The notes below the pieces were generated by a model that saw nothing but the letters and a program-made list of their open reading frames with translations, did not search any database and was not told where the DNA came from. A DNA stretch of 63,614 bases, counting the filler, from Collodictyon triciliatum (lineage: Eukaryota): the NCBI GenBank assembly GCA_043381765.1. It is 44 parts of 44 records of this genome, joined end to end, with 100 filler letters (N's around TTAATTAATTAA, not from the genome) between each part and the next. Parts side by side here need not be neighbours in the genome. Positions count along the whole stretch, not along the records: positions 7,267 to 8,619 come from JBHJMP010011332.1; positions 8,720 to 10,072 come from JBHJMP010011333.1; 42 more parts are not named here. One strand, given 5' to 3'. Positions 1 to 63,614 of this stretch are shown here, in pieces. The position numbers and the translations under genes are program-made. Each line of letters opens with the position of its first letter. Within the stretch, counting starts at the first letter, position 1.

Positions 1-1
1 A

Positions 2-556
2 AACAGCGAAACGGAAAACAAGCTGCATGGTAAATGAAGAATCCAAGTAAATCTCCAATATGTTGGAAAGAGAGAAGACTACAAGAATATAAAATACAGC
101 GAACCCTTTCAGCAAAGCAGATACCGAGCCGTCTTTTGTTGCAGTGTAATATCGTTCCTCCTTATTGCTCATTTCCTCAGGTTTTTTTGATTTAGAAACC
201 ATATATAGGCCGATAGCAATCCAAAGGAATTGATTGATGACAAAGATGTTGCTGAGTATGGTATTTGAAGCCAGCCAGAAATTGAGGACATTTTCCAATA
301 AATACCCAGGTAAAAGGGCATACAATATTGCATTTTTTGAGAGGTGGAAGCTGAAAATCTCAACAAATGCAAAAGCAAAGGATGACCAAACTGCAGACGC
401 ACTCAAAAAAACTCTTCCACTTTTGTAGATGATAACCTCGACCATCCCAAGCAAACTCGGAGACAGTACAATGGCAGGTATGAAGTAAATCCAAAGACAA
501 AATAGATTTGCTGAGAAGACGGGCAATATCTCATATACAGCCTTAAACCATAACAT
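2..556 (-). CDS. Multi-pass membrane protein fragment, open to the window edge; possibly continues the hydrophilic ORF 568-831 across a frameshift
   Basis: Manual translation gives a stop-free frame MLWFKAVYEILPVFSANLFCLWIYFIPAIVLSPSLLGMVEVII...FLWIAIGLYMV...FAVFYILVVFSLSNIL...FRFAV with several hydrophobic segments. It is absent from the ORF track because it has no stop. Confidence 0.6.
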   Translation of the reverse strand, partial: MLWFKAVYEILPVFSANLFCLWIYFIPAIVLSPSLLGMVEVIIYKSGRVFLSASAVWSSFAFAFVEIFSFHLSKNAILYALLPGYLLENVLNFWLASNTILSNIFVINQFLWIAIGLYMVSKSKKPEEMSNKEERYYTATKDGSVSALLKGFAVFYILVVFSLSNILEIYLDSSFTMQLVFRFAV

Positions 557-1354
557 GAATGTCAGCCTCACGGAACTGATGCACGATTTTTGATTAAAGC
601 TCCATCATTTCCTTCCTGCTCACTCTTTCTGTTTGCATTTATTGTTCCCGGTTGATTATTCTGTGGATTACTTCCAACTGGTCCGTCTGCATTCTGAAAT
701 CTTGTTGTATTTTTACAGCTTTCTGGTCGTGTGACTATTTTTCCTGTCTGCTCATCACTCTTGTGCGGCTCTGGTTGCCTTTGTGTTTTGATCTGGTCTG
801 GTGTCTTCTCTTCGATGTCCTCAAATTTCATGCCTTTTTTGTTTTGCGTTTGTTAACACNNNNNNNNNNNNNNNNNNNNNNNNNNNNNNNNNNNNTGTTT
901 TTTTTTTTCATTTTTAAGCTTCTCTTTTTCCTGTAATTACAAGATTTCTGACTCTTGTTCAGACCAAAAAACGTTTTCGAACAATAATGGCATGTTCAAA
1001 TCAGATTATAAACACAATAATGATGATAAATGGATTCACTGATGTAATTTGATGCATCAAAACATGTGTCATCTGCACTTTATTCCTTGTTCTGCATGCA
1101 TAAACACCAGACAAATCATAATATCTCTCACACAGTCACAGTGGGCAAACCATACACCTGCATTACGGGGCTCTTTGCAGCATCGGTCATGCGCCTCCAA
1201 ATCCGCCTCAGCATCCCAACCACACTCTCCATATTCCAATCACACATCGCCTCTTCGAAGCATGCTCGGGTGAGGTCTGCGTATTAGGCATCGCGGTCGT
1301 GGGAAGCGAGAGCCAAGTTTTTGCAGAAGCGGATTAGCCGGACAACCTGGAGTG

Positions 1355-1454
1355 NNNNNNNNNNNNNNNNNNNNNNNNNNNNNNNNNNNNNNNNNNNNTT
1401 AATTAATTAANNNNNNNNNNNNNNNNNNNNNNNNNNNNNNNNNNNNNNNNNNNN
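1355..1454. other. Artificial contig linker (first of 43): N44-TTAATTAATTAA-N44
   Basis: The same 100-nt spacer, with stops in all six frames, recurs about every 1.45 kb. The intervening contigs shrink from 1354 to 1343 nt. Confidence 0.98.
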
Positions 1455-1900
1455 AATATCAAACATGTGACGAATTTTCTGTGATACAAATTTAAAATTT
1501 TTCGTGCTTTTCACTTATGAAAAGAATTAAAAGGTAAAATTAGACAAGAATCATGCTTTTTTAGTATCATAATCTTGGTCAATCTGGCCCAAATATTGCA
1601 CTATTCTTTGTAATGCCTTCAAAGTTTTGATTATGAGTTTCTTTTATTATTATAAAAAAATTGATTAATGGAACTTGAAACCTTGAGATAAATAAATTTC
1701 CTTTCGATACTATGAATTGGCTTGGTCAACTTATTGTATGATTTGTTTATCACCAAAAAATGAGAGCTCCAGAGTTCTTTGTATGATGAAATGGTATGAC
1801 ATATGGGCCCTTTCTGAAAGTTCATGCAGTGCTATGATAAATGGTTTATTTTTTGAGTTCATCCTGAGAAATAATCAAAATTTAAATAGTTGAAAATTTT

Positions 1901-2026
1901 GTCCTGGTCTCTCTCATGCAAGCACAAGACCCAGACTACAGGCCAAACCGCAGGATGCAATTCCTGTTTACCGATTACTTCTATGCCACCCGGCCACCAA
2001 GTAGCGTCCATGAAAACGATGGCTAG
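1901..2026 (+). pseudogene. Fragment of a dispersed, unidentified degenerate family (QAQDxxYRPNRRM motif), copy 1
   Basis: LMQAQDPDYRPNRRMQFLFTDYFYATR aligns at DNA and protein level with minus-strand segments near 27725-27830 and 51405-51530. Confidence 0.5.
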
Positions 2027-2907
2027 CGAACCAAAGCCAAAATCTCCACCATCCTTCAAAAAATGGGATGGAAGAATAAAAAAAAATAGTCGAAAATTTT
2101 GTATTAATCATATAGATATTTTTCGTTTCAATGAAATACCCTTTAATATCGTTGAAATTAACTCATGATTTATTTTATCCAACTTGACTATTTTTAATTC
2201 ATACATTATTCAATATCGTATATGCCCTATGAAAAGTAAAGGTAAAAATTAACTAGGATAGCAAAGAATCAAAATTTACCGTTTATTTGGAATCATAAAA
2301 AAACATTTAGAGAAATTCCCAAATATGTGTCATAGCTGAATCTGATTGATTAAAGTATTATTTTGAGATTCAAAGAGTCAAGTTGAACGGATGAATATCT
2401 TCGGACAATTAGAATGGATCATTCATTACTTATATTTCCAAAATTTTTAGTAATACTGTAGTTGCTGATTCAAAAAATAAAGGAACATTTCTTCAGAGTC
2501 TGCAAAAAATAATTTACAATATTCTTGCCGGTTCCGCCAATGCCTATGCTGAAGAAGTTATGCTGGTTTGCCGGTTGTTGTATGTTATCTGTTGAATACT
2601 AGACATACATAAGTCAAGGGTATTGAATTTGGAGTCGAATAGAATGAACGAATATAAGGAATCTGATAGTAAAGGAGGACAGGATAGTCGCGTGCGCTTT
2701 CGCCCCAGGGATTATTTGGCCTCCGATCAAATTGAAGTCAGAGTCCTTGGTAGTCGCACCTCTTATAGGTTGCAACTATTCTCGACCCTATCAACTGCAT
2801 ATTGATGNNNNNNNNNNNNNNNNNNNNNNNNNNNNNNNNNNNNNNNNNNNNTTAATTAATTAANNNNNNNNNNNNNNNNNNNNNNNNNNNNNNNNNNNNN
2901 NNNNNNN

Positions 2908-4138
2908 ACCGTCCCCTGGTTTCGGAACCATGCGTAGCCGGCAGTGGACTTTGCTTAACCGGAGTATGGATACGCGTTTGTGGTTTTAGAAACATACGCT
3001 CCTGCTCACTCAGACTGTCTTTGGTGTGTGAAGTTCCAAGCTTGGATTCGACTTGTGCTGTTTGCTCTTTCTCCTTGGTTCTCGGCGCGACGGGCTGGGG
3101 CAGGATAAACGGACTATCTTTGGTGGGTGCTTGTTCTTGTGTTGCCTTCGCTTTGGAGTATCCTTTCGGATAAGTAACGAAGACTGCCTTGATGCTTCCA
3201 ATGTTAACCATATTCACGTCAGTCTGAATGGGTAGTTTAAGGGGGATTTCTTTCGGGGTTTGGAGATGCGCGGCTCTTGGGTCTTGCGATGTGCGGGCTT
3301 GTCCGGTGTTGGCGATGATGGCTCGAGTGCGAGATTCTGAAGAGGAACCGAGATTTCCTCCCATTTCACCGTCGCTGTCGCTGAGTGCGCGTATCTGCTG
3401 TGAGTGTTGTGGAGTCTGTTGTTGCCTGGCCTTGGCTTCCTTGGCCCCGTTGCTGCTTGTCTGCTTGGCATGTGTATTCTTTTGCGGGGCTTTTACTTGT
3501 CGTTCGTTGTTCGCGGCTGGCGGACGCTCTTTGAGGATGCAATTTGGACACTTTTTACCCATGACCGTGAACTTTGCAGGGAGCTGGTTCTTATGACAAA
3601 GAAGCTTCACCACGGCCGTGTCTGTCAATAAGCCTTTGTCCTTTTTATCTCTACGTGGGTCGGTCTGAACGGCTTCAGCTCCTCACGAAGGAGTTGCGGC
3701 CACACATCCAGCGGTAGTTGGTAGAGCAACACCGAGGTCTCTGTTGGTTTACTTCTGCTGGAGCTGTTCATGATATCGCTCAAACTTACCTGCTTCAGCT
3801 CCAGAAGCTTTCGGGTGTTTTCTGAAGTGCGGAAGGAAATCAGGCAAAGGCCTTCGCTGTCCGGTAAGCGCAATTGGACGGACTCTTCCCAAAGTTTGTT
3901 CGCTTTCAAGAAGGCGGTGAGCGCATCTGTGAGTCTGCGTGCCTTGTTCATGTTATAAACGACTTGCTCGACCCGTGCAAAAATACAGTCCGCTCAGACA
4001 GACTTGCAGGCGGCTTCCTTGCATGAGTCTTCCTAGACTTACGTGCCACTCGGGGTTTTTCCGCACCACTGTTGGAACCAGAAGAACTGACTGCAACTTG
4101 TAAAGCCTCCAACAAAAGTGTTTTCCATCAGGCGCGGG
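2908..4138 (-). mobile_element. Non-LTR retrotransposon ORF1 (RRM-like), degenerate; family A copy 1
   Basis: Frameshifted frames give ...QVAVSSSG...TVFLHG...VLLYQLPLDVWPQLLREELKPF...DTAVVKLL followed by a disordered Q/T/P/K-rich tail. Closely similar copies lie at 36847-37610 and 55055-55890. Confidence 0.7.
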
Positions 4139-4162
4139 AGGCTTTATGAAAATTAGGCGCGG

Positions 4163-4260
4163 ATACACACATACACACATACATACATACATACATACAT
4201 ACATACATACATACATACATACATACATACATACATACATACATACATACATACATACAT
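4163..4260. repeat. (ACAT)n microsatellite
   Basis: Direct reading. Confidence 0.95.
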
Positions 4261-4360
4261 NNNNNNNNNNNNNNNNNNNNNNNNNNNNNNNNNNNNNNNN
4301 NNNNTTAATTAATTAANNNNNNNNNNNNNNNNNNNNNNNNNNNNNNNNNNNNNNNNNNNN

Positions 4361-4458
<98 letters not shown>

Positions 4459-5270
4459 GTAGTTTTGTTACGATAATTTTCATTTTAGCTCTTTTTCTCT
4501 CCCTCTCCCTCCCCCCGTCTTTTATTCTCTCTCTCTCCCTCCCTCCGTCTTTTATTCTCTCTCTCTCTCTCTCTCTTTTCTCTCTCTCTCTCTCTCTTTT
4601 CTCTCTCTCTCTCTCTTTTCTCTCTATTTCTTTTCTCTTTCTTTCTTTTCTCTCTCTCTTTTCTTTTCTTTCTTTTCTCTCTCTCTTTTCTTTTCTTTCT
4701 TTTCTCTCTCTCTTTTCTCTCTCTTTCTTTTCTCTCTCTCTTTTCTCTCTCTCTCTTTTCTTTTCTTTCTTTTCTCTCTCTCTTTTCTTTTCTTTCTTTT
4801 CTTTCTTTTCTTTCTTTTCTCTCTCTCTCTTTTATTCTCTCTCTCTTATTCTCTCTCTTTTATTCTCTCTCTTTTATTCTCTCTCTTTTATTCTCTCTCT
4901 CTTATTCTCTCTCTCTTTTATTCTCTCTCTCTTTATTCTCTCTCTCTCTCTTTTATTCTCTCTCTCTTTTTTTCTCTCTCTCTCTCTCTTTTTCTCTCTT
5001 TTTTTTCTCTCTTTTTTTTTCTCTCATTTTTTCTCTCATTTTTTCTCTCTCTCTCTTTTATTCTCTCTCTCTCTTTTATTCTCTCTCTCTCTTTTCTTTT
5101 CTCTCTTATTTATTCTCTCTCTTTTATTCTCTCTCTCTCTCTCTTTTCTTTTCTCTCTTATTTATTCTCTCTCTCTTTTCTTTTCTCTCTTATTTATTCT
5201 CTCTCTCTTTTCTTTTCTCTCTCTCTTTTCTTTTCTCTCTCTCTTTTCTTTTCTCTCTCTCTTTTTCTTT
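4361..5270. repeat. (TAG)n followed by about 780 nt of CT-rich low-complexity DNA
   Basis: Direct reading. Confidence 0.95.
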
Positions 5271-5813
5271 TAACTTGTTTGTTTTACTTTTTGGTTTTTG
5301 AAAATTATAACTCGCAATTACAAAGTTTTACTGTGGAGTAATCCTATTCTGGGAATAACATATTTTTTTTTTTTGAGTAGCACACTGATTGAAGCCAGAG
5401 CAAAACATGTCGTAAATATGCGCGAATGTATTCTGCACAAGTTTCCCATCGTCCTTATCTGCGAGCAATGCTGACCCATAGCCGATATCTATACAATAAA
5501 TTTGGACTTTCCGTTACGAGATGTAAAACGTGAGTTTAATGTGCCAAAATTTTTTACGCTTGGGTGGTACAAAAGAATGTCCACTTACTATTTTAAGCTT
5601 TATAATACCGTACAAAACATTCAGAGAGTACAAAGCATACGAAGCATACACAAAGCACACTAAGCATACACAAAGCATCTCACCCGAAAAAAATAAGAAT
5701 GCGGGTTGTAAAANNNNNNNNNNNNNNNNNNNNNNNNNNNNNNNNNNNNNNNNNNNNTTAATTAATTAANNNNNNNNNNNNNNNNNNNNNNNNNNNNNNN
5801 NNNNNNNNNNNNN

Positions 5814-7166
5814 ACCTAGGTGTACTAACCCGTCTTCTTGTTAGAGAACTTGGGCGAGAACTAGGTTGAGACCTCACTATCATTTGTGAAGGCGTATCGG
5901 GTATATCATCTTCAGGGTCGTTAGTTGGAATTGCTGGGAAAGCAGCAGTATAATAAAACTGGGCTGTATCAGCAATTTGATCTCGTTGAGCTTTTAATTG
6001 TGCCGCAACATTTTGTAGACTTTCAATTGTTTGCGCTTGTTCTATGACAATAGGATTTTCTAAATTTAATAAAGCATTTAAATTATCAATCTGGGTTTTT
6101 AATTCTTGTATTTCAAACTGTTGTGTGTCAGGTGCCTGTAATAACAACTGCAAATTGTAAATCTGGTTCTCCAATTCCTCAATTCTCCGTATTTTTATTT
6201 CTTCAAATACTAATCTTCTTTTATTTACAGAATTTTGATGAAATTTATATAAATTTTCTTTTCGTCTTTCTAATTCTTGAGTGTTTAAACTGCTTCGTCT
6301 TGATGTAGGTGTACCTGCGGGTGGTTTTGGTGTTCTCGGTGTTCTTGTCGTCTGTGACAATTGAGATAATTAAATGGATGTTGTATTAAATCCTACTGAA
6401 AAATTAGCAGGATTAATTTTATTTAATGCATTGCGTTGGTCTTCTAATCTTGCCTGCTCATTAGCCATTTGCACACCAAGTTCTTCAAGCTTTTTTTTAT
6501 ACAATTCCTTGTCTTGTAACAGTCCAGTTGCCAAGTCAGAAGCAATATTAATAGTATTTTGTAGCTCAGAAATATACTCATTTTGTTCACCCAATGCAAT
6601 ATTTAAAGTATCGATTTGGTCATATGCATTATCTAATTTATTTTGGACCAACTCTAGATGTTCGGCTAATTTTTTTAATAATTCATCTGCTTCTTGATTA
6701 GTAGGTGTAATATCTATTTCGGTAATTACATCTTGGGTTGTTAAATTTGTTTGTACATTGGTTAGTTTGTCTTTTTCGTTTTGTTCCCTAATTCTGTTTA
6801 TTTTCTCGCTCATTTGTGTAAGTTTTTCAGTTATATTTCCGATACTTACCGTTCCGCTGGTGTCAGGTATAGACGAACTGTTTGGTGTATTATCAAAAGG
6901 CGATGTAAATAATTGTCTTTTAGGAGTTGACGCTGGAGGCAACATATCGCCTGTTGATTTAGTACCGAATCCAGTGCGTTGTGTGTATGTTGGTGTTCCT
7001 TGAATACTCTGAGCTTGAGTAAAACTCTGATTGGCTAAAAATGATATTCCACTTATATTGGATTCGTTTAATACAGGATTACTAATAGTAGATTCATTAG
7101 CCATATTTTCGGTCTGGGCTTGTGTAAATGAAATACCTGATTGATTCAGTTGTTGTAAACTCTGTT
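5814..7166 (-). pseudogene. Intronless coiled-coil/low-complexity frame spanning the whole contig, interrupted by one in-frame TAA (6370-6372)
   Basis: ORFs 6370-7104 and 5758-6360 are in the same frame (NTTSI*LSQLSQTT). The frame also stays open upstream to 7164. Heptad-like Q/E/L-rich segments are present. Confidence 0.55.
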
Positions 7167-7411
7167 NNNNNNNNNNNNNNNNNNNNNNNNNNNNNNNNNN
7201 NNNNNNNNNNTTAATTAATTAANNNNNNNNNNNNNNNNNNNNNNNNNNNNNNNNNNNNNNNNNNNNTATATATATATTTTGTGGATGTACCTTCCCTTTT
7301 TTTCTTCTTCTTTTTTTTTTTAAGTAAACCTTAAGAAATAACAACATCGTTTTGTCAAGGACAGAAATGAATTTTTCATAAAAATGTTCATTCTTGCCTT
7401 TTTTTTTGCAG

Positions 7412-8595
7412 ACCTTTGGAAACTCCTCATGTCCAATATAAGCTCAAAATTTCTTTATATGACAAAGACGATTTCACAAAAAACGACTTCCTTGCATCAG
7501 AATATTTTGCTGTTGAGGTGCCAATTCATATCTCTGAACATAATGATTGTTGAGTGATATCAAGCCTTACATTATCTATATCTTTCCCCTGGGAGATGCA
7601 TATTATCAAATTTCATAACAATCATTCCAATTTTTTTGAACCTCCCCCATCCNNNNNNNNNNGTTTTTTTTGTTCTCCCCCCCCCCCCCCCCAAAGTACA
7701 TCTCACACAGTTTCTCCCTTAAACTAGGGATTAATCCAACAATCTGAATTCCACTCTTGGGTCGAGATGAAAACACAGGAAGAATTGGTATTTTGAATTT
7801 ATTATAGCAACCAAATGGGGTTCGCTTCTTTATTCAATTCAAGGAAATCAGCCATATGGGTTTCAACACGAACACCCTATGGGACTTAACTGATTATTAT
7901 CGAATTGTTCGGAAGTGCTGACCCGCTGGCCAGAATTTTTTCTCTATAAAAACAACTAATTTCATTATCGGCAGTTGATAGGCAAAGTAGAACTGAAAGT
8001 CCAGTACCTATCGAAGCAGGGTTTGTCGCATATTTTTACTGGATTTATTTTCCTTTGCATCATTATTTCTGTTTTGATAAATGTGTTTAACTTGCAGAAT
8101 ATTTGTGAATTTATTATCATACAGAGGTTATAAAGAGGTTTTGGATGTCCCTAGCGTCCATATTTGATGCTGACAGAAGTAACTATCTCGACAGGTTTGT
8201 CTTGTTTTACTATAGTACAAACGTATTTTTTTCAATTTTTTCAATATTTATCTGCAACATAAAAGCAAATCGCACTACCCCTCCATGCAAAAAAATACAT
8301 ACACATAAATAATCAATGAAAAAGAGACATAATTTATTTTCAAATGAAATGATGATCAATATTCTCACTCACAGAGCCGAACTAGCATCGCTTCTTGAGT
8401 CCATGGGAAATGTGATGACAGATAGCGAAATCGATGAAATGGTAAACTGATGCTGGCGTCGTATCATTCTACAAGCAGCATCCATATATTAAAACAACGA
8501 CCATTTCTCAATATAGTTTCTAAGAACGGATAGCGACGGCGACGGGAAAATACAGTTCCAAGAGTTTGTCGACCAAATGTCTACCCAAGCCGAGA
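7412..8595 (+). CDS. C2 + EF-hand protein, phosphatidylserine decarboxylase 2 (Psd2)-like N-terminal part; six exons, partial
   Basis: Spliced GT-AG exons give KISLYDKDDFTKNDFL (C2), RFWMSLASIFDADRSNYLDRAELASLLESMG and TDSDGDGKIQFQEF (EF-hands). This matches the fungal/plant Psd2 architecture; the catalytic domain is not in view. Confidence 0.7.
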
Positions 8596-9001
8596 GTATA
8601 TTTGCAATATCATATAAATNNNNNNNNNNNNNNNNNNNNNNNNNNNNNNNNNNNNNNNNNNNNTTAATTAATTAANNNNNNNNNNNNNNNNNNNNNNNNN
8701 NNNNNNNNNNNNNNNNNNNCCAAGGAAGCACAAGCACACAAGTTCTGCACAAGTCGTCTTCTCGGAAAAATCCGCCGGCCTTTGCGGGATATTTAACCTC
8801 GTCTTGTCGAAATCCTTGCTTTTCTTTTTTATTCATTCACAAAGTACTTTCTGATCTCCTTGTGCACAACCCCACCGTCCTGACTCGAGTGATTCTGTCA
8901 TGTGTGATTATGAAGTCCACTCATAAAACAAATAAATGATGTGTATTGTATTGACACCTAGCCAGTCTACCCATATATACAGACAGCCAGAATCTGTCCA
9001 G

Positions 9002-10072
9002 ATGTCCGACTATCTCACACCTGCCCAATTGGATGCGCTTTTGGAAGAAGTCCGGAGACTCTCTGGGAAACCTGATATTGCCACTCTAAAAAGATCCACA
9101 TATCTGGATCTCAGTGGCAAGAATCTGTCATCTGTGCCGCCTGGTGTTTTTTTGTTGACTGGTCTCACAGCATTGGGTCTTGGTGGCAATAAGCTGTCAT
9201 CGCTTCCTGCACAAATATCGTGTTTGACTGGTCTCACAGAACTTTGGGTTTTTAACAATCCGGTATGTTTTTATTCATATATTATATTACTATTTATGTT
9301 TAAAAGAAAATGACTGACAACGATACACGCCAGATGGAGGAGCTTCCAGCACAGATCACAGCCCTCACAAATCTGAAAAATCTCTACATAAACGGAAGCC
9401 CACAAACCATAAAGAGAGCCCCGCGTGGCATCTCAAATCTCCCCTGCTGGAACAACACAGGATACATGGACTACCAACACATCCGCGCTCTGCAGCTCTA
9501 CGACCCCGTAAGCACACATCCAACCCCAACCCCCACATACACAACACAGGACACAACTAGCATAACTCTAGGTCGATACCGCAGCAGAAGCTAGAAGCTA
9601 ACAGACTTACCTGATACCCACAAATCCTCCACTTACACAGGTTGCAGCCAGTCCCAACATCCAGTCCGGCATCTACGCCGCCCCAACCAGCCGCCTAGCC
9701 CGCGGCAAATACGCAGATCTCCTGACAACAGACTTCGAGAAGAAAGAAAACGTCCTGGGTAAGGGCGGCTTCGGGATGGTCTTCAAGGTGCAGCTGAACG
9801 CAGGCCTCTTCGCCGTGAAGCTTGTTGGGAACGCGTCTCTGCTCACCGCCGCCGACGGTTCGGGCCCGGAGAAGGAAGGCAACATGATGCTCGAGCTGCA
9901 GCACCCAAACATCCTGACGCTCTACGACTTTGGCTTCCGCGGCAGAGACCTCCTCCTCGTGATGGAGTTTGCGGACGGCGGAGAGCTCTGCTCACTGGTC
10001 AAGAAGCAAGGGGCACTCAGCCTCGACCTGACCCTCAAGTACGGGCTGCACATCATCCAGGGCCTCGTCTAC
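9002..10072 (+). CDS. Cytosolic LRR-protein kinase (4 LRRs + TKL/IRAK-Pelle-like kinase); exons 9002-9262, 9334-9507, 9641->10072
   Basis: Two phase-0 GT-AG introns join the 23-aa LRRs (LSSLPAQISCLTGL) in frame to a kinase N-lobe: GKGGFGMV, AVK, the alphaC Glu, HPNILTL and VMEFADGG. There is no signal peptide or TM helix. Confidence 0.88.
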
Positions 10073-10172
10073 NNNNNNNNNNNNNNNNNNNNNNNNNNNN
10101 NNNNNNNNNNNNNNNNTTAATTAATTAANNNNNNNNNNNNNNNNNNNNNNNNNNNNNNNNNNNNNNNNNNNN

Positions 10173-10305
10173 CTATAAAAAACTATAAAAAACTATAAAA
10201 AACTATAAAAAACTATAAAAAACTATAAAAAACTATAAAAAACTATAAAAAACTATAAAAAACTATAAAAATTATAAAAAACTGTAAAAAAAAAACTATA
10301 AAAAA
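10173..10305. repeat. (CTATAAAAAA)n 10-mer tandem repeat, probably intronic
   Basis: Direct reading. It follows a GT donor of the minus-strand BTB gene. Confidence 0.9.
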
Positions 10306-10309
10306 CTAC

Positions 10310-11399
10310 CAGTGGATGTCTGCTCTCCAGCCTCACCCAAAAATTGCTCCTGAATGGCCGCCGTGTAATGTGAATCGTAGACAACTTCAACATCACTAAG
10401 AAACCACCGACCAAGAAACTGGCGATAGTTCGCAAGTCCCTTCGCTATGTGAGCATAAGGATCGGAAGAGGGACGAGAGCAGATATTATGCAACTCTTCC
10501 ATTTCATACCGACGTGCAAGGTTCGAAAAGAGAGACACTCGAGCAGGCTCGCTTGACACTGTGATGTAGTCATTTACATTCAAATATCCCGTATAAACGA
10601 AGGAAAGAAAGTCCATCCACAACTCCGGCGTAATATCGGGGTCATCTAGCACAATTTCTGGGTGAAGAGTGGCAGGGTTATCCCTAAACATCCTCAAAAA
10701 GAACGGACTTGCCGCTGCGAGAACAAGACGATGCGCAGGAATTCGAGCTGTTCCGATGACAAAAGTCAGGTCACTAGTGTCCTGGTTCCCCAGCATGCGA
10801 TGCAGATTGGCATGGGGCGATAACAAAGCGTTTGGTGGCGTTGGACGAAACCCCGAAACCACGCGGATATCGCGAAGATACACGGGTGTGTTCCACGCGG
10901 TGACAGCAACAAAGCGGACGTTCGGAAGAGGCTCAGAATCTGTCCAGCGCATAAACTCGTGTGTGCCCGGCTCACCTTTGCCCACCGTGATGACGCCATC
11001 GTACAGATTGATCCAGTAGCGCTCGAAGCGAAGCCTGGATGAAATCACAGAGTCGGGCTGCGTGCGCTTCTGGGCACATGTCTGCTGCTGTCCTCGCTTG
11101 CGAATCGCAGACTTTGTGTTGAGCCAGCCTCCAATCACGACCTCGTAGCATGTTGCGCCTTGCGTCTGCCCGTCTTGTGAGACAAACGTCCCGTCCATTC
11201 GATCGTTCAGGCCGATGGTGATGTCGTTTTCGGCCTTGGCTTCAAAGAGGACACAGCCGCGGCCCGTCTGTCGGAGATGAAGCTCGGAGTCCTGTAGAAA
11301 CATGTAGCGGCCCCACCAGTCCACTCGCAGCGTGTTTGCGTCGGCCTCTGAGTCTCGGTCTCCAGCACTCGGCGCTGTGTTCGCCCCGGCTTTGCTCAT
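10310..11399 (-). CDS. Farnesoic-acid-O-methyltransferase-like domain + BTB/POZ protein, first exon
   Basis: FEAKAENDITIGL, YEVVIGGWLNTKSAIRK, FERYWI and ITVGKG (FAMT-like domain); SDLTFVIG..IPAHRLVLAAASPFF...FLSFVYTG (BTB); a second BTB begins at FLSDVEVV. Confidence 0.85.
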
Positions 11400-11430
11400 T
11401 CCGCTTCTGTTGGATTGGATTAAAAATCCT

Positions 11431-11524
<94 letters not shown>

Positions 11525-11624
11525 NNNNNNNNNNNNNNNNNNNNNNNNNNNNNNNNNNNNNNNNNNNNTTAATTAATTAANNNNNNNNNNNNNNNNNNNN
11601 NNNNNNNNNNNNNNNNNNNNNNNN

Positions 11625-12976
11625 CGTCTGTGCAAAACAAGCCCAGAGCCCACAAACAAGGCCAAAGGCAACACGCGTCGTCCTCTAATGCCAGAGGGAG
11701 AAATCGTGACAAGACATCCGTGGATTTTATTTTTTTTTTATTCTTCCTTCCAACTTTTGTGCAGGACCGAGGGAAGACATCCGTGGATGAAGTGCTCGAA
11801 GTCTCAGTCAAGACAAAGGTTCAGGAACCTCCCAAAATCAAGAAATGGATATCGAAATGATGAACGAATCACCAGGCGGTTTGTCTGAAAGTGCATCAAG
11901 TTCACCAGTGAACACAGAGGAAGCAGTATCAATAATGGAATGGCTCCAAGGAAGTGGAGGAAACATCGCAAGCACCCAAGATTCCAACCTCCTCAAGCCG
12001 ATGATATCTCACCAAGCTCTCCTTTAAACCATGGAGAGGACGCCGAGGAAAGGAAACCCAAGCCAACTCGGTAACAGAATCGGGAAACAGCATAATGGCA
12101 CCCAGCAAACCACACCCGCCTGCCTCCTTAGAGGGCATGGCTCCTGGGACCACTCAAGAGACTCTTTCTTCAGCAGGTACTGCGCAATCCATAAGCGACG
12201 TCCCAGACTCGGGATTGGAAGAACAACAGTCCATCCAACCTGTCGTCATAGAAGGTTCTGCTGAAGAAGAAAGTGAGCACCTTGAAGCTTCAGGAACAAC
12301 GAATTACTCCTCAAGTACTGTTTATGGGACCAGACCTACTGTCGAAACTCTTGCGACTCCCCAGCGAGAAACGGCTTCCAAAAAAGAAAAAGAAACTTAG
12401 ACGAATAAAAAACACCGGTTACTCATCCTGCAATCACTGGCGCACCAAAAATTATCGAAACCGTCGAAGATAAAGCCTCGCCCGATGAAAAGAGAATGAA
12501 TCAATCAAGTACACCACCGAATATAGCGAGCCAGAAAGCAAATCAGAATGAAAGTAGAGACATGGGTGGCTCTGCCTACCGCGTGGATGAGGGAGAAAAA
12601 TTGGAACCGAGGGTTTCTAGTGACCGACAGAGTGCATCTCCCAACACACCAGCTACAAAGGGGGTGCAGCCAAAAGCCCAAGACCATACGACAAATCCTG
12701 GCCGAACTGCGAGCAATTATAACACCGGCCAAATGAAGGATACCTCGAGTAAACCATCCCACTCTGAGCAACACAGCTTCAGCGGAGAGGGCCAATCACC
12801 GGAGGCTACGGCCTCCAAAAGCCAATAGGTTATTCATGCGTTTTAACGTTATGTCATGGAACGTTAGGGGGATTAACGACTCCAAAAAAGAAAAGAGGCC
12901 CTAAACACTGCTCTTTTCTCTCATGCAGATATCATCTGCCTCCAAAAAACATGGCTCAGCCATGACAATCTAACCA
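11625..12976 (+). mobile_element. Non-LTR retrotransposon: degenerate ORF1 tail plus start of the ORF2 AP endonuclease
   Basis: After a disordered, frameshifted ORF1-like region ending at TAG 12828, ATG 12836 gives MRFNVMSWNVRGIN. After a frameshift it continues HADIICLQKTWL, the SWNVRG and DIIxLQET motifs of LINE endonucleases. Confidence 0.8.
11711..11788 (-). mobile_element. 48-nt A-tailed insertion flanked by a 15-bp target-site duplication
   Basis: AAGACATCCGTGGAT occurs at 11711-11725 and 11774-11788. The insert reads CCCTCGGTCCTGCACAAAAGTTGGAAGGAAGAAT plus an A-rich tail on the minus strand. Confidence 0.7.
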
Positions 12977-13688
12977 NNNNNNNNNNNNNNNNNNNNNNNN
13001 NNNNNNNNNNNNNNNNNNNNTTAATTAATTAANNNNNNNNNNNNNNNNNNNNNNNNNNNNNNNNNNNNNNNNNNNNAATAAAAAAGAAATAAAAAAGAAA
13101 TAAAAAAGAAATAAAAAAGAAATAAAAAAGAAATAAAAAAGAAATAAAAAAGAAATAAAAAAGAAATAAAAAGAAAAAGAAAAAAGATAATTAAAAAGGA
13201 GAAACAAGGAATAGAAAAGCCATGGAGTGGAATAATATATACGGAGATCTTTTCCCATCCTGTTGTGATCAGCCAGCTAATCACCACTCGCTGATCTGAT
13301 TGTGGACTTCCCATCCCGGCAAGTACATCTCGAATCTATTTCCATAAATGATATGAATACGCAGAGAGCGCTCTAAGCCGCAAGACCATAAACCCTTTTT
13401 GACATAAATAGTTTTATGCTAGCGATATCCGTTTCAACATGATGACAAGGGATAGCAGATAAGAAGTGGGCAAGGGAAAGCAGTTAATAACGGTGATTGT
13501 TGCTATTGTTTTTGACCAAAGGAAGTGTTTGGTGCAGTATCTTAACCCAGAGAACCGGGCTCATAGCCGAGACTATTGTACTTGGAATGGCATAAGAAAT
13601 GACAGAAAGGAGACAGACAAGAGGACAAGGAAAATAACATCACGGGGAGATAGAGCAGGAATTATCAACAACGAGGCCCTGGGATTCT

Positions 13689-14271
13689 CTAGAAATCTTT
13701 GAAGAGAGCTTGAAAGGGATCCATTTGGGGGTATGAATGTTCGTCCGGGGGCCGCGGATACTTTTCAAAATTGGTCGTGTCTCCTTCGCTGGTGACAGTG
13801 GGCCGTATTGGCGCAGCGAGTTCTCTGAAGGTTGAAACTTGGTTCATCAGTCTTTTGACTAAGATTACTGAAGAAATCTAGATGCAACCAGATATTGGAA
13901 GAAAAAAAAAAGAGCATGATTATTAGAAATTACTTTTTAATCAAGGAGTCCCATTCAAAATCACGGAACCATTTGTGCGTCTTCAAATCGTCAGCACCAC
14001 CCTATCCAACAGTGAATAAAAGGTTGTTAAAAAAGCAATCATGAATGAAGATGAGCCTTTTATGCACAATAATACCCGTAATGTAAACATAAAACTTAAA
14101 CAAATAAAGAAAATCCCACAATCACAAGCCTTATTTATTGAAAAGTATTCGAGAGCGTGACTCAGCTAACAAATGAGATTCTACCTTCAGATTTCCAAGT
14201 CGCTTTGTTCTATCTGCCGTTAGTAATCTTTTTATCAAATCCTTTGAATTGGGGTCTGCATGGCTGGGGAA
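13689..14271 (-). CDS. pkaC: cAMP-dependent protein kinase catalytic subunit, last three exons
   Basis: FPSHADPNSKDLIKRLLTADRTKRLGNLK | GGADDLKTHKWFRDFEWDSLIK | ELAAPIRPTVTSEGDTTNFEKY...DPFQALFKDF*, the AGC C-tail ending in FxxF that is typical of PKA. Confidence 0.88.
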
Positions 14272-14358
14272 CTATTTGATTCTTCCGTTATTATGTTATG
14301 AAGATGAAGGATAAAGGATGTTTGTGATTAATAATTTTCTGGAAATGGTTTTGTGTAC

Positions 14359-14409
<51 letters not shown>

Positions 14410-14751
14410 AAAAAATAAAAAAAAAAAANNNNNNNNNNNNNNNNNNNNNNNNNNNNNNNNNNNNNNNNNNNNTTAATTAATTAANNNNNNNNNNNNNNNN
14501 NNNNNNNNNNNNNNNNNNNNNNNNNNNNAACTATACCCCCCACCGGCAATATTACAAAGTCTCACCTCCAAAAAAAAAAAAAAAAAGCAAGATACCCATC
14601 CACACAGAACGTTGAGCAGCGAGTACCAAAACAATGACGGCGACGACCAGCAAGCGGACAAAGACACAGAGCACCACGACTAAGAATGGGGCCTGGGTAG
14701 GAGACTCGGACCGAACTGAAGCAACTGCTCCGTCTCGGAATCTCCACAGTA

Positions 14752-15798
14752 TTGACAAATCTGCTGCTGACTCTACTGCCCACTGCGGACCAGATGATGG
14801 TGGGGCACCAAACAAGAATGAGCTGGCAGCAGCAGCGCTGGGCAACACATGTTTCAAATTGTCGTGATTCTTTTGCGTCAGCGTGGGCACCTATCTCGAC
14901 ACTCTGGGGACATGATGCAGCCATTGCACGGCTGACGGGCGACTACTGCCTCTGGCTGATTCCCGGGGTGTCGTTTCTCGTTGTGTCCACGGTCCTGCAG
15001 GAGCACCAGCAGGCGCAAGGCCGTATGGTTCCGTGTCTGGCCCTGGGCCTTGCTGCCAACCTCTTCAACATCCTAGCAAACTATGCGCTCATTTGCACTG
15101 CGGAACTCGGGCCCAAAGGCACAGCCATGGCGACGTTTCTGACGCGCACGATGCTCAGAGCGGGCTTTGCCTGGTGGTTGTGACAGATGGATGTATGCGG
15201 CGAGGCAGCAGCCGGAGTCATGGCTGCGCTGGAGGTCTCGAGCTTCCAAGGAGCCGCGGTTCTGGCCGAGGCAGCGGGTGACATTGTTGCGCTGGATGCC
15301 CACGTCATCCTCCTGACCGTCTGCATCCTGCTCTACGTGGCGCTGGCCATCTGCGGGGCTGTCCTTGTTGGACTTGTGCTGCTGCCCTTCGTTGCGACCC
15401 AATCCATCTTGCGCGTGCCTATGTGCCTGCAGCCTTCACCAGCGACAAACGGCCGCCCTCGTCCCAGTCGGCGCCCTCTTCCACATTGCCGATGAGCTGC
15501 AAGGCATCGCGGTCTGGGCCGTCACTGTCTGGTTGCTGTCTGGTATCTTCTCGGCTACTCGCTCGTCACCATGCCTCTGACGGCACTCCTGGCCTTACGC
15601 CTCCCTTTTCTGCTCGACCTCTGCATCGGCCTAGTCGGCATCTTGTGGGCACTCTTTGCCGTCGCATTAGCCCCCACGGACAGGCGCGCTTGCGCCCGCG
15701 GCGCTCCTACTTATCTCCTCCAGGACGTCTGCATCAGTGCGCAGCTATCCGTCCTAGTCGATGACTCTTTGGTAGGCCTAAAGTCGCAAAAATGGTGA
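14752..15798 (+). pseudogene. MATE-family efflux transporter, intronless, with frameshifts, stops and internal deletions
   Basis: Motifs are spread over several frames: MMVGH, LAAAALGN, LDTL, YCLWLIPG, QAQGRMVP, ANLFNILANYALI, LGPKGTAMAT and VALDAHVIL. Confidence 0.8.
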
Positions 15799-16966
15799 GG
15801 TCTTCTATTCTCTTCTTCCTCCTCCTGCTCTGTTATCGATACCAATACAAATATATGTTCCGGTCTGTGCTCTCTGGGGTNNNNNNNNNNNNNNNNNNNN
15901 NNNNNNNNNNNNNNNNNNNNNNNNTTAATTAATTAANNNNNNNNNNNNNNNNNNNNNNNNNNNNNNNNNNNNNNNNNNNNTATGTTTTTATGTTTTTATG
16001 TTTTTATGTTTTTATGTTTTTATGTTTTTATGTTTTTATGTTTTTATGTTTTTATGTTTTTATGTTTTTATGTTTTTTATCGTGGGCGGATATGAGCGAG
16101 AACCTACCAGGAGGCAGCGCATGGTGAAGCAAGGCGGAAAGATCCCTGGGAGCAGCATAGTTAACATATGTCACGATAATTTTATTTGAGAGCTTTAGAC
16201 ATACGTCCTTCTCACACTAGAAAGAGCAAAGAAGCTCAGTAAATAGTCCGGACGATCACCAAGTAGAGTGTGGGAGACGAAAATGAAAAGGCTGGGAGAA
16301 TAAGACTTGAAAAGAAGCTCTTTTTTCTTTCTTTTTCCGACTCAATTTTTAACTTGTGGACAGTATTTTCATCATTTTTTTCTTCAACAAACGGTTGCGC
16401 CCTGGCTTCATGTGGGTCCGACTCTGCGAGACGCGGCACTCCGAAGCGTTTGATTTTCTCCAAGTCGTCCGAGCGACGTTCGATCCTGCCTTCTCCATCG
16501 CCCAGTCGATTCTGATTCATCTCTTGATCAACAGCGCCTCCTTGGACTGCACCAATTTTGGTTAGTGATTTAAATAAATTAATTTGGTAGTCGAGCTTTA
16601 TTTGATTGTCAGTGGAAGTCTCTTTATGCAGATAATGTTTCGTATAGTTGAATGGAATGGCATCTTCTTCGGTGGTGATGACCACATGGGTGGCATTCGA
16701 TATACTCGACTTGACCTGTCGATTAATAGGGTCTCCAATTTTTATAAAAGTAACTCATAATTACATATGATTTTCTCTCACGTCCGATCCACCGGATAAA
16801 TTCTTTAATATGTGTTGAAATCTAAATATAATATAAATTCCAGATATGAAATTTTCAAAAGGAAAAGACGCAACAAGGGTGTTTATATGGTGCCCAAAAG
16901 CAAATGAGGCCCAAGAAACCACCTTGTAAAACCGAGGTCTATGAACCAATCAAAAGGGTATATTAA

Positions 16967-17331
16967 CGTCAAAAGCGAGGATTCTGCTCAAAGTTTACCA
17001 CACTCATCAAGAAGCTACACGACAATACCACAACTAGGGTTCTGACTGCACACAGCCCTACTGACATAATCCAGAGACAAAGCGGCGTCTACCAAGGATG
17101 CCCTCTGGCCTCACTTCTCCTTAACTTTGTCGCCGACTGCCTTGCAATCCACTTCAGAAACAACAACAAAATCCGCAACCAATTCCTCCTGCAATATGCC
17201 GACGATACAGCCTTCATCCTTCGCTCCCCTGAAGGCGCTATCCTGGCAAATAAGTGCATGCAAGAATACACACTTGCAGTCGGAGGTAAAATCAACTTCA
17301 ACAAAACAGACGGTGTCCTATTCGGCCTACA
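16967..17331 (+). mobile_element. Non-LTR retrotransposon reverse transcriptase fragment (apparently 5'-truncated)
   Basis: Stop-free frame RGFCSKFTTLIKKLH...SGVYQGCPLASLLLNFVADCL...LQYADDTAF...GGKINFNKT, containing the QGxPLS-like, YADD and G.kiN..Kt motifs. It is missing from the ORF track. Confidence 0.92.
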
Positions 17332-17628
17332 NNNNNNNNNNNNNNNNNNNNNNNNNNNNNNNNNNNNNNNNNNNNTTAATTAATTAANNNNNNNNNNNNN
17401 NNNNNNNNNNNNNNNNNNNNNNNNNNNNNNNAAGTAATGGTTATTTCTTTTTAGCATATAAGATTCTCCTGTGGGTTGATGAAGATTTTTTTAATATGTT
17501 CTTCAAACTATCCTCGTTGATATTCTTAATTTTTCAATACCGCTTTCATAGTATTTCTTTTTCTTTATTTACTGAGTAAGTGCTATCTGATACAAGTAAT
17601 TTATTTACTATTCGACCTATAATTTCAG

Positions 17629-18711
17629 ATATTGCTACAAGAGATATAAAAACCCTTTACTTCCCTTGTGTTGGTTTAAGGACGTCGAAAGAGTCTATTA
17701 TGGCAAACTTCGGACAAGAGCCATTTGTATTCGATTTTGAGGGATATGTAGAGGTATTGATGTTTGTTTCATAATTGGTAAACTCGTAATAGTCAATCCT
17801 CATATCAACATTTTGATACAAGAGATTAATAGCATCGACATGTTTCACTCGCACTCCCTTCAGATGCATATGTATTCTCGATATTTATATTTTCAAAGCT
17901 GAAGTGTACCCGTTCATTTATCTTTTCCTAATCTTTCATGTGTGTTGAACTTGCTACTATGTGTATATTCCAGTCTGCTTCGTGGTCGTATAATTGCTCT
18001 TCCATTAGGAACAAAGAAGCCAAATACGGTCAAAAATAAAATGTGCTCAGCTGGAAAGAGGGCATGAAATCACATCTATGTTGGTAATTGACTACCTGGC
18101 GCATAATTGCTTCAGGTAATTAATAGTAAGCGAGGATGCATCGATATAATATGACATTTCAAAACTACTTCATTATGAAATACAAGTTCAAAGTGCAAGA
18201 AAATTTGGTCTTCAAAGAGCGTTATGTTAAATACAATCAAAACAGTTATTTTAAAATTTCACACATATTGTATTTTATTAAAATCAAAGGATAACGACAT
18301 CGTCGTAAAATAGTTTTTAATATTTCCCTTTTACAAATATCTTAACCTGAAAACACCACCTTAACATCAGAGAGCTATACCAAATTTCAGATAAAAATTA
18401 TTATCAAAATTATATTACCTCTTTCGCGTAGCAAAACGTTGGAAAGGCTGAGTAAAGATACTGGTAAATATGATTTGTTAAAAAGCCAAATCGAGTCCTC
18501 GATGATGAGGAAACGTAAGATTTTTTTCTGGGATTTGATTATAATAAGAAGGTTTTTTTTGAAGAATAGATGCCAACATCCTTACTATAATGGTTCATAT
18601 ACAATAGAAATTATTGAAAGCGTAATGGATGGAGATTATGAGCGTACCATATCCATGATAAATAGTCAATATCCAAATCTTCTGGAGGAGCAGAAAATTG
18701 TGCTCTTCATG
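17629..18711 (+). CDS. RanBP9/10 (Gid1)-like SPRY-LisH-CTLH protein, partial and multi-exon
   Basis: LYFPCVGLRT...ANFGQEPFVFDFEGY (end of SPRY), MLVIDYLAHNCFSKT (LisH) and IIESVMDGDYERTISMINSQYPNLL (CTLH). One internal exon is not resolved. Confidence 0.8.
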
Positions 18712-19148
18712 GTTTGTATTTTCTCCACTGGAGAAACCTTATTGTTTTGAATAAACAAAAAGCCAAAAAATAACAAAAAAANNNNNNNNNNNNNNNNNNN
18801 NNNNNNNNNNNNNNNNNNNNNNNNNTTAATTAATTAANNNNNNNNNNNNNNNNNNNNNNNNNNNNNNNNNNNNNNNNNNNNAAGGAAGCACAAGCACACA
18901 AGTTCTGCACAAGTCGTCTTCTCTGAAAAATCCGCCGGCCTTTGCGGGATATTTAACGTCGTCTTGTCGAAATCCTTGCTCCTCTTTTCTTATTCACAAA
19001 GTACTTTCTGATCTCTGTGTGCATAACCCACCGTCTGACTCGAGTAGTTCCGTCCTGTGTGATTGTGAAGTCCACTCATAAAACAAACAAATGATGTGTT
19101 TGTATTGACACCCAGCCAGTCTACAATATACAGACGGAATCTGTCCAG

Positions 19149-20231
19149 ATGTCCGACTATCTCACACCTGCCCAAGTGGATGCGCTTTTGGAAGAAGTCT
19201 GGAGACTCACTGAATTTCGAGAACCCGATATTGCCACTCTAAAAAGCTCCACATATCTGGGTCTCGGTTACAAGAATCTGTCATCTGTGCCGCCTGGTGT
19301 TTTTTTGTTGACTGGTCTGAAACGATTGGGTCTTCGTGGCAATAAGCTGTCATCGGTACCTGCACAAATATCGTGTTTGACTGGTCTCACATATCTTGAT
19401 GTTGGTGATAATAACCTGTCGTCACTACCTGCACAAATATCGTGTTTGACTGGTCTTATAAAACTTTATGTTAATGGAAATCAGCTGTCGTCACTACCTG
19501 CACAAATATCGTGTTTGACTGGTCTCATAGAACTTTCTGTTCGTGACAATCAGCTGTCGTCACTACCTGCACAAATATCGTGTTTGACTGGTCTCACATT
19601 ACTTTCTGTTCGTGGCAATCCAGTATGATTTTATTCATATATTATATTACTATTTGTGTTTAAAAGAAAATGACTGACAACGACACACGCAGATGGAGGA
19701 GCTTCCAGCACAGATCACAGCGCTCACAAATCTAAAGAAACTCTACATCGAATGGGAGGGCCGACAAACCATAAAGAGAGCCCCGCGTGGCATCTCAAAT
19801 CTCCCCTGCTGGAACAACACAGAGAAACCTTATTCTAGAATGACACTGAACTTTGCCGACGCCCTCAGAAAGCTGCAGCTCTACGACCCCGTAAGCACAC
19901 ATCCACCCCCAACCCCCACATACACAACACAGGACACAACTAACATAACTCTAGGTCGACACCACCGAAGAAGCCAGAACCTAACAGACTTACCTGACAC
20001 CCACCCACTCCACTTACACAGGTTGCAGCCAGTCCCAACATCCAGTCCGGCATCTACGCCGCCCCAACCGGCCGCCTAGCCCGCGGCAAATACGCAGATC
20101 TCCTGACAACAGACTTCGAGAAGAAAGAGAACGTCCTGGGTAAGGGCGGCTTCGGGATGGTCTTCAAGGTGCAGCTGAACGCAGGCCTCTTCGCCGTGAA
20201 GCTTGTTGGGAACGCGTCTCTGCTCACCGCC
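19149..20231 (+). CDS. Cytosolic LRR-protein kinase paralogue/allele with 7 LRRs; exons 19149-19622, 19693-19890, 20022->20231
   Basis: Upstream region, introns and kinase start are closely similar to those of 9002-10072, but there are three extra 69-nt LRR modules. Confidence 0.88.
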
Positions 20232-21375
20232 NNNNNNNNNNNNNNNNNNNNNNNNNNNNNNNNNNNNNNNNNNNNTTAATTAATTAANNNNNNNNNNNNN
20301 NNNNNNNNNNNNNNNNNNNNNNNNNNNNNNNTATTTTATTCTATTTTATTCTATTTTATTCTATTTTATTCTATTTTATTCTATTTTATTCTATTTTATT
20401 CTATTTTATTCTATTTTATTCTATTTTATTGTCATTAAACTATGCATCGGTTATGCAAAGACTTGTGTCCATCGCCGATATCATCGTAATGAAATTCCCC
20501 TTGAAATGTTCATTTACCTCTTCGTTAGGTTCAGAGTTCGTGAAATTGGTTTTTTCAATAGTGATATCACTGGGAACGCAAGCACAGGTACCTGGTTTTT
20601 AATTCCATCTTGTCAAGTGAAAATTATTGGATGCAATCCTTTTTTAGATAATTTTTTAGAAGGAAACAATTATTACGGGCGGATTGAAAAGAAAAATACG
20701 GATTCTAGATACACATGAAACAAACATCACCAAACCTGCAAATGTAGACGAGTTGGACAGGGAGCCTAGGCAACCCAAGCACCCACGATTGAAACATCCA
20801 ACACCTCACCACCAAACAGACTGATGTTCTTATAGAAAAATAGGAAAAGTAGAAGGCATAGAAAGGCGCGCAAATCAACTCGCTGTACAATATATAATTA
20901 AATAAATAAATAAAAAAAAAGCAAGCGTGTCTGTCACTGATTGCCAGTGAAAAGATGACAACATGCGCAATATATGAAATGATATATATTGTGTGGGAAA
21001 GGAAATGTAATTCAAACTCTTTTAATATTGACCAGCAATGTCTTCGCAATTATCCCTGACTTTTGAATAACGCACGCGCAAGAATTTTTTAGAGGGTCAT
21101 GTCATTACTGCAACACACTTCTTTGCTATTGTCGCTAACTTAATGGGCTTAATATTTTCACTTATCGATGTTGTGGCGCTGCCTCTACGGCTTCAAGTAG
21201 ATATGTTTATCAGGCTTCTATCGTATTATGGAATAAAGCAGAACAAAAAAAAATCAGGAAAGAGTAAATCTGCATCTTTGTACTGAGCTTTTGACAGGTT
21301 TTCCCACCACAGAACGGCTTATAAAAAAGAGAGAGAAAAGGAAAGGACACCACAACCCACACAAAAATAAAGACC

Positions 21376-21448
21376 TGCCGAAACTCGGGATCGAACCAAG
21401 GACATCAAGATCTTCAGTCTTACGCTCTTCCAACTGAGCTATTTCGGC
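21376..21448 (-). tRNA. tRNA-Phe(GAA)
   Basis: GCCGAAATAGCTCAGTTGGAAGAGCGTAAGACTGAAGATCTTGATGTCCTTGGTTCGATCCCGAGTTTCGGCA folds into a full cloverleaf with anticodon loop CTGAAGA and T-loop TTCGATC. Confidence 0.97.
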
Positions 21449-22019
21449 TGTTCTTGTTTATTTACATCAATAATGGATCATAGTTGTATAAATTTAATTT
21501 CCTTTTCCTTTTCCTTTTCCTTTTACTTTTCATTTTCCTTCTCTATTCTTTTTTTCTATTCATTTCCCTCTTCTTTTTTCTTTTCTCTTTTCTTTTTTTC
21601 TTTTTTTCTTTTTTTCTTTTTTTCTTTTTTTCTTTTTTTCTTTTTTTCTTTTTTTCTTTTTTTCTTTTTTTCTTTTTTTCTNNNNNNNNNNNNNNNNNNN
21701 NNNNNNNNNNNNNNNNNNNNNNNNNTTAATTAATTAANNNNNNNNNNNNNNNNNNNNNNNNNNNNNNNNNNNNNNNNNNNNTTAAAGGCGGGCGGCTTCG
21801 GCAACCGCTCGCCTCGCATGCACGACACAATTTTTTTGCCACAGCCGGTCGGTCGCCAAGCAGTATCGAGTCTCGAGTCGAGTCAACCTGCAACTGTCGT
21901 CTGTAACACGCAACCACTCGCACAAGCAACGCAACGTGGACTCACGAGCACACCTGCACCCACGAGCACGCTCACACACACGTACACACATGAAGTCCGC
22001 TTCACGCGCAAGACCCACG

Positions 22020-23131
22020 AGGGCCGATAACCACAAAGGCTCTCCACTATGCCGTACTGCGACGAAGTCTACTTCATACAAGAACTGCAAAGGCTCTGCA
22101 GTGTGCCAGAACACGAAAACCGTAAGTCTCGTGCAACCAGAAATTATGTTTTTCCCTTCGTTTCGAGCACTTTGTTTTGACCAAGCGCACACCTAGCCGA
22201 TGTTTTTGTTATAATTCATGCGGAAGAATTTATACATGCATAGAGCATAAAAATTGAATTTTTTTTGTCAAAATAGTGCAAATTATATCCGGCTATGCGA
22301 ACATTCGAAGCCCAATTCCCTGTTTATCAAACGACGAAGTCTGCTTCACACAAGACCTGCAAAGGCTCTGCACTATGCGGAATCCGAAAAGCGTAAGTCT
22401 TATGAACCAGATATTATATTCATCTCTCACTTCGAGCACTATGTTTTGTACTTCCTACATTTAGTCCACGTTTTTGTTATAATTCGTACGGAAGAATTTT
22501 GTGGATGCATAAAGGAGAAAAATTGAATTTCTCTTGTGAAAATAGTCCAATCTTTGTCCGGCTATGGGAACATTCGAAGCCCAATTCCCTGTTTATCGAG
22601 CGACGGAGACTGCTTCACACACAATCCGCGAAGACTCTGCGTTATCCCCGAATATGACGAAGTCTGCTTCACACAAGACCCGCAAAGGCTGTGCGTTATG
22701 CCAGAATACGACGAAATCTGCCTCACGCACGAAGAACCGCAAAGGCTCTGTACTATTCCGGAGTACGAAAACCGTAAGTCCTCTGCAACCAGAAATTCTA
22801 TTTTTAGTTTCGCAACAAGCACTTTATTTTGTGCAAGCATACATTTAGTCGATGTTTTTCTTATAATTCGTATGGAAGTAGTCTATTCATGCATAAAGGA
22901 GAATAATTGAATTTCTCTTGTGAAAATAGTGCAAATTGTGTCCGGCTATGTGAACATTCGAAGCTCCATTCCCTGATTATTGAGCAACGATCTCTGCATC
23001 ACACACAAGAACCGCAAAGGCTCTGCACTATGCCCGAATACGAAAACTGTAAGTCTCGTGCAGCCAGACATTTTATTTTTCCCTTCGTTTCGAGCACTTT
23101 GTTTTGTACTTGCATACACTTAGTCGATGTT
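22020..23131. repeat. Complex tandem repeat: diverged units of about 270-385 nt containing a roughly 53-nt subrepeat
   Basis: The unit start AATTGAATTT..AAAATAGT recurs at about 22252, 22521 and 22905. The subunit GACGAAGTCTGCTTCACACAAGACC.GCAAAGGCTCTG is triplicated in 22600-22770. Confidence 0.9.
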
Positions 23132-23448
23132 NNNNNNNNNNNNNNNNNNNNNNNNNNNNNNNNNNNNNNNNNNNNTTAATTAATTAANNNNNNNNNNNNN
23201 NNNNNNNNNNNNNNNNNNNNNNNNNNNNNNNATTTATTTGTCTATTTATTTGTCTATTTATTTGTCTATTTATTTGTCTATTTATTTGTCTATTTATTTT
23301 TCTATTTATTTATCTATTTATCTATTTATCTATTTATCTATTTATCTATTTATCTATTTATCTATTTATCTATTTATCTATTTATCTATTTATCTATTTA
23401 TCTATTTATCAACGTAAAATAATTTATATTTCAACCTTTCAAAACAAG

Positions 23449-24413
23449 GCGAAAATAATCCCCAAGGATTATCCCAGAGAGACACATATTACCCTTGGCG
23501 ATGAGCCCAACACAATCCTCGTCTCATGGACGACGTTTAAGAAAGGCTTGAAACCAAAAGTGAAATTTGGCAAAATAAAAAGTAAACTTTTCCAACTCCT
23601 TTAAAACATGAGTTTATTTTCCTTTTAATGGTCAGGTTTTGCAGGATGACTTTATGGATCTATGTTCCGAACTCATAATCAGTCTTTGTTTAAAATGAAA
23701 AATTTGCTACAATAAATACTAAAGACCAATCAATCAACTACACCCTTTGAAACATGATTATTTTCATCCAATTATTAACCAAAGCATGAACATATAGATG
23801 ATTTGAAGCTTTCCTTCACGGGTGACAGTGTCTCTTACACTGTGGATGATATGTGCGGGGCCGAATCGGCGTTAGATGGAGAAATTCACCATGTAGAACT
23901 GAAAAATTTAGAATATGACACAGTTTACTACTATAAAGTTGGCAGTGACGATTCAGGGTCAGCGCCACATTATAATTCTCTCTTGAATAGAACCACAAGC
24001 GCAGTCATTTCACTTATCTGCAAATCTAAAGAAAGTTATGCCATCAAAGATGAAGAATGACTTTCTATGAACTTAGTTTAGAGGAGAACACAACCTGAAT
24101 TCATACTATATCTTTATGTCTTAGTGTTTATGGAGAGGAGCGAATGTTCAAAAGCCCGCCCAGGGTCGGCGAGGTATTGGAGACACGTTTGGTCTACGTC
24201 GCAGATATGGGCATCACACCAAACGCAAATCGTGTCGCTGCATCAATATTGGACAGCGAGATTAAAACAGGGTTTGCTCAGGCATTGATTCATGGGGGAG
24301 ATATCTCGTATGCGGACGGAGAGGAGGAGATTTGGGAAGACTTTATGGATATGATGGAACCACTTATTTCTCGGGTTCCGTACTTTGTAGCTGTTGGTAA
24401 TCATGAATATCAG
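23449..24413 (+). CDS. Purple acid phosphatase (FN3-like N-domain + metallophosphoesterase); three exons, partial
   Basis: HITLGDEPNTILVSWTT, IHHVELKNLEYDTVYYYKVG, and the metal-binding motifs ADMG, GDISYA and GNHE. Confidence 0.92.
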
Positions 24414-24516
24414 GTTTGTACGTTACTGAATACAGAGAATCTTCCAACAAACATCTGAATAAATAATTACTTCTAAATCTGTTTTTTTTTTCTTTTTTTT
24501 CTCTTTCTTTTTTTTT

Positions 24517-24580
<64 letters not shown>

Positions 24581-24680
24581 NNNNNNNNNNNNNNNNNNNN
24601 NNNNNNNNNNNNNNNNNNNNNNNNTTAATTAATTAANNNNNNNNNNNNNNNNNNNNNNNNNNNNNNNNNNNNNNNNNNNN

Positions 24681-26029
24681 TAACTCATCGGTCTGTGGCT
24701 CTTCAGTCTTTGGCTCTTTAATCTTAGGCTCTTCAGCCTTTGGTTCTTCAGTCTTTAACTCATCGGTCTGTGGTTCTTCGGTCTGTGGTTCTTCAGTCTT
24801 AGGTTCTTCAGTCTTAGGTTCTTCAGTCTTTGGCTCTTCAGTCTTTGGTTCTTCAGCCTTTGGTTCTTCGGTCTGTGGTTCTTCGGTATGTGGTTCTTCG
24901 GTATGTGGTTCTTCGGTATGTGGTTCTTCGGTCTTTGGCTCTTCAGTCTTTGGTTCTTCAGTCTTTGGTTCTTCAGTCTGTGGCTCTTCAGTCTTTGGTT
25001 CTTCAGTCTTTAACTCATCGGTCTGTGGTTCTTCGGTCTGTGGTTCTTCAGCCTTTGGTTCTTCAGCCTTTGGTTCTTCGGTCTTTGGTTCATCAGTCTG
25101 TGGCTCTTCAGCCTTGGGTTCTTCAGCCTGTGGTTCTTCGGTCTGTGGTTCTTCGGTCTGTGGTTCTTCGGTCTGTGGTTCTTCGGTCTGTGGTTCTTCG
25201 GTCTGTGGCTCTTCAGTCTGTGGTTCTTCGGTCTGTGGTTCTTCGGTCTGTGGTTCTTCGGTCTGTGGTTCTTCGGTATGTGGTTCTTCGGTATGTGGTT
25301 TTTCGGTCTGTGGTTCTTCGGTCTGTGGTTCTTCAGTCTGTGGTTCTTCAGTCTGTGGTTCTTCCCTTTCAAATGCATCATCATACTTTGGTTCATCGGT
25401 CTGTGGCTCTTCAATCTTACGCTCTTCAGTCTTTGGTTCTTCAGCCTGTGGTTCATCGGCCTTTGGCTCATCGGTCTGTGGCTCTTCAGTCTTTGGCTCT
25501 TCAGTCTTTGGCTCTTCAGTCTTTGGCTCTTCAGTCTGTGGTTCTTCAATCTTGGGCTCTTCAGTCTTTAGTTCTTCAGTCTGTGGCTCTTCAGCCTTTG
25601 GTTCTTCAGTCTGTAGCTCTTCAGTCTGTGGTTCTTCAGTCTGTGGTTCTTCAGTCTTTGGTTCTTCAGTCTGTGGCTCTTCAGTCTGTGGCTCTTCAGC
25701 CTTTGGTTCTTCAGTCTGTAGCTCTTCAGTCTGTGGCTCTTCAGTCTGCGGCTCTTCAGTCTGCGGCTCTTCAGTCTGCGGCTCTTCAGTCTGCGGCTCT
25801 TCAGTCTGCGGCTCTTCAATCTTGGGCTCTTCAGTCTTTAGTTCTTCAGTCTGTGGCTCTTCAGCCTTTGGTTCTTCAGTCTGTAGCTCTTCAGTCTGCG
25901 GCTCTTCAGTCTGTGGTTCTTCAATCTGTGGCTCTTCAGTCTTTGGCTCTTCAGTCTGTGGTTCTTCAATCTTGGGCTCTTCAGTCTTTAGTTCTTCAGT
26001 CTGTGGCTCTTCAGCCTTTGGTTCTTCAG
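24681..26029 (-). CDS. Acidic pentapeptide-repeat protein fragment, (T/A/I)EEP(Q/K) about 88 times (15-nt tandem repeat)
   Basis: The minus-strand frame is stop-free across the contig, including the unique insert TDEPKYDDAFEREEPQ. The plus-strand VVLRS and CGSSV ORFs are antisense shadows. Confidence 0.7.
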
Positions 26030-26129
26030 NNNNNNNNNNNNNNNNNNNNNNNNNNNNNNNNNNNNNNNNNNNNTTAATTAATTAANNNNNNNNNNNNNNN
26101 NNNNNNNNNNNNNNNNNNNNNNNNNNNNN

Positions 26130-27123
26130 TCACTTCTGAATGACTCATATCTCTCTACTACAGAGCTGTAGTCAATCGTAACCTAATTTTTATTAGCATT
26201 TTGTAACAAAAACAATAATAAGCTTGCCACATAATATAGTTCACTTTTGAAGCAAATATACTGCGAATATAAAATTAAAATGTGTTAACATGATATAAAC
26301 GACATTTTGAGGCAAGGCAGGATAAATATTTGCAAGGTTGGTTAGTGGAGCACTGACAAGATTTTTTGAGCTGCGGTTGAATTTAGTCAGAGATTCATGT
26401 TCTCTACGAGACGCGACGTACTGAGCTCGAGCAGTCTTTAATAGGAGTCGATTATTAAAAGGGATATGAGATAGAAAAATATTCTTACATGAATAAATAG
26501 GCACAGTAATATATATTACCATCATTTTAAGAATGTTAACAAAAAAACATAACATCAATTTGGTTTAAGTTATATTGAGAATTAAAGGTAAGAGCGAGAC
26601 TCAATTCATGGCCAATTAATCACATATGCGTAGTGCCACAAGTAATGTGTACATCAAAAGAAATTTTAATGAAGGTTACATCAACAACTTTCACGTCCTT
26701 CTCGAGAATAGAAGATATGGGCTTCACAAACTCGGATTGAGTCAGCTCAACCTAAACAGAAAATGAAATAGATACACCGCTGTTGTAGTGTGCATGAATT
26801 ATATTTTCCTTTTTTTTTTCGAAACAATATTTGATGCTCCAGATAATATGCTGCAAAAAAACAAACCATTTTTGCCTGTTTCTTGTTAATGTCAGATTGC
26901 AACTGAGACACCAATAGCAGAAGTTCCGCTAATAACACGTTGATAAACAGGATAGGTTAATACTTATATTAGACTGTATCAGTAGATTAATGAATAAAGA
27001 TTTATTTTGTGTCAGATTAGTCATACATAGCTCCTTTGAGTCTCGGGATTGGGATGCAAGCAGAGATTCTAACTTTTGTCCAAGCTTAAAAATGGCTGGG
27101 AGATTGTTATTGAAAATAAGCAA
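26130..27123 (-). CDS. BAR-domain-like helical protein; five exons, partial
   Basis: GT-AG exons join in frame: ...SKELSELLLLVSQLQSDINKKQAKM|VELTQSEFVKPISSILEKDVKVVD|TARAQYVASRREHESLTK. The pattern F.kPl..fl.kD....rk.y resembles BAR helices. Confidence 0.55.
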
Positions 27124-27724
27124 CTATAATAAATTCCTTCTATGTATTTTTTTTCTTATGGAGAAAGTAAAGTTTGAGAATTAAACGTGAAAAGAAAGAA
27201 AAATCGCAAACCATTTTGATGCAGGTGTAGTTCAGTGGCAATAGCGGATAAAGACTCTAAAAATGCCTGTGTTTCTTGATTGTTCTGAGATAAAGATAAT
27301 ACATTATAAATAAATGATGAAATAAAATATAGGAGAGATGATGTGAAACAGGTAAAAAGAGAAGATAGGATGTAGCAGAAGAAAAAAGAAAAAAGAAAAA
27401 AGAAAAAAGAAAAAAGAAAAAAGAAAAAAGAAAAAAGAAAAAGAAAAAGAAAAAAGAAAAAAGAAAAAAGAAAAANNNNNNNNNNNNNNNNNNNNNNNNN
27501 NNNNNNNNNNNNNNNNNNNTTAATTAATTAANNNNNNNNNNNNNNNNNNNNNNNNNNNNNNNNNNNNNNNNNNNNTCTTCAACGTAGTCCGACATGTTTT
27601 GTTAGTTGTAGCAATATATCCCTCGTTGATTTTTCTTTCAGTCTGTGCGAGATATGGAGTTTTAGTCTCGATTCCTGTACTTCATCCACATGGAGACTTC
27701 TTGAATCTCGGAGGATAAGTAGTT

Positions 27725-27830
27725 GGTGGTAATCATGTAATGCATCCTGCGGTTTGTCTTGTGGCCTTGGTCTTGTGCTTGCACGAGTTGCAATATAGGG
27801 TTTAACCTCTCTCTTAGTCTATCCACAATG
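27725..27830 (-). pseudogene. Dispersed unidentified family, copy 2
   Basis: VDRLRERLNPILQLVQAQDQGHKTNRRMHYMITT aligns with 1901-2026. Confidence 0.5.
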
Positions 27831-28523
27831 TCTCTCGATCTGTACCGATTTACACGATTCAGTGAACACGAACCAGAAAGCATGAAAGAAAATCCCGTTT
27901 ATCCGTGGGTGGATTACATATATACATTTAGTTGCACACCTTCCTCATGATAATCGAGATTGAAGCACAAATAGGATGAAGATTGTCCAAAAATGTCGAT
28001 GGGGCAGAGCATTTATATCGAAATATTATTCAAGAAAGGTAGGAGACTGGAAGGTAGATGCGCAGATTCTATCGGATTCATGGTCTTCAACCAATTCTAT
28101 CTCAAAAGAATTAGTATGTAGCATGAGATTGCCTGCGACAAAATTGAAGGATTTTACATGATAAAAACAACCGATGTAAGAGCGCTATACTACAATTAAT
28201 TTGTGAGGCATATCAAAAAAGAAATATTTTGTTAGAGATGAGCCACTTAATAATCACACTCAATGGATATGGTATCGCTTTCGTTGTTTCTTATTTAGAG
28301 GTCAGCTCGGAAATAAGCTTAAAAAACATTTCTATATCTGTGAAGAAAACCAAAAAAGAAAAATGAAAAGTGAAATATGAAAAATGAAAAAAGGAAAAAG
28401 AAAAAGAAAAAGAAAAAAGAAGAGAAAAAGAAAAGAAAAAAGAAAAGAAAAGAAAAGAAAAGAAAAAGAAAAAGAAAAAGAAAAAGAAAAAAAGAAAATA
28501 TGGAAAAGATAAAAGATAAATGA

Positions 28524-28784
28524 TTTTTTTCCTTTATTCGATTCATAGTGCAACAAGGTTATGCCATACAAAGGGGCGGGATGGGAGCACATGGTAGAAA
28601 GCAAACGTGAGTAGAAGAAGCTACAGTGGATAGGCTAGTACCGGAAACAAATCGGTGATAGCGAGTTGGTCAGGTGGGAGTCCCAAGTGGTTGATTGGTT
28701 GTGTAGGTAGCAGGGGTTGGATATACTGTGTGAGATATCGCACGACACATGCCCATATCTCTCTTCGCTTGCGGTCAGAGTAGC
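28524..28784 (-). mobile_element. 5'-truncated LINE 3' end with AATAAA and a short A tail
   Basis: Its reverse complement aligns with 32301-32564 through ...CCCGCCCCTTTGTATGGCATAACC...GAATCGAATAAAGGAAAAAAA. Confidence 0.85.
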
Positions 28785-29024
28785 TGGGACGTACGGGCTT
28801 ACTTTCAGCTTTTGACTATCGGTGGCTCAATAATGCCTATAGTTTGGGCCAATCGACTCATTTTCTACAGTATGTAAGGATTCGGACTGGTGATTTCATA
28901 TCGAAACAGCTTGGAATATGTGATNNNNNNNNNNNNNNNNNNNNNNNNNNNNNNNNNNNNNNNNNNNNTTAATTAATTAANNNNNNNNNNNNNNNNNNNN
29001 NNNNNNNNNNNNNNNNNNNNNNNN

Positions 29025-29126
<102 letters not shown>

Positions 29127-30503
29127 TTTTAAATTAAAAAAAGGTATATATGTGGGATGCATTTGTTGTATTGACATGGGAGCAGTAAGCAATCATATTA
29201 TCGATATATAATTACCAAATGTCTGAGGCATAGACACTTTTTCAATGGGGCGGTTCAAGTCCGCAAGACTGCGGGAATTAAGATATAGAAAGAAAACAGG
29301 AAAAGCTCTTTAGTATAGATTACATTTTGGGCACAACAATAATAATTGGATATCTGGAATAATAGAATAAGGGGGGAAAGGAATGCCCTACCCAGCAACA
29401 ACCAGCGCCCTAATCAGAATATATGATCAATTTTAATTTAATTAGTGTTATTTTCAACTTATAAAAACTGAGAAAGAACAGATGAAAAAAGTGGCTGCTA
29501 TCCGCTTGATTTGCGTTAAGTTAATGGTTCAAGGAGACTTTTCAAGTCGTTGAATCAGTCATTCTGTACCATTTCATAGCAGGAGCCCTATAAATATCAG
29601 AATGTATATGTATTATTTAGAAATGAATGTATCGCTTTTATGAGTTACAGTACACAAAATGGTATGCAGTACATCTATAAAAAAAAAAAGCAAATAATTC
29701 TTAATTCGTCGTATATTTACGATATAAAGCTTATGTTCATATTTAATGCAAAATCGACAAGAAGGTGCATGAGATAAAAGAGTTTATGACTTGTAAGCAT
29801 ACCAAAAGTGAACTGAGGTTGATCACAATATGTTGCAATTCAAGGCGGCCGCGCGGGTGTCAGTAAATATGTTTTTATTTCGGAAAAAATGGTATTTCAG
29901 TGCGTAAATTGAAAAGTATACCATATAGAAGGCAAAGTGGTTCTTATAAAAGTATTCAAACTGATGCACACCCACTTGACTCACATGAAGTTTAATCATC
30001 AGAATATTATCAAAAGAACTTATGCTATTGAGAATAATGGAGAAAATATAGAGAAAAAGAAAAGCTATGGAGAAGAAAAAAAAGGAAATATTAAAAAAAA
30101 GTGAAACGGAAGGATAAGGTAAAAGTTACTTGTCTTCGGCCCGGCTGGGTGGTTCACGAAGGTTTGGAAGCGAGCCTGGAAGGACATGGTAGACAACAGC
30201 AGACGAGTTTCTTTGAGTCTGAAAAACAAGTCAACTTTAGACGCAACAAGGTTAAAAAAATCAATTCATCTTTTCTCTCTTTTTCTCTCTTTTTTCTCTC
30301 TTTTTTCTCTCTTTTTTCTCTCTTTTTTCTCTCTTTTTTCTCTCTTTTTTCTCTCTTTTTTCTCTCTTTTTTNNNNNNNNNNNNNNNNNNNNNNNNNNNN
30401 NNNNNNNNNNNNNNNNTTAATTAATTAANNNNNNNNNNNNNNNNNNNNNNNNNNNNNNNNNNNNNNNNNNNNTTTGTTGCGGTTTTGAGGGAATGGCTGA
30501 TTG

Positions 30504-30616
30504 GTGTGTGATGTGTGATGTGTGATGTGTGATGTGTGATGTGTGATGTGTGATGTGTGATGTGTGATGTGTGATGTGTGATGTGTGATGTGTGATGTGT
30601 GATGTGTGATGTGTGT
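30504..30616. repeat. (GTGTGAT)n heptamer microsatellite
   Basis: Direct reading. Confidence 0.95.
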
Positions 30617-31460
30617 GGGATTGGTTCTTGCAAACTAAATATTTCTTGATCTTTTGATATCCTCCTGTTTTTTTCGTTTTCATTTTCATATTCATTTTTT
30701 CTTTTTGTTTGATGTGATTTTGGCCTTTTTATTTTTTCTCTCTTTCATTTCCTCGTAGCAGAGAATTTTCAAGACTTTGATGTTCTCGATCATTCTTGAC
30801 CCTTATCCCACCCATCACTTTAGAGGACATATACGGTTCATCCTTGTTGATATTCCTATTTCTTCTTGCCTTAGTCATCTGCGTTTTCCTTATTTCTTAC
30901 TGCTGCAGAGCTCTCTGTTTTTTTATTTTTTATATTTTTTTTTATTTTTTTGTGATCTCTGGAGTCATTCATCTTGGAAGTTAGTTTTTTCTCTTTTTTT
31001 ACGCTGTGCAGGAAAGCTGCTGGAGCTAATACCCATTCGAGTTGTGATCAGCTTCGCTTTTTTCTTTCAAGACTTTTTTTAATCCGCTCAGCCTTTCACA
31101 CGTGTTTATTAGTTTGGATTTTCCCTACTCGATGGTCACTATATATACTATTCTTAATCCTGTCGAGAGTTGCTTCATAAAATCAACCACCTTCCAACCA
31201 CAATGAAGATCTCACATCTATCGCACAACTTGACCTCCTCGCTTTTTTATTTATTTATTCTTCCTATAAGTGTATCGTTCAGTGGTTTTTGAGTCTTAAT
31301 GTATGATAAATCATGATTGTTGTCCTCTTGGGACTCAGGAGCACTTTCTTAACCATCATCTCCTCTAACGTTCCTTCTCCAGTAGCCTTTCCTTGGCGAA
31401 GCAGACTTTTTCGGTGAGCCTGGGCTGCTGTGTTTGGCAGAGACGGTCGTTGGATTGTCG

Positions 31461-31735
31461 ATGGACTCAAGGAAGACTCTCGCAACCGGGGTGAAGCATT
31501 CATCTAGTGTTCATCGCTTGCAGAAATCTTACTCGGAAAGCGACGACCTCAAGGGACTCCCCATGTCAACTTTCTCAGGCGCGGTGTTCGAGGACAGAAA
31601 GGCTGCTGGCCTGGAAAGTTCTGTACAGACGATTGAGTGCTACACTGACCTTTCCCTTCTCGCGCGTGATGGTGCTTTAGACGGCTTTGAGGTTGCAAAC
31701 AACGATGATGTATTGACCCCCGGCATTTTTCCGAG
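31461..31735 (+). CDS. Probable first coding exon of an unknown gene
   Basis: MDSRKTLATG...PGIFPR has coding-like composition and ends at a GTAAAC donor followed by a poly(T) intron-like tract. Confidence 0.4.
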
Positions 31736-31920
31736 GTAAACAGTGGGCTTCTACCACTTTTTTTTTTTTTTTTAAAAAAAAAAAGGGAAACAAATAAATA
31801 CCCTAATGTTTGTTTTGTGCNNNNNNNNNNNNNNNNNNNNNNNNNNNNNNNNNNNNNNNNNNNNTTAATTAATTAANNNNNNNNNNNNNNNNNNNNNNNN
31901 NNNNNNNNNNNNNNNNNNNN

Positions 31921-32564
31921 CGTAGTCCATGCAGCAACGACCTCTCCAGAATGCACCATGTGCCATAGTGGAGATGACTCTATCGAACACACATTTGTGA
32001 AGTGCTCCCTTGCTCAATAAGTGACAGGGTCTACCCACAAGATGCTCTCTGAGCTCGCTCGATTATGCTCCCAACCGACTCAGCGCGTCTGACATCCTGT
32101 TTGGCACACAATATCTAATGACCCACGACTCTAGAATACTCTGGACAGTCACAAGGGGAATATGCTCTGGTCCTTATGGAGTGTGCGTGCATTCTCTCGC
32201 TCTAATGATTTACCCGAACGAGAAATCAATGTTTACAGGCTTGAAAGCCTCGTGCAATACAGCTTCCTGAACAGTCTGCTGAAACACAGCCGCATTCTTC
32301 GCTACTCTGACCGCAAGCGAAGAGAGATGTGGGAATGTGTCGGAATATATCTCCCACAGCATATCCAAACCCTGCTACCCACACAACCAATCAACCAGTT
32401 GGGTCGCCCACCAGACCAACTCGCTATCACTGATTTCTTTCCAGTGCTACCCTCTCTACAGTAGTGTCTTCTCCTACTCGCGTTTGCTCTCTCCCATGGG
32501 CTCCCATCCCGCCCCTTTGTATGGCATAACCTCGCTACACTTTGAATCGAATAAAGGAAAAAAA
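31921..32564 (+). mobile_element. LINE ORF2 C-terminus (CCHC zinc knuckle), 3' UTR and A tail; degenerate
   Basis: CTMCHSGDDSIEHTFVKC and LWSLWSVR, a stop at 32464, then AATAAA and an A run. An internal stop and frameshifts are present. Confidence 0.85.
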
Positions 32565-33005
32565 TGATAAACTGTATTCATAGGAGTATCCATGGAGATA
32601 AAAGTGCAAACCCCTTAATGAGAAGGTAATAAACTTACTTGTATGCTCTATTATCTTCGCATCCTCAGTCCCAGCAAGTTGGTACGCAACATCTTTACTT
32701 AAGCAAAATAACAAAACAAAATAAATTGTCATTATTTTTTGTATTTTTCATTCAAGATTAATGATATTCTACAAAATACGAATTATTCAGATACACATTA
32801 ATCCATTAGGTGCAATATCATTCGGCAATACAGTAAGAGTACGTTTAAAGTCGCCAGAAAATAGAACCTTTACCATCCAATTATGATCAATTCCGTTGGA
32901 CTGTAAAACAAAAAACAAAGAAACAAAAAACAAAGAAACAAAAACAAAACAAACAAACAAACTATAACCCCGCCCTTCCCTTGAATCGAATAAAAGGAAA
33001 AAAAA

Positions 33006-33268
33006 CCTCCAATTATATCACTGTTTTCTCCTATACCATTTTTAATTATTGCTGACTTCTCCAATGACCTTTCTGTAAAATGTGGTAGATTCATTCCATA
33101 TGATAATCTTGCATACTTGGAGCAAACGCCCTTTACCGGTATTCTATTCATTGCACTTTTGGTTGAAAAATACGGTAGAATCTTAATTAGAGTCAGCTTT
33201 CTGCCGCCTTGTAGGACATTTATAGCTATACCTGATGATATCATTAGAATGACAATTTGTTCATCTGC
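33006..33268 (-). mobile_element. Degenerate Helitron-type PIF1 helicase fragment
   Basis: IVILMISSGIAINVLQGGR resembles the motif ASSGIAA.LL.GGRTAHS. IIIWNE resembles the Walker B IIWDE, and IIGG resembles PFGG. The fragment is frameshifted. Confidence 0.7.
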
Positions 33269-33368
33269 NNNNNNNNNNNNNNNNNNNNNNNNNNNNNNNN
33301 NNNNNNNNNNNNTTAATTAATTAANNNNNNNNNNNNNNNNNNNNNNNNNNNNNNNNNNNNNNNNNNNN

Positions 33369-34716
33369 ATAGCATTATAATTTACAGACGAAATAGGAGT
33401 TCTTAACCCAGTCGTATTAATAGTTCCGTTGACTGTCACTGTGCTAGTCCCACCAGTGCCTCCAGTTCCACCCGTGTTTAACACACTTAATACAGGGACA
33501 GAATTACTAATTAAATGCATTGTTCTGTCAGTAGTACTCGCATATAGCCCTGAAATGTCCGTGCCGCTGAAACTGTATCCGTTACTAATTGCGACACCTC
33601 TAGAGGCTATAAAACGAGATTCAGTATTCACGCCATTATCATTTACCGTAAATCTTTGAATGCCGTTTGTACTTATTGACACTGAATTATCTGCGCCATA
33701 TATTCCACTTGCTGAATTGCCAGTAACACCGGGCGGATCGTTAAAAGATATACTCGGGACTGTAGCACTTCCACCCGTAAAATTTGTCTGTTGAGTTATA
33801 CCTAGTCTTATAATGAGCCAATTCCCCAGACTTGCAAAATATATACATTGATATATACAACCAACTTCTAATCTGACTATGGCTGGGGTAGAAGGATTGC
33901 CAGTTTGCCCAGCGTTGCTAACTAAAGTCCTTACTCCATTAAAGTAAGTCTCAAAATTCTGGACTCCTCCGGTCCCACCTGGTCCGCCTTGTAAAAAAGC
34001 GCCAAATGTACTCCCTACATTAGCAAACGGATTAAAATAAAACATCGTTCCATTATTTAATACCGGGAGTGTATATGTGACATCATTACTAGAAAAATTC
34101 ATACGCTGAACAGTATTGTCAGTTTGAGTCATGGTTCGACTAGTTGCTTGCGACGAAAAAGTCAATGACAATCCATTATTTAATGTGACAGTATTTGTAC
34201 AATTCAAAGGAACCGATAAAGTACTACCAGCAGAGTCCCACGTCTGTCTCGTAACATTTCCAGTAATAATACCCATTACATTAGTCGACGAAAGACCATA
34301 AAGTCCCGTATTGCTGGCACCAATTCTTAGACCTGACGAACTCCCAGACCCTGTTCGAATAATATCTATGGTTGGGTTGTCACTAAATGCATATGTACCT
34401 GCACCTGTTGAATTTAAAATTTGATTAGAGCCTGTTGGGGTCGGTACCTGCGAAATTGAACCCCAGTTTGTTGTGCTACCATTATTTGTTAAATATTGAT
34501 TTGCATTTCCCCCAGTTACACCAGGTACTTGATTTACTGACTGCCAGGAAACAGTATCGATTCCATTAGTTTGTAAAAATTTCCCCGTCTGCCCCGCCTG
34601 TGGAGGCAGCTCAGCATCGACTGCGGTGTATTCGTATCCAGTTGCCTGGGCATTTACTTGCAGAAATTTATCCGCATCAGCGCCTGTTATCGTTGGCAAA
34701 ATAAAAGATGTTTCTG
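33369..34716 (-). CDS. Virus/phage tail-fibre-like protein fragment, intronless and open across the whole contig
   Basis: G/T/N/S-rich sequence with repeated LP..tG..gkfLqTnG...sW units and GSATVPSISFND...SGIY..DNSVSISTNGIQRFTV, motifs I recognise from viral fibre shafts. Confidence 0.7.
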
Positions 34717-36846
34717 NNNNNNNNNNNNNNNNNNNNNNNNNNNNNNNNNNNNNNNNNNNNTTAATTAATTAANNNNNNNNNNNNNNNNNNNNNNNNNNNN
34801 NNNNNNNNNNNNNNNNAAAAAAAAGAAAAGAAAAAGAAAAGAAAAAGAAAAGAAAAAGAAAAAGAAAAGAAAAAAGAAAAGAAAAAAGAAAAGAAAAAAG
34901 AAAAGAAAAAGGAAAAAGAAAAGAAAAGAAAAGAAAAGAAAAGAAAAAGCAAAAAGAAAAGAAAAAAGAGAAAGAAAGGATAAAGAAAAGAAAAAGAAAA
35001 AGGAAAAAGAAAAAGAAAAAAGAAAAAGAAAAAGAAAAAGAAAAGAAAAGAAAAGAAAAAGAAAAGAAAAAGAAAAGAAAAGAAAAAGAAAAAGAAAAAG
35101 AAAAAGAAAAAGAAAAAGAAAAAGAAAAAGAAAAAGAAAAAGAAAAAGAAAAAGAAAAAGAAAAAGAAAAGAAAAAGCAAACAAAAGAAGGGTGTGTTTG
35201 ATCAAGCCAGAACGAACGCAGCACCAGGCGACCACTCCAACCCGATAACAGGTCTTCGATATTAATACTTACTATTTGATATTAACACACTCCATGGAAA
35301 GGTTCGAATAGTGATTCAAAAGGAAAGCAATAAATATAACCAGAGCAGACGCTTGATGAAAGCCCAGCAGCGCAACAACCACAGCCGGAGCCGTTCTCAC
35401 CCACTTTCCACTTCTCTTTCCGATCACCTCTCCTCTTTTCGGCCTGAATTCAGCATATGTGGAACATTGTGCAATTTGTTTGGCCGGGTTGGAATTCACA
35501 CGGGACAACGCACCAAAACACATCCCCAATTTATCCAAACACACAGCAAAACTCGGCTGCATCGCACTGCTGCGGAAATCCTATCGCTGAAGCAGGCGTT
35601 CGGCTGAATCGATACTACGAGAGGCGGCCGGTGGCTTGAAATAGGTCGGCGTGTGGGCCAACTCTGCTTGCTCCGGGTGGTTGCTGAGGCGCAGTGTGGT
35701 GTGATGTGATGTGATGCCTGATGGCTGTCTCAATTGCAGATACCGCCGGCATCCCATCATGCGCCTCATAGAACTAATTCACCAAATATCACAACAATGC
35801 TAATCTACTTCACAGCGTGAAAAGATATAAATTAAGAGGAAAAAACGAAAAAAAATGGAAGTAGAGCCTTATCATGCATGCAACAGTATGGTTCCGCATG
35901 GGTGATATGCATATGTCTTTCATGCAAAGTTCAACAAAAGTAATCTACCTGGATATCCCAGGGCTTATAACCACAGAAGTTGTGAATATAATGAGTTCAG
36001 AGTTCCGTTTATACAATATTTTTTAATTTGTTTATTTGATAATGCACCAAATCAATGGTGGACACTGTGATTACTCTTTGGCAGATGAATTCGATTCGAT
36101 TAATAATAAATGTATTAATTTTTTATTGTGTTCAGAGGAGGAAAAATTCAACTAGAATGATATTNNNNNNNNNNNNNNNNNNNNNNNNNNNNNNNNNNNN
36201 NNNNNNNNTTAATTAATTAANNNNNNNNNNNNNNNNNNNNNNNNNNNNNNNNNNNNNNNNNNNNCGGCGTTGGGTGCGGCTTTGCCTGTGAGCGTGCCTG
36301 CCGAGTTGGAGGGCACGTTTGGGTCTTTGTCCGCAGCGGAAGGGGAGCCTCTTGTGGAGTCTTTGGGGTTGGCGGGGGTTTTGCCATGGTTGGTGTGTGC
36401 GCTGACTCTGGAATCGGTGCGAGCTGTGGTGTGGCTTCACCTTTGTTGTGGGGCAAAGCGCTCGGCCGTCTCCCTGCGGGGGTACGCAAGGCCCAAGCCG
36501 CTCGACAGGTCGGATGCCAGCAGCACAACGCCCTCCGTGGCGCACTCGCGGGTGCGGTGGACTTCGCACAGCTGCGCCAACAGGCGCAGGCGTGTGGCGT
36601 GTGTCAGTGTCTCAGTGTACTCGCCCACAAGGCACACCACGCAGCCGGCCGGGTAGAGTCCCTTCTCCTGCAGTCCCGCTGCTCGCTCCACCAGTCGCGT
36701 CCGGTAATGCTCGTATACCACATTCTCGTCGTCAAGTTGAGGCTTGGTTGCCATCCGTGTGGTTTTTGTGCAAAACCAAAGGGCTAATCGGTTAGAGCAG
36801 CTTCAGATTCGAATCATAGGCACACATTAAAGACACTTTCACCCTG

Positions 36847-37610
36847 CCCGCGCCTGATTGAAAACACAAGACGCGACCCGTCGAAGGCTTCGCAAGTTGC
36901 AGCCAGTTCTTCTGGTTCCAACGCTGGTGCGGAAAACCCCGAGTTGCACGTAAGTCTAGGAAGACGTGTGCAAGGAAGCCGCCTGCAAGTTTGTCTGAGC
37001 GGATAGTATTTTTGCACGGGGTCGAGCAAGTCGTTTACAACAAGAACAAGGCCCGCAGGCTCACAGATGCACTCGCCTCCTTCTTGAAAGGAACAAACTT
37101 TGGGAAGAGTCCATCCAATTGCGCTTACCGGACAGCGAAGGCCTTTGCCTGATTGCCTTCCGCCCTGCAGAGAACGCCCGAAAGCTTCTGGAGCCGAAGC
37201 AGGTAAGTTTGAGCGATATTACGATCAGCTTCAGCAGAAGTAGACCAACAGAGACCTCGGCGATGCTCTACCAACTACCGCTGAACGTGTGGCCGCAACT
37301 TATTCATGAGGAGCCGAAGCCGTTCAGACCGACCCACGTGGAGATCAAAAAGGGACAAAGGCTTCTTCACAGACACGGCCGTGGTGAAGCTTGTTTATCA
37401 TAAGAACCAGCTCCCTGAAAAGTTTACGGTCATGGGCAAAAAGTGTCCAAAGCGCGTCCTCAAAGAGCGTCCGCCAGCCGCGAACAACGAACGACAAGCA
37501 AAAACCCGCAAAAGAATACACCCGCCAAGCAGACAAGCAGCAACGGGGTCAAGGAAGCCAAGGCCAGGCAACAACTGAGCCCGCAAGACTCACAGCAGAT
37601 ACGCGCATAC
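36847..37610 (+). mobile_element. Non-LTR ORF1 family A copy 2 (5' part, frameshifted)
   Basis: Aligns with the reverse complement of 3390-4138. Confidence 0.75.
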
Positions 37611-39157
37611 NNNNNNNNNNNNNNNNNNNNNNNNNNNNNNNNNNNNNNNNNNNNTTAATTAATTAANNNNNNNNNNNNNNNNNNNNNNNNNNNNNNNNNN
37701 NNNNNNNNNNTTTTGTAAAAAAAAAAAAAAAAGAATCATTAGCCAACTATTGCATAGTGCATATCGTCGACCTTACTCTAAAAAAAATACCAAAGAGAGC
37801 ATTAGGCGCATAGAAATACGCAACTGAGCTTTGACACTTGTTGGGACTGCAAGGTTTTTTTATGATGCGACATATATTTTTGAACAAAGAAATATAATTT
37901 TACAGAGCAGCACCCAAATCCAAGAGCATATTTGTTTATAAGGCTGAAAATGAATCAATATTTGAAAGGTTGCATAACATTCATTTCTTCGCTTCACTTT
38001 TTTTAAATGCTCAAAGTAGATTCTCAGGCTTAACGAGAATATGTCATTATCTATACTGATAATCATTGGTATGAGAGATGAAATAGGCCATTCTGTTCGT
38101 CTTTCTATCACATTATTTCATTTGAAAAGATAAAAGAAGAAATTTTGAAAGGAGGAGGACATATGTTCATTTTTTTTCAAGTTCTGCTATTCCTAAACGA
38201 CTATCGCTTTATAGTCTGACATCTAACCATTTATTATTTGCACGGATTAAGCGGTATATCCCGTTTGTAAGGTCTAAGGTCATAGTGCTTGGTTACATGG
38301 AAAGACTTGACCATGTTTTGTAAATCAAAAAAAAAACCAAACTTCATCTATATGATAATAACTCTTGAAAATTCTCGCTAAGAAACAGTATAATTAGAAT
38401 TTTTCAGGTCTTTTTTATGTATCTTTAATTGATATTTTCAAATGAAGGTAATCGTGTTGATACGGATAGTCAACCGGATTCATCATGTTTACATGATACA
38501 CATATGCTTTTGTAATACATTCAACAAAAAAAATGGAATTCATGGCTCCATAGATTAATGTGTTTTTTTTTCTTACAACTTTAATCCATAAAATTTAATA
38601 TTTAGTCTCTAGTGTCTCAAAAATTAGTTGGCAATAAATATCATGGAGTTGAAGTATTTTGCCGAATGAAAAATTTATGTATCCCTTGTTTTTTACTGGT
38701 GTACTTTCACACATTATATGATTCATACTTTTTTATTCTTTGAATATTTTCAGTAAGATATATTGTCTCTCGTTCAATTTTTTCAGCTCTTGTTTACTTT
38801 ACTGGGCATGCGCATACATGGTTAACATCTGTGTTCATCATAGACACATTCACCTCTTACAACACTTGAGAGTACTTCCACCTTTTCATGTTGTTTATGA
38901 CTGAGTCCGTATTTGATGTGTCATACTTCCTGATTGTCTAAGGTCATTTTTTCAGAATTTGCGGTATCATTACAATTCTTCTTTATGTGAAGTTTGGCGC
39001 TTTTTATCTGGGCAACAAGGTCCACCATCCTGCACAAAATTGAAAGGAAGAATAAAANNNNNNNNNNNNNNNNNNNNNNNNNNNNNNNNNNNNNNNNNNN
39101 NTTAATTAATTAANNNNNNNNNNNNNNNNNNNNNNNNNNNNNNNNNNNNNNNNNNNN

Positions 39158-39211
<54 letters not shown>

Positions 39212-40605
39212 TTTTGGTGCACACTATCCAGCTTACCTAATAGTAATGAAACAGTGGTACTTGTTCTAATAAACCACTGCTTTGTCCAAACGGTCGACAT
39301 AGCCCGTCTTTTCTTTTTCTCTTTTTTTCCGCTGGGCACTATAAAGCGCCCCATCCAAGAGAAATATTGAGATACAGCTTGCTATATGCCAAGCCAGCCT
39401 TGAATGCTCGATGACTCGCAGAGATAGATACTGCGGAAGAAGAGAAAGGTCTGATTTATATATTCGTGGCAATAGACAGAAGGGAAAGAAAAACAGAACA
39501 AAAACAAATATCGGAAGCGGGCGAAACTCGTGCGCCTCGGTTTGATTGGGCGCACCCACGGGCATCAGTGTGAGACTCTTATTCTCTGGTTTTTAGAATT
39601 ATCAATAGACTAGAAGCATCGCAAAAGTGGCAGGGGATGAAGGGGTGGGAGAGGGGGAGAGAGGGAACAAAAAAAAAAGAAAAGAAAGAAAGCAACGGTC
39701 AACCCGAAGTACACAGTCAGCAGACTTGTAATTGTCCCGGTTATGTGGATGCAACCCCCAGATTTAACGCTGTTGCGAACATAAACCAGTGAATGTGGAG
39801 TCACATCAGCCGCCTACTTCCTTTGGTGCATAAACATACTCATACCGCCTGCGAACGATGCACCTAAAGAGCTCTGCTGCGCGCCAGTAAGCTGGGCATT
39901 AATGACCACTTCTGAAGGAGGCCGTGTGCTCCGAGGCAGAATTGTGATACACCGCCATAAAAAGACTTAATCCACGCTGGATTTTCGCTGTCGCAAGTGC
40001 CAATGCCACAACCACCCGGACATGAGAAAGGGCCCGACGCAGTACTCAAAAGGCTTGTTTCCTCGTTTTGTTTATTTTGTTGCCATGCGGTGTGTGGGAA
40101 GGAAGGAAGAAGCACGAGCAGGTTGATTCGGCTGCATCAAAGTTTTGAGTCACGACGAAGCAAAGCATATGGGAATGCACGTTTGTCTTTGAATCTCACG
40201 GGCTTTGCATCGGAAAAAGGAACATCCGAGCGAGGCAGACAGATTGAAATCAAATCAAAAGCAGGTTGATCGAGCGGCAGGACAGTAGGTCATCATTAAC
40301 GAGGAATAGAAAGAGAAGGAGGGGAGGGGAGAGCACACAGAGTTCAAACCCACTGGCTTAGGCGGCGCTTGTGTCGGGCTCGTAGAGCGGATTACTCTTC
40401 ATGGCTTTGCCCTGCTCAAAGTCTGCCTGGTAAAGCGGATTGCTGGAGAAGATATCGCCATCCTTGTCTGGCAGTTGGAACGAGTAGTTCTCCTTGGCCG
40501 AGACTNNNNNNNNNNNNNNNNNNNNNNNNNNNNNNNNNNNNNNNNNNNNTTAATTAATTAANNNNNNNNNNNNNNNNNNNNNNNNNNNNNNNNNNNNNNN
40601 NNNNN

Positions 40606-41951
40606 TTTCACCAACAATGAAAGGTAAATGTTGTAATAGTTTGACATTTCTGCCTCTGTATTGATAATATACGTGGGCACTCCCGTGGTACTTGATTTTG
40701 ATTCCTCAAAGCCCATTAATGGCTTTTGAAGGAATTTCATAAACTTGACTTGAAATTCAGAAGGTATCCCAAGGTCAAGAATATAGTTTAAGTCGTTTGG
40801 AACCAATTTTTCGAGTGCCAGCAGTTTGGATGTTGTTTCTTTCCAGTCTTTTGACTCCTGGAAAAAAATTATCATGTGAAAAAGATTCTTCGTGGAATAC
40901 AACCCCAGTCTGGTCAGGAGGTCGAGACATTTCTCCGGATGCACATGAATGACCCCTTTCAAAGACCCTAGCATAAAGCGGAATCCTGCTTTCATACTAT
41001 CTGTTTCGTTTCGTATTACCAGCCATTCTTGTCCCGTACAAAGAGGTGGAATAGACTTTGATTCTAGGTTGAATATCGCAAAAAAATTGCTTAAATCCAC
41101 TTTTTTTCCTATTATGAGCGCATGCGACAGGATGTTTTTCGATATATCAACCTTGAAAACCCAAAGTACCAGTTCTCTTGCCATAATATCGTTTTCAGAG
41201 CAAGAAATTTTTATCTGATAAGTTTTTGACTCTTCATGAAAGTCATTTTGGCCACGTACTAGATATTTCTCAAAGTTACCTGCCAGGTGTCCCATTATAT
41301 ATATATATTGACTTGGGGCTAATTCCCCCTCTATCTGGAGATAAAGGGAAATTTCGAAGTTATATCTTGTGAAGTAAGCTAATTGTGAAGGATTATACAA
41401 CTGAAACAATTCTTGAGCCTTCTTCAAGTTCACTAAAAAAACAGATTTTTCTGCGGGAGGTAAGGTAGATGATTTAGATGCGATCGTGGAAACAGACTTA
41501 ATTTCTGTCATCAAGTGACGTTCGTTTAATTTTTCCGGAACTACCACTATACTACTCATGAGATGGCAATGTCGCATCACTTCGGGAGGACTGACTTTAT
41601 AATTTCTGTCCCTAACATCTGACAGAGATATTGCCTTCCTATTTCGAGGTGGAAGCACAGGAAGTACATAATATTGTTTGTTGGGAAGATGGTTCAATTC
41701 CTGAAATGTATATTCTTCTTTTATGGTAACTGGGCTCCTCTCAAGACGGAAAACATTCACAGAAAGCTCTCTGTAGGTCATGGCGTGTGTATTTGAACTT
41801 GCCATATCGCGATATGATGATTTTCCCTCCAGGATAGGATTCGTATTCAAGTCGTGAGATGATAAAGGGGGAGTAGAAGAGTTGGTTTCAGGAAAATAGG
41901 TTGAGTTTGGAGGATTCTCGATTACGGAAACTGGTTGATTTCCATTCGTCG
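40606..41951 (-). CDS. Unknown protein, stop-free frame of about 448 codons spanning the contig
   Basis: ORF 40558-41850 extends upstream without a stop to the contig edge. I recognise no motif with confidence. Confidence 0.75.
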
Positions 41952-43497
41952 NNNNNNNNNNNNNNNNNNNNNNNNNNNNNNNNNNNNNNNNNNNNTTAAT
42001 TAATTAANNNNNNNNNNNNNNNNNNNNNNNNNNNNNNNNNNNNNNNNNNNNTTTCTTTTTTCTTTTCTTTTTCTTTTCTTTTTTCTTTTCTTTTTTCTTT
42101 TTTCTTTTCTTTTCTCTTTTCTTTTTTTCTTTTCTTTTCTTTTCTCTTTTCTTTTCTTTTCTTTTTTCTTTTTCTTTTTATTTTCTTTTTTCCCTTTCCT
42201 TTTCTTTTTCTTTTCTTTTTCGTTTTCGTTTTCTTTTTCTTTTTCTTTTTAAAAGCAGCAAAGCGTCACTCCTTCCTTGTCTTATTGTCAGTATGTTTAA
42301 CGTCAAAGAGCGATTATCTAAACCAGAGGAGTCATCTTACACCTACACATACATCAGCTGTGCTTCAGTTATCGCCTTGGTCTTCACACATTTTTTCTCA
42401 GCATAGAAATGAATCTTTATTTCGTTGCTGCCACTTAAAACATCATGATTTGATGCAGCTTACATATGAATCATACAGAACTCATGACATTCTCGTATCC
42501 GGTAATGTCAAAACACAAGCATACAAAAGCCTCGTTATGATGCAAATCTGAACTTCCTTCGCAATAAAAAAAGGCAATGCATCAAGCAATGTCCATGACT
42601 GCAGAAGCACGCAATTGACATTCACGACAAATAAACGGCAGCCAAGGCGACAATATTTCCTCACGCAACATGGCTATCATCACAACGATGCTGCATCGCA
42701 AGAAGATTGAGCCGGGACTGGGTAAAGCTGTGTGTATGGCTGCTAATTGTCTAATGCCATATGAGAAATGAAAATAAAAAACATGCAAAATGAACATAAA
42801 TATTATCTGAACTCGGAAAGATTCCATTTATTGGTAACGCTACTTGTTTGTAATGATTTATACATCAGCAGGCTTGTAGGCTATGAAATGAAACGCTTTG
42901 CGACGGGCCTGTACCCTATATTGTCTGTTTTCCATTTCATAAATCATTTTATTTTATATTTGTTCAAAGTGGTGTAGTTTTTATCTTTGGCTTTCTAAAT
43001 TTCGTTTATATGGACGCTTATTCAAATCCGATTGGTCGAGAAGTAGTAGTCGGTAGTCAGGAATTGCATCTCGAGGTTTAGCTTTTGGGCTGTGTCTTGT
43101 GCCTGTATGAGAAGTGAAGTGAGGTTTCGTTTTTCCTTTCTCAGCCTATTTCCACATGTCTCTTCTCGCGGAGTCTGAATAATGAAGAATGTCAAGTGAC
43201 TAGATAAGCTGTTGGGGAAAGATATAAATAAAGAACATAATGAACTAAATAATGATAAAAATATCCTGGTAATATGCGCCTTGCTAGGTATTTTGACACA
43301 ACTCTTGCCGTACTTTTGGTTTCTCGTTTAATTATCGTTATTTAATTTATTATATAAACTGCTTTATTTTTTCTTTATTTACAATATGCTTATATTTNNN
43401 NNNNNNNNNNNNNNNNNNNNNNNNNNNNNNNNNNNNNNNNNTTAATTAATTAANNNNNNNNNNNNNNNNNNNNNNNNNNNNNNNNNNNNNNNNNNNN

Positions 43498-43617
<120 letters not shown>

Positions 43618-43670
43618 ATCTTCATGAATATCTAGTTAATAACCGTCTGAAATGATTGTAACTTTACCAG

Positions 43671-44491
43671 TTAAGCGACGGAACCGAGGTTGATTTGGTG
43701 CCCAATGGGTCAATTACAAGCGTCGGGTATGTTTCATCATATATAAATCCCTATACCTTATTTTATAAAATTCATTATAGTCATTGCAGTTCATAGTCCA
43801 CTTTCTGATTCTAGAATAGAAGTCAAAAACAAAATATAATTTGAAGGAAAAAAAATTTATTTTATCTCTATCCAATCTGCCACCCATCCCCCAGAGAAGG
43901 AGACCTGCTTCGCTACTGCACGCTTGTGGAGCAAATCCGCCTCATGGAGGGAGAGGCACAAGCCGAGCACATTCGAAAAGGCATCGAGTGCATCATCCCT
44001 CTGTCGCCGCTTCGTCTCTTTACAGCGGACAACTTGGACGTCCTTGTCTGCGGCGACCAGACCGTCGATGTAGAGTTTATGAGGGTGAGAATGGCTTTTG
44101 ATTATATTAGAATATGCATGCACATATATGTGGTGTCAAAGGAATCTAACCAGAAACGAATGCATATATATAGAGTAACATGGAGTACGGCTCATACAAT
44201 GCCACAGACGCGCCAATAGTGCTCTTCTGGCGGGTCTTTGAAGAGTTCACCAACGAGGAGCGGAACCTCTTTATCCGTTTCGTCAGTGGCCTTTCCCGCC
44301 TCCCACAGGGCGGCTCTCTGTCTCGACGCTTCAAAATCGACCGCCTCAACGTCCGCAACCTGGACGAGTCGCTGCCGCAGGCGTCCACCTGCTTCTTCAC
44401 ATGCAAACTGCCGCCCTACCAAACCATCGAGCAGATGCGCTCAAAGCTGCTTTACGCCATCCAAAACTGTCGTGACATCGACACAGACTAA
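43671..44491 (+). CDS. HECT E3 ubiquitin ligase C-terminus (HERC1/2-like); three exons
   Basis: LSDGTEVDLVPNG, LFTADNLDVLVCG, FWRVFEEFTNEERNLFIRFVSGLSRLP, LPQASTCFF (catalytic Cys) and KLLYAIQNCRDIDTD*. Confidence 0.95.
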
Positions 44492-44807
44492 ATAGCCACG
44501 ATGCACACATAGACATACACCCGTGCTTTTGCCTTGTATACCATCGCTCCTGGGAAACACGACAGAAGTAATGGTCAGAAAAAGAGGGAAATAATGGAAG
44601 GAAAAAAAGAGAAACGAAAAAGGTCGCCCCGAAACAAACATATGGCGCCGGCAATGAAAAATTATGCCCGGGTTTCGTGTTATTTTTCTTTTCCTTTTGT
44701 CGCGCCAGAGAAAGAGTTGAACCTACCAAATATTGAGACTTTGATTCCTTCTTCTCCTTCATTTCTCTATTTCGTTTCTCCCAGCGAGGCTTTTTTTTTT
44801 TTTTTTT

Positions 44808-44839
<32 letters not shown>

Positions 44840-45790
44840 TTTTNNNNNNNNNNNNNNNNNNNNNNNNNNNNNNNNNNNNNNNNNNNNTTAATTAATTAAN
44901 NNNNNNNNNNNNNNNNNNNNNNNNNNNNNNNNNNNNNNNNNNNTTTTTCGCGCGCGTGATGCGCGAAGCAGCTTGAAGCAGCAGCCAGCAACCAACCAAG
45001 CAAGCAGCAGTGTTTTTTGTCTCGACTGCCTTCCTCAAGTCATCTTTCAAGCTTCACTCACACATGTGCGAGCACACACGAGACTCGAACAGCCTTCAAC
45101 TTGCTTTCGGCTGAATAATGCAGTGTTTTTACTATGACACGCACGAAGCTTCTCAAGTAAGTCTTCTCTCCACTTTGCCACTTCATTATGTTTTTTTATT
45201 TTTCTGTCTTCAGAATTCTCTTTTTTATTTTGTTACAAAACATAGAACGCACGAAGCTTTCTCACAAGCCATTTATCCCACTTTGTCACTTTTCTTTAAA
45301 ATCTTGGCAAAAATTCCGCTTCATTCTGCCACCCATTTGCGAAGCTTCTTGTAAGTCTTACGTTAACAAATCATAATTTGTCTTGTCTTATGTTTTTTCG
45401 TTTGATTTTGTCAAAGTTTGCTTAACTTTTTTATTTTCCAGTTATTGTGTTTTCATGTTATTTTCAATGAAAGTCTTCCAAATCAACCTTTTTTTCTTGC
45501 CAGCCGTCCAGTTTTCGCCGCTATCTCCGCTAACCTTACTATCGACGCTCGAAACCCCATTGCACCCCCGAAGCTCTACTATTTATTTCGCAGTTGATTC
45601 GTCCCTCTTCTCTTACTTGCTTTTCTTCCTGCCGCAACCAGTGATCTGCAACCCGTCACCTTCTCCCAATCCCAAGCAATACGACACCAAACAAATAAAC
45701 ACTGCGCAACCTGCCCACACAAAACTCGACTCATTTGTCTCCGGTTACCTCAGAGAGCGTCACAACCACTTTCCGTCCCCCTCCACCGCC

Positions 45791-46237
45791 ATGGCTGATC
45801 GCGCCGCCCGTCTCGAAGAGCTGCGAGAAATCGTCGGTGGCAGCATCGCGGAGCTCGAAAAACGCACAGAGCTGAGTCTCCATATTAAAAATCTGACTTC
45901 TGTGCCGCCCGGTGTCTGGGATCTGCCAGGCTTGGTGGACTTGTGGCTCTTTGACAATCAGCTTTCGTCGCTGCCGCCGGAAATATCGCAGTTGACGGGA
46001 CTCGCGGAGCTTTATGTTCACAACAACAAGCTTTCGTCGCTGCCGCCGGAAATATTGCAGTTGACGGGACTCGAAGTGCTTAATGTTAGTGTAAACCAGC
46101 TTTCGTCGCTGCCGCCGGAAATATCGCAGTTGACGGGACTCGAACTGCTTGATGTTCAAAACAACCGGCTTTCGTCGCTGCCGCCGGAAATATCGCAGTT
46201 GACGGGACTCACGTGGCTTTATGTTTCCCTGAACCCT
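45791..46237 (+). CDS. LRR protein first exon, distant paralogue of the 9002/19149 family
   Basis: MADRAARLEELRE...KNLTSVPPGVWDL followed by 23-aa LSSLPPEISQLTGL modules. The exon ends NP|GTAAGT at the same position and phase as in the LRR-kinases. Confidence 0.85.
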
Positions 46238-46648
46238 GTAAGTGTTTTGTTGTTTTTGTTTTATTTTTATGAAATAAAAGTGACTANNNNNNNNNNNNNN
46301 NNNNNNNNNNNNNNNNNNNNNNNNNNNNNNTTAATTAATTAANNNNNNNNNNNNNNNNNNNNNNNNNNNNNNNNNNNNNNNNNNNNTCGTTTTATTTTAT
46401 CCATCTTGCTTTGGTAGGCAGACGTTGTTTGTTATATAGTGTTGCGTTTAACTCCTTTATTTATTTAATTATTTTTCCTTTCATTTTTGTGCATGTTGAG
46501 AGGTTTTGGTCGGTGTATTATTCTTTTTCTTTTCAGAACAGATTCATGCCCGTTTGTGGTGTCAAGTACTTTTGTCGAAAACACAACAGAGTTCTTTTCG
46601 TAACAAAAGTACACGAGGTCGCGGACGACATTATGCATGGCCAGTCAC

Positions 46649-47641
46649 CTATGATGCAATTATGCTGGCAATGTGCGCGGCCACCATATTTGCCTTCTTG
46701 GACAAAGTACCGGGGTCAATATTGGCATGGGTCGCAGGCGTCTGTAAATATGTGATGTCATTAGTTGCTATTACACAGAATCCGTGCCAACATCTCACTC
46801 CAAAAAAAAGAAAAAAGGAAGAATATGAGAAATGTAAATTGAAAACGGATGAGCGGATTGGAACACAGACTGGATGTGATTGCTGTTGCGGCAAAGCTAT
46901 GGAAGATGCTGCTGTCGGAGGGTCGAGTGTCAAGACTGTCTCGTGTGGGTTTCTTGACCTTTGTCTTCCGTCAGCCTTGTCGTAGTTTCTGGATGGAAGC
47001 CTCGCTCCATCTGAAAGCACCAACATCCTAGAATCATCCCCCCCTATCGTGGATATCTTCTTTTTCTTCCACAAATGCTCCGGTCGCATGGCCTTATGGC
47101 GGCGATACCACTGATGACACGCGCCACAAAGCATGGTGTTATCCGGCCCCCTGCAAAACTTGCCGTTCTCGACGGGCCCGCAGTTTGAGCAGTTGCGGAC
47201 CTTTGGCCCACCCATGATATGAACCTGGCCAGAGAAACTGCCTGCTCCCAGGGCAGCGTCCGACTCTGCGGGTGCTAGCAAAGAGATTTTTGACCATAGA
47301 TGCTCAGGGCGCATGGCACTGTGGCGGCGATACCACTGCCCGCATGGATCGCACAAGGGCTCGCCATTTGGGCCGTAGTAGTACTGCCTCGTGTTTGATG
47401 TCCCGCAGTTTTTGCAGGACCGCTTGGTGCGCCGAGTCGAGAAGTTGACCAGGCGAAAGTCGAAGCGCGGGGCGTTCTGTGGCGCGTGTGGATTATTGGA
47501 TGCTTCGCTCATGGTTTGCAACTGCGTAACGGAGACGGCCTCGCCAGAGCGGGATGCAGTCATCATGTGGTTGTGATCAGTGTGGATTTCTCCAGAGTCA
47601 AAGGCGCCACTGGAGCGAAACGTGGGTGCTGTAAAGGCCAT
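46649..47641 (-). CDS. Protein with two GATA-type zinc fingers (C-x2-C-x17-C-x2-C); the 3' end of the ORF probably runs into an intron
   Basis: CKNCGTSNTRQYYYGPNGEPLCDPCGQWYRRHSAMRP and CSNCGPVENGKFCRGPDNTMLCGACHQWYRRHKAMRP. Confidence 0.8.
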   Translation of the reverse strand: MAFTAPTFRSSGAFDSGEIHTDHNHMMTASRSGEAVSVTQLQTMSEASNNPHAPQNAPRFDFRLVNFSTRRTKRSCKNCGTSNTRQYYYGPNGEPLCDPCGQWYRRHSAMRPEHLWSKISLLAPAESDAALGAGSFSGQVHIMGGPKVRNCSNCGPVENGKFCRGPDNTMLCGACHQWYRRHKAMRPEHLWKKKKISTIGGDDSRMLVLSDGARLPSRNYDKADGRQRSRNPHETVLTLDPPTAASSIALPQQQSHPVCVPIRSSVFNLHFSYSSFFLFFGVRCWHGFCVIATNDITYLQTPATHANIDPGTLSKKANMVAAHIASIIAS

Positions 47642-61163: not shown

Positions 61164-62171
61164 ATGATGGATGCGAGAACGTTAAATAGGCTTTCTGTCA
61201 AGCAAATAGCTCTATGTTGTGTTTGCGTTTTTCTTTTTCTCAGTTATGTTACAGCACATACCGAAGTACAAGACCAAGAATCTGATCCAGAGCAGCTATA
61301 CAAGAAAAATGAACGGCTATGTAGAAACTCTGGAGAGGGTGATAGTAACGAAGAAGAGTCAAACTCTCTAGACTTCATGCGATTAGGGTTTGTCTTGGTC
61401 ATTAGCATAGGAATTATTACGTTCTTGCATCAATTCCATGTAACAGCTATTCCTGAAAGTGTCATAGTAATGATAATTGGTATGTATTTTTAATTTAAAA
61501 TTGTTTTAATTTCACTTCGATTTTTACAAAGACACATCACATACCTGGTTAACTTTATTTTAATTTTTTTTATTATTATTTACAATCTTAACATATTATT
61601 CTTATACCTCAAGGCATGGTTGTTGGCGGCTTTGCCCGACTGAGGAATAGAAACTCTGAAGCGCATTGGGAGGATGCATTTAGCTTTAGTCCTGATGTGT
61701 TCTTCTTCTTCCTGCTCCCACCGATAATCTTCGAGAGTGGATATAGTGTCCAAAACGTAATCATATTTAGCTATCAAACTCCAACAATACCACATATCCA
61801 TTATATTGACTTCGATTTATCTCGTTAGAGAACCTTCTTCCACAATTTTGGAGCTATAAGTGCATTTGCGGTCGTCGGTACAATAATATCAAATACTGTC
61901 GTTAGTGCTGGACTTTACATTCTTGGAAGCTCTGGGGTAAGAAATCAATACCCGACATAAAAGAATGAAATATGCTACTCTTTCCATGAAAAAAAAGGAG
62001 ATGTAGTGTTGCTCTATCTTACTCATCCCAACATAAACCAAGAATTTGAATTATTTTCTTTTATAAAATTGTAATGAATAGTCCATATTCGAGCTGGAAT
62101 GGGGAGAATGCCTTGTGTTTGGCGCCCTTATCTCAGCGGTAGACCCAGTCGCTACATTGGCGGTTTTCTCC
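61164..62171 (+). CDS. Na+/H+ exchanger (CPA1, NHE8/NHX-like); first four exons
   Basis: IPESVIVMIIG, FSPDVFFFFLLPPIIFESGYS, FFHNFGAISAFAVVGTIIS and CLVFGALISAVDPVATLAVF. Confidence 0.93.
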
Positions 62172-62271
62172 NNNNNNNNNNNNNNNNNNNNNNNNNNNNN
62201 NNNNNNNNNNNNNNNTTAATTAATTAANNNNNNNNNNNNNNNNNNNNNNNNNNNNNNNNNNNNNNNNNNNN

Positions 62272-63614
62272 CGAGCTTGACATCTCCAACAACCAGGTTT
62301 ATAACGACTTTAATATGAATGGAACACCTGTAATTGTTAATCCATTTTATTAGTAACATGATTGCAATTAAACCATCTTAAATAAATAAATAGATATCCA
62401 CACTACCAGCAAATATATCGAACTTGACGAATCTCACAAATATCAGTATCAGCAACAACAAGGTACGAATACTTGAGTTAACAAGAATATATAAACATAC
62501 ATCCCAGCCTATCATAAATGAGAATGTTTTGACAAATACTTGCACACCAAAGTTCGACGAATTGCCTGCAGCCATCTGCACATTGACACTCATCGCATCA
62601 CTCGATATATCCACCAACCAGGTAACTAAACCCCCTTTTTTTAACGAGACATTCCTATATTCATTAATGCAATTTTATCAGTAACATGATTGAAATTAAA
62701 CCCTCTTTATTAATTAATTAATAAATAAATAAATAGATATCCACACTGCCAGCAAACATATCGAACTTGACGAATCTCGCAAATATCAGCATCAGCAACA
62801 ACAAGGTACGAATACTTGAGTTAACAAGAATATATAAACATACATCCCAGCCTATCATAAATGAAATTTTTCTGACAAATACTTACACGCCAAAGTTCGA
62901 CGAATTGCCTGCAGCCATCTGCACATTGACACTCATCGCATCACTCAATATATCCACCAACCAGGTGACTAAATCATTTTCTTCTCCATTTAAAAAAAAA
63001 AAAGACATTCCCATACTTCATTAAAAAATTTTATCAGTAACATGATTGAAATTAAACCCTCTTTAATCAAAATAATAAATAAATAAATGTATAGATATCC
63101 ACACTGCCAGCAAACATATCGAACTTGACGAATCTCACAAATCTCAGCATCAGCAACAACAAGGTACGAATACTTTGTGCTCGATTATAGCCGAATAATT
63201 TAAGAGTTTGAATCATGCACAAAGCGGAAGGCCTTTGATTTGCTTGTGGATTCATGCACCAGCCGTCGATATTAAGGGAAACCCCCTCCCTTCAATTAAC
63301 AGATATCCGCATTGCCTGATTTGCGAGCATTGACAAAGCTCAAGAAGTTGGACACGAAGCAAAATGCTTTTCCATCGCACATCCAACAAATTTTAGACTC
63401 AATCAATCTCGCAAATAGCGATGGAATAAGTCTATATGGAAGAAATATCATAGATTTACCAAATGAACTGTTCATGCTGCCCATCAAACCCAACGAGCTT
63501 GACATCTCCAACAACCAGGTTTATAACGACTTTAATATGAATGGAACACCTGTAATTGTTAATCCATTTTATTAGTAACATGATTGCAATTAAACCATCT
63601 TAAATAAATAAATA
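62272..63614 (+). CDS. LRR protein built from single-LRR exons (62394-62462, 62553-62621, 62737-62805, 62896-62964, 63095-63163) plus a 216-nt exon (63303-63518)
   Basis: Five exons of exactly 69 nt, bounded by AG/GT and all phase 0, alternate ISTLPANISNLTNLTNISISNNK and FDELPAAICTLTLIASLDISTNQ. The introns are duplicated too. Confidence 0.85.

Follow-up and report, generated by a model that had tools for sequence, protein, structure and literature searches.

Three genes, A, B and C, are recognized in the window, which is the whole 63,614-nucleotide stretch of Collodictyon triciliatum DNA analysed here. Judging from their sequences, they may represent a multi-copy, transcribed family of cytosolic LRR-kinases that would be diversified in the germline, positively selected at the x residues of its repeats and employed as intracellular recognition receptors, a reading to which we assign a probability of roughly one half. 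The best reading of the variation itself is diversifying selection combined with repeat homogenization, akin to that of the fungal HET-D/E repeats and the Ectocarpus LRR genes. Three genomic copies (A, B and C) are seen, and the family is read as multi-copy because gene C is present in the window and many variant contigs are found in sequencing runs.

Gene models and domain content

The window is composed of 44 contigs of 1343-1354 bp each with N44-TTAATTAATTAA-N44 spacers between them, and family members are carried by 3 of the 44. Contig A (8720-10072) and contig B (18882-20231) are each named for their gene. A and B are of one three-exon type, in which a short N-terminal helix is followed by LRRs of 23 residues, a linker and the N-lobe of a Ser/Thr kinase (Table 1), and the standard code leaves their reading frames open. 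All of their introns are GT..AG, in phase 0 and placed identically in the two genes, as the sequence-only reading had observed for both intron positions.

Table 1. Features of genes A, B and C, with positions counted along the window.
Feature	Position	Strand	Description
Gene A upstream and 5' leader	8720..9001	+	242/267 aligned nt match B upstream
Gene A exon 1	9002..9262	+	ATG-initiated ORF, 87 aa, ends ..NNP ahead of GTATGT; N-terminal helix, LRR1 (9098-9166), LRR2 (9167-9235), LRR3 patch (9236-9262)
Gene A intron 1	9263..9333	+	71 nt, GT..AG, phase 0, 25% GC
Gene A exon 2	9334..9507	+	58 aa; LRR3 framework (9334-9375), degenerate LRR4 (9376-9444), variable linker (9445-9507)
Gene A intron 2	9508..9640	+	133 nt, GT..AG, phase 0
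Gene A exon 3	9641..10072	+	144 aa, open at contig end; pre-kinase segment and kinase N-lobe
Gene B upstream and 5' leader	18882..19148	+	Similarity to A upstream
Gene B exon 1	19149..19622	+	ORF, 158 aa; N-terminal helix, LRR1-5 (19251-19595, 69 nt each), LRR6 patch (19596-19622)
Gene B intron 1	19623..19692	+	70 nt; X1, X2 and X5 contigs pass from LRR patch into exon 2
Gene B exon 2	19693..19890	+	66 aa; LRR6 framework, degenerate LRR7, linker
Gene B intron 2	19891..20021	+	131 nt, GT..AG; joint 19890->20022
Gene B exon 3	20022..20231	+	70 aa, open; kinase start, leaves contig
Gene C exon 1	45791..46237	+	Third family member; Pfam LRR_8 66.6 bits; N-terminal helix, five 69-nt LRRs (45866-46210), last patch (46211-46237)

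Counted on short-read contigs, the LRRs number four in A and seven in B; intron 1 splits the last-but-one repeat, and the last repeat is degenerate. The difference in exon 1 length between B and A is 474 - 261 = 213 nt, or 3 x 69 + 6 nt, and the earlier claim of four against seven repeats stands on the contigs; the numbers may be inexact, as a 29-nt framework string recurs in these short-read sequences. In gene C, GTAAGT follows the last patch, which within the module is where intron 1 of A and B lies; the contig of C carries no kinase part, and exon 1 of C is 55-58% identical to that of B (tblastn). TRF found a 69-nt period with 4.2 copies in B, without indels, and 3.9 copies in C, and Pfam LRR_8 (PF13855) was matched at 34.1 bits in A, 70.3 bits in B and 66.6 bits in C, all above the cut-off of 27. 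Exon 1 carries the LRRs of A, B and C as one contiguous block, the last canonical LRR alone being split by an intron, and a layout of one LRR per symmetric exon is absent. A separate contig (62272-63614) bears 69-nt LRR exons, and an exon boundary on it matches intron 1 of A and B in register.

The N-lobe of a protein kinase is marked by a Gly-rich loop, a beta-3 Lys and an alpha-C Glu. This set is intact in the translation of A, with a GKGGFG loop, the FAVK lysine and the alpha-C Glu 9 residues before HPNIL, and exon 3 of A matches Pfam Pkinase (PF00069) at 53.3 bits (cut-off 31.7) over profile positions 3-113 of 263. Exon 3 of A leaves its contig ahead of the catalytic loop; both A and B stop before subdomain VIb, and the rest of the kinase (HRD..N, DFG) is on no other contig of the window. 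Compared to the PDB, the N-lobe gave generic matches to S6K, DAPK and ULK (E about 1e-10), with no solved family specifically close.

The claim that the proteins have neither a signal peptide nor a TM helix holds for the contig-borne parts of A and B, the C-termini lying beyond the contigs: the highest 19-residue Kyte-Doolittle means are 1.49 in A and 1.39 in B, and both N-termini are hydrophilic. The linker is also non-hydrophobic, with 58-66 residues and about 35 more (about 60-100 residues overall). Features of plant-type RLKs (signal peptide, TM helix between LRR and kinase, LRRNT_2) are absent from the parts of A and B seen, Roc and COR domains had no Pfam match on any exon and would not fit in so short a linker, and neither NB-ARC nor NACHT occurs within the 289 aa (A) or 294 aa (B) from the start codon that precede the C-termini beyond the contigs. 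Elsewhere in the window, Pfam recognized BTB with Methyltransf_FA, Ephrin_rec_like/NCD3G, GATA, P5-ATPase, HECT, MatE and an RT, none of them taxonomically diagnostic, and a single tRNA-Phe was the sole Rfam match over the window. The P5-ATPase fragment had no match in a word-index search. Atlas clusters with kinases were generic only, and those with BTB were plant-dominated.

Similarity of A and B

Contigs A and B begin alike, as had been claimed, with first letters CCAAGGAAGC in A and AAGGAAGC in B that represent the same sequence at a 2-nt offset. A 508-nt DNA contig from run X3 reaches 412 nt further upstream, and the start of contig B is therefore an assembly break. The similar upstream DNA and the near-identical intron 1 and kinase DNA described earlier are borne out by the alignment: 242 of 267 aligned upstream nt are identical (90.6%), intron 1 differs by 3 mismatches and 1 indel, intron 2 is identical at 120 of 131 positions, and the shared kinase exon at 208 of 210 nt. 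The linker tail in exon 2 matches at just 42 of 63 nt and has a 21-nt indel in addition. A constant kinase joined to a variable LRR sensor, the design proposed previously, is seen, and the LRR variation is concentrated at the x residues.

It is unlikely that a single locus, in the form of divergent alleles or strain variants, underlies both A and B, or that they are in part chimeric paths of short reads across a repeat, such that the gap between four and seven LRRs would be unreal. Outside the patches the two align colinearly at 90-99% identity, their common start base is expected at a branch of an assembly graph, 5 exact copies of the 29-nt framework string are present, and no run contig covers the whole B stretch; Illumina assemblies are also reported to fail on the highly conserved het-d/het-e repeats (PMC11761791). 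However, the non-coding divergence of 8.3% is high for alleles, gene C is a third, clearly paralogous gene, and many variants per position occur inside single runs. The LRR2 patch and last patch of A are nowhere in B, which rules out A as a collapsed form of B, in agreement with the sequence-only reading.

Patches, frameworks and the signal of selection

Each LRR opens with a 27-nt hypervariable patch (xxLxLxxNx), and the rest of it is a 42-nt framework that encodes LSSLPAQISCLTGL or a sequence much like it. In the LRR beta-strand xxLxLxxNx, the x residues lie on the concave side of the solenoid, where ligands bind. An AlphaFold2 model built on the sequence of B exon 1 alone, with a low mean pLDDT of 53.8, has strands at residues 82-86, 105-109, 128-132 and 151-155; in this low-pLDDT model they coincide with patch codons 2-6 of LRR3-6, the place expected from the LRR canon.

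Within a gene the frameworks are near-identical, whereas the x codons are saturated with amino-acid changes. In modules B3-B5, pN is 0.52 for x codons, against a framework pN of 0 and pS of 0.05; modules C2-C5 differ by a mean of 12.7 of 27 nt in the patch and 0.5 of 42 nt in the framework, where pS is 0 over 73.5 sites. Taken together, x-codon pN is 0.50-0.57, compared to a within-gene framework pN (B3-B5, C2-C5) of 0-0.017 with pS of 0-0.05, or 0.16 when A2 and B2 are pooled in. Exact copies of the 29-nt framework string number one in A and four in B, where 0 are expected. Module number and order are read from short-read contigs, and in our view misjoining over 29-42 identical nt, or merging of minor framework variants by the assembler, may occur and would exaggerate this framework identity.

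Comparison of A with B gives a similar picture. In positionally matching LRRs, 17 of 54 nt in x codons differ (31%) and 11 x codons are changed, 10 of them to a different residue, while differences are found at 3 of 111 nt in other LRR codons (2.7%) and 39 of 468 nt in non-coding DNA (8.3%); x codons exceed the non-coding divergence with a Fisher p of 7.5e-6, on counts from few, mutually non-independent module pairs. Among the 40 of 159 rows listed, run variants in LRR1-6 fall in the patches in 20 of 24 cases (162 nt) and in the frameworks in the other 4 (210 nt), with p = 6e-5. Variation concentrated at x residues and above the non-coding divergence is what a diversifying binding surface would be expected to leave, and it would be read as such here. 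The fixed patch codons of gene C also differ synonymously (pS 0.67), and the contrast in that gene is therefore one of framework homogenization or patch exchange and not of positive selection alone.

Hypervariable LRRs occur also in proteins without a link to immunity. The family members may be ordinary intracellular signalling kinases in which the LRR is a docking scaffold, with recent duplication followed by relaxed constraint and sub-functionalization and no non-self recognition; we regard this as doubtful, yet as a possibility to be taken seriously. TM-less LRR-kinases are present in other protists with no known immune role (Diphylleia P0036, see below), the kinase N-lobe has only the generic likeness to S6K, DAPK and ULK, and the 15 LRR-kinases of Ectocarpus are reported to be neither clustered nor shuffled (PMC3341825). 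Relaxed constraint, however, cannot lift the x codons (31%) above non-coding DNA (8.3%) with the other LRR codons at 2.7%, nor can it hold frameworks identical at synonymous sites.

Copy number and transcripts

The claim that the family is multi-copy, with more than two copies, is supported by gene C and by the related contigs in sequencing runs. Contigs that align to B at 85% likeness or above number 166 in X1, 194 in X2, 92 in X5 and 10 in X3; as each of these four runs holds less than half of the sampled words of B, the variants may partly be from other species or strains. In X1, the contigs fall by identity (99+, 95-99, 90-95 and <90%) into groups of 36, 41, 59 and 30, and 24 of the 92 in X5, a freshwater metatranscriptome, are at least 99% identical to B, compared to 0 of 10 in X3. 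Many variants per position are present inside single runs. Between 5 and 18% of the sampled words of B are held by 20 runs, mostly labelled freshwater, shares that are too small for an inference on habitat.

Transcripts are spliced as in the gene models, both introns being joined across in run contigs. The intron 2 joint 19890->20022, which skips 131 nt with GT..AG ends, is found in 2 contigs of X1 and 1 of the metatranscriptome X5. For intron 1, 12 listed strings have differing patches followed by exon 2, and 11 of them end at 19692; among the listed strings of X1, X2 and X5, at least 10 distinct last-LRR patches occur, mostly with AATCC or AACCC at the end. X5 depth is zero over 18882-19106, 19422-19466, 19602-19691 and 19917-20006, but this lack of cover carries no weight, and the joints alone were used. 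A loose end before 19126 that is common to X1, X2 and X5 was considered as a spliced leader and rejected; it resembles the upstream DNA of A and is read as paralogue variation.

Relatives of the family

Among 1.84 billion representatives searched, 0 matched at E<=1e-30 and 57 at 1e-10. Closest to the family, at about 35% identity, are LRR-kinases without a TM helix in Diphylleia rotans (EukProt EP00002), namely P040748 (P0036) and P031582 (P0028). Their parts come in the same order as in A and B: the N-terminus is short, the LRRs start near residue 20, and a long linker leads to a Ser/Thr kinase. Their highest 19-residue Kyte-Doolittle mean is 1.18. P0036 is 35% identical over the kinase N-lobe and pre-kinase segment and 36-39% over the LRRs, with its residue 3 paired to residue 14 of B; it has the HRD and DFG motifs, before which the A and B contigs stop. 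The two proteins are distant relatives only, and the likeness covers domain order, identity and hydropathy.

Searches with the kinase exon returned bacterial-type kinases alone (29-39% identity), and JGI metagenome contigs gave 7 loci at 27-47% with 0 family members. No relatives were found in viral contigs among 11 candidate stretches, and a viral origin was set aside on this result together with the spliceosomal introns. No TM-less protist LRR-kinase family with highly conserved repeats was found described in the open-access papers searched, leaving aside supplementary tables (PMC3341825; Table S5, PMC13091385).

Comparison with known systems

In mode of evolution, the closest match to A, B and C is the HNWD family of Podospora anserina, a likeness that carries no claim of homology. 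As described in these sources, the WD40 repeats of HET-D, HET-E and HNWD evolve in concert and are near-identical, vary in number, and each have a few hypervariable surface residues under diversifying selection (PMC1805685, PMC11761791). Short-read assemblies of such highly conserved repeats are described as unreliable, with known cases of mis-building (PMC11761791). Near-identical repeats with a few hypervariable surface positions each, the HNWD-like pattern, are found in the short-read contigs of the present family, again with no implication of homology. The Podospora proteins differ in that they are fungal and combine the WD40 fold with NACHT and HET signalling, whereas A and B combine LRRs with a kinase. 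That the family serves recognition within its own species (mating, kin or allorecognition) and not pathogen defence, in parallel to fungal het-d/het-e, is quite improbable in our view. The parallel lies in the shared signature of conserved repeats, concerted evolution and few hypervariable surface residues (PMC1805685, PMC11761791); on the other hand, the parts of the proteins seen have no cell-death or NACHT module, and a cytosolic location would require cell fusion or uptake of the ligand.

In Ectocarpus, LRR-ROCO GTPases and LRR-kinases are reported to vary in LRR number and to have LRR residues under diversifying selection, and an immune receptor role has been suggested for them (Zambounis et al. 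2012, PMC3341825). As in A and B, an LRR sensor facing the cytoplasm is fused there to a signalling enzyme, in a eukaryote that is neither plant nor animal. In Ectocarpus an LRR is a 72-nt exon, and exon-based shuffling is described for the ROCOs and is reportedly lacking from the 15 LRR-kinases (PMC3341825). The LRRs of A, B and C lie within one exon, with a 69-nt unit and without Roc/COR. In Tetrahymena, a freshwater protist, LRR families are reported to have undergone massive lineage-specific expansion by unequal crossing-over (Xiong et al. 2019, PMC6564038), and some of the LRR arrays are joined to protein kinase domains (PMC6564038). The units described are of 30 residues in 90-bp exons with phase-2 introns (PMC6564038), in contrast to the 69-nt units and phase 0 introns of A and B.

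The family is also similar to plant RLKs in joining an LRR sensor to a kinase, and to plant NLRs in having an intracellular LRR sensor with a hypervariable concave face; it differs from both, as the parts of A and B seen are without signal peptide, TM helix, LRRNT_2 and NB-ARC. Lamprey VLRs vary in LRR module number and have a conserved framework with variable concave-face residues, and their germline genes are incomplete, being assembled somatically from flanking cassettes. Unlike these, the genomic copies of A and B are complete ORFs from the ATG across the LRRs, and run unbroken into the kinase.

Proposed mechanism and significance

Under the preferred reading of intracellular recognition receptors, the family would diversify in the germline via unequal crossing-over or gene conversion, with the identical frameworks providing the homology for gain, loss and exchange of modules, and the x residues would be under positive selection. 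The LRR face would serve as the binding site of a variable ligand, whether of a pathogen, symbiont, prey or non-self cell, and this binding would turn on the kinase through relief of autoinhibition or clustering. It is conceivable, though very improbable, that the framework is the substrate of a dedicated module exchange in which patches are copied among paralogues, perhaps from LRR-exon arrays like that of 62272-63614. If such exchange were also somatic, single protist cells or clones would have individual cytosolic LRR-kinase repertoires, and this would be, if true, a VLR-like anticipatory system outside animals.

In plants, animals and fungi, innate immunity is built largely on fast-diversifying intracellular receptors with repeat sensors. 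In A and B, a hypervariable LRR face is directly paired with a kinase, with no membrane anchor in the parts seen, and the family shows an architecture of conserved scaffold and hypervariable sites that has until now been best documented in fungal WD40 sensors. Such repeat genes shatter short-read assemblies and are therefore probably under-counted in protist genomes. If the proposed function holds, the family would offer a compact and tractable sensor-kinase design in which kinase activity is easily read out, and would represent a further independent origin of a diversified recognition repertoire.

Structure of genes A and B

The LRR-kinase genes A (contig 8720-10072) and B (contig 18882-20231) lie on two contigs of a eukaryotic short-read assembly that is highly fragmented; both contigs begin at a common sequence with an offset of 2 nt. 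Each has three exons separated by GT..AG introns, all in phase 0 and at identical positions; intron 1 splits the last canonical LRR, after which a degenerate repeat follows. There are four 23-residue LRRs in A and seven in B, with a 69-nt period free of indels (TRF), and the 213-nt difference between the first exons equals 3 x 69 + 6. Both domains exceed their Pfam cut-offs (LRR_8, 34.1 bits in A and 70.3 bits in B against 27; Pkinase, 53.3 bits against 31.7). The 289 aa of A and 294 aa of B that are covered have hydrophilic N-termini, and their Kyte-Doolittle mean over 19 residues peaks at 1.49; these stretches thus lack both a signal peptide and a TM helix. A sequence-only reading of the contigs had claimed the common start, the shared intron positions, the repeat counts and the missing signal peptide and TM helix, and on each the analysis agrees. 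GC content climbs along gene A, intron 1 having 25% and the kinase exon 61%.

Coordinates of the exons and introns of genes A and B and of LRR exons in contig 62272-63614
Feature	Position	Strand	Remarks
A exon 1	9002-9262	+	
A intron 1	9263-9333	+	GT..AG, phase 0
A exon 2	9334-9507	+	
A intron 2	9508-9640	+	GT..AG, phase 0
A exon 3	9641-10072	+	
B exon 1	19149-19622	+	
B intron 1	19623-19692	+	GT..AG, phase 0
B exon 2	19693-19890	+	
B intron 2	19891-20021	+	GT..AG, phase 0
B exon 3	20022-20231	+	
LRR exon	62394-62462		encodes ISTLPANISNLTNLTNISISNNK; flanked by ..atag and gtacga
LRR exon	62553-62621		encodes FDELPAAICTLTLIASLDISTNQ; flanked by ..aaag and gtaact

Variable patches in a homogeneous framework

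Each 69-nt module consists of a 27-nt patch encoding x-x-L-x-[LV]-x-x-N-x and a 42-nt framework, which reads L-S-S-[LV]-P-A-Q-I-S-C-L-T-G-L in A and B and L-S-S-L-P-P-E-I-S-Q-L-T-G-L in gene C, a third member of the family. In LRR structures the patch forms the beta-strand of the concave face, with the x residues turned toward the ligand. Within one gene the modules share almost identical framework DNA but diverge in their patches at nearly every x codon. Modules B3-B5 differ on average at 8.3 of 27 patch nt and 0.67 of 42 framework nt, with a pN of 0.52 in x codons, a framework pN of 0 and pS of 0.05, and a pS of 0 in the fixed patch codons; for C2-C5 the means are 12.7 of 27 and 0.5 of 42, framework pS is 0 (73.5 sites) and pS in the fixed patch codons is 0.67. 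One 29-nt framework string recurs without mismatch at five places (once in A, four times in B), where none is expected. The B and C frameworks differ at many synonymous sites, indicating that homogeneity does not extend beyond the gene or subfamily.

Identity between A and B is a mosaic when taken by segment. It amounts to 90.6% upstream, 92.7% in the N-terminal part of exon 1, 92.8% in LRR1, 90% in the LRR part of exon 2 and 91.6% in intron 2; intron 1 shows 3 mismatches and 1 indel, and the kinase exon matches at 208/210 nt, so that the close similarity noted earlier for the upstream, intron 1 and kinase DNA is confirmed. The LRR2 patch is 85% identical next to a framework matching at 41/42 nt, the last patch matches at 18/27 nt, and the linker tail at 42/63 nt with a 21-nt indel in addition. 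The linker after the last LRR (9445-9507 in A, 19804-19890 in B) is a second hypervariable stretch, within exon 2, and both its flanks are at least 90% identical. That A is merely B mis-assembled with modules collapsed, previously considered unlikely, is ruled out because two of the A patches are unique.

In positionally matching repeats, 17 of 54 nt differ between A and B in x codons, with the residue altered in 10 of the 11 changed codons, compared with 39 of 468 nt in non-coding DNA (upstream and both introns; Fisher p = 7.5e-6) and 3 of 111 nt in the other LRR codons (p = 0.04 for the deficit). The x codons have thus diverged above the neutral rate.

Further members and splicing

Gene C lies on contig 44944-46286, making the family 3 of the 44 window contigs. 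From an ATG at 45791 it encodes an N-terminal helix resembling those of A and B, five 69-nt LRRs and a last patch ending ..LNP, and GTAAGT at 46238 falls exactly where intron 1 interrupts the module in A and B; its exon 1 protein is 55-58% identical to that of B. Upstream, at 45100-45370, three similar short segments each end (by eye) in a GTAAGTCT-like 5' splice-site sequence and may be alternative non-coding leader exons.

Of the words sampled from B, 20 public runs contain 5-18%, and in none does the share reach half. Contigs of four runs, which may be other species, were aligned to B at 85% likeness or above.

Run contigs aligned to B
Run	Source	Contigs	99+%	95-99%	90-95%	<90% identity
X1	coded organism	166	36	41	59	30
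X2	coded organism	194	41	43	76	34
X5	freshwater metatranscriptome	92	24	30	26	12
X3	freshwater DNA metagenome	10	0	1	6	3

Among the matches listed, pieces are mostly 80-175 nt; if these are typical, distinct sequences in X1, and likewise in X2, would cover the 1350 nt roughly ten times or more, which is not a copy number. Two X1 contigs and one X5 contig join 19890 to 20022, skipping 131 nt bounded by GT..AG, and show intron 2 spliced out. At least 12 contig strings pass from LRR framework into a patch unlike those of B, and 11 of the 12 listed join exon 2 directly at 19692; these are spliced forms, lacking intron 1, of other family members. At least 10 distinct patches occur among the listed strings, ending mostly in AATCC or AACCC, so the family exceeds the two copies to which it might have been confined, with the proviso that the runs are possibly from other species. 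The run contigs repeat the bias toward patches: of 24 variant positions listed in LRR1-6, drawn from 40 of 159 variant rows, 20 fall in patches (162 nt) and 4 in frameworks (210 nt; p = 6e-5).

Genomic context and the LRR-exon array

The window comprises 44 size-sorted contigs of 1343-1354 bp, joined by N44-TTAATTAATTAA-N44 spacers, and is not a single locus. Contig GC lies between 31% and 57%, and microsatellites or homopolymers form the ends of many contigs; the assembly is possibly mixed, or else very heterogeneous in composition. The main caveat is that the order and number of modules in the three genes rest on short-read contigs, in which the assembler may also have merged minor framework variants. 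For the comparable repeat domains of Podospora het-d/het-e, reconstruction from Illumina assemblies is reported to be impossible (PMC11761791).

Contig 62272-63614 is AT-rich (34.5% GC) and carries five phase-0 LRR exons of 69 nt in units of 343-358 nt; its first 121 nt equal its last 121 nt, so the array is tandem and repeats every 1222 nt. Its exon boundary falls in the same register as intron 1 of the three family genes, and these exons begin much as exon 2 of the family does (tblastn, 45-58% over 19-20 aa). This array could be a reservoir of LRR cassettes, possibly from a different source organism.

Elsewhere, contigs 2908-4260, 36265-37610 and 55055-56398 share 91-95% DNA identity over 230-726 nt and are a repeated element or gene family; the open frames of the first and last (258 and 262 aa) have no Pfam match. 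Contig 49279-50622 is open throughout (448 aa), with cysteine-rich Ephrin_rec_like, NCD3G and TNFR-like repeats (E 1e-72) and a tandem period of 279 nt. A 408-aa frame at 10299-11522 (-) combines Methyltransf_FA and BTB domains, an architecture found mainly in plant proteins in Atlas. Contig 24681-26029 consists entirely of a 15-nt unit repeated about 89 times, open in several frames. The window also holds a tRNA-Phe (GAA) at 21376-21448 (-), a reverse-transcriptase fragment at 16967-17329 (+) and a 269-nt tandem repeat of 2.1 copies at 22060-22621.

Relatives of the family

When the kinase exon was compared exhaustively with 1.84 billion representatives by HMMER, 57 matches reached E<=1e-10 and none reached E<=1e-30; two Diphylleia rotans transcripts (EukProt) are among the best single-kinase matches. 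The D. rotans LRR-kinase P0036 (655 aa; LRRs 25-119, kinase 324-569, HRD and DFG present) aligns with B from its residue 3, with 36-39% identity in the LRRs, and is 35% identical to exon 3 of A, pre-kinase segment included. Its maximum 19-residue Kyte-Doolittle mean of 1.18 indicates the absence of a TM helix; thus, a TM-less N-LRR-kinase architecture exists outside the family, which is a distant, undescribed branch. Other LRR-kinases matched with P0036 (P0188, P0190, P0194, P0202) resemble receptor kinases and contain a strong TM segment. The family's kinase N-lobe shows only generic similarity to solved kinases (S6K, DAPK, ULK; E about 1e-10), and no family members were found in JGI metagenome contigs or viral contigs.

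Mode of evolution and possible function

Uniform divergence after duplication cannot yield variable patches between frameworks identical even at silent sites; islands of 27 nt that are 30-47% different, flanked by 42 nt that are silently identical, exclude it and require two processes. One would be framework homogenization through unequal crossing-over or gene conversion, which would also alter repeat number, and the other would maintain or accelerate diversity at the x residues. From sequence comparison, the excess of x-codon change over neutral sites in B3-B5 and between A and B argues for positive selection, and the silent differences inside the C patches argue that these predate the frameworks around them, as concerted evolution or an exchange of patches would explain. 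We infer that the family would diversify in the germline by recombination within frameworks combined with positive selection, that a ligand may be bound on the LRR concave face, and that binding would activate the predicted kinase, whose catalytic loop lies beyond the contig ends.

That this is a family evolving in a diversifying mode is highly probable, and a recognition-receptor function is somewhat favored; multiplied, these give the full statement a probability of about 0.5. The immune-like, module-shuffling interpretation proposed earlier is plausible but has only partial support.

Comparison with known systems

In the Podospora het-d/het-e genes, the WD40 repeats are reported to undergo concerted evolution, with exchange between family members and diversifying selection on four surface residues per repeat (PMC1805685), the same pattern of homogenized repeat and diversified residues seen here. 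In the 37 LRR-ROCO GTPases and 15 LRR-kinases of Ectocarpus, each LRR is a 72-nt exon and the LRRs are under diversifying selection, with exon shuffling in the ROCOs and reported absent from the LRR-kinases (PMC3341825). The LRR genes of Tetrahymena number in the thousands and consist of 90-bp exons separated by phase-2 introns, and some are fused to kinase domains (PMC6564038). In contrast to both, the LRRs of A, B and C lie inside one exon, with a 69-nt unit, and bear a signature of high internal conservation. No Roc/COR, NB-ARC or TM helix is present in the covered parts of A and B (Pfam, hydropathy), and the features that define plant LRR-RLKs, ROCO/LRRK, NLRs and VLRs are missing from the family. 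By analogy, it can work as those systems do, by pairing a sensor of variable repeats with a signaling module that stays constant; the family is real and somewhat richer than first noted, and not a new category.

Follow-up and report, generated by a model that had tools for sequence, protein, structure and literature searches.

Homogenised leucine-rich repeat frameworks with hypervariable surface codons in an LRR-kinase family of Collodictyon triciliatum

Gene organisation

The window analysed, a 63,614-nucleotide stretch of DNA from Collodictyon triciliatum (assembly GCA_043381765.1), consists of 44 unrelated contigs of about 1.35 kb with N44-TTAATTAATTAA-N44 linkers between them, as established from the map of N runs and the contig table. 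Genes of one family, termed A, B and C, were found on three of these 44 contigs and were annotated with the GT-AG introns and standard genetic code of the host (Table 1). The leucine-rich repeat (LRR) array of gene B had originally been placed at 19270-19622; the array is real and its exon does end at 19622, but the repeat unit begins at 19248 with a degenerate first module, so that the extent is slightly wider. Exon 3 of gene B and exon 3 of copy A are 98.6% identical over 70 residues. An Rfam scan of the window returned one tRNA only, on another contig.

Table 1. Coordinates of the family genes and their modules within the window
Feature	Position	Strand	Description
Contig B	18882..20231	.	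One of the 44 contigs, 1350 bp; gene B, with the module array, is its only gene
Gene B exon 1	19149..19622	+	N-terminal helix and LRR modules M0-M5; ends AAT CCA / GT; from the ORF and its translation
Gene B module M0	19248..19316	+	First, more divergent module; framework identical in copy A and 13/39 bases off gene C M0
Gene B module M1	19317..19385	+	Framework 3 bases off M2-M4; TTG and CTT as codons 4 and 6, as in M1 of genes A and C
Gene B modules M2, M3, M4	19386..19592	+	3 x 69 bp; identical 39-base framework, hypervariable x codons; absent from copy A
Gene B M5 variable half	19593..19622	+	Its framework half is part of exon 2 (19693-19731)
Gene B intron 1	19623..19692	+	70 nt, GT..AG, phase 0; joints to 19692 in RNA contigs (runs X1, X2, X5)
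Gene B exon 2	19693..19890	+	M5 framework, last module with variable x, motif APRGISNLPCWNN, variable linker ending LQLYDP
Gene B intron 2	19891..20021	+	131 nt, GT..AG; joint 19890->20022 in two X1 contigs and one X5 contig
Gene B exon 3	20022..20231	+	Start of protein kinase domain (GKGGFG loop, AVK lysine); cut by contig end
Gene A exon 1	9002..9262	+	Paralogue or allele of B; modules limited to M0, M1 and a final variable cassette (LTELWVFNNP)
Gene A intron 1	9263..9333	+	GT..AG by direct reading; aligned to B intron 1
Gene A exon 2	9334..9507	+	Stop-free translation
Gene A intron 2	9508..9640	+	GT..AG by direct reading and alignment
Gene A exon 3	9641..10072	+	Kinase N-lobe, 144 residues; contig ends before catalytic loop
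Gene C exon 1 (contig 44944-46286)	45791..46237	+	Second subfamily; module starts 45863, 45932, 46001, 46070, 46139 and 46208; end AAC CCT / GTAAGT placed as in A and B

Protein architecture and predicted structure

Pfam profiles LRR_8 (8e-20) and LRR_4 (1.5e-19) were matched by exon 1 of gene B, and sequence matches in the PDB included LIC12759 (3.6e-64) and SHOC2 (9e-55). The alignment-based AF2 model of exon 1, which superseded a single-sequence model with a pLDDT of 53.8, reached a pLDDT of 94.8 and contained six strands spaced 23 residues apart at module positions 3-5, placing x3 and x5 with high confidence in the predicted LRR beta-strand. Foldseek searches with this model returned LIC12234 and SHOC2 (TMq 0.79) and a hagfish variable lymphocyte receptor (VLR; 0.76), VLR structures as a group scoring 0.70-0.76. 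By its Pfam profiles and its predicted solenoid with one strand per repeat, the array belongs to the 23-residue SHOC2/Leptospira-type class of LRRs.

Exon 3 of gene A matched the Pfam Pkinase profile (3.5e-14), and the GKGGFG loop and AVK lysine were read directly from the translation. The kinase is known here from its N-lobe alone, contigs A and B stopping before the catalytic loop; HRDLKP and DFG are present in the kinases of the relatives from Diphylleia rotans. The best PDB matches of the N-lobe were S6K, DAPK and ULK. Inspection by eye found no signal peptide in exon 1, the N-terminus of which is a predicted amphipathic helix (H7-20, AF2), and no hydrophobic stretch in exon 2 or at the start of exon 3; a plant-type LRR receptor kinase was rejected on these features and on the nearest kinase matches. 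The spacer between the LRRs and the kinase glycine loop comprises exon 2 (66 or 58 residues) and the first 35 or so residues of exon 3. An NLR proper was likewise rejected, as there is no NACHT/NB-ARC NOD and the spliced exons 1-3 leave no space for one, the kinase lying within about 90 residues of the LRRs. A ROCO or LRRK kinase was rejected on the shortness of the same spacer and on the Pfam results for the relatives P0392 and P0256, in which no Roc/COR was found.

Repeat unit and homogenisation

Tandem Repeats Finder delineated a repeat at 19333-19620 with a period of 69, 4.2 copies, 86% matches and no indels. The 41-mer quoted from the framework in the original prediction occurs in three exact copies (19416, 19485, 19554) and in two copies with three mismatches (19347, 9194), and was matched in none of 100 dinucleotide-preserving shuffles. 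Read in register, the modules carry the surface motifs listed earlier, namely LKRLGLRGNK, LTYLDVGDNN, LIKLYVNGNQ, LIELSVRDNQ and LTLLSVRGNP, with LTELWVFNNP in the copy at 9002.

The framework DNA, described at the outset as near-identical even at synonymous sites, proved to be so: none of the 39 framework columns varies among M2-M4 of gene B. Gene C has a framework of its own, in which M1-M4 are identical except for one base (0-1 differences) while the x codons are hypervariable, and 12-14 of the 39 bases differ between the frameworks of B and C. Since differences between the genes are so many and within them so few, homogenisation operates inside arrays, in agreement with the concerted evolution that had been proposed. 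The first modules are positional homologues, the M0 framework being the same in A and B and 13 bases off that of gene C. Repeat number also varies: among the three genes in hand, an in-frame indel of 207 bp, exactly three modules long and with its junction inside the framework, separates A from B.

Rate contrast between surface and conserved codons

The x codons were defined as positions 2, 3, 5, 7, 8 and 10 of LxxLxLxxNx, and the conserved codons as positions 1, 4, 6 and 9 together with the 13-codon framework. In gene B, 13/18 x columns vary among M2-M5 as against 1/51 columns of conserved codons (Fisher p = 2.8e-9), and in gene C, the second subfamily, the corresponding counts are 15/18 and 1/51 (p = 2.2e-11). 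The pattern of variable x codons with fixed codons between them is thus reproduced, only 1/12 columns of codons 1, 4, 6 and 9 being variable in gene B (M2-M5) and 0/12 in gene C. Changes had also been said to fall mainly on codon positions 1-2; gene B has 13 variable x columns and ten of them fit this, but about two thirds would do so if variation were even across the three codon positions, and the observation is uninformative. Third positions of x codons vary in 3/6 columns in gene B and 4/6 in gene C, and third positions of conserved codons in 1/17 and 0/17, giving 7/12 against 1/34 for the two genes together. When the 13/18 x columns of gene B are set against its conserved third positions (1/17), the contrast remains (p = 8e-5).

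Pairwise sums, which are non-independent and do not amount to a formal or recombination-aware site model, were taken over a sample of 15 modules from three genes and gave a pN at x codons of 0.515 (B) and 0.622 (C), with a pS at conserved codons of 3/55 (B) and 0/53.7 (C). Within the x codons alone, near saturation, pN/pS was 0.515/0.277 = 1.9 in gene B and 0.622/0.568 = 1.1 in gene C. Between copies A and B, 23/70 bases of x codons differ (33%) as against 14/202 in the introns (6.9%; p = 4e-7); the conserved LRR codons differ at 5/134 bases and the kinase exon at 2/210. Of the strong diversifying selection originally suggested, the fast change confined to x codons therefore stood, whereas the ratio within x codons alone is modest. 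Because that ratio is close to saturation, the case for selection leans on the framework, interspersed-codon and intron yardsticks; with framework or intron sites taken as neutral, neither a low dN/dS at the x positions nor an equal divergence of the framework was seen.

Expression and relatives

Contigs of four sequencing runs were placed on contig B at an identity of at least 80% (180 from X1, 207 from X2, 15 from X3 and 98 from X5). Ten spliced RNA contigs carry ten different last-module cassettes, all joined to the same exon 2 at 19692/19693. The genes are thus members of a large, expressed multigene LRR-kinase family with many spliced variants.

The nearest relatives found were LRR-kinases of Diphylleia rotans (EukProt EP00002), six EukProt proteins having been looked up; the source was looked up for 2 of 150 kinase representatives, and one other EukProt match, obtained with exon 1 as query, came from Hanusia phi. 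Exon 2 of gene B is 45% identical to residues 201-262 of D. rotans P0392 (E 5e-18), and exon 3 of gene A is 39% identical to the same protein (E 8e-26). This comparison was made with proteins only; by sequence the D. rotans proteins belong to the same family, and judged by these relatives the host is probably close to Diphyllatea. As in the genes described here, P0392/P0248 and P0256 have an N-terminal LRR array and an APRG..LPCW motif followed by a kinase, and the fragments P0145 and P0207 show, at the protein level, frameworks that recur unchanged while the x positions vary. Unlike the genes described here, the D. rotans proteins of full length contain ordinary LRRs that are divergent from each other, and one has an SH3 domain between the LRRs and the kinase (SH3_1, 7e-5) that is absent from genes A and B.

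A metagenome scan with exon 1 gave 443 pattern matches, of which two were confirmed as loci (44% and 33% identity) and rejected as lying outside the family. Against longer proteins, the at least 120 matches listed for exon 1 were all generic multi-repeat LRR proteins of at most 55% identity, and against proteins of similar length the at least 120 matches listed were all at most 58% identical. None of 1680 longer candidates matched the kinase fragment at E <=1e-10, a threshold too strict for 144 residues. The framework DNA pattern had no match in genome_contigs or in viral_contigs, and the ESM Atlas returned generic bacterial LRR clusters only. The literature search found no paper tying Diphyllatea to leucine-rich repeats and none on an LRR-kinase family of this kind.

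Explanations of the variation

The reading that we favour, and hold to be probable, is concerted evolution of the tandem modules combined with diversifying selection on the binding face. The 69-bp modules (23 residues) are arrayed N-terminally within one exon of each gene, where unequal crossing-over or gene conversion at the identical frameworks may duplicate and delete the internal modules and keep them alike across a gene or subfamily. Crossing-over or conversion between frameworks would explain both the identical synonymous sites and the fact that A is three modules shorter than B. By the beta-strand, the six solvent-facing codons show much faster replacement than introns or adjacent synonymous sites, most likely through diversifying selection for new binding specificities, probably aided by cassettes passing from one paralogue to another. 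Variable ligands (from prey, parasites, symbionts or non-self) may be bound by the LRR face, with the kinase putatively signalling.

The variation could instead reside in old neutral cassettes that have drifted while short-tract conversion acted on the frameworks only, with no positive selection. Conversion would naturally act on identical frameworks of 39-47 bases, mismatches in the x segments would keep heteroduplex from spreading, and homogenisation of the frameworks within genes is what was observed. Codons 1, 4, 6 and 9, however, lie inside the variable segment and not in the framework tracts, and in cassettes that were old and drifting their synonymous sites should have diverged too, which is not what the column counts for genes B and C given above show. 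The x codons of A and B are, moreover, about five times more diverged than their introns, and we regard this account as unlikely.

We would give still less weight to a programmed diversification, in which targeted mutation or templated copying, acting either in the germline or somatically and clonally, would alter the x codons or exchange cassettes, so that selection alone is not responsible. The x codons are close to random (46-61% pairwise nucleotide difference) as against 0-4% in codons three bases away, their third positions vary as freely as codon-targeted mutation would also make them, and the ten spliced transcripts join ten cassettes to the same framework and exon 2; parallels exist in the assembly of lamprey VLRs and in a process hypothesised for Ectocarpus ROCO genes. 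Against this, x pairs that encode the same residue mostly share the codon (19/24 in A+B and 4/5 in C, 23/29 overall) and adjacent modules differ by single-base steps, as in ordinary descent. The spectrum is neither base-specific nor transition-biased, transversions at x codons exceeding transitions (33:17 and 45:21), and the same features rule out a deaminase-like spectrum. The arrays on the contigs are complete ORFs and not incomplete germline genes awaiting cassettes, and fungi show the same pattern without a somatic process, according to the part of the account available (PMC4986451). Were x codons nevertheless diversified by programme, possibly during clonal growth, a deep-branching unicellular predator would possess an anticipatory LRR repertoire that is VLR-convergent and kinase-wired, a scenario that we think decidedly improbable.

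It is very unlikely that tandem duplication of recent date, with constraint at the x positions simply relaxed (omega about 1), accounts for the data. The pN/pS within the x codons of gene C is indeed near 1, but x codons outpace both the introns and the conserved third positions, and since neutral sites can outpace neither introns nor adjacent synonymous sites, the present counts refute relaxation.

An assembly artefact, in which the array of contig B would be a chimeric path through a repeat common to many paralogues, is just as hard to credit. Exact repeats of 41-47 bases in a family of hundreds of members would favour such a path, and module order is known from the contig alone, no public sequencing run containing at least half of the exact words of contig B (best share 0.18). 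The same pattern is seen, however, in the gene C contig, in the positional homologues of A and B, in the RNA contigs and in the D. rotans transcript fragments; because it is found outside contig B, the hypervariability stands at the family level whether or not that contig is chimeric.

A diversity-generating retroelement (DGR), one form of the targeted mutagenic process suggested earlier, can be dismissed with near certainty. In such a system a reverse transcriptase copies an invariant template into a variable repeat and introduces changes at adenines only, and a reverse-transcriptase fragment in the window (16967-17329, RVT_1 1.7e-9) might point to one. That fragment, however, belongs to an unrelated contig, the share of mismatches at template adenines for ten modules tried as template was 0.08-0.56 and never near 1, the AAT/AAC codons that are classic DGR targets are here among the conserved ones, and the host, being a eukaryote, has spliceosomal introns.

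Discussion

Near-identical frameworks combined with variable x codons, and with x3 and x5 in the predicted strand, are what characterises repeat receptors with high internal conservation. In the LRRs of plant NLRs, RLPs and RLKs, diversifying selection acts on the solvent-exposed residues of the xxLxLxx beta-strand and arrays undergo unequal crossing-over. The plant-specific LRRs, of 24 residues, occur either outside the cell, in proteins that have a transmembrane helix and a Pelle/IRAK-type kinase, or coupled to NB-ARC, whereas the family described here has cytosolic, 23-residue SHOC2/Leptospira-type LRRs; the probable selection on its beta-strand face is alike. With the VLRs of jawless vertebrates the family has in common a conserved LRR framework and hypervariable residues of the concave face, and its predicted fold matches VLR structures. 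A VLR arises when flanking cassettes are added somatically to an incomplete germline gene, and the protein is secreted or anchored in the membrane; in contrast, the array here is a complete open reading frame on its contig with a kinase attached, and bears no sign of somatic assembly.

Ectocarpus siliculosus provides a likeness in another protist lineage, its LRR-ROCO GTPases and LRR-kinases likewise joining cytosolic LRRs to a signalling enzyme (PMC3341825). As far as the available part of that source describes them, the LRR units are modular, show signs of diversifying selection on the binding face and were proposed to belong to candidate immune receptors (PMC3341825). Each Ectocarpus LRR is there a separate 72-nt exon, whereas the 69-nt modules here lie head to tail in one exon, and the variability, attributed to exon shuffling, is reported in the same part of the source for ROCOs and not for LRR-kinases (PMC3341825). 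The internal modules here are identical outside the x codons.

The closest likeness in mode of evolution is to fungal NLR repeats, for which the accessible part of the source reports near-identical tandem repeats that evolve in concert and are under positive selection where they bind (PMC4986451). The WD40 repeats of Podospora anserina HNWD/het-d/het-e, and the ANK and TPR repeats of other fungal NLRs, resemble the modules here in being near-identical within a gene except at a few hypervariable codons; these codons lie on the binding surface, repeat number is polymorphic, and paralogues shuffle or exchange their repeats, both internally and with one another, RIP having been proposed as a mutator (PMC4986451). 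According to the same source, no LRR was found in fungal NLRs, which carry a NACHT/NB-ARC NOD (PMC4986451); the present family has LRRs and a protein kinase, in a host that is no fungus. The family works like the fungal NLR-repeat receptors yet is not an NLR: fungal NLR repeats and brown-algal LRR proteins already show this regime, while the architecture and the lineage are new. The proteins are putative receptors.

Plants, fungi, brown algae and jawless vertebrates all have immune or non-self recognition marked by fast-evolving repeat receptors in which a homogenised scaffold bears a hypervariable binding face. The same regime is found here in an LRR array joined directly to a kinase, and the host is a freshwater protist whose nearest relatives, among the database proteins found, are those of D. 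rotans, of the CRuMs lineage, which branches near the base of Amorphea. If the favoured reading is true, a large recognition repertoire would have arisen independently here, and a lineage without described immune or prey-recognition genes would gain a concrete candidate family. With near-random x codons and untouched synonymous sites three bases off, the family is also a clean system in which to set selection against targeted diversification.

Organisation of the repeat array

The window (63,614 bases) joins 44 contigs, each 1343-1354 bp long (GC 0.31-0.57) and arranged in descending size; its N runs map every linker between them as 44 N, TTAATTAATTAA and 44 N. As these are unrelated contigs joined by linkers, adjacency is uninformative and neighbourhood arguments across a linker are void. 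The hypervariable leucine-rich repeat (LRR) modules lie on contig B (18882-20231), which no public sequencing run contained whole (best word share 0.18). Tandem Repeats Finder delimited the array at 19333-19620 (period 69, 4.2 copies, 86% matches, 0 indels), and the unit comprises 23 codons: the pattern L1 x2 x3 L4 x5 V/L6 x7 x8 N9 x10 and then 13 framework codons; modules are numbered M0 (first) to M5 (last). The 41-mer quoted in the original prediction occurs in three exact copies (19416, 19485 and 19554) and, with three mismatches, at 19347 and on another contig at 9194, with no match in 100 shuffles. The module surface residues listed there were read identically in register, and the reported identity of the framework between modules was reproduced, none of its 39 columns varying in M2-M4 of gene B. 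In M2-M5, 13 of the 18 nucleotide columns belonging to the six x codons are variable, as is 1/12 in the four interspersed conserved codons; set against interspersed and framework codons together, the x codons give Fisher p = 2.8e-9. Changes were also said to fall mainly on codon positions 1-2, which is literally so (10 of the 13 variable columns) but lies near the two-thirds share that chance alone would give; of the third-position columns in x codons, 3/6 are variable.

Coordinates of the gene B and gene C features and of other features of the window
Feature	Position	Strand	Remarks
Gene B exon 1	19149-19622		ends AAT CCA; Pfam LRR_8 8e-20, also LRR_4
Gene B intron 1	19623-19692		70 nt, GT..AG; several joints to 19692 in RNA-type contigs
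Gene B exon 2	19693-19890		
Gene B intron 2	19891-20021		131 nt, GT..AG; joint 19890->20022 in two contigs of sequencing run X1 and one of run X5
Gene B exon 3	from 20022		extends beyond contig end
Gene C LRR exon	45791-46237		contig 44944-46286; own framework, hypervariable x codons
Reverse-transcriptase fragment	16967-17329	+	RVT_1 1.7e-9, YADD motif; by its look a retrotransposon remnant
Dispersed repeat	2908-4260, 36265-37610, 55055-56398		common to the three contigs, 89-95% identity over 230-764 bp; long ORFs; probably a mobile element
Ephrin_rec_like frame	49279-50622	+	contig-wide, cysteine-rich repeats (1e-72, 9 stretches); long near-identical internal units, another internally conserved repeat protein
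Pentapeptide-repeat frame	24681-26029	-	contig-wide, EEPQT/EEPKT
Methyltransf_FA/BTB ORF	10299-11423	-	farnesoic acid O-methyltransferase-like domain, then BTB domain
T run	11432-11524		93 bases, adjoins the preceding ORF
tRNA gene	21376-21448	-	one gene, Rfam 65 bits

Gene anatomy and homologues within the window

The LRR-kinase family is present on 3 of the 44 contigs. Contigs of RNA-type runs carry the spliced joints of gene B and confirm its two introns. Contig A (8720-10072) is 88-89% identical to contig B over the alignable parts; its gene carries M0, M1 and the last cassette only, and differs from gene B by an in-frame 207-bp (3 x 69) indel with its junction inside the framework. Contig C holds exon 1 of a second subfamily (protein identity 55-58%) with the same intron position at its end. 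Its x codons are variable at 15/18 columns compared with 1/51 in conserved codons (p = 2.2e-11). Pfam Pkinase was matched (3.5e-14) on exon 3 of contig A, where GKGGFG and the AVK lysine are present. The best PDB matches of the kinase N-lobe were S6K, DAPK and ULK kinases (E about 1e-10), plant or IRAK-type receptor kinases not being among them, and direct reading of the sequence found no signal peptide, transmembrane stretch or Roc/COR between LRR and kinase.

GC3 contrasts strongly along the genes (19149-20231 and 9002-10072), at 0.33-0.40 for the LRR exon, 0.62-0.64 for exon 2 and 0.77-0.81 for the kinase exon; it is 0.62 in the gene C LRR exon. Exon 2 contains a second variable stretch between LPCWNNT and LQLYDP (19820-19870 vs 9460-9487), in which 22 of 107 aligned bases differ between A and B, with 21 gap columns, and a Diphylleia rotans relative aligns with copy B.

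Probable concerted evolution of the internal modules

The proposed concerted evolution is supported by the 39-base frameworks, which show 0 differences within M2-M4 of gene B, 0-1 within M1-M4 of gene C (identical save one base) and 12-14 between the two genes, several of the latter synonymous. M0 is the same in A and B and 13 bases apart from that of C. In M1, all three genes have TTG as codon 4 and encode Leu at position 6, which sets this module apart from the internal ones. The edge modules are therefore positional homologues, whereas the internal ones have been homogenised within gene or subfamily, the classic outcome that unequal crossing-over together with conversion in a tandem array would produce. 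The internal modules of the B and C subfamilies agree in codons 1, 4 and 6 (CTC, CTT and GTT) despite the framework differences; on small numbers, silent sites look better conserved within the variable segment than in the framework.

Substitution rates and probable selection

Rates were taken from 15 modules of three genes, with non-independent pairwise counts, giving pN at x codons of 0.515 (B) and 0.622 (C) and pS at all conserved codons of 3/55 (B) and 0/53.7 (C). Judged by neighbouring silent sites as an outside reference, change at x positions is at least ten times as fast. Between positionally homologous modules of A and B, 23/70 x-codon bases differ (33%), compared with 14/202 in introns (6.9%; p = 4e-7), 5/134 in conserved LRR codons, 2/210 in the kinase exon and 25/267 in the 5' flank; the exon 2/intron 2 boundary used in these partitions was offset by one base, which does not materially affect the counts. 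The case for the suggested diversifying selection draws on both comparisons; inside the x codons alone, pS is 0.277 (B) and 0.568 (C) and pN/pS, near saturation, is just 1.9 and 1.1. A codon-targeted or somatic process, in place of selection, may, less probably, lie behind the x-codon diversity. Same-residue x pairs use the same codon in 19/24 cases in A and B and 4/5 in C, and single-base steps separate neighbouring modules, which argues for descent with point substitutions and not for wholesale randomisation.

The particular mutagenic process that had been envisaged, substitution restricted to one template base as in diversity-generating retroelements, was rejected: taking each of 10 modules in turn as the template placed a share of 0.08-0.56 of the mismatches at its adenines, AAT/AAC codons are the conserved ones in the modules, and the sole reverse-transcriptase fragment found is located away from the LRR genes, on an unrelated contig. 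Transversions exceed transitions (33:17 and 45:21), and a deaminase-like transition bias is absent from this spectrum. That the variable cassettes are old and drifting is argued against by codons 1, 4, 6 and 9, whose silent sites should then have diverged and have not. Merely relaxed constraint cannot account for x codons that outpace introns.

Predicted structure

Single-sequence folding of the LRR exon was poor (pLDDT 53.8), and a 48-sequence alignment yielded a model with pLDDT 94.8. Its predicted beta-strands (residues 36-38, 59-61, 82-84, 105-107, 128-130 and 151-153) correspond to module positions 3-5, so that the buried L4 has x3 and x5 on either side within the strand, and the framework forms a helix (positions 16-20) and loops. 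Among the top Foldseek matches, TMq was 0.79 for Leptospira LIC12234 and SHOC2 and 0.70-0.76 for VLRs of hagfish and lamprey. Strand-side LRR residues form the ligand-binding concave face, and the predicted model fits the strand-side x residues as such a face.

The family beyond the window

Contigs of four sequencing runs were aligned to contig B at >= 80% identity. Matches numbered 180 and 207 in two small organism-labelled runs (presumably RNA), 15 in a freshwater metagenome and 98 in a freshwater metatranscriptome. Ten run contigs carry the family framework, then a different variable cassette, then the splice to exon 2, their x7-x8 pairs being FL, FD, FN, ES, DV, EN, RE, CN, CR and NI by hand translation; the family is thus large and, judging by these spliced contigs, expressed in many variants. 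Codon 4 is CTT in 5/5 run contigs showing it, and family members differ synonymously in places at codon 6 (GTT/GTA) and codon 9 (AAT/AAC). No close members were obtained from the metagenome scan, protein collections or DNA pattern scans.

An exhaustive search of the kinase fragment against 1.84 billion representatives gave 57 proteins at E <= 1e-10, none above 42% identity, and 15 of the 150 proteins listed were scanned with Pfam. One of those scanned, P0256, has LRR and kinase; P0248 is a truncated form of P0392, which combines LRR, SH3 (7e-5) and kinase. P0256 and P0392 are Diphylleia rotans transcriptome proteins (EukProt) that carry, after the LRR, the motif specific to the family. Identity to P0392 is 45% over 62 residues for exon 2 (E 5e-18) and 39% for the kinase (E 8e-26); for exon 1, identity to P0256 is 36% (E 4e-17). 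LRR searches added four EukProt matches from D. rotans and one from Hanusia phi. By these protein relatives, the source organism of the window is probably related to Diphyllatea. In the full-length D. rotans proteins the LRRs are of the ordinary, divergent kind, unlike the identical-framework modules of the window genes, but the D. rotans fragments P0145 and P0207 have, like those genes, repeated identical frameworks with variable x positions. P0016 (D. rotans, 1482 aa) has at its N-terminus an LRR array of this sort and a motif of the PKGITTLPFW type; by reading, a cysteine-rich region resembling RING/B-box, with repeats at the C-terminus, takes the place of the kinase. These domain arrangements suggest that an LRR sensor module has been combined with different effector domains in the D. 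rotans lineage.

Comparison with known systems

A survey of fungal NLRs describes WD40, ANK and TPR repeats that are highly conserved internally, evolve in concert, are polymorphic in repeat number and are positively selected at binding positions, and it found no LRR (PMC4986451); the repeat type thus differs from that of the present family. The same regime is described for the LRR-ROCO and LRR-kinase genes of Ectocarpus, in which every LRR is a separate 72-nt exon (PMC3341825), unlike the modules here, which are tandem within one exon. The LRR is fused directly to the kinase, without a NOD or Roc-COR domain. Literature searches, with subscription journals mostly outside their coverage, found neither a description of such an LRR-kinase family nor a paper tying Diphyllatea to leucine-rich repeats.

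Taken together, the tandem LRR modules probably reflect concerted evolution combined with diversifying selection on the codons of the binding face, within a large LRR-kinase family that would be cytosolic and, by analogy with known systems, act as recognition receptors.
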